This document shows, piece by piece, positions 1 to 64,000 of a stretch of 64,000 nt of DNA; the first letter of the stretch is position 1; every line of letters begins with the position of its first letter. The notes under the pieces were generated by a model that was not told where the DNA came from, did not search any database, and saw only the letters and a program-made list of their open reading frames with translations. The stretch is from contig OZ218954.1 of the NCBI GenBank assembly GCA_965112735.1, forward strand, positions 2,542,001 through 2,606,000, in the 5' to 3' direction. This DNA is from Phaeosaccion multiseriatum (taxonomy: Eukaryota; Protista; Ochrophyta, other classes). A program made the position numbers and the translations under genes.

Positions 1-2998
1 CCCCTGGTTGGGCCCAAAGCAAGCATTTGCGGGGCACAAACAGCCTAAATGACGGGTTGGTGTGTCATACCATGCTTGCGCAGAGCATTGGATCATCACG
101 ACTGGCCTATCCGACACACTGCATCGCCACAACAGCGCCCACTGGGACCTTGAATGGGCTCAACAGGCCCAATCTGGCCCCTGGTTGGGCCCAAAGCAAG
201 CATTTGCGGGGCACAAACAGCCTAAATGACGGGTTGGCGTGTCATACCATGCCCGCGCAGAGCATCGGATCATCACGACTGGCCTATCCGACACACTGCA
301 TCGCCACAACAGCGCCCAGTGGGACATTGAATGGGCTCAACAGGCCCAATCTGGCCCCTGGTTGGGCCCAAAGCAAGCATTTGCGGGGCACAAACAGCCT
401 AAATGACGGGTTGGTGTGTCATACCATGCTTGCGCAGAGCATCGGATCATCACGACTGGCCTATCCGACACACTGCATCGCCACAACAGCGCCCACTGGG
501 ACCTTTAATGGGCTCAACAGGCCCAATCTGGCCCCTGGTTGGGCCCAAAGCAAGCATTTGCGGGGCACAAACAGCCTAAATGACGGGTTAGTGTGTCATA
601 CCATGCCTGCGCAGAGCATCGGATCATCACGACTGGCCTATCCGACACACTGCATCGCCACAACAGCGCCCAGTGGGACCTTGAATGGGCTCAACAGGCC
701 CAATCTGGCCCCTGGTTGGGCCCAAAGCAAGCATTTGCGGGGCACAAACAGCCTAAATGACGGGTTGGTGTGTCATACCATGCCCGCGCAGAGCATCGGA
801 TCATCACGACTGGCCTATCCGACACACTGCATCGCCACAACAGCGCCCAGTGGGACCTTGAATGGGCTCAACAGGCCCAATCTGGCCCCTGGTTGGGCCC
901 AAAGCAAGCATTTGCGGGGCACAAACAGCCTAAATGACGGGTTGGCGTGTCTCAACATGCCCGCGCAGAGCATCGGATCATCACGACTGGCCTATCCGAC
1001 ACACTGCATCGCCACAACAGCGCCCAGTGGGACATTGAATGGGCTCAACAGGCCCAATCTGGCCCCTGGTTGGGCCCAAAGCAAGCATTTGCGGGGCACA
1101 AACAGCCTAAATGACGGGTTGGTGTGTCATACCATGCCCGCGCAGAGCATCGGATCATCACGACTGGCCTATCCGACACACTGCATCGCCACAACAGCGC
1201 CCACTGGGACCTTTAATGGGCTCAACAGGCCCAATCTGGCCCCTGGTTGGGCCCAAAGCAAGCATTTGAGGGGCACAAACAGCCTAAATGACGGGTTAGT
1301 GTGTCATACCATGCCTGCGCAGAGCATCGGATCATCACGACTGGCCTATCCGACACACTGCATCGCCACAACAGCGCCCAGTGGGACCTTGAATGGGCTC
1401 AACAGGCCCAATCTGGCCCCTGGTTGGGCCCAAAGCAAGCATTTGCGGGGCACAAACAGCCTAAATGACGGGTTGGCGTGTCATACCATGCCCGCGCAGA
1501 GCATCGGATCATCACTACTGGCCTATCCGACACACTGCATCGCCACAACAGCGCCCAGTGGGACCTTGAATGGGCTCAACAGGCCCAATCTGGCCCCTGG
1601 TTGGGCCCAAAGCAAGCATTTGCGGGGCACAAACAGCCTAAATGACGGGTTGGTGTGTCATACCATGCCCGCGCAGAGCATCGTATCAGCACGACTGGCC
1701 TATCCGACACACTGTATCGCCACAACAGCGCCCAGTGGGGTGACGAATACGCTCAACAGGCCCAATCTGGCCCCTGGTTGGGCCCCAAGCAAGCATTTGC
1801 GGGGCACAAACAGCCTGAATGACGGTTTGGCGTGTCATACCATGCCCGCGCAGAGCATCGTATCAGCACGACTGGCCTATCCGACACACTGCATCGCCAC
1901 AACAGCGCCCACTGGGTCGTCGAATGGGCTCAACAGGCCCAATCTGGCCCCTGGTTGGGCCCAAAGCAAGCATTTGCGGGGCACAAACAGCCTAAATGAC
2001 GGGTTGGCGTGTCTCAACATGCCCGCGCAGAGCATCGGATCATCACGACTGGCCTATCCGACACACTGCATCGCCACAACAGCGACCAGTGGGACCTTGA
2101 ATGCGCTCAACAGGCCCAATCTGGCCCCTGGTTGGGCCCAAAGCAAGCATTTGCGGGGCACAAACAGCCTAAATGACGGGTTGGCGTGTCTCAACATGCC
2201 CGCGCAGAGCATCGGATCATCACGACTGGCCTATCCGACACACTGCATCGCCACAACAGCGCCCAGTGGGACCTTGAATGGGCTCAACAGGCCCAATCTG
2301 GCCCCTGGTTGGGCCCAAAGCAAGCATTTGCGGGGCACAAACAGCCTAAATGACGGGTTGGTGTGTCATACCATGCTTGCGCAGAGCATTGGATCATCAC
2401 GACTGGCCTATCCGACACACTGCATCGCCACAACAGCGCCCACTGGGACCTTGAATGGGCTCAACAGGCCCAATCTGGCCCCTGGTTGGGCCCAAAGCAA
2501 GCATTTGCGGGGCACAAACAGCCTAAATGACGGGTTGGTGTGTCATACCATGCTTGCGCAGAGCATCGGATCATCACGACTGGCCTATCCGACACACTGC
2601 ATCGCCACAACAGCGCCCACTGGGACCTTTAATGGGCTCAACAGGCCCAATCTGGCCCCTGGTTGGGCCCAAAGCAAGCATTTGCGGGGCACAAACAGCC
2701 TAAATGACGGGTTAGTGTGTCATACCATGCCTGCGCAGAGCATCGGATCATCACGACTGGCCTATCCGACACACTGCATCGCCACAACAGCGCCCAGTGG
2801 GACCTTGAATGGGCTCAACAGGCCCAATCTGGCCCCTGGTTGGGCCCAAAGCAAGGATTTGCGGGGCACAAACAGCCTAAATGACGGGTTACTGTGTCAT
2901 ACCATGCCCGCGCAGAGCATCGGATCATCACGACTGGCCTATCCGACACACTGCATCGCCACAACAGCGCCCACTGGGACGTCGAATGGGCTCAACAG
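1..2998. repeat. 177-bp satellite array, left segment (~17 monomers; continues beyond window start)
   Basis: Unit cccctggttgggcccaaagcaagcatttgcggggcacaaacagcctaaatgacggg...ctcaacaggcccaatctggc recurs every 177 nt (59-aa period in the ORF track); ends at ...ctcaacag (2998). Confidence 0.99.
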
Positions 2999-3466
2999 CC
3001 TGTTCAGCAGCGCAGCAACGGAACTTTGTTTCTCGCGGAACAGAGACGAGGAAGAGGTGGGAGACATGGGAGCCAGCAGGGCGAAGCGTCAGCGTAGGTG
3101 CTTGGTACCGCCCCAAGGGGGGGGGTCCCCTCTGGGGAGATGTACAGTATGTCAGTGAAGCAGGGAATTTAGATTTTTCAGAAGAGGAGAGACCTTGGCG
3201 TGTGCTGTCACTTACTGAGGCGCCGGAGACAGAGCCCAGGAAGAGTGGAGCACACTGTCAAGGAGGAGAGTAGATACTGGTGTGGTGGAAAGCGAGCCTC
3301 TTGTCCTGGGCCCGGACAGAGCGCTTGTGTCGGCCAAGGGGACCCGCCTGGTGTTGAGTACCGGGGTCCTCGTGGGCGAGGGAAGGAGAGATAGGGAGAC
3401 TGTGTCTGGTGTTGAGTGCCGACAGTGTCCACGGTGTTGAGTGCCGGAACTCTTCTTTTCTTTCCC
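2999..3466 (+). repeat. Split direct repeat A1 (~468 bp)
   Basis: cctgttcagcagcgcagcaacgg...ctcttcttttctttccc; same as A2 by eye except one G in a G-run. Confidence 0.97.
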
Positions 3467-5759
3467 TTTGCCGGTGTTGTGGGGCTCTACGGCTTAGGAG
3501 CGGTGTCTGGTGTTGAGTGCCGACCGCCTCCCCGGTGTTGAGTGCCGGCGCCTTTTGCCCTCTTCGCCCTTTCTTCCTTGCTGGTATCGCCGTAGGATCC
3601 GCGTCCGGTGTTGAGGCCGACGCCCTACTCATCTCTCCGCCCTCTCCTCTCTCCCGTGGCCCAAGGTTTGGGGGGTGTGGTCCACGGCATTTTTTGTCTT
3701 TTTACGAGACGAAAGGGGCTCCCGGGTGACGGCAGGCCCCTTAGCTCTTCCAGGTGTTTGTCTGTATGTTTGTCTGTGTATGTCCAGACGGTGTTTCTGT
3801 GTGTAGGGTGCGTATTTCCTGTGTTTGGCGTGCGAATATGCGCCTCCTCCGCAAAGGAGGCTGGCTCTGCGCGCGGTGACAACAGCGGCTCATCCCTCGC
3901 CATTCCGGCCCTCAACGGCGGGCGGGGCAGTCCTAGGCAACAGCAGCCGTGGTCACTGCCCCTACACACGATGTGTGTTTGTATCTGTGTGTGCTGGTCT
4001 GCGTCTGTGTGTGCTAGTGTGCGTTTGTGGGTGCTGGTGTCCCTGTATTGTGCCTTTGTCTATATCTGTGTGCCTGTGAATGTTTGTGTACGTCTGCGTG
4101 TTTACGTGTACCTCCCTTGTTGTTGGAGTGTCTCCCACCTACAACAGCAGTATGGCCAGAAGGAGGCGTACGTGGTCGCCACTGAGCTTGCCTGCAGTCT
4201 CTCTGGATGGGTGGGGGCGTAGCTGACCTTCGATACGGGAGCTCGCACGGCTCACCTCCGGCAGCTACATCCGAGAGACATATCGGGCCGAGGAGCGGCG
4301 AAGGGAAGGAGACGGACTACAGCTGTACCTCCCTCACCATCTCGAACGCATGGGAGGGGGAGGGGGGGGGTCCGATGGAGGCTCAGCTCTCAGGACAAAC
4401 AGCAACAGCAAAGCAAATAGTACGAGCGTCAAAGGTGGCAGCATGGATGCGAAGGCAGCTATTCGGGCTGTTGGAAGGAACCGGAGAGCCCTTTGATCGT
4501 GGTTGGCGCCTCGAGTTTGCGTGTGGAGCGGATATGGGACCTGTGGCCATAACAGCGAACCGATGGGCGACAAGAGAGGCACAGCATACGAGGGAGAATT
4601 GAGAATTGGAAGGCGGCATTGGGAGTGTACGGTACTCACATTTCGGGAGGTACGGCAGCGTTTGGTGACCGTCTACGGAGTGTACGGCGATGTACGTCGT
4701 CCGGTGCTGAAGGAAATTGGGGCATTGAGCAATCTGGCTACTTATCTGTAATGGACGGCGGAAGCATGATGTTTGGTCGTTCACAACAGCTATGGAGTGG
4801 AAGTCGGGGCCTGCCTGTGATGCAGAAGAGAAGGTGATGGTTTTTTCGGCGTTGGGGCTCGTGAGCGGTGTGAACATGGAGGATGGGAGAGAACAGGGCT
4901 TGTGGCTCGCTCTGCTTGCACGACTTACTTCCGGTAGTATGGATGGACTACCCTCTTGCTATCGTGCTCGGTGGTCGAGGGATTGGTGCCGCCGCGCTTG
5001 AGATATCGGACTTGTTCATTTTTCGGGCCCGCAGCACCGAGGTGTTTGGCATTCGCTGTATTGCTCAGCTGGTACAGCGGAAGTCCACGGCGGACGGTTG
5101 GAATCGCCGCAGAGTGGTCTTGGTACGGCGTGTGCAGAAGGGTAACTTCTACGAGTTGATGTTCGAAGAGCTTGGAGCGGAAAACATGAGCGCTTCTGTG
5201 AGGGCATTTTCGGCTTTTCTACAGGGGTTGGATATATGGACACTTTTGGATCTGTGATTCCGAAAAGAATCCGAATTTGCTGGTTTGGGCGCGCTTTGCT
5301 GCTTCCACCCGCCGTGCCAGAGGACTGCGCAGTGTATTTCGCTCAGTGGCTCGCCCCCCCCCCAGCACACCATCCCAAGCGAGTGGGGGGTGTGTGATGG
5401 TCAGCAGGGGGCGTGCGAAGGGACCTCTTCAAAGGACACTGAATCTGCCCGTGGCGACACCAGCGGCTCCTCCCTCGCCATCATTCCTCCCCCAGCAGCG
5501 GGGAGCGCAGCCCTTGGCAACAGCACCAGCAGCCCTACACCGGTACACGCGGCGGGTGTTTGTATGTGTGTGTGTACTGGTGTGCGTCTGTGTCTACTGT
5601 TGCCCCTGTATGTGTATTATTTTGTCTGTGTGCGTATGAATGTTTGTGTATCTTTGTGTTTTGTGTACCGGCCGACTACGATCGGGAGAGTGGGCTCCCG
5701 ACTAGGCTGGGGCAGGTGCTGCTGCACCCTCGCAGCGCACCGGTGGGTACTCGGATGGG

Positions 5760-6179
5760 TGGGGGTGAAGCGGGACTTGGGGTGCTCACTGCGGTGGCAC
5801 CCCAAGCTCCACTACATCCGAAACCCGGTGCCCGCCTCCCTCCATGGAGGCGGCCCCCTTGGAGGCGCTCTGCGCTCCCAAGGTGGGAGTCCCTCACGGG
5901 ACTGCCCCCCCCTACTAATGATGAGTCCTTCCCCCAACGTTAGCTACCCCTGGTCCACGACCTCTCCACCTGCGGAGCAGGTGGCCACTTGGGAGTCCAG
6001 CCCTATTCCTCTTGGCCTCGAACAGCCGGCTACGGCGTGGATGTGGATAGTCCTCAGCTTGCATACTGCGACGCCTTGGAGCGGGAGTCGGACATCTCCC
6101 GGGCCCTCGCCTACGACTGAAGGGAGGAGGCCTCTCACTGGCTTCCCACCTTCGCCCGAGCGCCGCGACGGCGCGAAAG
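5760..6179 (+). repeat. Split direct repeat B1 (420 bp)
   Basis: tgggggtgaagcgggacttgg...cgacggcgcgaaag; same as 6695-7114 (offset 935) and abuts A2 directly. Confidence 0.97.
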
Positions 6180-6646
6180 CCTGTTCAGCAGCGCAGCAAC
6201 GGAACTTTGTTTCTCGCGGAACAGAGACGAGGAAGAGGTGGGAGACATGGGAGCCAGCAGGGCGAAGCGTCAGCGTAGGTGCTTGGTACCGCCCCAAGGG
6301 GGGGGTCCCCTCTGGGGAGATGTACAGTATGTCAGTGAAGCAGGGAATTTAGATTTTTCAGAAGAGGAGAGACCTTGGCGTGTGCTGTCACTTACTGAGG
6401 CGCCGGAGACAGAGCCCAGGAAGAGTGGAGCACACTGTCAAGGAGGAGAGTAGATACTGGTGTGGTGGAAAGCGAGCCTCTTGTCCTGGGCCCGGACAGA
6501 GCGCTTGTGTCGGCCAAGGGGACCCGCCTGGTGTTGAGTACCGGGGTCCTCGTGGGCGAGGGAAGGAGAGATAGGGAGACTGTGTCTGGTGTTGAGTGCC
6601 GACAGTGTCCACGGTGTTGAGTGCCGGAACTCTTCTTTTCTTTCCC
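6180..6646 (+). repeat. Split direct repeat A2
   Basis: Copy of 2999-3466; junction gcgcgaaag|cctgttcag joins the element's right end sequence to its left end sequence. Confidence 0.97.
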
Positions 6647-6694
6647 ACCCACCCACCCTCAGTCTTAGTTTTAGTTTTAGATACTCATACATTA

Positions 6695-7114
6695 TGGGGG
6701 TGAAGCGGGACTTGGGGTGCTCACTGCGGTGGCACCCCAAGCTCCACTACATCCGAAACCCGGTGCCCGCCTCCCTCCATGGAGGCGGCCCCCTTGGAGG
6801 CGCTCTGCGCTCCCAAGGTGGGAGTCCCTCACGGGACTGCCCCCCCCTACTAATGATGAGTCCTTCCCCCAACGTTAGCTACCCCTGGTCCACGACCTCT
6901 CCACCTGCGGAGCAGGTGGCCACTTGGGAGTCCAGCCCTATTCCTCTTGGCCTCGAACAGCCGGCTACGGCGTGGATGTGGATAGTCCTCAGCTTGCATA
7001 CTGCGACGCCTTGGAGCGGGAGTCGGACATCTCCCGGGCCCTCGCCTACGACTGAAGGGAGGAGGCCTCTCACTGGCTTCCCACCTTCGCCCGAGCGCCG
7101 CGACGGCGCGAAAG
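6695..7114 (+). repeat. Split direct repeat B2 (element 3' terminus)
   Basis: Copy of B1, separated from A2 by a 48-bp spacer (acccacccaccctcagtcttagttttagttttagatactcatacatta); satellite resumes at 7115. Confidence 0.97.
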
Positions 7115-10100
7115 GCCCAATCTGGCCCCTGGTTGGGCCCAAAGCAAGCATTTGCGGGGCACAAACAGCCTAAATGACGGGTTGGTGTGTCATACCATGC
7201 CTGCGCAGAGCATCGGATCATCACGACTGGCCTATCCGACACACTGCATCGCCACAACAGCGCCCACTGGGACCTTGAATGGGCTCAACAGGCCCAATCT
7301 GGCCCCTGGTTGGGCCCAAAGCAAGCATTTGCGGGGCACAAACAGCCTAAATGACGGGTTGGTGTGTCATACCATGCCTGCGCAGAGCATCGGATCATCA
7401 CGACTGGCCTATCCGACACACTGCATCGCCACAACAGCGCCCACTGGGACCTTGAATGGGCTCAACAGGCCCAATCTGGCCCCTGGTTGGGCCCAAAGCA
7501 AGCATTTGCGGGGCACAAACAGCCTAAATGACGGGTTAGTGTGTCATACCATGCTTGCGCAGAGCATCGGATCATCACGACTGGCCTATCCGACACACTG
7601 CATCGCCACAACAGCGCCCAGTGGGACGTCGAATGGGCTCAACAGGCCCAATCTGGCCCCTGGTTAGGCCCAAAGCAATGCGGGGCACACACAGCCTAAA
7701 TGACGGGTTGGCGTGTCATACCATGCCCGCGCAGAGCATCGTATCAGCATGACTGGCCTATCCGACACACTGCATCGCCACAACAGCGCCCAGTGGGGTG
7801 ACGAATACGCTCAACAGGCCCAATCTGGCCCCTGGTTGGGCCCAAAGCAAGCATTTGCGGGGCACAAACAGCCTAAATGACGGGTTGGCGTGTCATACCA
7901 TGCCCGCGCAGAGCATCGGATCATCACGACTGGCCTATCCGACACACTGCATCGCCACAACAGCGCCCAGTGGGACCTTGAATGGGCTCAACAGGCCCAA
8001 TCTGGCCCCTGGTTGGGCCCAAAGCAAGCATTTGCGGGGCACAAACAGCCTAAATGACGGGTTAGCGTGTCTCAACATGCCCGCGCAGAGCATTGGATCA
8101 TCACGACTGACCTGTCCGACACACTGCATCGCCACAACAGCGCCCAGTGGGACCTTGAATGGGCTCAACAGGCCCAATCTGGCCCCTGGTTGGGCCCAAA
8201 GCAAGCATTTGCGGGGCACAAACAGCCTAAATGACGGGTTGGCGTGTCATACCATGCCCGCGCAGAGCATCGGATCATCACGACTGGCCTATCCGACACA
8301 CTGCATCGCCACAACAGCGCCCAGTGGGACCTTGAATGGGCTCAACAGGCCCAATCTGGCCCCTGGTTGGGCCCAAAGCAAGCATTTGCGGGGCACAAAC
8401 AGCCTAAATGACGGGTTAGTGTGTCATACCATGCTTGCGCAGAGCATCGGATCAGCACGACTGGCCTATCCGACACACTGCATCGCCACAACAGCGCCCA
8501 CTGGGACGTCGAATGGGCTCAACAGGCCCAATCTGGCCCCTGGTTGGGCCCAAAGCAAGCATTTGCGGGGCACAAACAGCCTAAATGACGGGTTGGCGTG
8601 TCATACCATGCCCGCGCAGAGCATCGGATCATCACTACTGGCCTATCCGACACACTGCATCGCCACAACAGCGCCCAGTGGGACCTTGAATGGGCTCAAC
8701 AGGCCCAATCTGGCCCCTGGTTGGGCCCAAAGCAAGCATTTGCGGGGCACAAACAGCCTAAATGACGGGTTAGTGTGTCATACCATGCTTGCGCAGAGCA
8801 TCGGATCAGCACGACTGGCCTATCCGACACACTGCATCGCCACAACAGCGCCCACTGGGACGTCGAATGGGCTCAACAGGCCCAATCTGGCCCCTGGTTG
8901 GGCCCAAAGCAAGCATTTGCGGGGCACAAACAGCCTAAATGACGGGTTGGTGTGTCATACCATGCTTGCGCAGAGCTTTGGATCAGCACGACTGGCCTAT
9001 CCGACACACTGCATCGCCACAACAGCGCCCACTGGGACCTTGAATGGGCTCAACAGGCCCAATCTGGCCCCTGGTTGGGCCCAAAGCAAGCATTTGCGGG
9101 GCACAAACAGCCTAAATGACGGGTTGGTGTGTCATACCATGCCTGCGCAGAGCATCGGATCATCACGACTGGCCTATCCGACACACTGCATCGCCACAAC
9201 AGCGCCCACTGGGACGTCGAATGGGCTCAACAGGCCCAATCTGGCCCCTGGTTGGGCCCAAAGCAAGCATTTGCGGGGCACAAACAGCCTAAATGACGGG
9301 TTGGTGTGTCATACCATGCCTGCGCAGAGCATCGGATCATCACGACTGGCCTATCCGACACACTGCATCGCCACAACAGCGCCCACTGGGACCTTGAATG
9401 GGCTCAACAGGCCCAATCTGGCCCCTGGTTGGGCCCAAAGCAAGCATTTGCGGGGCACAAACAGCCTAAATGACGGGTTAGTGTGTCATACCATGCTTGC
9501 GCAGAGCATCGGATCATCACGACTGGCCTATCCGACACACTGCATCGCCACAACAGCGCCCAGTGGGACGTCGAATGGGCTCAACAGGCCCAATCTGGCC
9601 CCTGGTTAGGCCCAAAGCAATGCGGGGCACACACAGCCTAAATGACGGGTTGGCGTGTCATACCATGCCCGCGCAGAGCATCGTATCAGCATGACTGGCC
9701 TATCCGACACACTGCATCGCCACAACAGCGCCCAGTGGGGTGACGAATACGCTCAACAGGCCCAATCTGGCCCCTGGTTGGGCCCAAAGCAAGCATTTGC
9801 GGGGCACAAACAGCCTAAATGACGGGTTGGCGTGTCATACCATGCCCGCGCAGAGCATCGGATCATCACGACTGGCCTATCCGACACACTGCATCGCCAC
9901 AACAGCGCCCAGTGGGACCTTGAATGGGCTCAACAGGCCCAATCTGGCCCCTGGTTGGGCCCAAAGCAAGCATTTGCGGGGCACAAACAGCCTAAATGAC
10001 GGGTTAGCGTGTCTCAACATGCCCGCGCAGAGCATTGGATCATCACGACTGACCTGTCCGACACACTGCATCGCCACAACAGCGCCCAGTGGGACCTTGA

Positions 10101-13100
10101 ATGGGCTCAACAGGCCCAATCTGGCCCCTGGTTGGGCCCAAAGCAAGCATTTGCGGGGCACAAACAGCCTAAATGACGGGTTGGCGTGTCATACCATGCC
10201 CGCGCAGAGCATCGGATCATCACGACTGGCCTATCCGACACACTGCATCGCCACAACAGCGCCCAGTGGGACCTTGAATGGGCTCAACAGGCCCAATCTG
10301 GCCCCTGGTTGGGCCCAAAGCAAGCATTTGCGGGGCACAAACAGCCTAAATGACGGGTTAGTGTGTCATACCATGCTTGCGCAGAGCATCGGATCAGCAC
10401 GACTGGCCTATCCGACACACTGCATCGCCACAACAGCGCCCACTGGGACGTCGAATGGGCTCAACAGGCCCAATCTGGCCCCTGGTTGGGCCCAAAGCAA
10501 GCATTTGCGGGGCACAAACAGCCTAAATGACGGGTTGGCGTGTCATACCATGCCCGCGCAGAGCATCGGATCATCACTACTGGCCTATCCGACACACTGC
10601 ATCGCCACAACAGCGCCCAGTGGGACCTTGAATGGGCTCAACAGGCCCAATCTGGCCCCTGGTTGGGCCCAAAGCAAGCATTTGCGGGGCACAAACAGCC
10701 TAAATGACGGGTTGGTGTGTCATACCATGCCTGCGCAGAGCATCGGATCATCACGACTGGCCTATCCGACACACTGCATCGCCACAACAGCGCCCACTGG
10801 GACGTCGAATGGGCTCAACAGGCCCAATCTGGCCCCTGGTTGGGCCCAAAGCAAGCATTTGCGGGGCACAAACAGCCTAAATGACGGGTTAGTGTGTCAT
10901 ACCATGCTTGCGCAGAGCATCGGATCATCACGACTGGCCTATCCGACACACTGCATCGCCACAACAGCGCCCAGTGGGACGTCGAATGGGCTCAACAGGC
11001 CCAATCTGGCCCCTGGTTAGGCCCAAAGCAATGCGGGGCACACACAGCCTAAATGACGGGTTGGCGTGTCATACCATGCCCGCGCAGAGCATCGTATCAG
11101 CATGACTGGCCTATCCGACACACTGCATCGCCACAACAGCGCCCAGTGGGGTGACGAATACGCTCAACAGGCCCAATCTGGCCCCTGGTTGGGCCCAAAG
11201 CAAGCATTTGCGGGGCACAAACAGCCTAAATGACGGGTTAGCGTGTCATACCATGCCCGCGCAGAGCATCGGATCATCACGACTGGCCTATCCGACACAC
11301 TGCATCGCCACAACAGCGCCCAGTGGGACCTTGAATGGGCTCAACAGGCCCAATCTGGCCCCTGGTTGGGCCCAAAGCAAGCATTTGCGGGGCACAAACA
11401 GCCTAAATGACGGGTTGGTGTGTCATACCATGCCCGCGCAGAGCATCGGATCATCACGACTGGCCTATCCGACACACTGCATCGCCACAACAGCGCCCAG
11501 TGGGGTGACGAATACGCTCAACAGGCCCAATCTGGCCCCTGGTTGGGCCCAAAGCAAGCATTTGCGGGGCACAAACAGCCTAAATGACGGGTTGGCGTGT
11601 CTCAACATGCCCGCGCAGAGCATCGGATCATCACGACTGGCCTATCCGACACACTGCATCGCCACAACAGCGCCCAGTGGGACCTTGAATGGGCTCAACA
11701 GGCCCAATCTGGCCCCTGGTTGGGCCCAAAGCAAGCATTTGCGGGGCACAAACAGCCTAAATGACGGGTTGGCGTGTCTCAACATGCCCGCGCAGAGCAT
11801 CGGATCATCACCACTGGCCTATCCGACACACTGCATCGCCACAACAGCGCCCAGTGGGACCTTGAATGGGCTCAACAGGCCCAATCTGGCCCCTGGTTGG
11901 GCCCAAAGCAAGCATTTGCGGGGCACAAACAGCCTAAATGACGGGTTAGCGTGTCATACCATGCTTGCGCAGAGCATCGGATCAGCACGACTGGCCTATC
12001 CGACACACTGCATCGCCACAACAGCGCCCAGTGGGACCTTGAATGGGCTCAACAGGCCCAATCTGGCCCCTGGTTGGGCCCAAAGCAAGCATTTGCGGGG
12101 CACAAACAGCCTAAATGACGGGTTAGTGTGTCATACCATGCTTGCGCAGAGCATCGGATCATCACGACTGGCCTATCCGACACACTGCATCGCCACAACA
12201 GCGCCCAGTGGGACGTCGAATGGGCTCAACAGGCCCAATCTGGCCCCTGGTTAGGCCCAAAGCAATGCGGGGCACACACAGCCTAAATGACGGGTTGGCG
12301 TGTCATACCATGCCCGCGCAGAGCATCGTATCAGCATGACTGGCCTATCCGACACACTGCATCGCCACAACAGCGCCCAGTGGGGTGACGAATACGCTCA
12401 ACAGGCCCAATCTGGCCCCTGGTTGGGCCCAAAGCAAGCATTTGCGGGGCACAAACAGCCTAAATGACGGGTTGGTGTGTCATACCATGCCCGCGCAGAG
12501 CATTGGATCATCACGACTGACCTGTCCGACACACTGCATCGCCACAACAGCGCCCAGTGGGACCTTGAATGGGCTCAACAGGCCCAATCTGGCCCCTGGT
12601 TGGGCCCAAAGCAAGCATTTGCGGGGCACAAACAGCCTAAATGACGGGTTGGCGTGTCATACCATGCCCGCGCAGAGCATCGGATCATCACGACTGGCCT
12701 ATCCGACACACTGCATCGCCACAACAGCGCCCAGTGGGACCTTGAATGGGCTCAACAGGCCCAATCTGGCCCCTGGTTGGGCCCAAAGCAAGCATTTGCG
12801 GGGCACAAACAGCCTAAATGACGGGTTAGTGTGTCATACCATGCTTGCGCAGAGCATCGGATCAGCACGACTGGCCTATCCGACACACTGCATCGCCACA
12901 ACAGCGCCCACTGGGACGTCGAATGGGCTCAACAGGCCCAATCTGGCCCCTGGTTGGGCCCAAAGCAAGCATTTGCGGGGCACAAACAGCCTAAATGACG
13001 GGTTGGCGTGTCATACCATGCCCGCGCAGAGCATCGTATCAGCATGACTGGCCTATCCGACACACTGCATCGCCACAACAGCGCCCAGTGGGGTGACGAA

Positions 13101-16100
13101 TACGCTCAACAGGCCCAATCTGGCCCCTGGTTGGGCCCAAAGCAAGCATTTGCGGGGCACAAACAGCCTAAATGACGGGTTGGCGTGTCATACCATGCCC
13201 GCGCAGAGCATCGGATCATCACGACTGGCCTATCCGACACACTGCATCGCCACAACAGCGCCCAGTGGGACGTCGAATGGGCTCAACAGGCCCAATCTGG
13301 CCCCTGGTTAGGCCCAAAGCAATGCGGGGCACACACAGCCTAAATGACGGGTTGGCGTGTCATACCATGCCCGCGCAGAGCATCGTATCAGCATGACTGG
13401 CCTATCCGACACACTGCATCGCCACAACAGCGCCCAGTGGGGTGACGAATACGCTCAACAGGCCCAATCTGGCCCCTGGTTGGGCCCAAAGCAAGCATTT
13501 GCGGGGCACAAACAGCCTAAATGACGGGTTGGCGTGTCATACCATGCCCGCGCAGAGCATCGGATCATCACGACTGGCCTATCCGACACACTGCATCGCC
13601 ACAACAGCGCCCAGTGGGACCTTGAATGGGCTCAACAGGCCCAATCTGGCCCCTGGTTGGGCCCAAAGCAAGCATTTGCGGGGCACAAACAGCCTAAATG
13701 ACGGGTTAGCGTGTCTCAACATGCCCGCGCAGAGCATTGGATCATCACGACTGACCTGTCCGACACACTGCATCGCCACAACAGCGCCCAGTGGGACCTT
13801 GAATGGGCTCAACAGGCCCAATCTGGCCCCTGGTTGGGCCCAAAGCAAGCATTTGCGGGGCACAAACAGCCTAAATGACGGGTTGGCGTGTCATACCATG
13901 CCCGCGCAGAGCATCGGATCATCACGACTGGCCTATCCGACACACTGCATCGCCACAACAGCGCCCAGTGGGACCTTGAATGGGCTCAACAGGCCCAATC
14001 TGGCCCCTGGTTGGGCCCAAAGCAAGCATTTGCGGGGCACAAACAGCCTAAATGACGGGTTAGTGTGTCATACCATGCTTGCGCAGAGCATCGGATCAGC
14101 ACGACTGGCCTATCCGACACACTGCATCGCCACAACAGCGCCCACTGGGACGTCGAATGGGCTCAACAGGCCCAATCTGGCCCCTGGTTGGGCCCAAAGC
14201 AAGCATTTGCGGGGCACAAACAGCCTAAATGACGGGTTGGCGTGTCATACCATGCCCGCGCAGAGCATCGGATCATCACTACTGGCCTATCCGACACACT
14301 GCATCGCCACAACAGCGCCCACTGGGACCTTGAATGGGCTCAACAGGCCCAATCTGGCCCCTGGTTGGGCCCAAAGCAAGCATTTGCGGGGCACAAACAG
14401 CCTAAATGACGGGTTAGTGTGTCATACCATGCTTGCGCAGAGCATCGGATCAGCACGACTGGCCTATCCGACACACTGCATCGCCACAACAGCGCCCACT
14501 GGGACGTCGAATGGGCTCAACAGGCCCAATCTGGCCCCTGGTTGGGCCCAAAGCAAGCATTTGCGGGGCACAAACAGCCTAAATGACGGGTTGGTGTGTC
14601 ATACCATGCTTGCGCAGAGCATTGGATCAGCACGACTGGCCTATCCGACACACTGCATTGCCACAACAGCGCCCACTGGGACCTTGAATGGGCTCAACAG
14701 GCCCAATCTGGCCCCTGGTTGGGCCCAAAGCAAGCATTTGCGGGGCACAAACAGCCTAAATGACGGGTTGGTGTGTCATACCATGCCTGCGCAGAGCATC
14801 GGATCATCACGACTGGCCTATCCGACACACTGCATCGCCACAACAGCGCCCACTGGGACGTCGAATGTGCTCAACAGGCCCAATCTGGCCCCTGGTTGGG
14901 CCCAAAGCAAGCATTTGCGGGGCACAAACAGCCTAAATGACGGGTTGGTGTGTCATACCATGCCTGCGCAGAGCATCGGATCATCACGACTGGCCTATCC
15001 GACACACTGCATCGCCACAACAGCGCCCACTGGGACCTTGAATGGGCTCAACAGGCCCAATCTGGCCCCTGGTTGGGCCCAAAGCAAGCATTTGCGGGGC
15101 ACAAACAGCCTAAATGACGGGTTAGCGTGTCTCAACATGCCCGCGCAGAGCATTGGATCATCACGACTGACCTGTCCGACACACTGCATCGCCACAACAG
15201 CGCCCAGTGGGACCTTGAATGGGCTCAACAGGCCCAATCTGGCCCCTGGTTGGGCCCAAAGCAAGCATTTGCGGGGCACAAACAGCCTAAATGACGGGTT
15301 GGCGTGTCATACCATGCCCGCGCAGAGCATCGGATCATCACGACTGGCCTATCCGACACACTGCATCGCCACAACAGCGCCCAGTGGGACCTTGAATGGG
15401 CTCAACAGGCCCAATCTGGCCCCTGGTTGGGCCCAAAGCAAGCATTTGCGGGGCACAAACAGCCTAAATGACGGGTTAGTGTGTCATACCATGCTTGCGC
15501 AGAGCATCGGATCAGCACGACTGGCCTATCCGACACACTGCATCGCCACAACAGCGCCCACTGGGACGTCGAATGGGCTCAACAGGCCCAATCTGGCCCC
15601 TGGTTGGGCCCAAAGCAAGCATTTGCGGGGCACAAACAGCCTAAATGACGGGTTGGCGTGTCATACCATGCCCGCGCAGAGCATCGGATCATCACTACTG
15701 GCCTATCCGACACACTGCATCGCCACAACAGCGCCCACTGGGACCTTGAATGGGCTCAACAGGCCCAATCTGGCCCCTGGTTGGGCCCAAAGCAAGCATT
15801 TGCGGGGCACAAACAGCCTAAATGACGGGTTAGTGTGTCATACCATGCTTGCGCAGAGCATCGGATCAGCACGACTGGCCTATCCGACACACTGCATCGC
15901 CACAACAGCGCCCACTGGGACGTCGAATGGGCTCAACAGGCCCAATCTGGCCCCTGGTTGGGCCCAAAGCAAGCATTTGCGGGGCACAAACAGCCTAAAT
16001 GACGGGTTGGTGTGTCATACCATGCTTGCGCAGAGCATTGGATCAGCACGACTGGCCTATCCGACACACTGCATTGCCACAACAGCGCCCACTGGGACCT

Positions 16101-19100
16101 TGAATGGGCTCAACAGGCCCAATCTGGCCCCTGGTTGGGCCCAAAGCAAGCATTTGCGGGGCACAAACAGCCTAAATGACGGGTTGGTGTGTCATACCAT
16201 GCCTGCGCAGAGCATCGGATCATCACGACTGGCCTATCCGACACACTGCATCGCCACAACAGCGCCCACTGGGACGTCGAATGTGCTCAACAGGCCCAAT
16301 CTGGCCCCTGGTTGGGCCCAAAGCAAGCATTTGCGGGGCACAAACAGCCTAAATGACGGGTTGGTGTGTCATACCATGCCTGCGCAGAGCATCGGATCAT
16401 CACGACTGGCCTATCCGACACACTGCATCGCCACAACAGCGCCCACTGGGACCTTGAATGGGCTCAACAGGCCCAATCTGGCCCCTGGTTGGGCCCAAAG
16501 CAAGCATTTGCGGGGCACAAACAGCCTAAATGACGGGTTAGCGTGTCTCAACATGCCCGCGCAGAGCATTGGATCATCACGACTGACCTGTCCGACACAC
16601 TGCATCGCCACAACAGCGCCCAGTGGGACCTTGAATGGGCTCAACAGGCCCAATCTGGCCCCTGGTTGGGCCCAAAGCAAGCATTTGCGGGGCACAAACA
16701 GCCTAAATGACGGGTTGGCGTGTCATACCATGCCCGCGCAGAGCATCGGATCATCACGACTGGCCTATCCGACACACTGCATCGCCACAACAGCGCCCAG
16801 TGGGACCTTGAATGGGCTCAACAGGCCCAATCTGGCCCCTGGTTGGGCCCAAAGCAAGCATTTGCGGGGCACAAACAGCCTAAATGACGGGTTAGTGTGT
16901 CATACCATGCTTGCGCAGAGCATCGGATCAGCACGACTGGCCTATCCGACACACTGCATCGCCACAACAGCGCCCACTGGGACGTCGAATGGGCTCAACA
17001 GGCCCAATCTGGCCCCTGGTTGGGCCCAAAGCAAGCATTTGCGGGGCACAAACAGCCTAAATGACGGGTTGGCGTGTCATACCATGCCCGCGCAGAGCAT
17101 CGGATCATCACTACTGGCCTATCCGACACACTGCATCGCCACAACAGCGCCCACTGGGACCTTGAATGGGCTCAACAGGCCCAATCTGGCCCCTGGTTGG
17201 GCCCAAAGCAAGCATTTGCGGGGCACAAACAGCCTAAATGACGGGTTAGTGTGTCATACCATGCTTGCGCAGAGCATCGGATCAGCACGACTGGCCTATC
17301 CGACACACTGCATCGCCACAACAGCGCCCACTGGGACGTCGAATGGGCTCAACAGGCCCAATCTGGCCCCTGGTTGGGCCCAAAGCAAGCATTTGCGGGG
17401 CACAAACAGCCTAAATGACGGGTTGGTGTGTCATACCATGCTTGCGCAGAGCATTGGATCAGCACGACTGGCCTATCCGACACACTGCATTGCCACAACA
17501 GCGCCCAGTGGGACCTTGAATGGGCTCAACAGGCCCAATCTGGCCCCTGGTTGGGCCCAAAGCAAGCATTTGCGGGGCACAAACAGCCTAAATGACGGGT
17601 TGGTGTGTCATACCATGCCTGCGCAGAGCATCGGATCATCACGACTGGCCTATCCGACACACTGCATCGCCACAACAGCGCCCACTGGGACGTCGAATGT
17701 GCTCAACAGGCCCAATCTGGCCCCTGGTTGGGCCCAAAGCAAGCATTTGCGGGGCACAAACAGCCTAAATGACGGGTTGGTGTGTCATACCATGCCTGCG
17801 CAGAGCATCGGATCATCACGACTGGCCTATCCGACACACTGCATCGCCACAACAGCGCCCACTGGGACGTCGAATGTGCTCAACAGGCCCAATCTGGCCC
17901 CTGGTTGGGCCCAAAGCAAGCATTTGCGGGGCACAAACAGCCTAAATGACGGGTTGGTGTGTCATACCATGCCTGCGCAGAGCATCGGATCATCACGACT
18001 GGCCTATCCGACACACTGCATCGCCACAACAGCGCCCACTGGGACGTCGAATGGGCTCAACAGGCCCAATCTGGCCCCTGGTTGGGCCCAAAGCAAGCAT
18101 TTGCGGGGCACAAACAGCCTAAATGACGGGTTGGTGTGTCATACCATGCTTGCGCAGAGCATTGGATCAGCACGACTGGCCTATCCGACACACTGCATTG
18201 CCACAACAGCGCCCAGTGGGACCTTGAATGGGCTCAACAGGCCCAATCTGGCCCCTGGTTGGGCCCAAAGCAAGCATTTGCGGGGCACAAACAGCCTAAA
18301 TGACGGGTTGGTGTGTCATACCATGCCTGCGCAGAGCATCGGATCATCACGACTGGCCTATCCGACACACTGCATCGCCACAACAGCGCCCACTGGGACG
18401 TCGAATGTGCTCAACAGGCCCAATCTGGCCCCTGGTTGGGCCCAAAGCAAGCATTTGCGGGGCACAAACAGCCTAAATGACGGGTTGGTGTGTCATACCA
18501 TGCCTGCGCAGAGCATCGGATCATCACGACTGGCCTATCCGACACACTGCATCGCCACAACAGCGCCCACTGGGACCTTGAATGGGCTCAACAGGCCCAA
18601 TCTGGCCCCTGGTTGGGCCCAAAGCAAGCATTTGCGGGGCACAAACAGCCTAAATGACGGGTTAGCGTGTCTCAACATGCCCGCGCAGAGCATTGGATCA
18701 TCACGACTGACCTGTCCGACACACTGCATCGCCACAACAGCGCCCAGTGGGACCTTGAATGGGCTCAACAGGCCCAATCTGGCCCCTGGTTGGGCCCAAA
18801 GCAAGCATTTGCGGGGCACAAACAGCCTAAATGACGGGTTGGCGTGTCATACCATGCCCGCGCAGAGCATCGGATCATCACGACTGGCCTATCCGACACA
18901 CTGCATCGCCACAACAGCGCCCAGTGGGACCTTGAATGGGCTCAACAGGCCCAATCTGGCCCCTGGTTGGGCCCAAAGCAAGCATTTGCGGGGCACAAAC
19001 AGCCTAAATGACGGGTTAGTGTGTCATACCATGCTTGCGCAGAGCATCGGATCAGCACGACTGGCCTATCCGACACACTGCATCGCCACAACAGCGCCCA

Positions 19101-22100
19101 CTGGGACGTCGAATGGGCTCAACAGGCCCAATCTGGCCCCTGGTTGGGCCCAAAGCAAGCATTTGCGGGGCACAAACAGCCTAAATGACGGGTTGGCGTG
19201 TCATACCATGCCCGCGCAGAGCATCGGATCATCACTACTGGCCTATCCGACACACTGCATCGCCACAACAGCGCCCACTGGGACCTTGAATGGGCTCAAC
19301 AGGCCCAATCTGGCCCCTGGTTGGGCCCAAAGCAAGCATTTGCGGGGCACAAACAGCCTAAATGACGGGTTAGTGTGTCATACCATGCTTGCGCAGAGCA
19401 TCGGATCAGCACGACTGGCCTATCCGACACACTGCATCGCCACAACAGCGCCCACTGGGACGTCGAATGGGCTCAACAGGCCCAATCTGGCCCCTGGTTG
19501 GGCCCAAAGCAAGCATTTGCGGGGCACAAACAGCCTAAATGACGGGTTGGTGTGTCATACCATGCTTGCGCAGAGCATTGGATCAGCACGACTGGCCTAT
19601 CCGACACACTGCATTGCCACAACAGCGCCCACTGGGACCTTGAATGGGCTCAACAGGCCCAATCTGGCCCCTGGTTGGGCCCAAAGCAAGCATTTGCGGG
19701 GCACAAACAGCCTAAATGACGGGTTGGTGTGTCATACCATGCCTGCGCAGAGCATCGGATCATCACGACTGGCCTATCCGACACACTGCATCGCCACAAC
19801 AGCGCCCACTGGGACGTCGAATGTGCTCAACAGGCCCAATCTGGCCCCTGGTTGGGCCCAAAGCAAGCATTTGCGGGGCACAAACAGCCTAAATGACGGG
19901 TTGGTGTGTCATACCATGCCTGCGCAGAGCATCGGATCATCACGACTGGCCTATCCGACACACTGCATCGCCACAACAGCGCCCACTGGGACCTTGAATG
20001 GGCTCAACAGGCCCAATCTGGCCCCTGGTTGGGCCCAAAGCAAGCATTTGCGGGGCACAAACAGCCTAAATGACGGGTTAGCGTGTCTCAACATGCCCGC
20101 GCAGAGCATTGGATCATCACGACTGACCTGTCCGACACACTGCATCGCCACAACAGCGCCCAGTGGGACCTTGAATGGGCTCAACAGGCCCAATCTGGCC
20201 CCTGGTTGGGCCCAAAGCAAGCATTTGCGGGGCACAAACAGCCTAAATGACGGGTTGGCGTGTCATACCATGCCCGCGCAGAGCATCGGATCATCACGAC
20301 TGGCCTATCCGACACACTGCATCGCCACAACAGCGCCCAGTGGGACCTTGAATGGGCTCAACAGGCCCAATCTGGCCCCTGGTTGGGCCCAAAGCAAGCA
20401 TTTGCGGGGCACAAACAGCCTAAATGACGGGTTGGCGTGTCATACCATGCCCGCGCAGAGCATCGGATCATCACGACTGGCCTATCCGACACACTGCATC
20501 GCCACAACAGCGCCCACTGGGACGTCGAATGGGCTCAACAGGCCCAATCTGGCCCCTGGTTGGGCCCAAAGCAAGCATTTGCGGGGCACAAACAGCCTAA
20601 ATGACGGGTTGGCGTGTCATACCATGCCCGCGCAGAGCATCGGATCATCACTACTGGCCTATCCGACACACTGCATCGCCACAACAGCGCCCAGTGGGAC
20701 CTTGAATGGGCTCAACAGGCCCAATCTGGCCCCTGGTTGGGCCCAAAGCAAGCATTTGCGGGGCACAAACAGCCTAAATGACGGGTTGGTGTGTCATACC
20801 ATGCCTGCGCAGAGCATCGGATCATCACGACTGGCCTATCCGACACACTGCATCGCCACAACAGCGCCCACTGGGACGTCGAATGTGCTCAACAGGCCCA
20901 ATCTGGCCCCTGGTTGGGCCCAAAGCAAGCATTTGCGGGGCACAAACAGCCTAAATGACGGGTTGGTGTGTCATACCATGCCTGCGCAGAGCATCGGATC
21001 ATCACGACTGGCCTATCCGACACACTGCATCGCCACAACAGCGCCCACTGGGACCTTGAATGGGCTCAACAGGCCCAATCTGGCCCCTGGTTGGGCCCAA
21101 AGCAAGCATTTGCGGGGCACAAACAGCCTAAATGACGGGTTAGTGTGTCATACCATGCTTGCGCAGAGCATCGGATCATCACGACTGGCCTATCCGACAC
21201 ACTGCATCGCCACAACAGCGCCCAGTGGGACGTCGAATGGGCTCAACAGGCCCAATCTGGCCCCTGGTTAGGCCCAAAGCAATGCGGGGCACACACAGCC
21301 TAAATGACGGGTTGGCGTGTCATACCATGCCCGCGCAGAGCATCGTATCAGCATGACTGGCCTATCCGACACACTGCATCGCCACAACAGCGCCCAGTGG
21401 GGTGACGAATACGCTCAACAGGCCCAATCTGGCCCCTGGTTGGGCCCAAAGCAAGCATTTGCGGGGCACAAACAGCCTAAATGACGGGTTGGCGTGTCAT
21501 ACCATGCCCGCGCAGAGCATCGGATCATCACGACTGGCCTATCCGACACACTGCATCGCCACAACAGCGCCCAGTGGGACCTTGAATGGGCTCAACAGGC
21601 CCAATCTGGCCCCTGGTTGGGCCCAAAGCAAGCATTTGCGGGGCACAAACAGCCTAAATGACGGGTTGGTGTGTCATACCATGCCCGCGCAGAGCATCGG
21701 ATCAGCACGACTGGCCTATCCGACACACTGCATCGCCACAACAGCGCCCACTGGGACGTCGAATGTGCTCAACAGGCCCAATCTGGCCCCTGGTTGGGCC
21801 CAAAGCAAGCATTTGCGGGGCACAAACAGCCTAAATGACGGGTTGGTGTGTCATACCATGCCTGCGCAGAGCATCGGATCATCACGACTGGCCTATCCGA
21901 CACACTGCATCGCCACAACAGCGCCCACTGGGACGTCGAATGTGCTCAACAGGCCCAATCTGGCCCCTGGTTGGGCCCAAAGCAAGCATTTGCGGGGCAC
22001 AAACAGCCTAAATGACGGGTTGGTGTGTCATACCATGCCTGCGCAGAGCATCGGATCATCACGACTGGCCTATCCGACACACTGCATCGCCACAACAGCG

Positions 22101-25100
22101 CCCACTGGGACCTTGAATGGGCTCAACAGGCCCAATCTGGCCCCTGGTTGGGCCCAAAGCAAGCATTTGCGGGGCACAAACAGCCTAAATGACGGGTTAG
22201 TGTGTCATACCATGCTTGCGCAGAGCATCGGATCATCACGACTGGCCTATCCGACACACTGCATCGCCACAACAGCGCCCAGTGGGACGTCGAATGGGCT
22301 CAACAGGCCCAATCTGGCCCCTGGTTAGGCCCAAAGCAATGCGGGGCACACACAGCCTAAATGACGGGTTGGCGTGTCATACCATGCCCGCGCAGAGCAT
22401 CGTATCAGCATGACTGGCCTATCCGACACACTGCATCGCCACAACAGCGCCCAGTGGGGTGACGAATACGCTCAACAGGCCCAATCTGGCCCCTGGTTGG
22501 GCCCAAAGCAAGCATTTGCGGGGCACAAACAGCCTAAATGACGGGTTGGCGTGTCATACCATGCCCGCGCAGAGCATCGGATCATCACGACTGGCCTATC
22601 CGACACACTGCATCGCCACAACAGCGCCCAGTGGGACCTTGAATGGGCTCAACAGGCCCAATCTGGCCCCTGGTTGGGCCCAAAGCAAGCATTTGCGGGG
22701 CACAAACAGCCTAAATGACGGGTTGGTGTGTCATACCATGCCCGCGCAGAGCATCGGATCAGCACGACTGGCCTATCCGACACACTGCATCGCCACAACA
22801 GCGCCCACTGGGACGTCGAATGTGCTCAACAGGCCCAATCTGGCCCCTGGTTGGGCCCAAAGCAAGCATTTGCGGGGCACAAACAGCCTAAATGACGGGT
22901 TGGTGTGTCATACCATGCCTGCGCAGAGCATCGGATCATCACGACTGGCCTATCCGACACACTGCATCGCCACAACAGCGCCCACTGGGACGTCGAATGT
23001 GCTCAACAGGCCCAATCTGGCCCCTGGTTGGGCCCAAAGCAAGCATTTGCGGGGCACAAACAGCCTAAATGACGGGTTGGTGTGTCATACCATGCCTGCG
23101 CAGAGCATCGGATCATCACGACTGGCCTATCCGACACACTGCATCGCCACAACAGCGCCCACTGGGACCTTGAATGGGCTCAACAGGCCCAATCTGGCCC
23201 CTGGTTGGGCCCAAAGCAAGCATTTGCGGGGCACAAACAGCCTAAATGACGGGTTAGTGTGTCATACCATGCTTGCGCAGAGCATCGGATCAGCACGACT
23301 GGCCTATCCGACACACTGCATCGCCACAACAGCGCCCACTGGGACGTCGAATGGGCTCAACAGGCCCAATCTGGCCCCTGGTTGGGCCCAAAGCAAGCAT
23401 TTGCGGGGCACAAACAGCCTAAATGACGGGTTGGTGTGTCATACCATGCCTGCGCAGAGCATCGGATCATCACGACTGGCCTATCCGACACACTGCATCG
23501 CCACAACAGCGCCCACTGGGACCTTGAATGGGCTCAACAGGCCCAATCTGGCCCCTGGTTGGGCCCAAAGCAAGCATTTGCGGGGCACAAACAGCCTAAA
23601 TGACGGGTTAGTGTGTCATACCATGCTTGCGCAGAGCATCGGATCAGCACGACTGGCCTATCCGACACACTGCATCGCCACAACAGCGCCCACTGGGACG
23701 TCGAATGGGCTCAACAGGCCCAATCTGGCCCCTGGTTGGGCCCAAAGCAAGCATTTGCGGGGCACAAACAGCCTAAATGACGGGTTGGTGTGTCATACCA
23801 TGCTTGCGCAGAGCATCGGATCAGCACGACTGGCCTATCCGACACACTGCATTGCCACAACAGCGCCCACTGGGACCTTGAATGGGCTCAACAGGCCCAA
23901 TCTGGCCCCTGGTTGGGCCCAAAGCAAGCATTTGCGGGGCACAAACAGCCTAAATGACGGGTTGGTGTGTCATACCATGCCTGCGCAGAGCATCGGATCA
24001 TCACGACTGGCCTATCCGACACACTGCATCGCCACAACAGCGCCCACTGGGACGTCGAATGTGCTCAACAGGCCCAATCTGGCCCCTGGTTGGGCCCAAA
24101 GCAAGCATTTGCGGGGCACAAACAGCCTAAATGACGGGTTGGTGTGTCATACCATGCCTGCGCAGAGCATCGGATCATCACGACTGGCCTATCCGACACA
24201 CTGCATCGCCACAACAGCGCCCACTGGGACCTTGAATGGGCTCAACAGGCCCAATCTGGCCCCTGGTTGGGCCCAAAGCAAGCATTTGCGGGGCACAAAC
24301 AGCCTAAATGACGGGTTAGTGTGTCATACCATGCTTGCGCAGAGCATCGGATCATCACGACTGGCCTATCCGACACACTGCATCGCCACAACAGCGCCCA
24401 GTGGGACGTCGAATGGGCTCAACAGGCCCAATCTGGCCCCTGGTTAGGCCCAAAGCAATGCGGGGCACACACAGCCTAAATGACGGGTTGGCGTGTCATA
24501 CCATGCCCGCGCAGAGCATCGTATCAGCATGACTGGCCTATCCGACACACTGCATCGCCACAACAGCGCCCAGTGGGGTGACGAATACGCTCAACAGGCC
24601 CAATCTGGCCCCTGGTTGGGCCCAAAGCAAGCATTTGCGGGGCACAAACAGCCTAAATGACGGGTTGGCGTGTCATACCATGCCCGCGCAGAGCATCGGA
24701 TCATCACGACTGGCCTATCCGACACACTGCATCGCCACAACAGCGCCCAGTGGGACCTTGAATGGGCTCAACAGGCCCAATCTGGCCCCTGGTTGGGCCC
24801 AAAGCAAGCATTTGCGGGGCACAAACAGCCTAAATGACGGGTTGGTGTGTCATACCATGCCCGCGCAGAGCATCGGATCATCACGACTGGCCTATCCGAC
24901 ACACTGCATCGCCACAACAGCGCCCAGTGGGGTGACGAATACGCTCAACAGGCCCAATCTGGCCCCTGGTTGGGCCCAAAGCAAGCATTTGCGGGGCACA
25001 AACAGCCTAAATGACGGGTTGGCGTGTCTCAACATGCCCGCGCAGAGCATCGGATCATCACGACTGGCCTATCCGACACACTGCATCGCCACAACAGCGC

Positions 25101-28100
25101 CCAGTGGGACCTTGAATGGGCTCAACAGGCCCAATCTGGCCCCTGGTTGGGCCCAAAGCAAGCATTTGCGGGGCACAAACAGCCTAAATGACGGGTTGGC
25201 GTGTCTCAACATGCCCGCGCAGAGCATCGGATCATCACGACTGGCCTATCCGACACACTGCATCGCCACAACAGCGCCCAGTGGGACCTTGAATGGGCTC
25301 AACAGGCCCAATCTGGCCCCTGGTTGGGCCCAAAGCAAGCATTTGCGGGGCACAAACAGCCTAAATGACGGGTTGGTGTGTCATACCATGCTTGCGCAGA
25401 GCATTGGATCAGCACGACTGGCCTATCCGACACACTGCATCGCCACAACAGCGCCCACTGGGACCTTGAATGGGCTCAACAGGCCCAATCTGGCCCCTGG
25501 TTGGGCCCAAAGCAAGCATTTGCGGGGCACAAACAGCCTAAATGACGGGTTACTATGTCATACCATGCCCGCGCAGAGCATCGGATCATCACGACTGGCC
25601 TATCCGACACACTGCATCGCCACAACAGCGCCCACTGGGACGTCGAATGGGCTCAACAGGCCCAATCTGGCCCCTGGTTGGGCCCAAAGCAAGCATTTGC
25701 GGGGCACAAACAGCCTAAATGACGGGTTGGTGTGTCATACCATGCCTGCGCAGAGCATCGGATCATCACGACTGGCCTATCCGACACACTGCATCGCCAC
25801 AACAGCGCCCACTGGGACCTTGAATGGGCTCAACAGGCCCAATCTGGCCCCTGGTTGGGCCCAAAGCAAGCATTTGCGGGGCACAAACAGCCTAAATGAC
25901 GGGTTAGTGTGTCATACCATGCTTGCGCAGAGCATCGGATCATCACGACTGGCCTATCCGACACACTGCATCGCCACAACAGCGCCCAGTGGGACGTCGA
26001 ATGGGCTCAACAGGCCCAATCTGGCCCCTGGTTGGGCCCAAAGCAAGCATTTGCGGGGCACAAATAGCCTAAATGATGGGTTGGCGTGTCATACCATGCC
26101 CGCGCAGAGCATCGGATCATCACGACTGGCCTATCCGACACACTGCATCGCCACAACAGCGCCCAGTGGGACCTTGAATGGGCTCAACAGGCCCAATCTG
26201 GCCCCTGGTTGGGCCCAAAGCAAGCATTTGCGGGGCACAAACAGCCTAAATGACGGGTTGGTGTGTCATACTATGCCTGCGCAGAGCATCGGATCATCAC
26301 GACTGGCCTATCCGACACACTGCATCGCCACAACAGCGCCCAGTGGGACCTTGAATGGGCTCAACAGGCCCAATCTGGCCCCTGGTTGGGCCCAAAGCAA
26401 GCATTTGCGGGGCACAAACAGCCTAAATGACGGGTTGGTGTGTCATACCATGCCCGCGCAGAGCATCGGATCATCACGACTGGCCTATCCGACACACTGC
26501 ATCGCCACAACAGCGCCCAGTGGGACCTTGAATGGGCTCAACAGGCCCAATCTGGCCCCTGGTTGGGCCCAAAGCAAGCATTTGCGGGGCACAAACAGCC
26601 TAAATGACGGGTTGGCGTGTCTCAACATGCCCGCGCAGAGCATCGGATCATCACGACTGGCCTATCCGACACACTGCATCGCCACAACAGCGCCCACTGG
26701 GACCTTGAATGGGCTCAACAGGCCCAATCTGGCCCCTGGTTGGGCCCAAAGCAAGCATTTGCGGGGCACAAACAGCCTAAATGACGGGTTGGTGTGTCAT
26801 ACCATGCCTGCGCAGAGCATCGGATCATCACGACTGGCCTATCCGACACACTGCATCGCCACAACAGCGCCCAGTGGGACCTTGAATGGGCTCAACAGGC
26901 CCAATCTGGCCCCTGGTTGGGCCCAAAGCAAGCATTTGCGGGGCACAAACAGCCTAAATGACGGGTTGGTGTGTCATACCATGCTTGCGCAGAGCATTGG
27001 ATCAGCACGACTGGCCTATCCGACACACTGCATCGCCACAACAGCGCCCAGTGGGACGTCGAATGGGCTCAACAGGCCCAATCTGGCCCCTGGTTGGGCC
27101 CAAAGCAAGCATTTGCGGGGCACAAACAGCCTAAATGACGGGTTGGTGTGTCATACCATGCTTGCGCAGAGCATTGGATCAGCACGACTGGCCTATCCGA
27201 CACACTGCATCGCCACAACAGCGCCCACTGGGACGTCGAATGGGCTCAACAGGCCCAATCTGGCCCCTGGTTGGGCCCAAAGCAAGCATTTGCGGGGCAC
27301 AAACAGCCTAAATGACGGGTTGGTGTGTCATACCATGCCTGCGCAGAGCATCGGATCATCACGACTGGCCTATCCGACACACTGCATCGCCACAACAGCG
27401 CCCACTGGGACCTTGAATGGGCTCAACAGGCCCAATCTGGCCCCTGGTTGGGCCCAAAGCAAGCATTTGCGGGGCACAAACAGCCTAAATGACGGGTTAG
27501 TGTGTCATACCATGCTTGCGCAGAGCATCGGATCATCACGACTGGCCTATCCGACACACTGCATCGCCACAACAGCGCCCAGTGGGACGTCGAATGGGCT
27601 CAACAGGCCCAATCTGGCCCCTGGTTGGGCCCAAAGCAAGCATTTGCGGGGCACAAATAGCCTAAATGATGGGTTGGCGTGTCATACCATGCCCGCGCAG
27701 AGCATCGGATCATCACGACTGGCCTATCCGACACACTGCATCGCCACAACAGCGCCCAGTGGGACCTTGAATGGGCTCAACAGGCCCAATCTGGCCCCTG
27801 GTTGGGCCCAAAGCAAGCATTTGCGGGGCACAAACAGCCTAAATGACGGGTTGGTGTGTCATACCATGCCTGCGCAGAGCATCGGATCATCACGACTGGC
27901 CTATCCGACACACTGCATCGCCACAACAGCGCCCAGTGGGACCTTGAATGGGCTCAACAGGCCCAATCTGGCCCCTGGTTGGGCCCAAAGCAAGCATTTG
28001 CGGGGCACAAACAGCCTAAATGACGGGTTGGTGTGTCATACCATGCCCGCGCAGAGCATCGGATCATCACGACTGGCCTATCCGACACACTGCATCGCCA

Positions 28101-28707
28101 CAACAGCGCCCAGTGGGACCTTGAATGGGCTCAACAGGCCCAATCTGGCCCCTGGTTGGGCCCAAAGCAAGCATTTGCGGGGCACAAACAGCCTAAATGA
28201 CGGGTTGGCGTGTCTCAACATGCCCGCGCAGAGCATCGGATCATCACGACTGGCCTATCCGACACACTGCATCGCCACAACAGCGCCCACTGGGACCTTG
28301 AATGGGCTCAACAGGCCCAATCTGGCCCCTGGTTGGGCCCAAAGCAAGCATTTGCGGGGCACAAACAGCCTAAATGACGGGTTGGTGTGTCATACCATGC
28401 CTGCGCAGAGCATCGGATCATCACGACTGGCCTATCCGACACACTGCATCGCCACAACAGCGCCCAGTGGGACCTTGAATGGGCTCAACAGGCCCAATCT
28501 GGCCCCTGGTTGGGCCCAAAGCAAGCATTTGCGGGGCACACACAGCCTAAATGACGGGTTAGCGTGTCATGACATACCCGCGCAGAGCATCGTATCAGCA
28601 CGACTGGCCCAACCGACACGCTGCATCGCCAGAACAGCGCCAAGTGGGGCGTTGAGTGCTCTCAAAAGGCCCAATCTTGCTCTTGGTTGGGCCCAAAGCA
28701 AGCATTT
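7115..28707. repeat. 177-bp satellite array, right segment (~122 monomers) with higher-order repeats
   Basis: Same unit. Marker spacings of 1416 (8x177), 1593 (9x177) and 2124 (12x177); eight 172-bp variant monomers; last monomer diverged. Confidence 0.99.
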
Positions 28708-28901
28708 AGGGTGTGTGTGAACCCCGAGGAGGTTTAAGGATAGAAATATGTATGGCAGCAGATATGGAGAGCATAGTGCTCTTTGGTGCTCAAGCTCAGA
28801 AAAGGAGGCGGGGAGGGGAGCCCTCGAGAGCAGGTACGGGAGTGTTCAAGTAGAGGAGAGTGAGAGTATAGGAAAGCATGGTCGCAGTAGGGCCCGACTA
28901 G

Positions 28902-30744
28902 CTTTCGGCGCTCAGACGAAGGTGGTAAGCCACTGCATGAGAGGCCTCCCTCGAGTCGTAGGCGAGGACCAGGGAGATGTCCAAACTCCTGCTCCAAGGC
29001 GTCGCAGCACACTGAGCGCTATCTAAATCTACGCCGTCGCCGCGGTTGTGAGAGACCAAGTGCTATAGACCTGCACCTCCAAGTGGCCACCTGCATGCTC
29101 CAAGTAAAAAGGTTTCTCATCATACTATTATAGAGGGGGCAGTCGTGAGAGAGACTCAAACCGCGGATGCGCAGAGCGCCTCCAAGGGGGCCGCCCCCTG
29201 CATATATGGGGGGGGGGCGGCTAGCAGGTTCCGGATGTAGTGGGGCTTGGGGTGCTACCGCAGTGAGCACACCAAGTCCCGCTTCACCCCCACCCATCCG
29301 AGTACCCACAGGTGCGCTGCGGCCGCAGCAGCACCCGCCCCGACCTCTAGTCGTGAGCTCGCTCTTCCGATCGGAGTCGGCCTCGCGATATCGACAATCC
29401 GTCTCCTTCCCTTGACCGCTCCTCGGCCCAATATGTCTCTCGTATGGAGCTGCCATGGGAGAGCTGCACGAGCCCTCGCATCGAAGGCCAGCTTCGCCCC
29501 CACCTACCTAGATGAGACCACATGGTGCCGTGGTGGTGCAGCTTGCCTGTTCCCTGTCGAGCCCATCGGCCGCCACGTTCGCCTCCTGCTGACGATCCAT
29601 CTCACGCCCCTCCGCACAGCAGCTGGTTGTTGTACACACCACAAAAACAAGTGTGATATACATACACACAAACGCACACATACACGGACACACACAGACA
29701 CACCAACACACACACAGACGCACGCCACCACACACAGATATACACACACACGCCGTGTGTGTACGGACGCTGGGGCTGTCGCAGCTGTTGCCAAGGCGGA
29801 CTGCCCTCCCCGCTTAGAGGACCAGCAGCCCCAAAACTGAAGCGAGCGCCAGTCAGCCCCACTGGTAGCAAGAGCTGTAGCACCGCCACTCCGTAGAGTG
29901 GGGGAACTGATCCGCCGGGCAGAGTCCCTCCCGGCCCTTGCCGCACCAGCTTTGAGGGCTCTGCTGACCTGCTGAGAAGTGATAGACGTCCTCCGCCCTG
30001 CCGACTAGTCGACGTAGGAGGGGAGTAGGTTGCCTTTCCTCCCATCAAAGCGGAGCACGTCTCCGGTCGCTCCTAGAAGAGCCACGCCTACCGGGAGCTG
30101 CGTCACGCTGTCGCCATCTTTGAGTTTGTGGCTCTGTAGAAGCAATACTGCACCTGCCTGCCAACCGCAGGGCCCTTTCTTCCCTCGCGAGATAAAAGGG
30201 CATTGACCCTCCAACGTCGACCCCTTGTTGTGCTGCTCCTCGCGACACCAGACAAGAAAAGTCATGAAGATCTCGGCGTTCTGGGGGTCGTCGACTCCAA
30301 ATAGTAGGGGTGGCATACAGTGAGGTCCGAATCGTGGGCAACCATTACTCATTGTAACAGCTACCCCTCTAGACAACCCACAAATAGGGGTCCACAGTAC
30401 CCCCACTAGTTCGCAGAACTCGATCCATTGGCGTTGGACCAATGAGTAGCGATCCAGGGTGCTAGGGAGGAGACCGCTGGTTGCGGCTGACCGAGCAGGG
30501 CGGAGACAACGGTGTCCAAGATGGTTGAGTCCGGCGCCACTTGCGTCCACAGGCTGTAGGTGAGGAGCAATAGGAGAGAAGCTGTCCGTACCAATGAGAT
30601 GCTCAATCCAAGCACGGCTGAGCTCATCAGAGATGAGGTTGGTAGGTCCAGGGATATCAATGGTGTCGAGGCTGCAACGAGTGCCGATCCACAAGAGGCC
30701 CACCAGCCCAGCTAAGCCGTTGCTGATGGAGCTGGCCTGACAGT
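28902..30744 (-). mobile_element. Degenerate YR retrotransposon (RNase H C-terminus + tyrosine recombinase + 3' region with B-like repeat)
   Basis: Minus strand reads IDIPGPTNLISDELSR (RNase H end) then YR motifs. 28902-29520 is a diverged reverse-complement match to element segments ~4205-4317 and ~5670-6179, ending in the same cgaaag. Confidence 0.85.
29815..30490 (-). pseudogene. Tyrosine recombinase pseudogene (DIRS/Ngaro type)
   Basis: N-terminal GLLPSTLDRYSLVQRQWIEFC and FMTFLVWC...KGSTLEG. Past a TAG at 30005, the same frame gives VSRALKAGAARAG...ISSPTLRSGGATALATSGADWRSLQFWGCWSS (degenerate HSLRxGGAT and GRWxS box II). Internal deletion and stop. Confidence 0.85.
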
Positions 30745-31250
30745 CATCCCCTCAACACGATTCGCATCAGCCGGTGAGAATGCCCACAACCCGCGGCAAC
30801 CCCTTGCGGCAGGCGAGTACATTCATATAACCCCTCCTCAATAGTGCTGTTATAATGCCCCGACGTGACATCCGAAATCGAAACAAGACACGCATTTACC
30901 ACGCACGCAAATGTGTCCTCTATACCATGGGTATAGGCACCTTCGGCACCACCGTCTGCGAATTCAGCTTGATATTATTGCATGTCAACCGTACTGCACC
31001 TGAAGGCTTGAGCACAGCGACCAGAGGCGCGGCCCAGTTGGATTCGGAGGGGCGCAGAATCCCTTGGGCGACCAAACGATCCACTTCTACCTGTATCTGC
31101 TGCGTTATTAGAGGGGAATACCGGTATGGGCGTGAGGCTTGGGGTGTTGCGTACCGCTTCAGCCGAATGGCGAAGGGGGGGGTGTCACACCTTCCCACAT
31201 CCCACCGATCTTTGGAGAAGCTCTCCAAGTGATGGAGTAGCAGCGCCAGC
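30744..31250 (-). pseudogene. Reverse transcriptase fragment, Ty3/Gypsy-like
   Basis: DVGRCDTPPFAIRL...RPYRYSP...EVDRLVAQGILRPSESNWAAPLVAVLKPSGAVRL; after a frameshift IEDTF...SDVTSGHYN...GLYECTRLPQGVAAG...RLMRIVLRG*. Truncated before YxDD. Confidence 0.88.
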
Positions 31251-31501
31251 GGCTTTCACAGAAAAAAAAAAAAGGGCGAAAATTCCACAAATTCGACCTC
31301 TCCCGCCTCCTCGGCCGCGCCGCACTCTACCTCATCCAAGACCATGTCATGCGAACCATCGGCTAGTCGTGCGCACACACGTATGACCACAGGCTTTACA
31401 GCAAACATTGAAATTGTGAAGAGGGAATCGCCAAATGACAAATACGGATATCAAACACGTGCACAAGACCTCATTTTCATAGAAAAAACGAAAGCGAGCG
31501 A

Positions 31502-32521
31502 ATGTTTACGGTGGGAAGCCTGCTTCTTCTCGTCTTCGTCCTCTCAGATAGTTCTTCTGCTGCTACTGGTGCCTCTTCTTCTGCTGGTGGTACTGGTACG
31601 GCGATTGTCTCCAAGAAGCACCCTGGCGCAAAGCTCACTGCTGCTCCTGCTGCTGGAGGAACACAAAGGAAAGGCAACGCTTGGCCTTTGAGGGGGGCGC
31701 TATCCGCTACTGCGAATGCTGCTCGCCGATTTTGCATGATTGGCAGCACCAACGCGGCGACTGCCTCTGAAGATGACTTCTTTCGGGAGGTGGATAGTTT
31801 GACGACGCAGGTCGATGATGCGACCGCATCGGAGGAGGAGGACTATTACGATTGCTGGGAGAATGGACCTCAAGTCGAGGCCCATCCCCTTCGCATGGAG
31901 GCTTGGAAAATACATATGCGTTACTGCCTTGGGCTCAAGAAGAAGGTGGTCTCGGTACGTGCAAGACACATCCGCCTCTCACTCTCTCTCTATCTCTCTT
32001 TTCGCGAAGCTTAACTCTCTCTCTATCTCCCTCTTCGCGAAGCTTACGCCTCTTTCCCCCTCCTGTAAGAGCAGATGCGTTTCCTGCCGAACGGGGACGT
32101 GCTAACAGCTGATGGCAGGCAAGGGAAGTGGAAGTTTGATATTGGGGGCTTGCAATGGGATGTCTATGCGGATGGGACCATAGAGCACCATAGCGCGGAA
32201 CTCCATTGGAATATCTTCGGAGCTCAGCCGAGAATGTACAGGTGCGCTTTCAGACGTTACGGGGCACGCGGAACTTTGCACGCCGTGATTCGCTTTTCGT
32301 TCTTACTGAGCGTTCTTCCTGTCCCCCTTGCTTTGCAAAACAGGGGTAGTGTTACTCGCGATCGCTATGAATCGTCTTTGCTCCCTCGGTGGCTCTTTCG
32401 CCCGGTGATTGCCACGTTTACAGCTTTTGGAGAAGGGGATGACACCGCTGACACCTCATATAGGTACAGACAAGGCGATTCGCAGCGAGCAGCGCCGCCC
32501 AGCCGATTCAACGGGGGATGA
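31502..32521 (+). CDS. Hypothetical protein with N-terminal signal peptide (3 exons)
   Basis: ATG 31502 MFTVGSLLLLVFVLSDSSS; GT-AG introns ~31955-32074 and ~32242-32343 join in frame to HWNIFGAQPRMYRGSVTRDR...LFRPVIATF...DTAD. Confidence 0.7.
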
Positions 32522-32589
32522 AGTCAAGACGGACATTGTTTATCACAAGGGGGGCTGCTACCTTGGGGGAAGATGAGAGAGTACCCTTA

Positions 32590-34083
32590 CTACCGTTTCC
32601 TTCCGAGATACGCCGCTTTCCACGCGTTGAGATCGACAGGGTGGCTCTCTGGTGTTGCGTTCACATCCTCCCGCCAGATTTTGATCGTCTTGTCAGCCTC
32701 ACACGTGATCAAGCGCGAGCCAGACTTGTCGAAGGATGAAGCGTATATACCTGCCTCGGAATCGAGGGAACCTGGCTGCACGATTGTGTCCATCTTCTGG
32801 AAGGCGTGGCCCGTCTTGTAGTCCCACAGGGTCATGGAGCCATCGTCTCCGCCGGAGAACAGGACGTTATCCTCATTGATGGAAAGAGTATTGATGACAG
32901 AGTTGTGGCCAGACAGGTTGTGGAGAAAGACACCATCTCGCGCCTGCCACTTCTTCAAATTGAACGCAGAAGCAGATACAAAAGTGAATTCTCGAGGATG
33001 CATCTTCAGGTCGCGAACGGCTTTCTTGTGGTGCGTCAGGGTGGTAAGAGCCTGTAGGTAGAGGAACCGGGGCGAAAGAGAGGGCTGATTCAGGGACAGA
33101 ACAAAGAGCGATGCAATAAACAAACGAGCGCGCCCAAAACCTTTCTCGCGACACACCTTTCCAGCGACGAGGTCCCACAACTTGATTTGCGCGTCGTACG
33201 ACCCTGTGATGATCTGAGGGTCCACTGCATTGGTCGCAATGGCGCCTACCGCGTTAGTGTGCCCCCCTAGACAGTGCACCTGTTTCCTCGTGCGCATATC
33301 CCACACTCGAGCGACGGCATCGCGCCCTCCAGACACCAACACATCCAGAGTGGGATGGAGAGAGAGTGCAAAGATGCCGCTCAAATGGCCGTGGTAGTTC
33401 CGGATGACCTTATTGTACTCCAAATCCCAGCACATGATTTTCTTGTCTTCGCCTGCCGAGAAAAGGTATGGGTGTCGGTCGCTCACTTGGAGAGCCCGTA
33501 CGCTGTTGACATGGCCCGTCAGAGTCAACTTCAGTCCGCCCTCCGCCCCGGCGCAACACTTTGCGAAATCCCACACCTGTGAGACACGGGGAGCGGGGGG
33601 GGGGGATACGAGCAAAAGAGTTGGGTTCCTCACTCACCCATCTTTGTTTACGTCCTTTGAGCTATTATAGAAGGTCTCACTCACCTTTATGGTTCGGTCC
33701 CCAGCTCCGGTGACGAACCACTCATTCCCCGCGTCGAAGGCAATGGCCCTTACCCAGCCCAGGTGGCCAGACACGACACTCTGAAGCTTCCAAGGGGCAT
33801 GCCAGTCAGGAGCGGGCACCTTCGTAGGGCCTTTGGTCGCCAATACCAGTGCAGCCCCGGTCGTTGTGCTTACACTACCAGCCTTGACGATGCTATTCTG
33901 CGTCGCGGTCTTGTTCGTTGCAAGTACCAGCGCCCCACTCTGCTGCTGGTCACTCAAAGACGCCCCCCCTCTACGTCCTGATATTACATCCGCGACCTTT
34001 TGCTCCTGCTTCTCCTCCGTAATACGTTGGATCACTGCGGTAACGTTGCTCGTATCCAAAGTGGCTGTTCTCTCATCCTCTTC

Positions 34084-34114
<31 letters not shown>

Positions 34115-34531
34115 TGCGGCTGCTCGACGTTCACTGCCTGACCCAATCCAGCACCAGCGCCAACCTTCGCCTGTCCATGGGACCGTTTCCCCCCCGAGTG
34201 TTCCAGCCCAGTGTACTCGCTCGCCATCTTCACTGCGATTTTCAGCTTCTGACTGAAGAGGCACAGCGCGAGAAACACGGCAGACGAGAGCATGGGAGAG
34301 ACAACAAGGCATGAGTCGTTGTGAGAGAGAGTGATGGACTAGATGGACGTCCTCCGGCATCCACGCCAAAAAAGAGACCCACCTCGCGGGGAACGCTGGC
34401 ACAGGCCGAGCTGAATTAAAGCAGCTGTTGCCAGCGTCCTTCCCCCCTCCAGCAGAGAACATCGCATAGGTCCGCTTCATACTCTGGCACAACCTCCTCT
34501 TCCCGTCCTCTTGCTGCTGCTGTGCCTTCAT
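32590..34531 (-). CDS. PLRG1: Pleiotropic regulator 1 / Prp46 WD40 spliceosomal protein
   Basis: [70 protein letters not shown]; multi-exon. Confidence 0.96.
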
Positions 34532-34775
34532 GGTGCAAACAAGGGTGCTGAAGAAGGGAGGGGAAGCAAAAGAGGATTCGAGGAGGGGAAGGTTACCCCC
34601 CGGGAAATATCTTCAGCCGGATCGAGGTCACCAGTGTTTTGTTCGGCCTCCTCCTCCGTTCCGTCTAGTCTAGCTCTGGAGCCCATCAGCAGCAGCAGCA
34701 GCAGCAGCAGCGGAGCACTACGGGGTGAAACTTGTTAGGAAAAAGGAAGCGGTGCGTTCAAGCAAAGAGACCAGA

Positions 34776-37700
34776 ATGGCCCTGCCGCAAGGAGACGTTG
34801 AGGGTGCTGAGGCCAATGGTGCGGCTGCACTTGGTGTGGGGAAGGTAGACCAAGCCAATGGTGGCGGGATTGCGGAGGAGGAGCAGCTGGAGGCTCAGAC
34901 TTTTGATGCCGAGGAGGATGGGGAAGGGAAGGTGGGTCCTTCTGAGCCTTTGCTACCTGGCCATGGTCCGTTCTGATTGCAGGCCTCCGCTCTCGCCCCC
35001 TCCGGTGCTTTCCCCGCTGCTTGTTTGTGCTGCGCAGGATGGCGCCAATGCGAAGCGCCGGCACGGGAAGAGCTCGCTTGATGGTGAGGGTGACGACGAC
35101 GAGAATGTATCCGGCTCCTCGGTGCCTGAACCGGAGTCGCTTGGAAACAAACGGCACAAGAGCAACAGCGGGGACGTCACTGCGGTCTCCGCGGTGGAAG
35201 GTGGTACAGACCCTTCAGGTGATGACAAGGAGAAGGGGGCCACCGAGGACGGAGGCACCGCAATAGGGGTCGATGGGGGGGCAGGTGCCGGCGAGGAGGA
35301 TGTCCCGCAGGGGCCAGGCGTGGTGCGGCTTCGAGGTAAGGAAGATACGAAACAGCGTGAGACGTACGCACCGTCATGTGTAGAATATTGCCTGAGCGCG
35401 AAAGCCTGATTGTGTTACAGGGTTGCCCTGGAATGCGGGCCGCAAGGAGGTCACTGATTTCCTGAGTGGCATCGAGATTGATCCAGAGAAGGTGAGGAGT
35501 GTGGAGTAAGTTGGGGCGTGGTCGTCAATTGTATCCCCACTTGACCATATTGAGCGTTTCGTTTTCAGGTTTTCATCGTCCACAACGCAAGGGGGGAGGC
35601 GTTTGTGGAGCTTGCCAATCAGGTGGGTCGGTGTCCACGGCGGCAGGACATGTCGTGTTGTGTCTTTTCTTTGTTTTTGGCATCTTAAGTCCAACACCAA
35701 TTGACCTCGGTAGGGTCTGTTTAACGCGTGCTTGGCGAGGGATCGAGCTACCATCGGGAGAAGGTACATTGAGGTGTTCAAAGCCACTGCGGACGAGCTG
35801 CTGATGGCAAAGGACGCGGTGAAGAACAAGGGCCAGGAGGACGCGGAATACAAGGGTGTGCTGAGGATGAGGGGTTTACCATGGTCTGCGAACGAGACGG
35901 AAGTCAAAGTAAGCGTTTATCCCCCCTCCGCCCAAGCGAGTGGTCTCTGCTCCTTGCTAAGATTTGCCCCTCCCTTTTGTGCGTCCACGACTTCCAAAGG
36001 CCTTTTTTGACGGTTGTGCGGTGACAGAGGTTCAGATGATCCGATCACGCGATGGCAGGGCCAGTGGAGAGGCTTTTGTGGTGAGTGGTGGAGCTTGGCG
36101 TTTGATTATGTGCGGCCCAGCCCCTTCGCCCATTTGCTGATGATATAACATCGTTGGCTGGTCGGATGTTGACGGATAGGTGTTTGAGACAGAGGAGGCT
36201 GCCGAGGAAGGATTGAAGCGCAACAAGAATAAGATCGGGGAACGGTGGATTGACCTGTTTGCAGCCTCCAAGGGGGAGGTGTACAGCATGAACGCACAGA
36301 ACCAGGACCTGGGGGGTCCGGCGTCAGGAGGTACGGGCGGCGTAGACACTGCACTTGCTGCTTTCGGTACCGGACTTCAGAAGCACCCTTCAACCTATCA
36401 AGGGGTGCTTAGGCTGAGAGGGCTGCCCTTCAACGCGACCAAGAGCGAAGTTCGCGCCTTCTTCAAGGACTTTGCCATTGCGGAGTCTGACATTCACATC
36501 CTCCTCCGGGAGAATGGTCGATCCACTGGAGATGCCTTTGTGGTACGTCAGAATGTGTTTGCAGGCGTTGGTTCCTTGCACGTTGCTTACGTACGTGTAT
36601 GTCGCGGCAGGTGTTCGACACCGAAGCCAACGCCAAGGAAGCGTTGAAGCTGGACAAGCAAAAGATGGGGGACCGCTGGCTGGACATTTTCCAATCAAAT
36701 GTGGGAGAGGTCCTCAGTCGCTGCGGCAGCACCATAGCAGCAGCCGCCAAGCCGGATGCAGGGTTCGCTGGAGTGCTTCGGCTTCGCGGTTTGCCGTACA
36801 GTGCAGGTGTGCGAGACATTAGTGACTTCCTCCAAGGACGGCCAGCGCAGGAAAGGGGGATATTCATCATCAACGGGCAGGACGGTCGACCGACGGGGGA
36901 AGCATTTGTAGTGTTCAAGACGGAGGTGCGTGTGTGGGGCGTATACACTGCACTTTTCTTTGTTCTCTGCCGTCTTACCTGGACTCCTCCCCTGACTTGA
37001 ATCCCGAAGGACGACGCCACGGCGGCTCGCACGGCTCTTGACAAGCAGAAGGTCGGAGATCGCTGGATTGAGATTTTCCAGTGTACCAAGGGAGAGCTGT
37101 ACTCTTGTCTTGCGCGGGGCGAAGGCCGCTTTTCGAGGGGGCCTGCTACGTGTACACGACTCAGAGGCCTCCCCTACACCGTCACAGAGGATGATATTTT
37201 CTCCTTCTTCGGGGGACTCAACGTTATAGGTGGGTGGAGGGGGGTTCTGTGTCTCTTTTCCATCTGTGCTGTGTTGGAAGGGGGGGAGGAAGTGGGTGTG
37301 ACTTCCCTTGCTCTCCTTACTTACATGACTCTTCTCCGTTCGAACAGGTATCTTCATCTGCAAAGACCACGGGCAGAGGCCTACGGGGGAAGGCTTTGTT
37401 GAGTTTTCCACCCACGAGGATTGTACTAGTGCCATGTCGAAGAACAGGGACTACATGCAGGAAAGGTGAGTGCAGACGCGCAAAATCAAGATGGGATAGG
37501 TTGTAGAGTGCGTCCGTTGCTCCAAGCTGACATTCTGCTTCTCTCTTCATTCTCTCATCCCGTCCGTTTTACAAGATTCGTGGAAGTCTTTAGCTGTAGC
37601 AAAGATTTTGTTCTGCAGCAGATTGGGCAAGGAGGAGACGGAGGGGGCGGGCCTCGGGGAGGTTACGGGCAGCAGAGGCCTAACATGCCCCCCCAGGGGG

Positions 37701-38044
37701 GCAGGGGTGGCTACGGAGGGTATGGCGGGGGTGGAGGGGGTTACGGTGGAGGCCAGGGGGGATACGCTTCCATGGCCGGAGGGGGAGGCGCACCTCAACA
37801 TCACGGCTACGGAGGATACGGTGGTGGTGGGGGAGGAGGAGGCGGAGGGGGTGAGTACGGAGGCGGAGGCGGTGGGTATGGCAGGGGCGGACACAGTGGC
37901 GGCGGCGGTGGCGGTTGGGGGGGCGGCGCTGGCGGCTATGGGGGGAACTCTAGTGCTGCTCATCACGGAGGTGGGGCAGGAGGCTATGGCGGCGGGATGG
38001 GAGGCTACGGAGGCGTGGATAACCGATTTGCCCAACGTCGATGA
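34776..38044 (+). CDS. hnRNP F/H/ESRP-like RNA-binding protein, five qRRMs plus Gly/Tyr-rich tail
   Basis: Five R[LM]RGLP[WFY] motifs, each with downstream G[ED][AG]FV and R[YWF][IVL][ED] motifs across exons; GGYGG-rich C-terminus. Confidence 0.9.
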
Positions 38045-38177
38045 TGTGAGGAGCGAATGGGCAGAGCTTCCATGGGAAACTCCGACTTTTGAACTTGCGC
38101 GATAAGGCCTGCAATATCATTAGGACAAACTCTTATGCCACCTTCAAGAATCTCGCTTGTAAAAGCTTCCCAACAAA

Positions 38178-41100
38178 TTATACGACAGCTGGACGACTGA
38201 AGTTCCCCCTCGACGTGCATTCCGTCTTGGTAGCAGCACCATCTTCCGTTTCCCCACCCGCAGCAGGGTGCCGTTTTAAGACGGCTTCCCACGTGTCCCT
38301 GATTGTTGCAACAATGCCGTTCCAGGTGGGGTGTCAGCACCGCAGAGCGCCACAAAACAGTACAAGAACAAGAAGCAAAAGTTCTAAGCTTTGTACACAC
38401 CTGGAATGGATAATGTCGAATATGAGAGACGGAATGTCCGCGAGGGGCACGCGGATCTGCAGCATTGTGTCTCGCTCACGAACGGTGGCGGTGTTGTCCT
38501 CCAGAGTCTCGAAGTCCACAGTGACGCCTGAAGAAAACAGCACGATGAGTAAGTTAACGCAGGGTCAAAGTGAACAGCAGCTCCAAGTCCAAACTAGGGA
38601 GCTTACCAAACGGAATGCCAATCTCGTCTGCTCTGGAGTATTTTCTTCCGATCGCAACTCCGGAGGCGTCCAACTTGCAGCTGATGTTGGCTTCCTGTGT
38701 ACATACGTGCCAAAGGAGCACACAGCCGGAGCAAGACGCGAATAGCGTGTGTACGCGTGCTTCTTCACCCAACGAGCCACCCTCTCACTCACCTGCAGCT
38801 TTGCCAGCAACTTGTCGCAAGCGGGGTAGAAGACCGGTGTTGCAGATAGGGGAAACACTCCCACCTTGATCGGCGCCATCAATGCACTGCGGCGGCAGGA
38901 CGAGGAAGCAAGCAGGGCGGAGGAAGCGAGTCACTCTTCTATTCGTCCCCATATCGACACCATGACAGTACACTTACTTGAACGCGAACACGCTTCGCTG
39001 TTCATCCTTTTCTCGCACGTAGAAGCTGTGCTCCAGCAATGAATACAGAATGCGTCCCATGCCAAAGGAGGGCTCAATGACGGACGGGAGGAACTTGACA
39101 TCCTGAGTCATGGATTCGACGCGCGTCCAAGACACCATCGACCTGTGGAGGATGGCCATTGGCGTGGGTGTGGCTCAGGGACAGCTCTAGCTGTGGCGGG
39201 GGACAGATCAGACCACCAACCTTTCAATCAGGCAAGCATCGCCGTCAACGTCCAGATGCGCTTCTCCGTCGGTGCCCAGCTTCTCCTCGAAGGCCTTCAA
39301 CGAAGCCTCATCCTCTGCAAGACCCTCCAGCGCCGCAATCACCTTCTTCTGAGTGGCCTTGAATTTCATTCCAATCTACAAAGCACACGTGTGCAAACTG
39401 TAAGCAAGTGGTAAAGTGGCGGGGGGGGGTGAAGTAGTGTGTGTGTGTCTCACCTGCTTCCTGTCCAGCTTCGCTCTGACAGTGGTCACCTTGGTGGGCT
39501 TGTCCAGCGTCATGTTCGCCTGCATGCTCGTATTGGTAGCTTTGGCGTGCACCTATCCGAGCAGAGGGGGGGGGGGGTGAAAGAGATTATACGCGCTTTC
39601 GATCGACAGTGGGCCTCCAAATGTCTCTTAACGCCCTCACCTGCAGATCGTAGCAAGCCCTGTCCGCATGCCCCACGCACTCCACCCACCCGTAGCTACT
39701 CTTGATCTCGAGGTCCCAGCAATCGCAAGCGTAGTGCGCCATCTCCGTCTTCAGGTGTTGTCGGAAGCGCATTCTCTCAGGGTCCATACCAATCTAGGAG
39801 AGACGACAACAGGACACTGTGGTTAAGGCAAGAGACTTCGAAACATACGAGCCCCCAGCCCGCCTCTTTGCCATCCTTTTTCTCAGCCAGCCCGACTTAC
39901 AGCCTCCATAAAGAGTTGGGTTCTGGCCATAAAATAACCAAGTGTCTCGTTGTTGACCAGCCCCGAAGCGACAGCTTTCCCAATGGCCATGGTGCACGTC
40001 TTGCCCGTATCCAGCTGGGCGTCCGCTCCAAAGAAGACAAGCTCCTTCTCTGCCAACGCCTGGAAGAGAGGTGCGTACAAGCGATGGGTGCCAGCCATTC
40101 ATTAGCTTGGTCTGCTGAGTGCACAAGTGCCCAGTGGGGATGCCCTCCTGCCCACCTTGAATCTTGGGTGGCTCTTGTCTTGCGGGTTCACAAAGTGCTC
40201 AATTTCCGCCAGGCAGAACTCCCGCACGCGCAGCAGGCCCGCCTGAGGCGATATTTCATTGCGGAAGCCTAGCCCCACCTTTGCGTAGCGGACGAGGGGG
40301 ATGAAGCAGAAAAATAAGAAACAAGACGCACTCCATAAACAAAGAAAGGCCCCCCACGAAGAAGGCAGTAGGAACCAGAGGCTATATGGCTGGCGGGCTC
40401 CCACCTGGGCGGCGGCAAAGGGCACCTTTCCCTGGTTGTAATCCAGCAGACGCCGGAAGTTGACGAAAAGGCCTTGCGCCGTTTCTGGTCGCAAGAACCC
40501 CACAGAGGTACCTTCCGGTCCAATATGGGTCTTGAACATCAGATTGAAAGGGAACGGCTCGGTGAGGTCATTTCCCAGCGTAGACTTGATGCCATACTCT
40601 TTGAGAAGAGCACCGAGCTCCTGCAGGCGTGTGCGTAGGAGACAAGACAGAGAGGTAGGTGAGAGGAGCCCGTGCGCAGGCAAAAGAAGAGCCCTGTGTA
40701 CCATCGGACCTCTGGTGAGTAGGCGTCGGCTTGGCGCTGCACTCGTTGATGAGCTTCGCGCTCCTGAAGAGATGAGACAGCAGGTACAGAGAGGAAGGAT
40801 GAGGTTAGGCCTGTGGTGCAATGCGGTGTCTATGCGCGCCGCTCCTGTTGTGCTGTGTGCCCAATCTGAGTAGGTCTCATACTCACCAGGGTGGGCATTG
40901 CAGGGGTCTGGTCGATGAGCCGGTCAATGTGGTCCTCCAGAAGCTTATCAGCTCGCAAGCATTCTCCTGTCTTCGTATCCTTGACCATCAGATCGGTGAA
41001 ACGGTCCACGTGACCCGATGTCCTTTAGATGCAACGACGAGGCAGGCAGGAAGGAAGTAAGGAAGGAAGAAAGGGGCCCAAGAGAGGTTACAACGCCATC

Positions 41101-41920
41101 AAGAGCAACCAGACATGTACGTCCCACCAGCTCGCAATACACTCTCTCACTTTAGAACGGACTGTGGAGTGAGATTAGTGCACTCCATCTCGAGCATTCC
41201 CTCCTGCAACACAAAGTGCTTCCTCCACGCATCCACCAAATTGGCCTTCAGTCCACACGCCGGAGGGCCGAGGTCGAACAGTCCCCCTACTCCTCCGTGG
41301 ATCTCAAAGGAAGGCACGATGAACATGCGGCGAAGGACAACCTGGTCGAAGACTGCGAGACTCCTTATGTAAGACTCGAGGCGCAAGCGGGTGGGCAGCG
41401 ACAGTAAGGATGTCGTAAGTTACCTTTCTTGTCGAAGGTGCTCTGCTCGCCCAGAGCCAAGGTAGCGGCTGCCAATTCAGCCTTTAGACGTAGCAAGGTC
41501 TCGACTGCTTCCTTAACAACCTCCGGCGCCGTTCCGTTCTTCTTCATTTCCCTCACACTCGCGCCCTGCTTGGCTACCTGGGCACCAAGCGAGTCCACAT
41601 CGGCCCCTTCCCCCTCATCCTTACTTGCTACTACAGCTGCTGGTGCTTCCGCTTGCACCGGCACCGCTGGGGCAGGTGTGCTCTCGGTAGGCTCCGAGGA
41701 AGAAAACACCGAGAATCGCGTCGTGCTGTTCGTCCCCATCATCTTGTTGCAATCGAAATCTGGGGAGGGAGATAATTGGGGGGATAGGGGGTTAGTTGGC
41801 GACGACGCCCCGCTCGGAGGCCCAACTCGTAAACAAGCACACACACTGAGAGACATCGAGGGAGGTGGATGGAGCACCTGTCGCGCCTTCTGGACCTGAC
41901 ATGTCTTCTAACGCGACCAT
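38178..41920 (-). CDS. GARS1: Glycine--tRNA ligase (eukaryotic type, WHEP domain); start uncertain (41920, 41902 or the MM near 41740)
   Basis: [14 protein letters not shown]...AVETLLRLK; [69 protein letters not shown]; last exon ...[10 protein letters not shown]...TAA 38178. Confidence 0.96.
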
Positions 41921-42000
41921 CCCAGGGTGCGGAGGAGGATGACGACCTTAGCAGCCCAGCCTGCCCTCCTCCGTGCATAGCCACGGCTCGAGAGGCGACG

Positions 42001-43248
42001 ATGGCGTTTCGCGGTTTGCGGGACTCGCTCGCACTGCCGGAGACTCAGGACGCGGCGCGGCAGGGTGGGTTGGGTCCTGCCTTGCTACAAGTCGTCCTGG
42101 AGCAGGGCTCTCACGTTGGTACCGCGAGCGACACCGTGGGCGACCCCGTGGCCGAGGCAAGCGTCGTGGAGTTGCGAAGGATGCTTCTGGCGGCGCTGCA
42201 ATGCTGCTGTAACTATGTGGCGTCGAATGTGGTCAATCGAGAAGAAACATGGAGCTCGTTGTTTCCTGACGGCTTCACTCGACTCTTACTCTCCTACCGG
42301 ACTTACAGGAAAGGGTTGGCGTATGTTGTTGCAATGATCAACACCTGTGTGGCTACGTTTGAGAGAGGAGGAGAAGACGGTGCTCCACCATCAGGTCACC
42401 TCGCCCAGTTAGCTTCGCACCGTCCTCTGATTGGCCTTCTTGCCCGATCAGTGGCTCCTGGCGCCACTGCTGCTGCCACTGCGGATGCCGAAGACTCCGA
42501 CCCCGCCTTCGAATGGTTTTACATCTTGTGGAGCCAGCTTTGTTCCCAGGGACTGTGTAAAACAGTGTACGAAGGTGTGGGTGTCAGTCATTCCCCGTCA
42601 GCAGTAAGTTCGGAACAGCTTGTTTGTCTTCGCATGGTCGAAGCAGTGGTCTGCGACGTGCATGCCTTTGAGAAAGGCAAGGAGAGAGCTTCGGTCCACA
42701 CCATAATGGCCTGGCTGGTCGAGCTGCTGTCGAAAATGCCGCACTCGCGCGAACGTCTGACGGAGGGAGAGGACTTTGAGATTGTTCAACAGAGGATGCA
42801 AGAAGAAGCGACAAGGTGGATTCTGAGGGGGCTGTCGGGAGCGCTGCAAGTGTGGGGAGGGGGCAAGTTGCCGAATGTCCTCGAGAGCGAAGGACATGCC
42901 ACCCTGGAACTTTTGGTGACGACGTGTCTTGACATGATGACAGCGTTGGGCTCGCCCGCTGTCAGATCAGGGTTGGATGGTGGTTCGGAACGACGAAGCT
43001 CCGCCCCCCCCGCCCCCCCAGACGGGCGAAAGGTCGACGTTATGAAGGTGATTTGCAACGCAGCGTTCAGGTACCCTGCTGCCCAGGATGTGATGAGAGA
43101 GAAGGGGGGGCTGGTGGTTGTCCTGAATCAGTTCAATATCGAAGAGGCGAACCCCTTTCTTGGAGAATGGGCCACTCTTGCACTCCGAAATCTCTGTGAG
43201 GGAAATCCTACCAATCAATCGCGCGTGTCTCAGTTGCAAAAACGATAG
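42001..43248 (+). CDS. ATXN10: Ataxin-10 domain protein (single exon; upstream in-frame ATG at 41869)
   Basis: C-terminal QDVMREKGGLVVVLNQFNIEEANPFLGEWATLALRNLCEGNPTNQ is the ataxin-10 signature. Confidence 0.88.
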   Translation: MAFRGLRDSLALPETQDAARQGGLGPALLQVVLEQGSHVGTASDTVGDPVAEASVVELRRMLLAALQCCCNYVASNVVNREETWSSLFPDGFTRLLLSYRTYRKGLAYVVAMINTCVATFERGGEDGAPPSGHLAQLASHRPLIGLLARSVAPGATAAATADAEDSDPAFEWFYILWSQLCSQGLCKTVYEGVGVSHSPSAVSSEQLVCLRMVEAVVCDVHAFEKGKERASVHTIMAWLVELLSKMPHSRERLTEGEDFEIVQQRMQEEATRWILRGLSGALQVWGGGKLPNVLESEGHATLELLVTTCLDMMTALGSPAVRSGLDGGSERRSSAPPAPPDGRKVDVMKVICNAAFRYPAAQDVMREKGGLVVVLNQFNIEEANPFLGEWATLALRNLCEGNPTNQSRVSQLQKR

Positions 43249-43264
43249 TTGGCAGGCTGTTTTT

Positions 43265-46200
43265 TTAAGGCTGGTGCGTTCTCTCGTGGGCTTCAAAAAG
43301 AGTGCTCGCAACCAAGTTTCTTGATTGAGCTGTCTGTCGATCAATGTGGACACAGCCAGGTGCTTTAATCCTGGTCCTTCCTCGGGTAGCCTTGCTCCAT
43401 TCCATCGCCGGACCAGCAGCGACGGCGGTAGGACTGACCGTGGCGGCAAAGCCGGCCCACTCAGGGACAGCGTGTCTCAAGGGGTGACGGGTCAGCTGTC
43501 GCAGAGTCATCTCGGGAGTTACAAAGTCCGTCTGGGTGCATGATGTTGCAGAGAGTTGAGTCGCACGGTGCTCGGTCTGTACATAAACTGTTTTGGAGTC
43601 ACAACGGGCGGGGACGCTCTGCTCGATGGCTAGCTGTGCCTTGGCCAATACTGCATCGTTCGCGGCTTCTTCGTACTTCACTCTGAGTTTCGCCAGCTCC
43701 GCCGCCTCTTGTTTCGTCTCACGGTCCTGTGCTTGCCGCAGCCGCGCCGCCTCCTCTTCAAGTCTGGTCAGAGCCTTTCGAAGGTCCTCGAGCCTCGATC
43801 GGGCCTCCGCCAGCTCTGCCTCTTTCCCCTTGGCCAGGTGCGCGGCGAGTCCTTCGTCCCGAACCCTCTGCTCTTCCAGTTGCATATTCTTGTTCCGATA
43901 GAAGATGTTCCGCTCCGCTTCCAGCCTCGCACTCTCAAGTTCTCGCTCAAGCCTCTGCACATCTTGGACAAGAGCCCCCTTCTGCTTTCGACACAGCAGG
44001 AGATTGCTTGTGGTTGTTTCGACCTCGTCGATACGCATCTGCAAACCGGCCTCCAGCGTCTCGACTCGTTCCACCATCTTTGCTGCCTTTTTGGAGCTTT
44101 CGTTCATTGTGTTGCTGTGTTGCGCCTCAACCTGGAGGAGAGTATCGCTGGCAAGCGTCTTTTCGCGGAGAAGAGTTTTGAGCTGATCCTTGAGCGCATC
44201 TACGGCCCTTTTACAGCGCAACTTGACGTAGGGCGGCCCGCATTGTGCCACGTCGGCCTGGGCGGCTTTAACGTCTTTGCTGTCTGCAAACTTTCGTTCC
44301 CTCTCTTCCGCTTGTCTCCGCTCTGCCTCCTGCTTTTCTTTCTCCGCCCCTGGCCCGTCTCCCTGCGGCTGACCCCTCCGAAGCTGCTGGGCACTCCATA
44401 GTTTTTGCTTCATGCTTTCAACATCCCCGCATGTCTTGCACACGTCTTGCACGACTTTCCGGAAGGAGGAGCACATCTGAACGCTCTCTTCCTTGAGCTT
44501 TGCGTTTCCTGTCTCCAGCAGTGTGACTTTCTTCGACAAGCTCTCGACTCTGTCTTGCAGCTCCCAGGTGTTCACGCCTGGTATTGTGTTGGCCTGTGCA
44601 ATCTCTAGCCGGGTATTTGTCTCGGCCAGCTGTGCAAAGAAAGAAGGCAGCACGGTGATGAGAAGACGTAGTTCAAATACCACGCCCCCAACCCACTCAC
44701 GTACCTGCTCTCGCATAATTTCCAATTCAGCACTGGCTCCAGAGAGTCTCCCCATTAGCTCGTGAGTGACCATGGTGTGTCTCATCTTCATTGAAGCCAA
44801 CGCAGACTTTGCGGTCTCCATTGGGTCTTCACCCTCACCATCACACGCATCTTCTCCCTCCCATGCGTCATCGTCTTGGTGGGAAGGAGACACGCCAGAG
44901 GCTAACTCAAGATTGCGCAACTCTTCCTCCATCTCTTTCTGGCGATTGCTGACGTGGCCTTGCTTCTTAAGCTGCTGAGTCGCCGTATCCGCCCTCTTGG
45001 TGGCAATGCTGTGGAGGCTCTTGAGGTTCTCAATTTCTCCGTCTCGCTCCTCCATTATTTGTCTCATACTTTCAACCTCCTCCTCGTGCTTCGCACGCAT
45101 AGTCTTCATCATAGCGCGCAACACTTCTTCCGCTTTTGCCGTCGCACTCTGTGATGCAGCAGGGTCTGCTGCTGCTGCTGCTCCTTTCCCGTCCTGGCTG
45201 AATCCAAGAATCAGACGCCACCGATCCACCGTACACACCTTGGCCGCAGTTTGTGGAGGAGGGGAGGGGGGGCGAGGAATGGAGAAGGGAGGTGTTTTAG
45301 GAGGTGTATGGGTACATGAATGGAGTGAGGGAGTGTGCTCGATGTCGGAGGGGCGAGGAAAGAATGAAGGAGGTGTGCTGGGAGGTGGTGGATGCGTATA
45401 CGGAGTGAGGGAGTGTGTCACTTGGGAGCGAGGAAGGGAGAAGGAGGTGTGTCAGGAGGTGCATGGGCACGTGAATGGAGTGAGGGAGTGTGTCACTTCG
45501 ATCTCCATGTCGGAGGGGCTCGACACGCACACGCACTTACTTACCCGGTCCTCCATCATGCCTGCGTTATGTACATTAGCATCGCCAGTGGAGAGCTGCA
45601 TATCCGCTGATTCGATTCGATTGGTCTCCCCATCCGACAAGGCAGGTTCTTTCCCCTCCTGCTGCTGCTGCTGCACAGTCTTCTCCTCCTCCTCCTGCAC
45701 AGTTTTAAGAGGTGTACGGGTACGTGAATGGAGTGAGGGAGGGTGTCACTTCGATCTCCATGTCGGAGGGGCTCGACACGCACACACACCCACTTACCAG
45801 GTCCTCCCTCCTGACTGCGTTACGCACATGAGCATCGCCAGTGAGGAGCTGCACGTCCGCTGGTTCGACTCGGTTGGTATCCCCATCCGACGAGGTAGGT
45901 TCTTTCTCCTCCTCCTCCTCCTGCTGCTGCTGCTGCTGCAAAGTCTTGTCCTCCTTCTGCCGCATAGTCTCCTCCTCCTCCTCCTCCTCTCCGTGCTTCC
46001 TCTCCTCCGCACTCCCTATTCGAGGGCTAGCTACAGTCCCCTCAGCGGCCGATTGGCCAAGAAGAGCGTTTGGAGATTTCCTGGCTTTCGCCAATAAGCG
46101 CAACAAAAGCTTATGGGAGAGCCGAAGTCCCTCTCCTTTCAGCGCACTCTCAATTGACGCTGTGCTCAGCTCGTTGTCAGAGCCGGTCGTCATTGAGTCG

Positions 46201-47702
46201 GCAGGAACGGCCTCCGCGAGAGGCCTGTTTTGCTCTTGAGCTTCCGCAAGCGCCACTCTGAGGTCGGAAACTAACGCTTGGAGCGTTCCGGAATTAAAGT
46301 CTACTCCGCCGCTCTTCAAGGCAGCTTCGATTTGGGTGGTGGTCAGAGTAACCTGCCCCCCGGTCCCATTTTCGTCGGTTTCTTGCACAGACTGGCCTGG
46401 AAGAGCGAAGGCCTCGCGGCCTTTCTCTTCCTGGTTCTCTAGAGCCTGCTGCTCGAGCTGGCGCACAACTTCTTCTAGCTCCTGAACACGCGCAATGTGC
46501 TTGTCGTTATCTAACCGAAGCAGCCGGCTCTCCCTTGCATGATGCTCTTCCCCTCCCTTCCCCGCCTCCAATGCAGCCTTCAGTGAAACAATCTCCTGGC
46601 TCTTTTTCTTCTCCACACTCGTCAAAGTCTGAAGCTCTACACAAGCTTTTGCGTGAGCCGTCTGTGTTCGCTCCAATTCCCTTTTCATTCGCAAGCTTGC
46701 CTTTTTGCATTCGTCAAGCTCCTGGTCCTTGGCCAGCATCAAGTTGTTGCCCCACGCCGTCCTCCCGCCACAGTCTCTGACTTTCTGCTCTTCTTCAAGC
46801 ACTCGTATTTGCAACCCTTTGATTTTCCCCTCCAGCTTTTCCACCCTGTGAATATGCTTCGTGTTCTGATCGCTCTGGTTGCGGCGCGTTCGCTCCAGCT
46901 CTTCCCTCAGCAAAGGAATGGCTTCCAACTCGACATCCTTCCTGGCCAGTTTGGCTCGGCAGAGCTCTGATTCGGAGAGTCGGGCAGCCTTGGCTTCTCG
47001 AACACGTCCGCTACAATCCTCCCTAAGCTTCTCCATCTCCTCCAAGAAGAAGCGCTTGTGCTCCTCGTGCCTCTCCTTCTCTGCCTCTGCCTTGCGTCTC
47101 AAAATGCTCAGCTCGGCGTGCAGCTCAGCTCGACTCTGGGCCGAGGCAGCCAAGCCCTGCGACAATTGAGAGATCTGCTCATGTAAGGAGGCCACCTTTT
47201 TCGTCTCCCTCGTGATGATTTCCAGCTTCCCTCCACAGCTCTGACACGGGGCAAGCCGCAGGAACGAGTCCTCAGGAGAGAATAACTCAAGGACGGGCCT
47301 CATGTCCAACGAAGGAATCTTGTCCACAATGTCCGTCCCCGGAAGATACTTGTCGGTTCCCGTCTCCCGAACCTTCATCAACTCCATCTTGATGGCCACC
47401 ACATCGCTACAATAGGCCTACAGCGCACCGAGAGAGAGAGAGAGATAGTAGAGAGTGTGTGTGTGAGAGAGATTGTGTGTATGTGTGTGTATGTGTGTGT
47501 GAGAGAGAGAGGGAGTTCCAAGGAGCAGAGAACCGGGCGGCCGCAGGCCTCCTTCCTTTGGTCCTGCTCTTTCGAAGCGAGCCAACCACACCCCTCGGAA
47601 TTCGTTGCTCGGGCTCGCACACACCTTTCGAATGGCCTCAATCACTTCATTCCTTCGCTTCAGCTGCAGCCGCAGCGCCTCCACCTCCTCTTCCAGCTCC
47701 AT
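43265..47702 (-). CDS. Large coiled-coil protein of unknown function (multi-exon)
   Basis: ATG 47702 MELEEEVEALRLQLKRR; long E/K/L/Q heptad-rich ORFs 45705-47402 and 43265-45421; CxxC motif (PCQSCGG). Confidence 0.78.
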
Positions 47703-47835
47703 TATTGAGATGAGAGGGAAGTAATTGAAACGCCATTTTTTTTCAAACCACCAACAGGCTCACTGTGCCTAAGAAGGGGGGGGGGGGAACATCGCCGTCA
47801 AGAAGCCCTCGCCGCAACCCATCTCATCGTATACA

Positions 47836-48548
47836 ATGGCTTTCGAGATTTTGCGCGTAAGAGAGAACCAGCGTGGTCCTCCCCCTCCGTCCCTCCGTCC
47901 CTTCCTCTGTTAGGAGTCGTGAATTTTTAAGTTGGGAGCTGACAGTCTAGCAACTACGACTCTTAGCGTCTCTCCACTTGTGCCCTCCCTCCCTTCCTCC
48001 TCGCAGCCCTTCACGGCGCAAGAGCACAAGCTGTTCTTGAAAGCACTGGAGAAACATGGCGAGAGCTCGACAGGCAAGGAGTGGGACCTCATCACCAACT
48101 CTATTGGAACGCGGCGGCCGCGGGTAAGGCCACAAGGGGGGGCTGCTCCTGCTGTTCCCTCTCCTAACACGCGTTCCACGTACCTCCCATTGGTTGTCCT
48201 GCACAGGAGGTGGCTCTCCATGCACACCAGTACTTTCTCCTGCTGCAAGCGATGACAAGCAAGGACTCTGCAGCGAGCCCCGTGACGGAAGACGTGGGAC
48301 CGTCCACATGGACCCTGCAAGAAGATACCATCTTCGAAGCTGGGTTGGCGTACTTCTCCGAGGCGGATGAACATCGATGGCTTAAATTAAGCGAGCTACT
48401 ACCGGGGAAGGATGTCGAAGCAGTGAGAGAACGATTCAAGCGTTTGATCGCAGATATTTCCAATATCGAGTCGGGAAGGAGTGTAGCTGTGCGGTATCTT
48501 GAGTCGTCCAGCTCCTCCCACTCAAGGGGCGAGGCGGGAGCTGGATGA
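47836..48548 (+). CDS. Two-SANT/MYB domain protein (DIVARICATA/RADIALIS-related)
   Basis: FTAQEHKLFLKALEKHG...W...IGTR..|EVALHAHQYF (SHAQKYF class) and WTLQEDTIFEAGLA...RWLKLSELLPGKDVEAVRERFKRLIADISNIESG. Confidence 0.85.
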
Positions 48549-49038
48549 ATCGGCCGCGCCTCTTGCAATCAGCCTGGCAGCCGTGGCTTCGGCCTCGGAG
48601 GCCTCGATGGGAGAGGCAGAGGCAGTAGAAGAGGGAGAGATGGAGGCTTCGGCCTCGACGGCCTCGATAGGAGGGGCTGAGGGAGTGGGACTGATGGGGG
48701 AACTGAACGACATGCTGCGGCGGCTGCAGGCGCAGGGGGCTGACGAGAGGGAAGCAAGTGGCGGTGTGGTTGTACAGTACCTCAAGGACGGGCGCCTGCA
48801 GCGTGCCTTGGCGGCCGTAATTTAGTGATATATTGACAAGAGCTTGTTGCGAAAGCACTCATATTCGGCCCCTGACGTGATTCTGAGGGGCGGCACCAAA
48901 AATCCCCCTTTCACCCTTTTCCGCCCTCAGAATCACGAGGGCCGGTATTATTTTATATTGTATCGATTTTCGGGTCGATATTGCCAATCGATCCTCGAAC
49001 TTTGGATGGCACCAAAAGCCCTCCCCCTGCAATTCTTG

Positions 49039-49255
49039 CGAGAGAGAGAGAGACGGCAAGAGAACGAAACGCGAGCGCGAGAGGGAGAGAGACGGGAGAG
49101 AGAGAGAAAGAGAGAGCGCGAGCGCGAGAGGGAGAGAGAGAAAAGAGCGAGAGGAAGAGAAAGAGAGAGCGAGAGCGCGAGACGGAGAGAGAGGGGAGAG
49201 GGAGAAACGAGAGAGAAAGAGGGAGAGGGAGAGGGAGAGGAAGACAGGGAGAGGA
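49039..49255. repeat. GA-rich polypurine low-complexity tract
   Basis: Near-pure G/A sequence immediately 5' of the PRP18 ATG. Confidence 0.9.
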
Positions 49256-49258
49256 GTG

Positions 49259-50737
49259 ATGGATCTTCTCCGCTCATTGTCAAAGAAGAAGAATGACGCT
49301 TTCACAATCAGGGACGGAAAGCACAGCCCTTACCATCGAAGAGGAGACGTGAGGAAAGCGGAGCTTGAGCTCCGCAAGAAGGCACAGGAAGAGCTCGACG
49401 CGAAGAGAGAGGGAAGAGCAAAGTATGGGAACGGGCGAGAAAGTAAGGAAGTCGAGCGTGAAGGTACACCGCCCGTCGCTGGGGTGGTGTCCAGCGACAA
49501 TGAAGCCGTCGCGGAACCGATTCAGGCAGCAGTATCAGGAAGAGCAGCAGAAGCAGTAGAGAAAGTTGAGCAAGAGGAGTTGACTCGTCGCTTGCGCCGC
49601 ATGGGGGAGCCTATCTGCCTGTTTGGAGAGAGCGTCTCGATGCGGCAAGCTCGCCTCCGTTTGCTCGAAGATCGGGAGGAGCACAATGACGATTTTACTC
49701 TCGGACATGGGCACAATGTCAAGAACACCTTTCTAGAAAGGACTGAGGAGGCTGAAGGTGGGGATGCCTCCCGGAACAAGAAGAGTGAGGAGAGCGATAG
49801 TGACCATGAAGTCGAGGGAGGGTCGGTATCGGGGGCGTCTACTGGCCGCAAGAGAAGTCGCGCCTCAGCCACGGGGGCAGCGGACGAGGACAACATGGAG
49901 GCGCACAAGCTCATCAGGCACTTTTTCAAGGTTGGTTGGATCATCTTGTATAGACTTTCCTCCCCTCACACCACCCGAAAGGGCGTCTCTCTTAACTCCC
50001 TTTTGGGAGGAACTTCTTACAACCTTCCTCCTTCCGTGTGGTATGTATGCAATGTACCCAGGCTCTCTTGCGTAGATGGGAAATGGACTTAAACAGCAGG
50101 CCAGAAGCAGTTCGGAATTCAACTCAGGGGCGTATGGAGACCAAGTCTCAGAAGCAGACCAAGGACTACATGCGCCCCCTCTTCAAGGCGTGCAAGCAAA
50201 AGGCTCTGGACCCGGGCATCAAGGCCAACTTGGTGAAGATGATCAAGTTCATCAAAGAGGGAGAATTCGTCAGAGCGCATGACGTGTACCTCCAGACGGC
50301 GATCGGGAATGCGGCCTGGCCCATCGGTACGTACGAGTAAACAAGAAAGGCTCCCTCTCTTCCCTGCTTCGCAACTCTCTGCTTTTTTTCCCTCCTCCTC
50401 ACTACCCCCTGGCCCATCGGTAGGAATGAACATGACTCCCTCTCTTTCTCGCTTCGTAGGGCCTCTAATTCCTGACTCTTTTCTCCTCCTCACTAGCTCA
50501 CTCTCGTTCTCGCTTCGTAATCCCCGAATTACTCTCTTCTCCTCACTACCCCCCTCCCCAGGCATCACTATGGTGGGAATTCATGAACGCAGCGGACGGG
50601 AAAAGATTAACAGCAGTAAGGTGGCTCACATCATGAACAATGAGGCCCAACGGAAGTACCTCGTGAGCATCAAGAAGCTTATGACCTACGAGCAAGACCA
50701 GCGCGACGACGTTCTCCCCAGCAAGAAAGTTCGATAG
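49259..50737 (+). CDS. PRPF18: Pre-mRNA splicing factor 18
   Basis: [16 protein letters not shown] (PRP4-like motif), [10 protein letters not shown]|[15 protein letters not shown]...[13 protein letters not shown]; 3 exons. Confidence 0.95.
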
Positions 50738-51385
50738 TAGACGGCAGCCACCCAACTTACCTCGAAGACAGTTTGACACCCATCCAGAAAGAGGGGAGAG
50801 AGAAAGAGTTCTTCTTCGAATGCTTCAAGAGGGGGTATCAACCACTGGTGCTCTGGTGTTCAACCTGTCTGCATGGTATGAGCAGCTCCAATCCAAATAC
50901 CCCGTGGCTTCGAAGAAACATAAATTCATGTCTTTACAAAGTTTCTGGTGAGCATCAAGCTCATGCACCGGCAGGTATCCGACTTACTTCCTTCTCCCTT
51001 TCTGAAAGATGGTCTTCTATGAATACTTTATCAACCACTCACTGGGTTTGCAGTCTCAACTGCGGTAGGGGGATAGGCTTTGCAGAGTGGGGGTGCATGC
51101 AGCTCTGAGCTGGCATACCATACCCCCCAGCATGGTCCATACTACTGGGTGTGTCTCAGTCATACGGAAAAGCTATGCCTTTTCCACCGTGCCCTCGAGT
51201 TGTGGAGTCTGGGGCTTGGGGGGGGGGGGGGGGATACGCCTTTTTAAGTGCCTTTTGACACAAAAAAAAGGAAGCCAAAAGTCGAAACCCTAGTGATCAA
51301 CCTTTCTGTGTGAAGAAGTCCAAATAACCCCTTGACTTGAACAACGTGGTTGGAGTCGGGTACGCGCTCTCTCGAATACATACAC

Positions 51386-52898
51386 TCAACTTGAGGCTTC
51401 ACGCAGTGCCTTCTTCATCTGCATGCGAAACTCCACAGCAAGCTTTCCACAGGGTGACAGACCTTGCTCATCCGAAGTGAGGAGCTTTTCGTCCTCCTCC
51501 ACTGTAGTGGCCTGCAGATCCTCAGCTAGGTTACCGTTGGCGAGCGCTTTCTTGGCCACTGCCACATCCTGTTGCCAGCTGCCACTTTGTGCAATAAAGC
51601 CATAATCCTGCCGATACCAAAGGGCTCAGGGAGATGAGTGAAAAGCAAAATCCTCAAAAAAATGGAAACAACCTTCTTGTCTCTCACCTGTACCAGCCTT
51701 TCACTTGTAGCAGTCCCCCCCGAGTAGGCGATGAAGACTTGGCTGCCCCGGGCAACGCTTTCACCCGCAACAACCCGGAGTTTCCCGCCGCTGGTTGCAC
51801 GGCCCGTCAGGACGTGCGGACTGCAAATTGAGCGCGTTGAAAGAGCAGAACACAAGGTCAGCCGAGAGTTTCCCCAAGTCGGGAGGGGGGGGGGCAATGG
51901 ATAGCGACGCACCTGGCAGCGTCGTGGTTGAACATGTCGATGGCAGGGATGAGGAGCTTGGCGGAGCGGGTACTGTCCGACGGATTGGCTACAGTAAAGG
52001 TTCGGCTGACCACGTTGAATACGGCCCACTTGAGCTCCTGCATCGTCACCTTCTTGCCGTGAAAGGACCCGAGCTCTATCTGGAAGATCATAAGGAGGGA
52101 AGCAGGCATTGTGTCGGCCATGCACTAAGCGGGCGGACAAGACAACGAAAAGTGAAGCTCGCACGACTCTTCATACCTGGGGTAGAATTACATTCTCATA
52201 GAGCTCGTGACATTTGCCGACACGGCTCAGCGTTTCCTCTTTCAGAGCTGGCCATTGACTCATGTCAAGCTCCTCCTGCGTCCAAAAGTCGGTTGTAGTC
52301 AAATCTGGGGAGTCCGGGGGGGGGAGGGACGCCATGTAGGGGGCCCATTCCGGATCTGACCACACCTTGGGGCAAACGAGACGAGAGAGGGCAAGAATGG
52401 AACAGTGGCACACGGAACCTACCATGATGGACACTTCCTTACCTTCAACAGCTCCAGGGCTGGCATACGTGGATCACCACTATCCACGCCAAGATTCAGT
52501 GAGGCCTCGTACGGGACTTCTAGTATACAACTTCCTTTCGCGATATCCTGCAACGCTATCACCCCTCGCAAGCCATCAAAGTCGGCCACTGCCAGCTTGT
52601 TCATGTTTACGCCACGCTCGTCCAGCCATGAATACAGGCTTTCCATCATCCCATCTCGGATAAGCACTCCAGCCGCGCCGGAAGAGCCATTTCCTTTCTT
52701 CTTCTCCTTCGTGACAGCTGAAAATCCTTTATAAGTGGAGGGCCCTCCTCCACCACCCCCCTTCCCCTTCTTCTTGGCCTTGGCGTGGCTCACCACTAAG
52801 CGCCTTTGATTCCTATGAGTGTCCACTCCTCCGCAAACGAATCCAAAAACATTGTCGAGCAGTAGGAGGTGCACAAGCAACACACATGCTTCCCTCAT
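51386..52898 (-). CDS. SET-domain lysine methyltransferase (RuBisCO LSMT/SETD3-like), probably plastid-targeted
   Basis: GLRGVIALQDIAKG, WAPYMASLP, WAVFNVVSRTF, LIPAIDMFNH, QVFIAYSGG...DYGF; N-terminal MREACVLLVHLLLLDNVFG-FV signal peptide. Confidence 0.88.
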
Positions 52899-53013
52899 GC
52901 CAAGCTTTGGTCGAAGGGGGAGAGCGAGTTGAGGGGAGATTTGAGGGAGCCGTATCACCAACTCGTGTTTTGTTGACTTCCCCAATCTCTCTTCCTCATT
53001 CGCTTTTGAAAGG

Positions 53014-54800
53014 ATGGAGCCATGGCTCCCTGGCAGCCTCGATGACGTGACGCTGCAGCACTGGGGCATGCTCGCCGGATGCATGGTCTTTGGCGCCACG
53101 CTTGCGGCCGTTTTGCTTCTGCTCGTGTGTGGGGGGTCCTTTCAAAGGATGGCGCAGGAGGTACGAGGGTCGAGAACTCACTGCAATGTGGTGGCCATGG
53201 GCTTCAGAGCCCCTGTGTTTTTTTTTTTTAAGTGTTCACTTTCTACCCTAATTCTCGGCCGAGCCGCGACAGGCAGGAGTCTTCCAAGAGGATGGAAAGG
53301 AAGGGCTTAAAGAGCATCTGCAGGCTCGGCCCATTCTCTACAGCGAGTTGTTGGCTGCGGCAGCGTCGCTTCCGCTCCAGCCGGTGCTTCCAGAAGCTTC
53401 GCTCCCCGGCGACCGATTGAAGATTGCGGCTTTGACCGAAGCTTCGGTGGAAGACGTTTACAACGCATCAAATGGGTATCCTACCACGTGAGTGTGACTC
53501 AGACTTGCAGGAGGGTTTTGAGACTTGATAGGGACCCGCCCGGGCGGCTGCTGTGGTTATTCATCAACAGGCTGGGCAGTGCATACGATGCTGAGAGACT
53601 GTGGCGCTTCCTGCCCATGGGTCCCTTCAACTCGCTGGCGGAGTTTCGCGAGGTACGCTTTTTGAGAGTGAGAGGCTGATACGGATACGGCGGCGCCTTG
53701 ACGAGGTTTGGCGCCCTTCGCCCCTCGTTTTCTCTCGTCTTTCCAAGGGTGCAATGGCTACATGCCCGAAAGACGGCCTGCGGTGCGTCATTGTGCACCG
53801 GGAACTGGGACGCCCAATAGGTATGTTTAGTACCTAGCCCCATTACAAGGTGGTAGTTCCTTTAATCATGCTTTACATGATGAGTCTCCTCCTCTTTCTT
53901 CTGTTGGGCTCTCAGGAATGGTGTCGCTGTTGAGGAATAGACCAAGAGACTTACGGGTGGAGGTAAGTTTCGTGTTATCGACTGAGGCACAATGGCTCCG
54001 GCATTCGTCAGCTGTCCTTCCGAACCGAATACCCCTCTGCACAGATTGGAGACATGTGGTTGCATCCTTCCTTCCGTGGTCAATTGTTGGCCACCGAGGC
54101 TGTGGCCTTACTGCTGGAGCACCTTTTCGAACTCGGATATAGACGGGTGGAGTGGATCACCGACGCCCAGGTCGGTACAAATGGCGAGGGGAAGGGTTTG
54201 TATGCGGTGACTTGACTTCTGGCCAGGTAGGTATGCACTATCAGCAAGGGTGTCCGTGAGGTACACACCCAAGCCCGACCTCCCCAATGGAGGGCGCTTT
54301 GGAAAGGAGTCACTCCTCCTTTCCCACTGGTTCATTGGCCCCATTTCCACATGACTAGGGACCATGCAGGGGGGTATGGTATGAAGCTCCCCAGGATACA
54401 TGGCCCCCTACCGGACTCCATTTTTCGTCCTTTGATAGTGCATAATACCCTAGCCCTGGCCAAGAGTCGAGGCCCAGTGACTCCACCTCAACCCCCTCCC
54501 CCCCCGCACGCTCTACCTCACAGGATGCAAAGAGCATGGCCTTCGCAGAGAATTTGGGGTTTCTTCATGAGGGAACCCTCCGCAAACATCGAATATGTGG
54601 GCAAACCAACAGGTGCGCGTTTCGTTTTCCCTCTCCCATCTATCTCCATTACCCTGCTGCTGTCTCATACACATCCATTCCACAGGGACGAAGCGGTTTT
54701 CTCCGTGCTCAATAACGAGTGGAGGGACGCCCTTCAGGCGCAATTTCGAAAGATTTTGCAGCTGACGGCCAAGCCAGAGAAGGCAAAGGCCTCGAAATGA
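53014..54800 (+). CDS. GNAT acetyltransferase (RimJ/RimL family) with N-terminal hydrophobic segment
   Basis: Spliced: LWRFLPMGPF, VE|IGDMWLHPSFRG...ATEAVALLLEHLFELGYRRVEW, AENLGFLHEGTLRKH, RDEAVFSVLNNEW. Confidence 0.88.
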
Positions 54801-55011
54801 GTTGTTCTCGAATGTATTTTATTCCTCTCAAGGCTTCCCCAGTCCTCAAGACGAGCAATCCATTCTTCCATGCCCGCGCGCGACGCCCGTTTTTGGTACT
54901 ATACATTGCACATTATTCCGCTTTCTCCTCCTCCTCCTCCTCCTCCTCGTCCCCCGGAATCACCAAAGTGAGCGCCGCGGCCTCATGCTCATGTTCAAGC
55001 CCTCACATCAA

Positions 55012-56030
55012 TCAGTCCACCTTCTTTCGGAAGGAGCATCCCTGAACACAGTGCAGAAAACGAAACCATCATGAGGGACAAGTCAAGAACAAAATACGGG
55101 AAGAGGGAGATTAGCCGCCATCATGAGGGGACATTCAGTGAGCGAGAGGGGCCTTGTAGAACAATGGGGAGACCACCCTTCCCCCGCCTTGTAGAACGCC
55201 GGGAGACCAGCCGTAATCTACGTACCTCTGTGAGCCTCGCCTTTCCTCCTGTGGGCTGGCAGAGCATCATCGAGCAAGAACCGCAAAGAACGACAGTCTG
55301 TGGTACGGAGATTGTTAAGGAGTTGCAGGGGGAGGGAAGGTCTCAGGGGCCATCAAGTCTACACGCGAGGTTAGTCTCTCAAACATACTCCACACCCCGT
55401 CTACCTCTACCCACTCTCCTCTTCTCCGGCCGCCGACTCTCCTCAACAACACCACCACACGTACCTGGGCGTGGCTGAAGACGGTTGTGATGCTAAAGCA
55501 TCCGGGACACTTCACATCCATGAAGAAGCTGTAAAAGAGCAGCGGACACAACGGGTGGGACAGGCGCAGGGGAGGCTCGTCCATTATTGGAGGCAGCGCC
55601 TAGACACACGCAGCGTATCGGCCTCTCGGACAACTCCCGCCGAGCAAAGGGAAACTGATGGGAAATTCCGAGCAGCACTGTCTCATCAAAGCTGCTTGCT
55701 GGTGCCGAGCTCCGCCCTGTCCCCCCTGACCCTGAGCTTTGCCCTGCCCACCGCCCCCCTCCACAAGCCCTCCCCCGCCACTCCAGGAGATAGTGAGCCG
55801 CAAATGCCGGCCTTCGAGCGACCAGTTTGCAACCCCACTGGCTCTGCCTCATAGTGAGGAGGCTAGAGAAACAAAGCGAGCTCTCCTCACCCTCGCCCTC
55901 GCCCACCCTCTCTGCTGCTGCATCCTCTGCTCTTTCCCTTTTCTCACCTGTTGGGCGACTGCACTAGCCGCTTCAGCTTATGACATCGCTTCTCCTCCGA
56001 CGCCGAGGGGTGGAGTAGATCGCGGGGCAT
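55012..56030 (-). CDS. RPS27: 40S ribosomal protein S27 (4 exons)
   Basis: [28 protein letters not shown]|[21 protein letters not shown]|[24 protein letters not shown]|GCSFRKKVD*. Confidence 0.97.
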
Positions 56031-56174
56031 GGTGCTCCGTAGGATGTCCTTTGGGTTGGGAATGCTCCAGCAGCGCTCTCCGGCCAAGAAAAAAAAACCC
56101 GGGGGGGGGGCTGTAGATGGCACCGGATGGCTTTACTCTTATTTTACTTTTTCTGTCCACACCTCTTTCTCCCA

Positions 56175-59100
56175 ATGGACGCGGCCTTCTCCTCCCTCTG
56201 CAGTGGGTCTACTGTTCATTTCGCCAAAGATCAACGGAGACGCGGAGACTCTGCTGTCCCTGCTGCTGCTGCGGCAGCTCCCATCGATAACTCGGCTAAA
56301 GCGGGAGCTGGTGCACCTGATCCGCTCGACTTCTTCGGGAGGACAGCAGGAAAGGCGACCCAGAGAAAAGAAGGGCTTAAGGGGGGGGCGGCTCGTGCGA
56401 AACCGAGAGAGAATAAGAAGGGAGAACAGGATGGTGACGAGAAGGAGGCCGGCACCTCTTCGTCAGCTTCGGAGGAGGGTGACGAGCAGCAAGACGATGG
56501 CGATGGCGTGCAGCTTTTCACCGGCCAAGCTGTAGAGGCGGTACGATCTCATCGGAAGCGACAACGCAGTCAGGTGCAGGCGGCAGCAACAAAGCAGATT
56601 CTGAAGGAGCAAGTCGCCCACTTCCGAAGACGACTGGGCATTACGGTGGGTGTTTGCGTGAGTGTGTTTGGGTCGAGTAGTGTGGGGCTTCCACTGACGT
56701 TGTTCTTGTTACCTCACAGGTGCACGGCTCAGATGTCGCAGACCCCATGGAGAGCTTTGAGAAAATGCCGCTTCCCACCTTCGATGTGGACAATGAAGGG
56801 GCCAGTAGCAAGAGGGGTGCGGAGGAAAGCAGTGCCCTACTGAGGAGTTTGCTGCTGCGCAACATTGAAAAGTCGCTGTGGAAAGAGCCCACGCCCATCC
56901 AGATGCAGGCGATTCCGGTATTGTTGGAGGGAAGAGACGTCATCGCCGCGGCACCCACGGGGTCAGGTATGTCACGCACTGCTGCTGTCTGAGCGTTCAG
57001 CCAGCCTTACTCTTTAGTGTGGTGCCTTTTAGGTAAGACGGCGGCGTTCGTCCTCCCCACGCTTGCGCGTCTAAAGGGGCCGAGAAAGGCTGGACATCAG
57101 GGTACGTACGCACGTGTGGGTGTGGGGGGGGTGGTTGTTGGGTGCATCCGTCCAACGGCCGCGATTGGTAGTAGGAGAAGTAGGTGTATCTCCTTCGCCA
57201 CCCCCCTAGCTGGGGCATGGCTTCGCAGGACAAGGCGGCTAGTGCTGGTACTGCTGCTGCCGCTACTGCTGTCGCTGCTGGTGCTGGTACTGATGATGGT
57301 GGTGGTGCTGGGGCTGGTGCTACTGCTGGTGCTGCTCTGGCAGTGCCATTGCTGCTTCTCGTCCTCTGCCCCACCTTCCTGTATATTGGGCAGCGCTTGT
57401 AACGCCCTTTGCTCTTCTGTTGGGGTGCAGGTGAAGGCCACTCTGCTGAGGACAGAGGTATCCGGGCGGTACTCCTCTCGCCGACGAGAGAACTTAGCGC
57501 ACAGATTTTCGGAGAGGTGGTGCGGCTCTGCGCGGGCCGGAAGTTCAAGGTGGGTTGAAGGGCATTCGCAGATTCTGAAACTTGCGTCAAAACCAATAAC
57601 GACATCCCTCTGCCCCAGATCTGTCATCTGACCAAGGATAAGGCAGCAGCCGCTGTCAGCTCTCGCGAGAAGAGTGCTCTGGACGGCTTCGACGTTCTGG
57701 TGGCCACTCCTATGCGACTCGTGTCAGTGATGAGAGACAGAGCCGTAAACCTGAGCCGGGTAGGATGCTGGAATAGACCACACTTGTTGTGCTCGTGTTG
57801 GCTCCACAAGTGAAGCTCACTCAGTTTCTGCTCTTGTCGGCCCACTAGGTGGAAATTGTGGTTCTGGATGAAGCAGACAAGCTTTTTGACACGGGAAAGG
57901 AAGGGAAGGCGGCTCACACGTCGTTCATCGCGCAAGTTGACGAGGTGGGACTTTGACACCAAGGTTCCCTGTAGTCGAATGTATGAAACTGACTGACCTC
58001 TCTCTGTTCGGGGGACTCGCTTTTATCTTCAGGTGCTTGCGGCCTGCTCGGCCAAGGGCTGTCAGAGAGCCCTTTTTTCGGCGACTCTGGGAGAGCATGT
58101 AAGAAAATCAACTGCTGTACCTGTGCCGGGTGGAACAGAGTGCTTAGAATGGCCGCTTGCTTCTCTGTGTGTGTGTTGTGTCTACGAAGGTGCGCGACTT
58201 GGCGACGAGCGTTCTGCGTGACGCGGTGCACATCACAGTGGGCACCGGTAACGCTGCTGCCTCCACGATCGACCAGAAGCTGACCTTTGTAGGCAGCGAA
58301 GAGGGAAAGCTCGTGGTACGTGCCGCACCTCCTCCCCGCTGAGCGTCGGTGAAGAGAGGCCTCCCTCCTTCGCCTCACTGCGTCCCTCGCGCCTTGCTTT
58401 CGTTCCCCGCCAGGCGATCCGGCAGCTAGTGCAGGAGGGCCTCACGCCTCCGGTGCTCATTTTCCTGCAGAGTAAGGAGCGAGCCAAGGAGCTTTTCCAC
58501 GAGCTTGTGTACGACGGCATCAACGTCGACTTTATGACGGCCGACAGGACGCCTGTGAGTCAGGGAGCGGTGTCTTACACTGGCGTTGTTGTTTATCTTA
58601 CATGTTGTGGTCCTTCCCTTCACGTTACGCTACGCATGCGTGCGCGCGTGCGCTCCCATTCGTGCAGGACCAGCGCGAGCGTATCATGCAGCGCTTTCGG
58701 ACAGGAGACATTTGGGTGCTGCTCTGCACAGACCTCATGGCTCGAGGAGTAGACTTCAAAGGCGTCAAGATGGTGGTCAATTATGACTTCCCGCAGTCTG
58801 CCGTGAGCTACATTCACCGCATCGGTCGTACAGGAAGGGCAGGAAGGCAAGTCTTCGGCCCCAAGTAATGCCTGCTGCTGCTATGGAGCTTACTTCTCCC
58901 TCTCTTGTGGTCTCTCCCCTCCAGGCGCGGTACGGCTGTAACGCTGTTCACTGAGGACGACCTGGAGATGCTGCGCAGCATTGCCAACGTCATCAAGCTC
59001 AGCGGCTGTGACATTCCCTCGTGGATGACAAGCATGAAGAAGCTCCGAGCCAGCGACAAGAGAAAGATGGGGGTAAGTGACACAAGACCTTCTCCTTCGT

Positions 59101-59234
59101 CTTGATGCCTGTCTCTCACTGTCGTCGAACTCCTCTGTCCGCCTCCGTAGGTCAGCGCTCGACGACGCAAAGGAGTGGCTACGATCAGTCGCTATGACAG
59201 GAAGCTGTCGAAAAAGAGAAAACACGCTGCGTAG
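56175..59234 (+). CDS. DDX52: DEAD-box RNA helicase Rok1/DDX52
   Basis: [68 protein letters not shown]...[20 protein letters not shown]. Confidence 0.94.
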
Positions 59235-59596
59235 ATTCTCATGAGATGAGCAGGGGGACGAACACGCCTTACCACCTGCCTGGAAAGAGCACAGGCAGAA
59301 TGGATGCAAAGACAGGGCAGATGCGAAGGCTTTTCGAGGATGTTATGCTCGCGCTGGCTGTGGGGGGTTCCTCTGCTCTGGCGTAGTAGGATCTCTGGCG
59401 TTGAAGACACAGAGTCATCCGGAGGACGGGCTAATATCAGTTTTGTTTATAAAGTCGCGGCCCAGCGCAAGGCACCGCCGCATTCTTCCCCCCCCCCCCT
59501 GCTTTCCAACACTACTATTCACCCGGAAGCTTGCATGGCTGCGTGAGAACATCATGGGCAAAGTCGAGCTCAAGGAGCGGGTATGGCCAAGCCACC

Positions 59597-60296
59597 TCAT
59601 CGCTCAAACACCACGACCATCTCGCAGTGGGGCGTATGTGGGAAGAGGTCAACTGGCATCGCCTGAGACGCGGGAAACAATTTTGCAAAGGGTCAAGAAT
59701 TTGGGTGTCAGCTTTTCCGAAGTATGGGCGGTCGCGCGTTCACCGACGTGGTGGGGGAGAGGGAGAGAGGAAAGGGGGTGAGAGAGGAGGGAGGGAAGGA
59801 GGGAGGGAAGGAGGGAGGAGAGGAAAGGAGGGAGAAGATAGAGGGAAGGAGGAGGGAAGCAGAGAGGGAGATGGTGAGGAGGGAGGGAGGGAGGAGAGGG
59901 AGGAGAGGGGGAGAGAGAGGAGAGAGGGAGAGAGAGAAACAAAGGGAGGGAGGGAGAGAAAGAGGGACAAAGCGGAAGGGAGGGAAGGGAGGACAAGAGG
60001 GGGGGAGGAAGGAAGGGAAAGGGAGAGAAAGAGAGAGCGGGAGGGAGGGAGATGGACAGAGAGAGGAGGGAGGAGAGGGAGAACGAGGGAGGGAGCGATA
60101 GAGGGAGGAAGGGAGAGACTCGAGAGAGGGAGCGGGAATCTGGGAGGGAGGAGAGGGAGAAGAAGAGAACGAGAGGGAGGAGAGGGACAGGGAGAGGGAG
60201 AGAGACAAAGAGAGAGGAAGGGAGCGGGAGGGAGGGAGGGAGGAGAGGGAGAGAAGGGGAACGAGAGGGAGGGAGGAGAGTGAGGGAGAGAGAGAA

Positions 60297-60340
<44 letters not shown>

Positions 60341-60729
60341 GGAGGGTGAGGGAGAAAGAGAGCGGGAGGGAGGAGAGGAGAGAGAGAGGGAGAGAGAGAG
60401 GGAGGGAAGAGAGGGAGGAGAGAGAGGAGAGGGAGCGGGAGGGAGAGAGAGAAAGAGGGAGGGAAAGAGAGAGAGAGAGGGAAGGAAGGAGAGGCCGAGG
60501 GGGAGGTGGGGAGGAAAAGGGCACTAGGGGTCTGATGGCATCGCCTGATGTCGAAATGAAGTGTGCAAAGGGTCAAGTTAGCGGCACCCCCAGGCAAGTA
60601 CCTTGACTGGTCGGAAAGGCTTCCCCCTGAACTTCTTGCTCTCAAACTGGCAGAGCATATTGGCATTTGGGGGCAGGCTGTTCCGGGGATTGCAGCTTAT
60701 ATAGACAACCCGGTCGATGGCGCTGCACC

Positions 60730-60760
<31 letters not shown>

Positions 60761-63615
60761 ACACGGGAGTTGTTGGCTGTTGTCAAAACGCAGGGGTGTG
60801 TGGCTTGCGGAAGGGGTAGTGATGCACGAGTACATGACGGCGTAACAGGCCTCCCCACCTGCACTCTCGAATGGCTATTAGAACGTCTGGGTGCAAGCCA
60901 GCTCTCGGCGGGTCCACCACACAGGACACCTTTCGCAGAGGCTCATTCGGCGACTCTTTGAGCATGCTCTTCATCGCCGTCTCTGCCTTTGCGCATATGA
61001 AGCGCGCATTCGTAATGCCGTTGGCTACTGCGTTTGCCTCCGCATCGTCGGTCGCTGCCTTGCACAGCTCTACTCCAATGAGCTGCACATCCTCCGAATC
61101 CTCACTTGCGCCTTTGTTGACGGCAGCTTGCTGAGCACAGCACAGTCCTAAAAGGGAGAGAGAAGGAGACACACGAATTAGGTGGCGCCTGGGGTGAGCA
61201 GGCAAGTAGCGAGACGTGTAGCGCACGTACCAATAGTGCCCGTCCCACAGCACACGTCCAGGATAAGCCTGCGAGCCTTTCCCGGTGTCTCAGCGCTTGC
61301 TGCGGCACCAGAATCGCCTTGCAAGGCCGGGGCTGCGGGGGTGTCGCCCTGGGTGCAGCTGCTTCTTTCTGCGGCTTGACCCTCTTCCAACAGATGGTCG
61401 ACGACTGTTTTGTACAATACCTCTGCTCCCTGCGTGTTAACCTGTGGTAGCAGCACGCGAGCGAATTGGCTTCTTGCTTGGAATAACAATGACGTAAACC
61501 GAGATCTCACCTGGAAGAAGGCTCCCGGCGATATGCGGAAAGTCTGTCCTAGGATCTTCTCGTGGATGTACGGAGTGCCATGGACCAGCTCCATTGGGTC
61601 ATCTGGTTCCGGACATCCAGCACCATCATATGGCTGAATGTGCAGCGAGGACAGCGACCCTAGGGACGAGTAACACACAGCTACTTAGACACTGCGCGAA
61701 AAAGATGGGGAAGATTTGACTCTTCGTGCTCAACAACGTGGGAAAGCCTTCTCACCATTGCTCGGAGGGGTGCACAGACTGGCAATCATCCGTGCCTTCT
61801 CCTTGTCCCACAGCCACTCCTCGCCGTCGACAGTGGGCTTCGGAATGGACGCAAGCGACACGATGAAAAAGGCCATAACCTCCCCAGAGGCCTCGGACAG
61901 TCGCACGGTCAACTGACGCCAGACGCCCTGCAGAGAGTATCAAGTGGGTCGAGTCAGCAGCAAGGCGGTTTCCTCAAGTACGACGCCAAACACACTCACT
62001 GTGTGCGTAACGAGGTTGTAAGGCTGGAACGGACTGCTCGCCAGGAAGTCCTCGACGGCCAGGCACAGCTCCTTCATGACAGGAGGCACATGCGGACAGT
62101 CTGTCGGCCTCCCAACTCTCAGGCAGCCGTCTTCGAAGGCACCCTGCCGAAACCCCACCACGGGTTTCCCTGAGCGAGAGGAGGGGGGTGCTTGTTGACG
62201 CTGGGCAGGGCGGGCGAAAGAGAAATGTTGGGAACTCCTGAAGGGCTCACCTTGCTCGTCCTTGGCAATGCTAAACTCACACTTGTTCCGATACCCCTCT
62301 TTCCTAAAGGAAAGCAAAGGTTATGCGTGTCAGTCTTCCTCGGCCTCGGATTGTAGATAAAAAAAAGGGTAACAAAAGTAGAAGGAGGCCTCACTTGGGG
62401 GCCGCGAGAATGGGGTCCATTTGAAAGGCCAGCTCCTTGCCTCCACTTGCGGCCAGCCATTCCGGGATAGTCAGCGCCTTGATCTTATCCTCGCTCTGAA
62501 AGCACATCAGTTGCAAAATAGAGGAATGGGCTCTAGTCTGGTTTCATCCCTGGCTCACAGTAAAAGGTTTCACCCACCAGTTTCTCCTTCGGCGCCGATT
62601 TCTTTCGCTTAATCATTTCCTTCTTGATGAGATTTTGCATCTTGAGTAGGCTCTCGTTGAGCATTGCTTTCTCCTTCTGGGCCTTCAAGGGTTTTAGGCA
62701 CGAGATACAGACATGAGAAGAAACAGAAGCACCTCTAGACCGTCCTTCCCCCCCCCCCTCGCTGTACTCACCAGCTGATCTTCATAGCTCATGTGAAACC
62801 ATGGGCAAGTCTGACACAAGAAACGCACAGCAGTAGGTCATAAGAAACACTCAAGATCAACTTATTTCCGTGCGGGAGAGGAGCTTACCGCCTCCACGAC
62901 GCCCTTGACCTCCCTGGGCTTCTTAGTCACGGCTCTGGGGTCGTCTTCATCGCTCCTTCCCCTTTTGGTCATGAGCATCAAAGCTTCCTCCCTTGTAGTG
63001 GGGCGGCCACTCCTAGTCACCTGGTTGTGCCAAGAGAGAAGGCTCAATACACGATATAGGCGGCCCTTGCCTCCCTCCTCCACGCACCGTTATAGGGCGC
63101 CCCTTGCACACCCACTTCTTCAGGAGCTGCAGCGCCTTGTCGGCCTCGTCTGTGTCCTTGAAGGTTAGGAGGGCCATGGACCGCTTCGGAATCTTCGTCA
63201 CCTTGTGCACAGAAAAGCCGAGCCCCTGCTGCGCCAAGCTGCGCTCTACGTCACGCCGCCCCAAGTACTTGTTGAAGCCGCAGGCCACAAGCTTGGGCCT
63301 CTCAGTATTGTCCACCCCGAGGGAAGCTCCCTCCATCTCTCCTAACCCTTCTGGCTCTTCCGTATTTGCGGCCGCGGCTGGAGCAGCCCCCACAGCGACG
63401 GAAGATCCCTCCCCAGATCCGGGTTCTTCCGGCTCTTCCGTATTTGCGGCCGCGGCTGGAGCACCCCCCACAGCGACGGAAGATCCCTCCCCAGATCCGG
63501 GTTCTTCTGCAACATCGCCCCCCGCTGGAGCAGCGGCAACAACATTGGCCCCCGTTGGAGCAGCGGCGGTAGTAGGAGAAGTATCCATACTGCCCCTGGT
63601 GAGAATGGCGCCCAT
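59597..63615 (-). CDS. TRMT2A: tRNA (uracil-5-)-methyltransferase, TRMT2A/TrmA family, with N-terminal RRM-like region
   Basis: GYRNKCEFSI, FRISPGAFFQ|VN, LDVCCGTGTIG, VVDPPRAGLH, VYISCNP, final exon PVDLFPHTPHCEMVVVFER*. Confidence 0.92.
59752..60520. repeat. ~770-bp GA-rich polypurine tract in the last TRMT2A intron
   Basis: Almost exclusively G/A on the plus strand; lies between exons ending near 60602 and 59662. Confidence 0.92.
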
Positions 63616-63722
63616 ATAAGAGGGGGGAGAGAGAATGAAGGGGGTGCGGATTACAACTCGCCTACTCATCACAAATGGCTTCTCTCTCTCTCATTTTCTC
63701 TTCATAGATGGCACTTAATAAA

Positions 63723-63724
<2 letters not shown>

Positions 63725-63761
<37 letters not shown>
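63725..63761. repeat. (CT)n microsatellite
   Basis: Perfect tc dinucleotide run upstream of TRMT2A. Confidence 0.9.
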
Positions 63762-63765
<4 letters not shown>

Positions 63766-64000
63766 ATGAAGCGCTTTTCCCCGCTGTTCGGGGAAAGCTG
63801 GAGGTGGAGGCAGAGAGGAAGAGGGTAGCACTATTCCACATGGGACCAGCCAGCGCGAGGGGGAGAGGCCGATGGAAATGAATAGGCTCGGTGGAGGCGA
63901 GGGGAGAGACAACCACCACCACAATCTCACCAGCAGCAGCAGCAGACGCGGACATGAGACATGCATTCATTTCCTGGTGCAGGCACGAAGTAATGAAGGT

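Follow-up and report, generated by a model that had tools for sequence, protein, structure and literature searches.

What kind of DNA interrupts a 177-bp satellite array in Phaeosaccion multiseriatum, how did it enter the array, and did it seek the satellite out? To our knowledge, tyrosine-recombinase retrotransposons are a rare class whose integration step has received little study, and the green-algal centromeres described to date that we know of are LINE- or LTR-rich, or cryptic. A first-pass annotation of the window, that is, of the whole 64,000-nucleotide stretch analysed here, had proposed that the 4116-bp insert is a young, enzyme-less retrotransposon of the PAT/TOC1/kangaroo/Ngaro kind, inserted precisely into a satellite monomer. 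From the evidence presented below, it is very probably a recently inserted, non-autonomous split-direct-repeat tyrosine-recombinase retrotransposon of Ngaro-like architecture, which has kept only the repeats A and B, their junction and a spacer around non-coding filler. The kind is known but the family is new, and its niche has seldom been documented.

Anatomy of the insert and of its insertion site

The insert is laid out as A1-internal region-B1-A2-spacer-B2, a split-direct-repeat arrangement whose coordinates are collected in Table 1. The first-pass description of near-identical repeats separated by a single G-run difference holds: B1 and B2 are identical at 420/420 positions, and A2 departs from A1 by one G fewer in a run of G. 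The B1-A2 junction likewise has, as claimed, the sequence of the element's right end joined onto its left end. Across the insert the monomer phase shifts by 4293, which equals 4116 + 177; the joined flanks recreate a 22-base motif present 112 times in the window, and excision in silico gives back one 177-bp monomer, in agreement with the earlier reading of a perfectly restored target. Neighbouring monomers or, for the copies C7 and C13, related satellite on another chromosome served to reconstruct seven empty sites, and target duplication or loss was seen in none; the five reconstructed with satellite of their own chromosome are exact, and C7 and C13 are consistent with the absence of duplication or deletion. 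The rebuilt sites and the junction table together bear out insertion without target-site duplication.

Table 1. Features of the window around the insert (element parts are given within the limits of the first-pass annotation).
Feature	Position	Strand	Description
177-bp satellite array, left of insert	1-2998	+	16.9 monomers, 96% matches
Whole non-autonomous element	2999-7114	+	4116 bp
A1, left split repeat	2999-3466	+	468 bp
Internal region	3467-5759	+	2293 bp
Segment common to another repeat family	4386-5342	+	87-88% identity
124-codon open frame	4883-5257	+	open in most copies
B1, internal copy of right split repeat	5760-6179	+	420 bp
B1-A2 junction	6164-6191	+	28 nt; putative circle junction / recombination site
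A2, internal copy of left split repeat	6180-6646	+	467 bp
Spacer between A2 and B2	6647-6694	+	48 bp, AT-richer, GC 0.375
B2, right terminal repeat	6695-7114	+	420 bp
177-bp satellite array, right of insert	7115-28707	+	122 monomers
Decayed, 5'-truncated coding relative at array border	28906-30734	-	B-like repeat (72%)

The boundary of this copy can be placed in two ways, 2 nt apart, as limits of 2997-7112 fit equally well, and the ambiguity was settled by the other copies. The dinucleotide AG precedes the left end in every one of 16 other insertions and the 2 nt that follow the right-end GCGCGAA vary; AG is therefore element sequence and not a microhomology between target and circle, and the sharing of AG by target and circle junction that had been described arose in this copy by coincidence. 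With ends that are constant in all the junctions compared, 16 left (AG) and 16 right (GCGCGAA), the true limits of the element are 2997-7112, from AG..CCTGTT to GCGCGAA. The break inside the 28-nt junction would accordingly fall between 6177 and 6178. Inspection of the junction for a symmetric core site of the recombinase or for stable folding revealed only short inverted repeats and a fold z-score of 0.59, and a search of A, B and the spacer for polyadenylation or TATA-like signals gave nothing informative. The first 30 nt of A1 recur without change (100%) in the coding relatives described below; among the copies of the element that have the 48-bp spacer, its conservation is 100%.

No enzyme-coding capacity was found in the element (2999-7114), and its internal region showed no enzyme homology. 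The latter contains a TG-rich module of about 400 nt twice (3846-4230 and 5424-5778), and the repeat family with which it has a segment in common sits on other chromosomes, in the same satellite-rich regions as the element. The possibility that the element codes through its 124-codon frame was rejected on account of the neutral-looking variation of this frame across copies (4 synonymous to 12 nonsynonymous variant codons) and of a 1-nt gap, likely a frameshift, in three of them; the frame is probably a relic.

Coding relatives and classification

Four near-identical intact relatives, here called helpers, lie in the same satellite blocks and carry a frame of 785-790 aa for a reverse transcriptase/RNase H. 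A word-based protein search with this polymerase returned no match and Pfam detected neither RVT_1 nor RNase H in it; an exhaustive protein search brought out 1159 homologues of the 785-aa frame, two of which show RVT_1 in Pfam, at sub-threshold level only, and the ten best of which are, in a cluster look-up, all unnamed metagenomic proteins. The profile of the frame matches HIV-1 reverse transcriptase (E = 4e-8), with invariant catalytic Asp/Glu columns. The tyrosine recombinase, of 376 aa, scores 27.4 bits for PF00589 against a cut-off of 27.1; an alignment with XerD, weak at E 0.04-0.06, matches its His-x-x-Arg, Trp and Tyr, and the box I Arg (RVSE), outside that alignment, was read by eye from the translation. 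The two frames, reverse transcriptase/RNase H and then recombinase, share 145 nt; the stop codon of the recombinase adjoins B1, and the B-A junction comes directly after it. An upstream open frame of 166 aa, with no known domain, stands at the position where a Gag gene would be. The enzymes missing from the copy in the window are thus present in relatives that share its junction, whose 28 nt are identical in three of them and show one mismatch in a fourth. Furthermore, the decayed relative at the array border retains the end of RNase H and an internally deleted tyrosine recombinase.

In the ~4.8 kb of helper that was read, no methyltransferase match was obtained and there is no room for this domain between RNase H and recombinase. 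The PAT/Toc/kangaroo groups are defined by the methyltransferase domain in their coding members and Ngaro by its absence, with internal repeats downstream of the recombinase (PMC4157794), as in the helpers, which makes the family Ngaro-like rather than PAT/TOC/kangaroo-like. The class proposed at first thus stands as far as a tyrosine-recombinase retrotransposon is concerned, given that relatives with matching termini encode both enzymes; the attribution to PAT/TOC1/kangaroo does not, and Ngaro-like fits better. Outside the junction, identity between helper and element is only 77% for A and 68% for B, so that mobilisation in trans by this particular helper family, judged from sequence, is no more than plausible.

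Copies, targets and competing explanations

On each chromosome the family occupies one region, and it amounts to some 20 full copies with 97-100% identity plus numerous derivatives; over the stretches compared, identity of the copies on other chromosomes is 99.86-99.96%. The family is young, and the earlier view of this copy as young and enzyme-less is borne out. One main cluster is found on each of 16 contigs, with a few outliers, and unequal recombination is represented by all its reciprocal products, namely solo A-spacer-B, A-internal-B and tandem multimers. Tabulation of the flanks of other copies, as the first-pass annotation had suggested, places 15 of 16 independent left junctions, on 13 chromosomes, in satellite arrays and in chromosome-specific variants of the satellite (binomial P ~5e-19, assuming that satellite makes up 5% of the genome). 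The left flanks are A-rich (CAAA-like), with A at 29 of 48 bases in target positions -1 to -3 (P = 2e-7), and positions within the monomer recur. A strong concentration in satellite, in line with the preference that had been surmised, is therefore sustained, and a single precise site in the monomer is not, as several positions are preferred, in both orientations.

Three other origins for the insert have to be weighed. Repeats within satellite arrays are difficult to assemble, and an assembly artefact, or a local segmental duplication, might imitate a split-repeat element; however, the same six-part architecture with exact termini recurs, on other chromosomes and between different flanks, at no fewer than six further loci, and so reflects neither chance nor an assembly quirk, and here the flanks rejoin as a perfect monomer, which leaves this explanation extremely improbable. 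Equally hard to credit is a rearranged ordinary LTR retrotransposon, a permuted tandem fragment with B+A as its LTR: B and A together do look like an LTR of 887 bp, and there are solo forms, but every copy begins with A and finishes with B, the B+A unit is never at both ends, and identical terminal LTRs, a target duplication of 4-6 bp and a DDE integrase are all missing, the coding relatives carrying a tyrosine recombinase and no other integrase in the ~4.8 kb of helper read. The lack of target duplication and the circle-junction-like internal site would suit any tyrosine-recombinase element, and no polymerase is encoded in this copy, as expected of a DNA-only, Crypton-like element whose recombinase excises and reinserts a circle with no reverse transcription. 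Such an element is nevertheless very unlikely: in the junction-sharing relatives the recombinase frame is immediately preceded by an intact reverse transcriptase/RNase H frame, the internal B1-A2 copy, needed by the retrotransposition model for the rebuilding of ends, would be useless to a cut-and-paste circle, and the copy number, about 20 plus derivatives, also speaks against it.

A different question is whether a correctly classified element has a target at all, since insertions could land anywhere and persist only in gene-free, recombination-poor satellite blocks. Gene-dense algal genomes would purge insertions elsewhere, one young copy (C5:2499487-2503039) is flanked by non-satellite DNA, and the multiplicity of insertion sites and orientations in the monomer also agrees with selective survival. 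Against it, the 99-100% identity of copies leaves scant time for purging, 15 of the 16 junctions lie in satellite, and homologous positions of the monomer are hit repeatedly across chromosomes, together with the CAAA-like bias of the left flanks; we regard survival alone as unlikely. From these data we infer active targeting of the satellite; more specifically, the recombinase or a Gag-like partner may steer integration into the chromosome-specific 165-194-bp satellites through a loose CAAA-type pseudo-site in centromeric chromatin, a possibility that we put forward tentatively. The blocks of this satellite family, one per chromosome, are probably the centromeres.

For the tyrosine-recombinase retrotransposon, we propose that a transcript would run from A1 into B2, and that the intact relatives in the same satellite blocks would supply the reverse transcriptase/RNase H that makes a DNA copy of it. 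Its ends would then be restored and joined, with the internal B1-A2 copy as a guide, to give a circle with the junction GCGCGAA-AGCCTG, both the RNA and the circular intermediates being predicted from sequence features. The relatives' tyrosine recombinase would exchange strands between the circle junction and the chromosome at A-rich (CAAA-like) spots in the satellite family; as such recombination is conservative, no target bases would be gained or lost. Later unequal recombination between A1 and A2, or between B1 and B2, may have generated the solo and tandem derivatives.

Relation to known elements and significance

TOC1 has the layout A..BA-spacer-B, as found here. In Chlamydomonas reinhardtii it is termed a non-autonomous DIRS retrotransposon (PMC9940879), and PAT-like DIRS elements are known in volvocine algae (PMC8226300). 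The present element resembles it as an enzyme-less member of the tyrosine-recombinase retrotransposon order, TOC1 being green-algal; compared by description only, the two differ in that coding members of PAT/Toc/kangaroo have a methyltransferase, for which the helpers have no room, and there is no report of TOC1 as satellite-bound. Ngaro elements, found for example in Cafeteria burkhardae (PMC8547959), have in common with this family the order of reverse transcriptase/RNase H and recombinase without methyltransferase (the helper's 5' ~1.9 kb excepted), solo AB derivatives and, in some types, the preference for a particular genomic niche. This copy departs from them in having no genes and in the 48-bp spacer that lies between A2 and B2; the helper polymerase has diverged beyond what Pfam RVT_1 detects, and the niche is a satellite family with one block per chromosome; the likeness is structural, the proteins nearest to the helper's being the metagenomic ones.

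The first-pass annotation had called a tyrosine-recombinase element in a possible centromere notable; such an element is less unprecedented than stated, as DIRS-1 forms the centromeres of Dictyostelium (PMC3950715, PMC7192593) and tyrosine-recombinase elements have been reported in chordate centromeric satellites (bioRxiv 10.64898/2026.09.17.752431). DIRS-1 of Dictyostelium discoideum, also a tyrosine-recombinase retrotransposon, is confined to centromeric clusters, has an internal copy of its end-to-end junction, thought to template end repair, and inserts with no target duplication, guided by a few shared bases (PMC7192593, PMC3950715). However, it has inverted terminal repeats, an internal complementary region and a methyltransferase, and inserts mainly into other DIRS-1 copies, which themselves constitute the centromere, whereas the elements described here sit within a true tandem satellite. 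Centromeric LTR and LINE elements, such as CRM/Athila of plants and ZeppL, the centromere coloniser of Chlamydomonas and Coccomyxa (PMC8226300), likewise occur as a single cluster on each chromosome, nested within or adjacent to centromeric repeats, and have non-autonomous partners, but they rely on a DDE integrase or on target-primed reverse transcription and leave target duplications or 5' truncations, neither of which is seen in this element.

The genome of P. multiseriatum offers a clean natural data set, with young copies, exact empty sites, a conserved 28-nt junction, intact helpers, a gene-less passenger and all the reciprocal recombination products, in which target choice and the role of the junction are directly testable. 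If the satellite blocks are centromeres, they would provide a tractable case of centromere colonisation by conservative site-specific recombination rather than by integrase or LINE elements. If, in addition, targeting is active, helper and hitch-hiker would form a centromere-specific pair of tyrosine-recombinase retrotransposons that helps to remodel and homogenise algal centromeres, as exemplified by the solo elements amplified within higher-order repeats.

Anatomy and ends of the element

The 177-bp satellite spans positions 1-28707 of the window, and its sole interruption is the 4116-bp insert at 2999-7114, across which the monomer phase shifts by 4293, that is 4116 + 177. As the first-pass annotation had described, the element consists of six parts with near-identical split repeats, A and B: the 420-nt B1 and B2 are identical, a single G in a G run is all that distinguishes A1 from A2, and the flanks rejoin into a monomer, forming a 22-base motif present 112 times in the window. 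Elsewhere in the array, one monomer (7507-7860) carries a 5-bp deletion (spacing 172 versus 177).

Features of the element, its relatives and derivatives, and the neighbouring genes
Feature	Position	Strand	Remark
A1	2999-3466		left split repeat
Internal region	3467-5759		between A1 and B1
B1	5760-6179		internal copy of right split repeat
A2	6180-6646		internal copy of left split repeat
Spacer, 48 bp	6647-6694		separates A2 from B2
B2	6695-7114		right terminal repeat
Coding relative, decayed, 5'-truncated	28906-30734	-	array border, about 200 bp past satellite end
WD40 protein	32590-33633	-	gene past array
Ataxin-10-domain protein	41869-43248	+	gene past array
PRP4-like motif	49256-50092	+	gene past array
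A-internal-B	C15:2032794-2035972; C4:191033-194211		derivative
Solo A-spacer-B	C13, C7		derivative
A-internal-B-A-internal-B-A-spacer-B	C12		derivative
...B-A-spacer-B-A-spacer-B	C4		derivative

The genome (67 Mb, 22 contigs), in which the window is C5:2542001-2606000, was searched with A, B and the internal region, and the recovered loci, merged into tiles and annotated, included many partial copies and some 20 full-length ones, the latter 97-100% identical. At the left end AG always precedes CCTGTT (16/16 independent junctions), and the right end is invariant up to GCGCGAA, the next two bases being variable (16 junctions, 14 of the element's family and two of coding relatives). Seven empty sites were rebuilt (on C5, C12, C4, C7 and C13, and two on C15) using neighbouring monomers as template or, in the case of C7 and C13, a related satellite on another chromosome. 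In the five same-chromosome sites AG...GCGCGAA sits between adjacent target bases with neither duplication nor loss, and the C7 and C13 sites, with their template from another chromosome, are consistent with this. The absence of a target site duplication, read at first from the window copy, was therefore found again at the other copies for which the same check had been proposed (exactly so on C12, C4 and twice on C15). The limits of the element are AG...GCGCGAA, AG being element sequence. The reading of AG as common to target and circle junction had to be abandoned, since AG is constant on the left and the bases after GCGCGAA vary; in the window copy the target sequence beyond the site also begins, by chance, with AG, leaving the boundary ambiguous by 2 nt, hence the apparent sharing.

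No frame of the element has enzyme homology, in agreement with its earlier description as enzyme-less. The 124-codon frame at 4883-5257 is open in most copies; with 4 synonymous versus 12 nonsynonymous variants and an indel in this stretch in three copies, it was rejected as a functional gene and is read as a relic. The internal region contains two diverged copies (78-81%) of a module at 3846-4230 and 5424-5778, made of a GC-rich stretch, a TG-rich microsatellite-like tract and a G-rich motif, the second copy directly preceding B1, which suggests that an older relative's 3' untranslated part supplied the filler. About 957 bp (4386-5342) are 87-88% identical to another repeat family (e.g., C11:2177298-2178243, C3:93252-94208), which has retained an open frame of 127 codons and numbers roughly one to a few copies per satellite-rich region.

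Coding relatives and class of the system

Of the decayed relative at the array border there remain a B-like repeat (72%), some 110 C-terminal aa of the RNase H frame and a recombinase that lacks about aa 153-273 in its interior; upstream of B the relative resembles the 3' part of the element's internal region. Used as a probe, it led to intact relatives in satellite-rich regions of C15 (two), C8 and C10, whose polymerase frames share 99-100% identity. This 785-790-aa frame has reverse-transcriptase and RNase H motifs; a Pfam search recognised no domain in it, an exhaustive search found 1159 homologues, and a 21-sequence profile matches HIV-1 reverse transcriptase (E = 4e-8) with invariant Asp/Glu columns. 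The overlapping 376-aa frame is a tyrosine recombinase: it matches PF00589 at 27.4 bits (cut-off 27.1), its His-x-x-Arg, Trp and Tyr align with XerD, weakly (E 0.04-0.06), and the box I Arg (RVSE), outside that alignment, was read by eye from the translation. Its stop adjoins a B-like repeat, itself joined directly to an A-like repeat. Over their whole length the relatives' B and A are only 68% and 77% identical to those of the element, and identity is highest at the junction, at 87% across B's final 60 nt and 100% across A's initial 30 nt. Three loci share the 28-nt junction with the element unchanged, while a fourth, more diverged locus differs from it by one mismatch. Such junction-peaked conservation is the pattern that a putative shared cis-acting site predicts.

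The same regions contain a second coding family (C12:1644549-1645385, C7:822594-823430, C2:3734202, C1:5463115). Its polymerase shares 65-66% identity with that of the first helper, it has an open frame of 772 aa, and the portions of sequence examined showed no A/B-like junction. At 30920-31228 (-) a 102-aa frame has a motif typical of the start of retroelement reverse transcriptases. It has no match in the helper polymerase and may therefore be a piece of a different kind of retroelement.

The helpers leave no space for a methyltransferase between RNase H and recombinase, and under the structural scheme separating Ngaro from PAT/Toc/kangaroo (PMC4157794) the system is thus structurally Ngaro-like. 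It agrees with the published account of Ngaro (PMC8547959) in layout, in enzyme frame order and in the occurrence of solo AB derivatives. From the broader label PAT/TOC1/kangaroo/Ngaro initially given, Ngaro is therefore retained and the others are dropped.

Derivatives, age and proposed mobilization

Besides the canonical layout there are four kinds of derivatives, precisely those that unequal exchange between A1/A2 or B1/B2 yields as reciprocal products; recombinase activity at the repeated junction could also generate them. At C7:831765-840580 a solo A-spacer-B and about 2.1 kb of 187-bp satellite form at least three tandem repeats (period roughly 2.9-3.1 kb), so that here the remnant has become part of a higher-order satellite unit. 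On C14 (1009590-1022653) a truncated copy with satellite repeats every 2859 bp.

The copies on C4 and C15 are 99.96% (2237 nt) and 99.86% (2856 nt) identical to the window copy, the remaining ones 99.1-99.5%, and within the window copy a single indel in 887 nt separates the repeats; the family has thus been very recently active, in keeping with the youth first attributed to it.

Following the models proposed for DIRS-1 and Ngaro (PMC7192593, PMC8547959), a transcript running from A1 into B2 would be reverse-transcribed in trans by the helpers' polymerase, the internal B1|A2 would template end repair and joining into a circle, and the circle junction GCGCGAA|AG would recombine conservatively with an A-rich chromosomal site. 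Established here are only the element's structure, the lack of target duplication on insertion, the conservation of the junction and the existence of intact enzyme genes.

Satellite niche and target preference

By tandem-repeat analysis, nearly all copies are flanked on either side by satellite with a period of 165-194 bp or, as dimers, 342-373 bp. Similarity to the C5 monomer is 67-77%, which makes these satellites chromosome-specific variants of one family. Matches to the element, its coding relatives and a third repeat family fall, with a few outliers, in one 30-100-kb region on each of 16 contigs. In the window, ordinary genes begin about 4 kb past the array, so the satellite block abuts gene-rich DNA.

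The flank table proposed in the first-pass annotation placed 15/16 independent left junctions in satellite (exception C5:2503039). By approximate mapping, as monomers differ, the sites cover roughly monomer positions 0-67 of 177 in both orientations and with reuse: four insertions lie at positions 32-37, three at position 38 in reverse orientation, and position 0 is used on both C5 and C3. At the three target positions to the left of the site, A accounts for 29/48 bases (P = 2e-7 versus 25%), giving a CAAA-like flank that echoes the element's own GCGAA end. The suspected satellite preference therefore stands: the element has a strong niche and a favoured sequence context, with several preferred positions rather than a single fixed site.

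TOC1 is a non-autonomous algal element of the tyrosine-recombinase retrotransposon order (PMC9940879), and such retrotransposons are known at Dictyostelium centromeres (PMC3950715, PMC7192593) and noted in chordate centromeric satellites (bioRxiv 10.64898/2026.09.17.752431); our literature search found no published description of one from the satellite DNA of an alga. If the element actively targets centromeric satellite, its significance could be higher.
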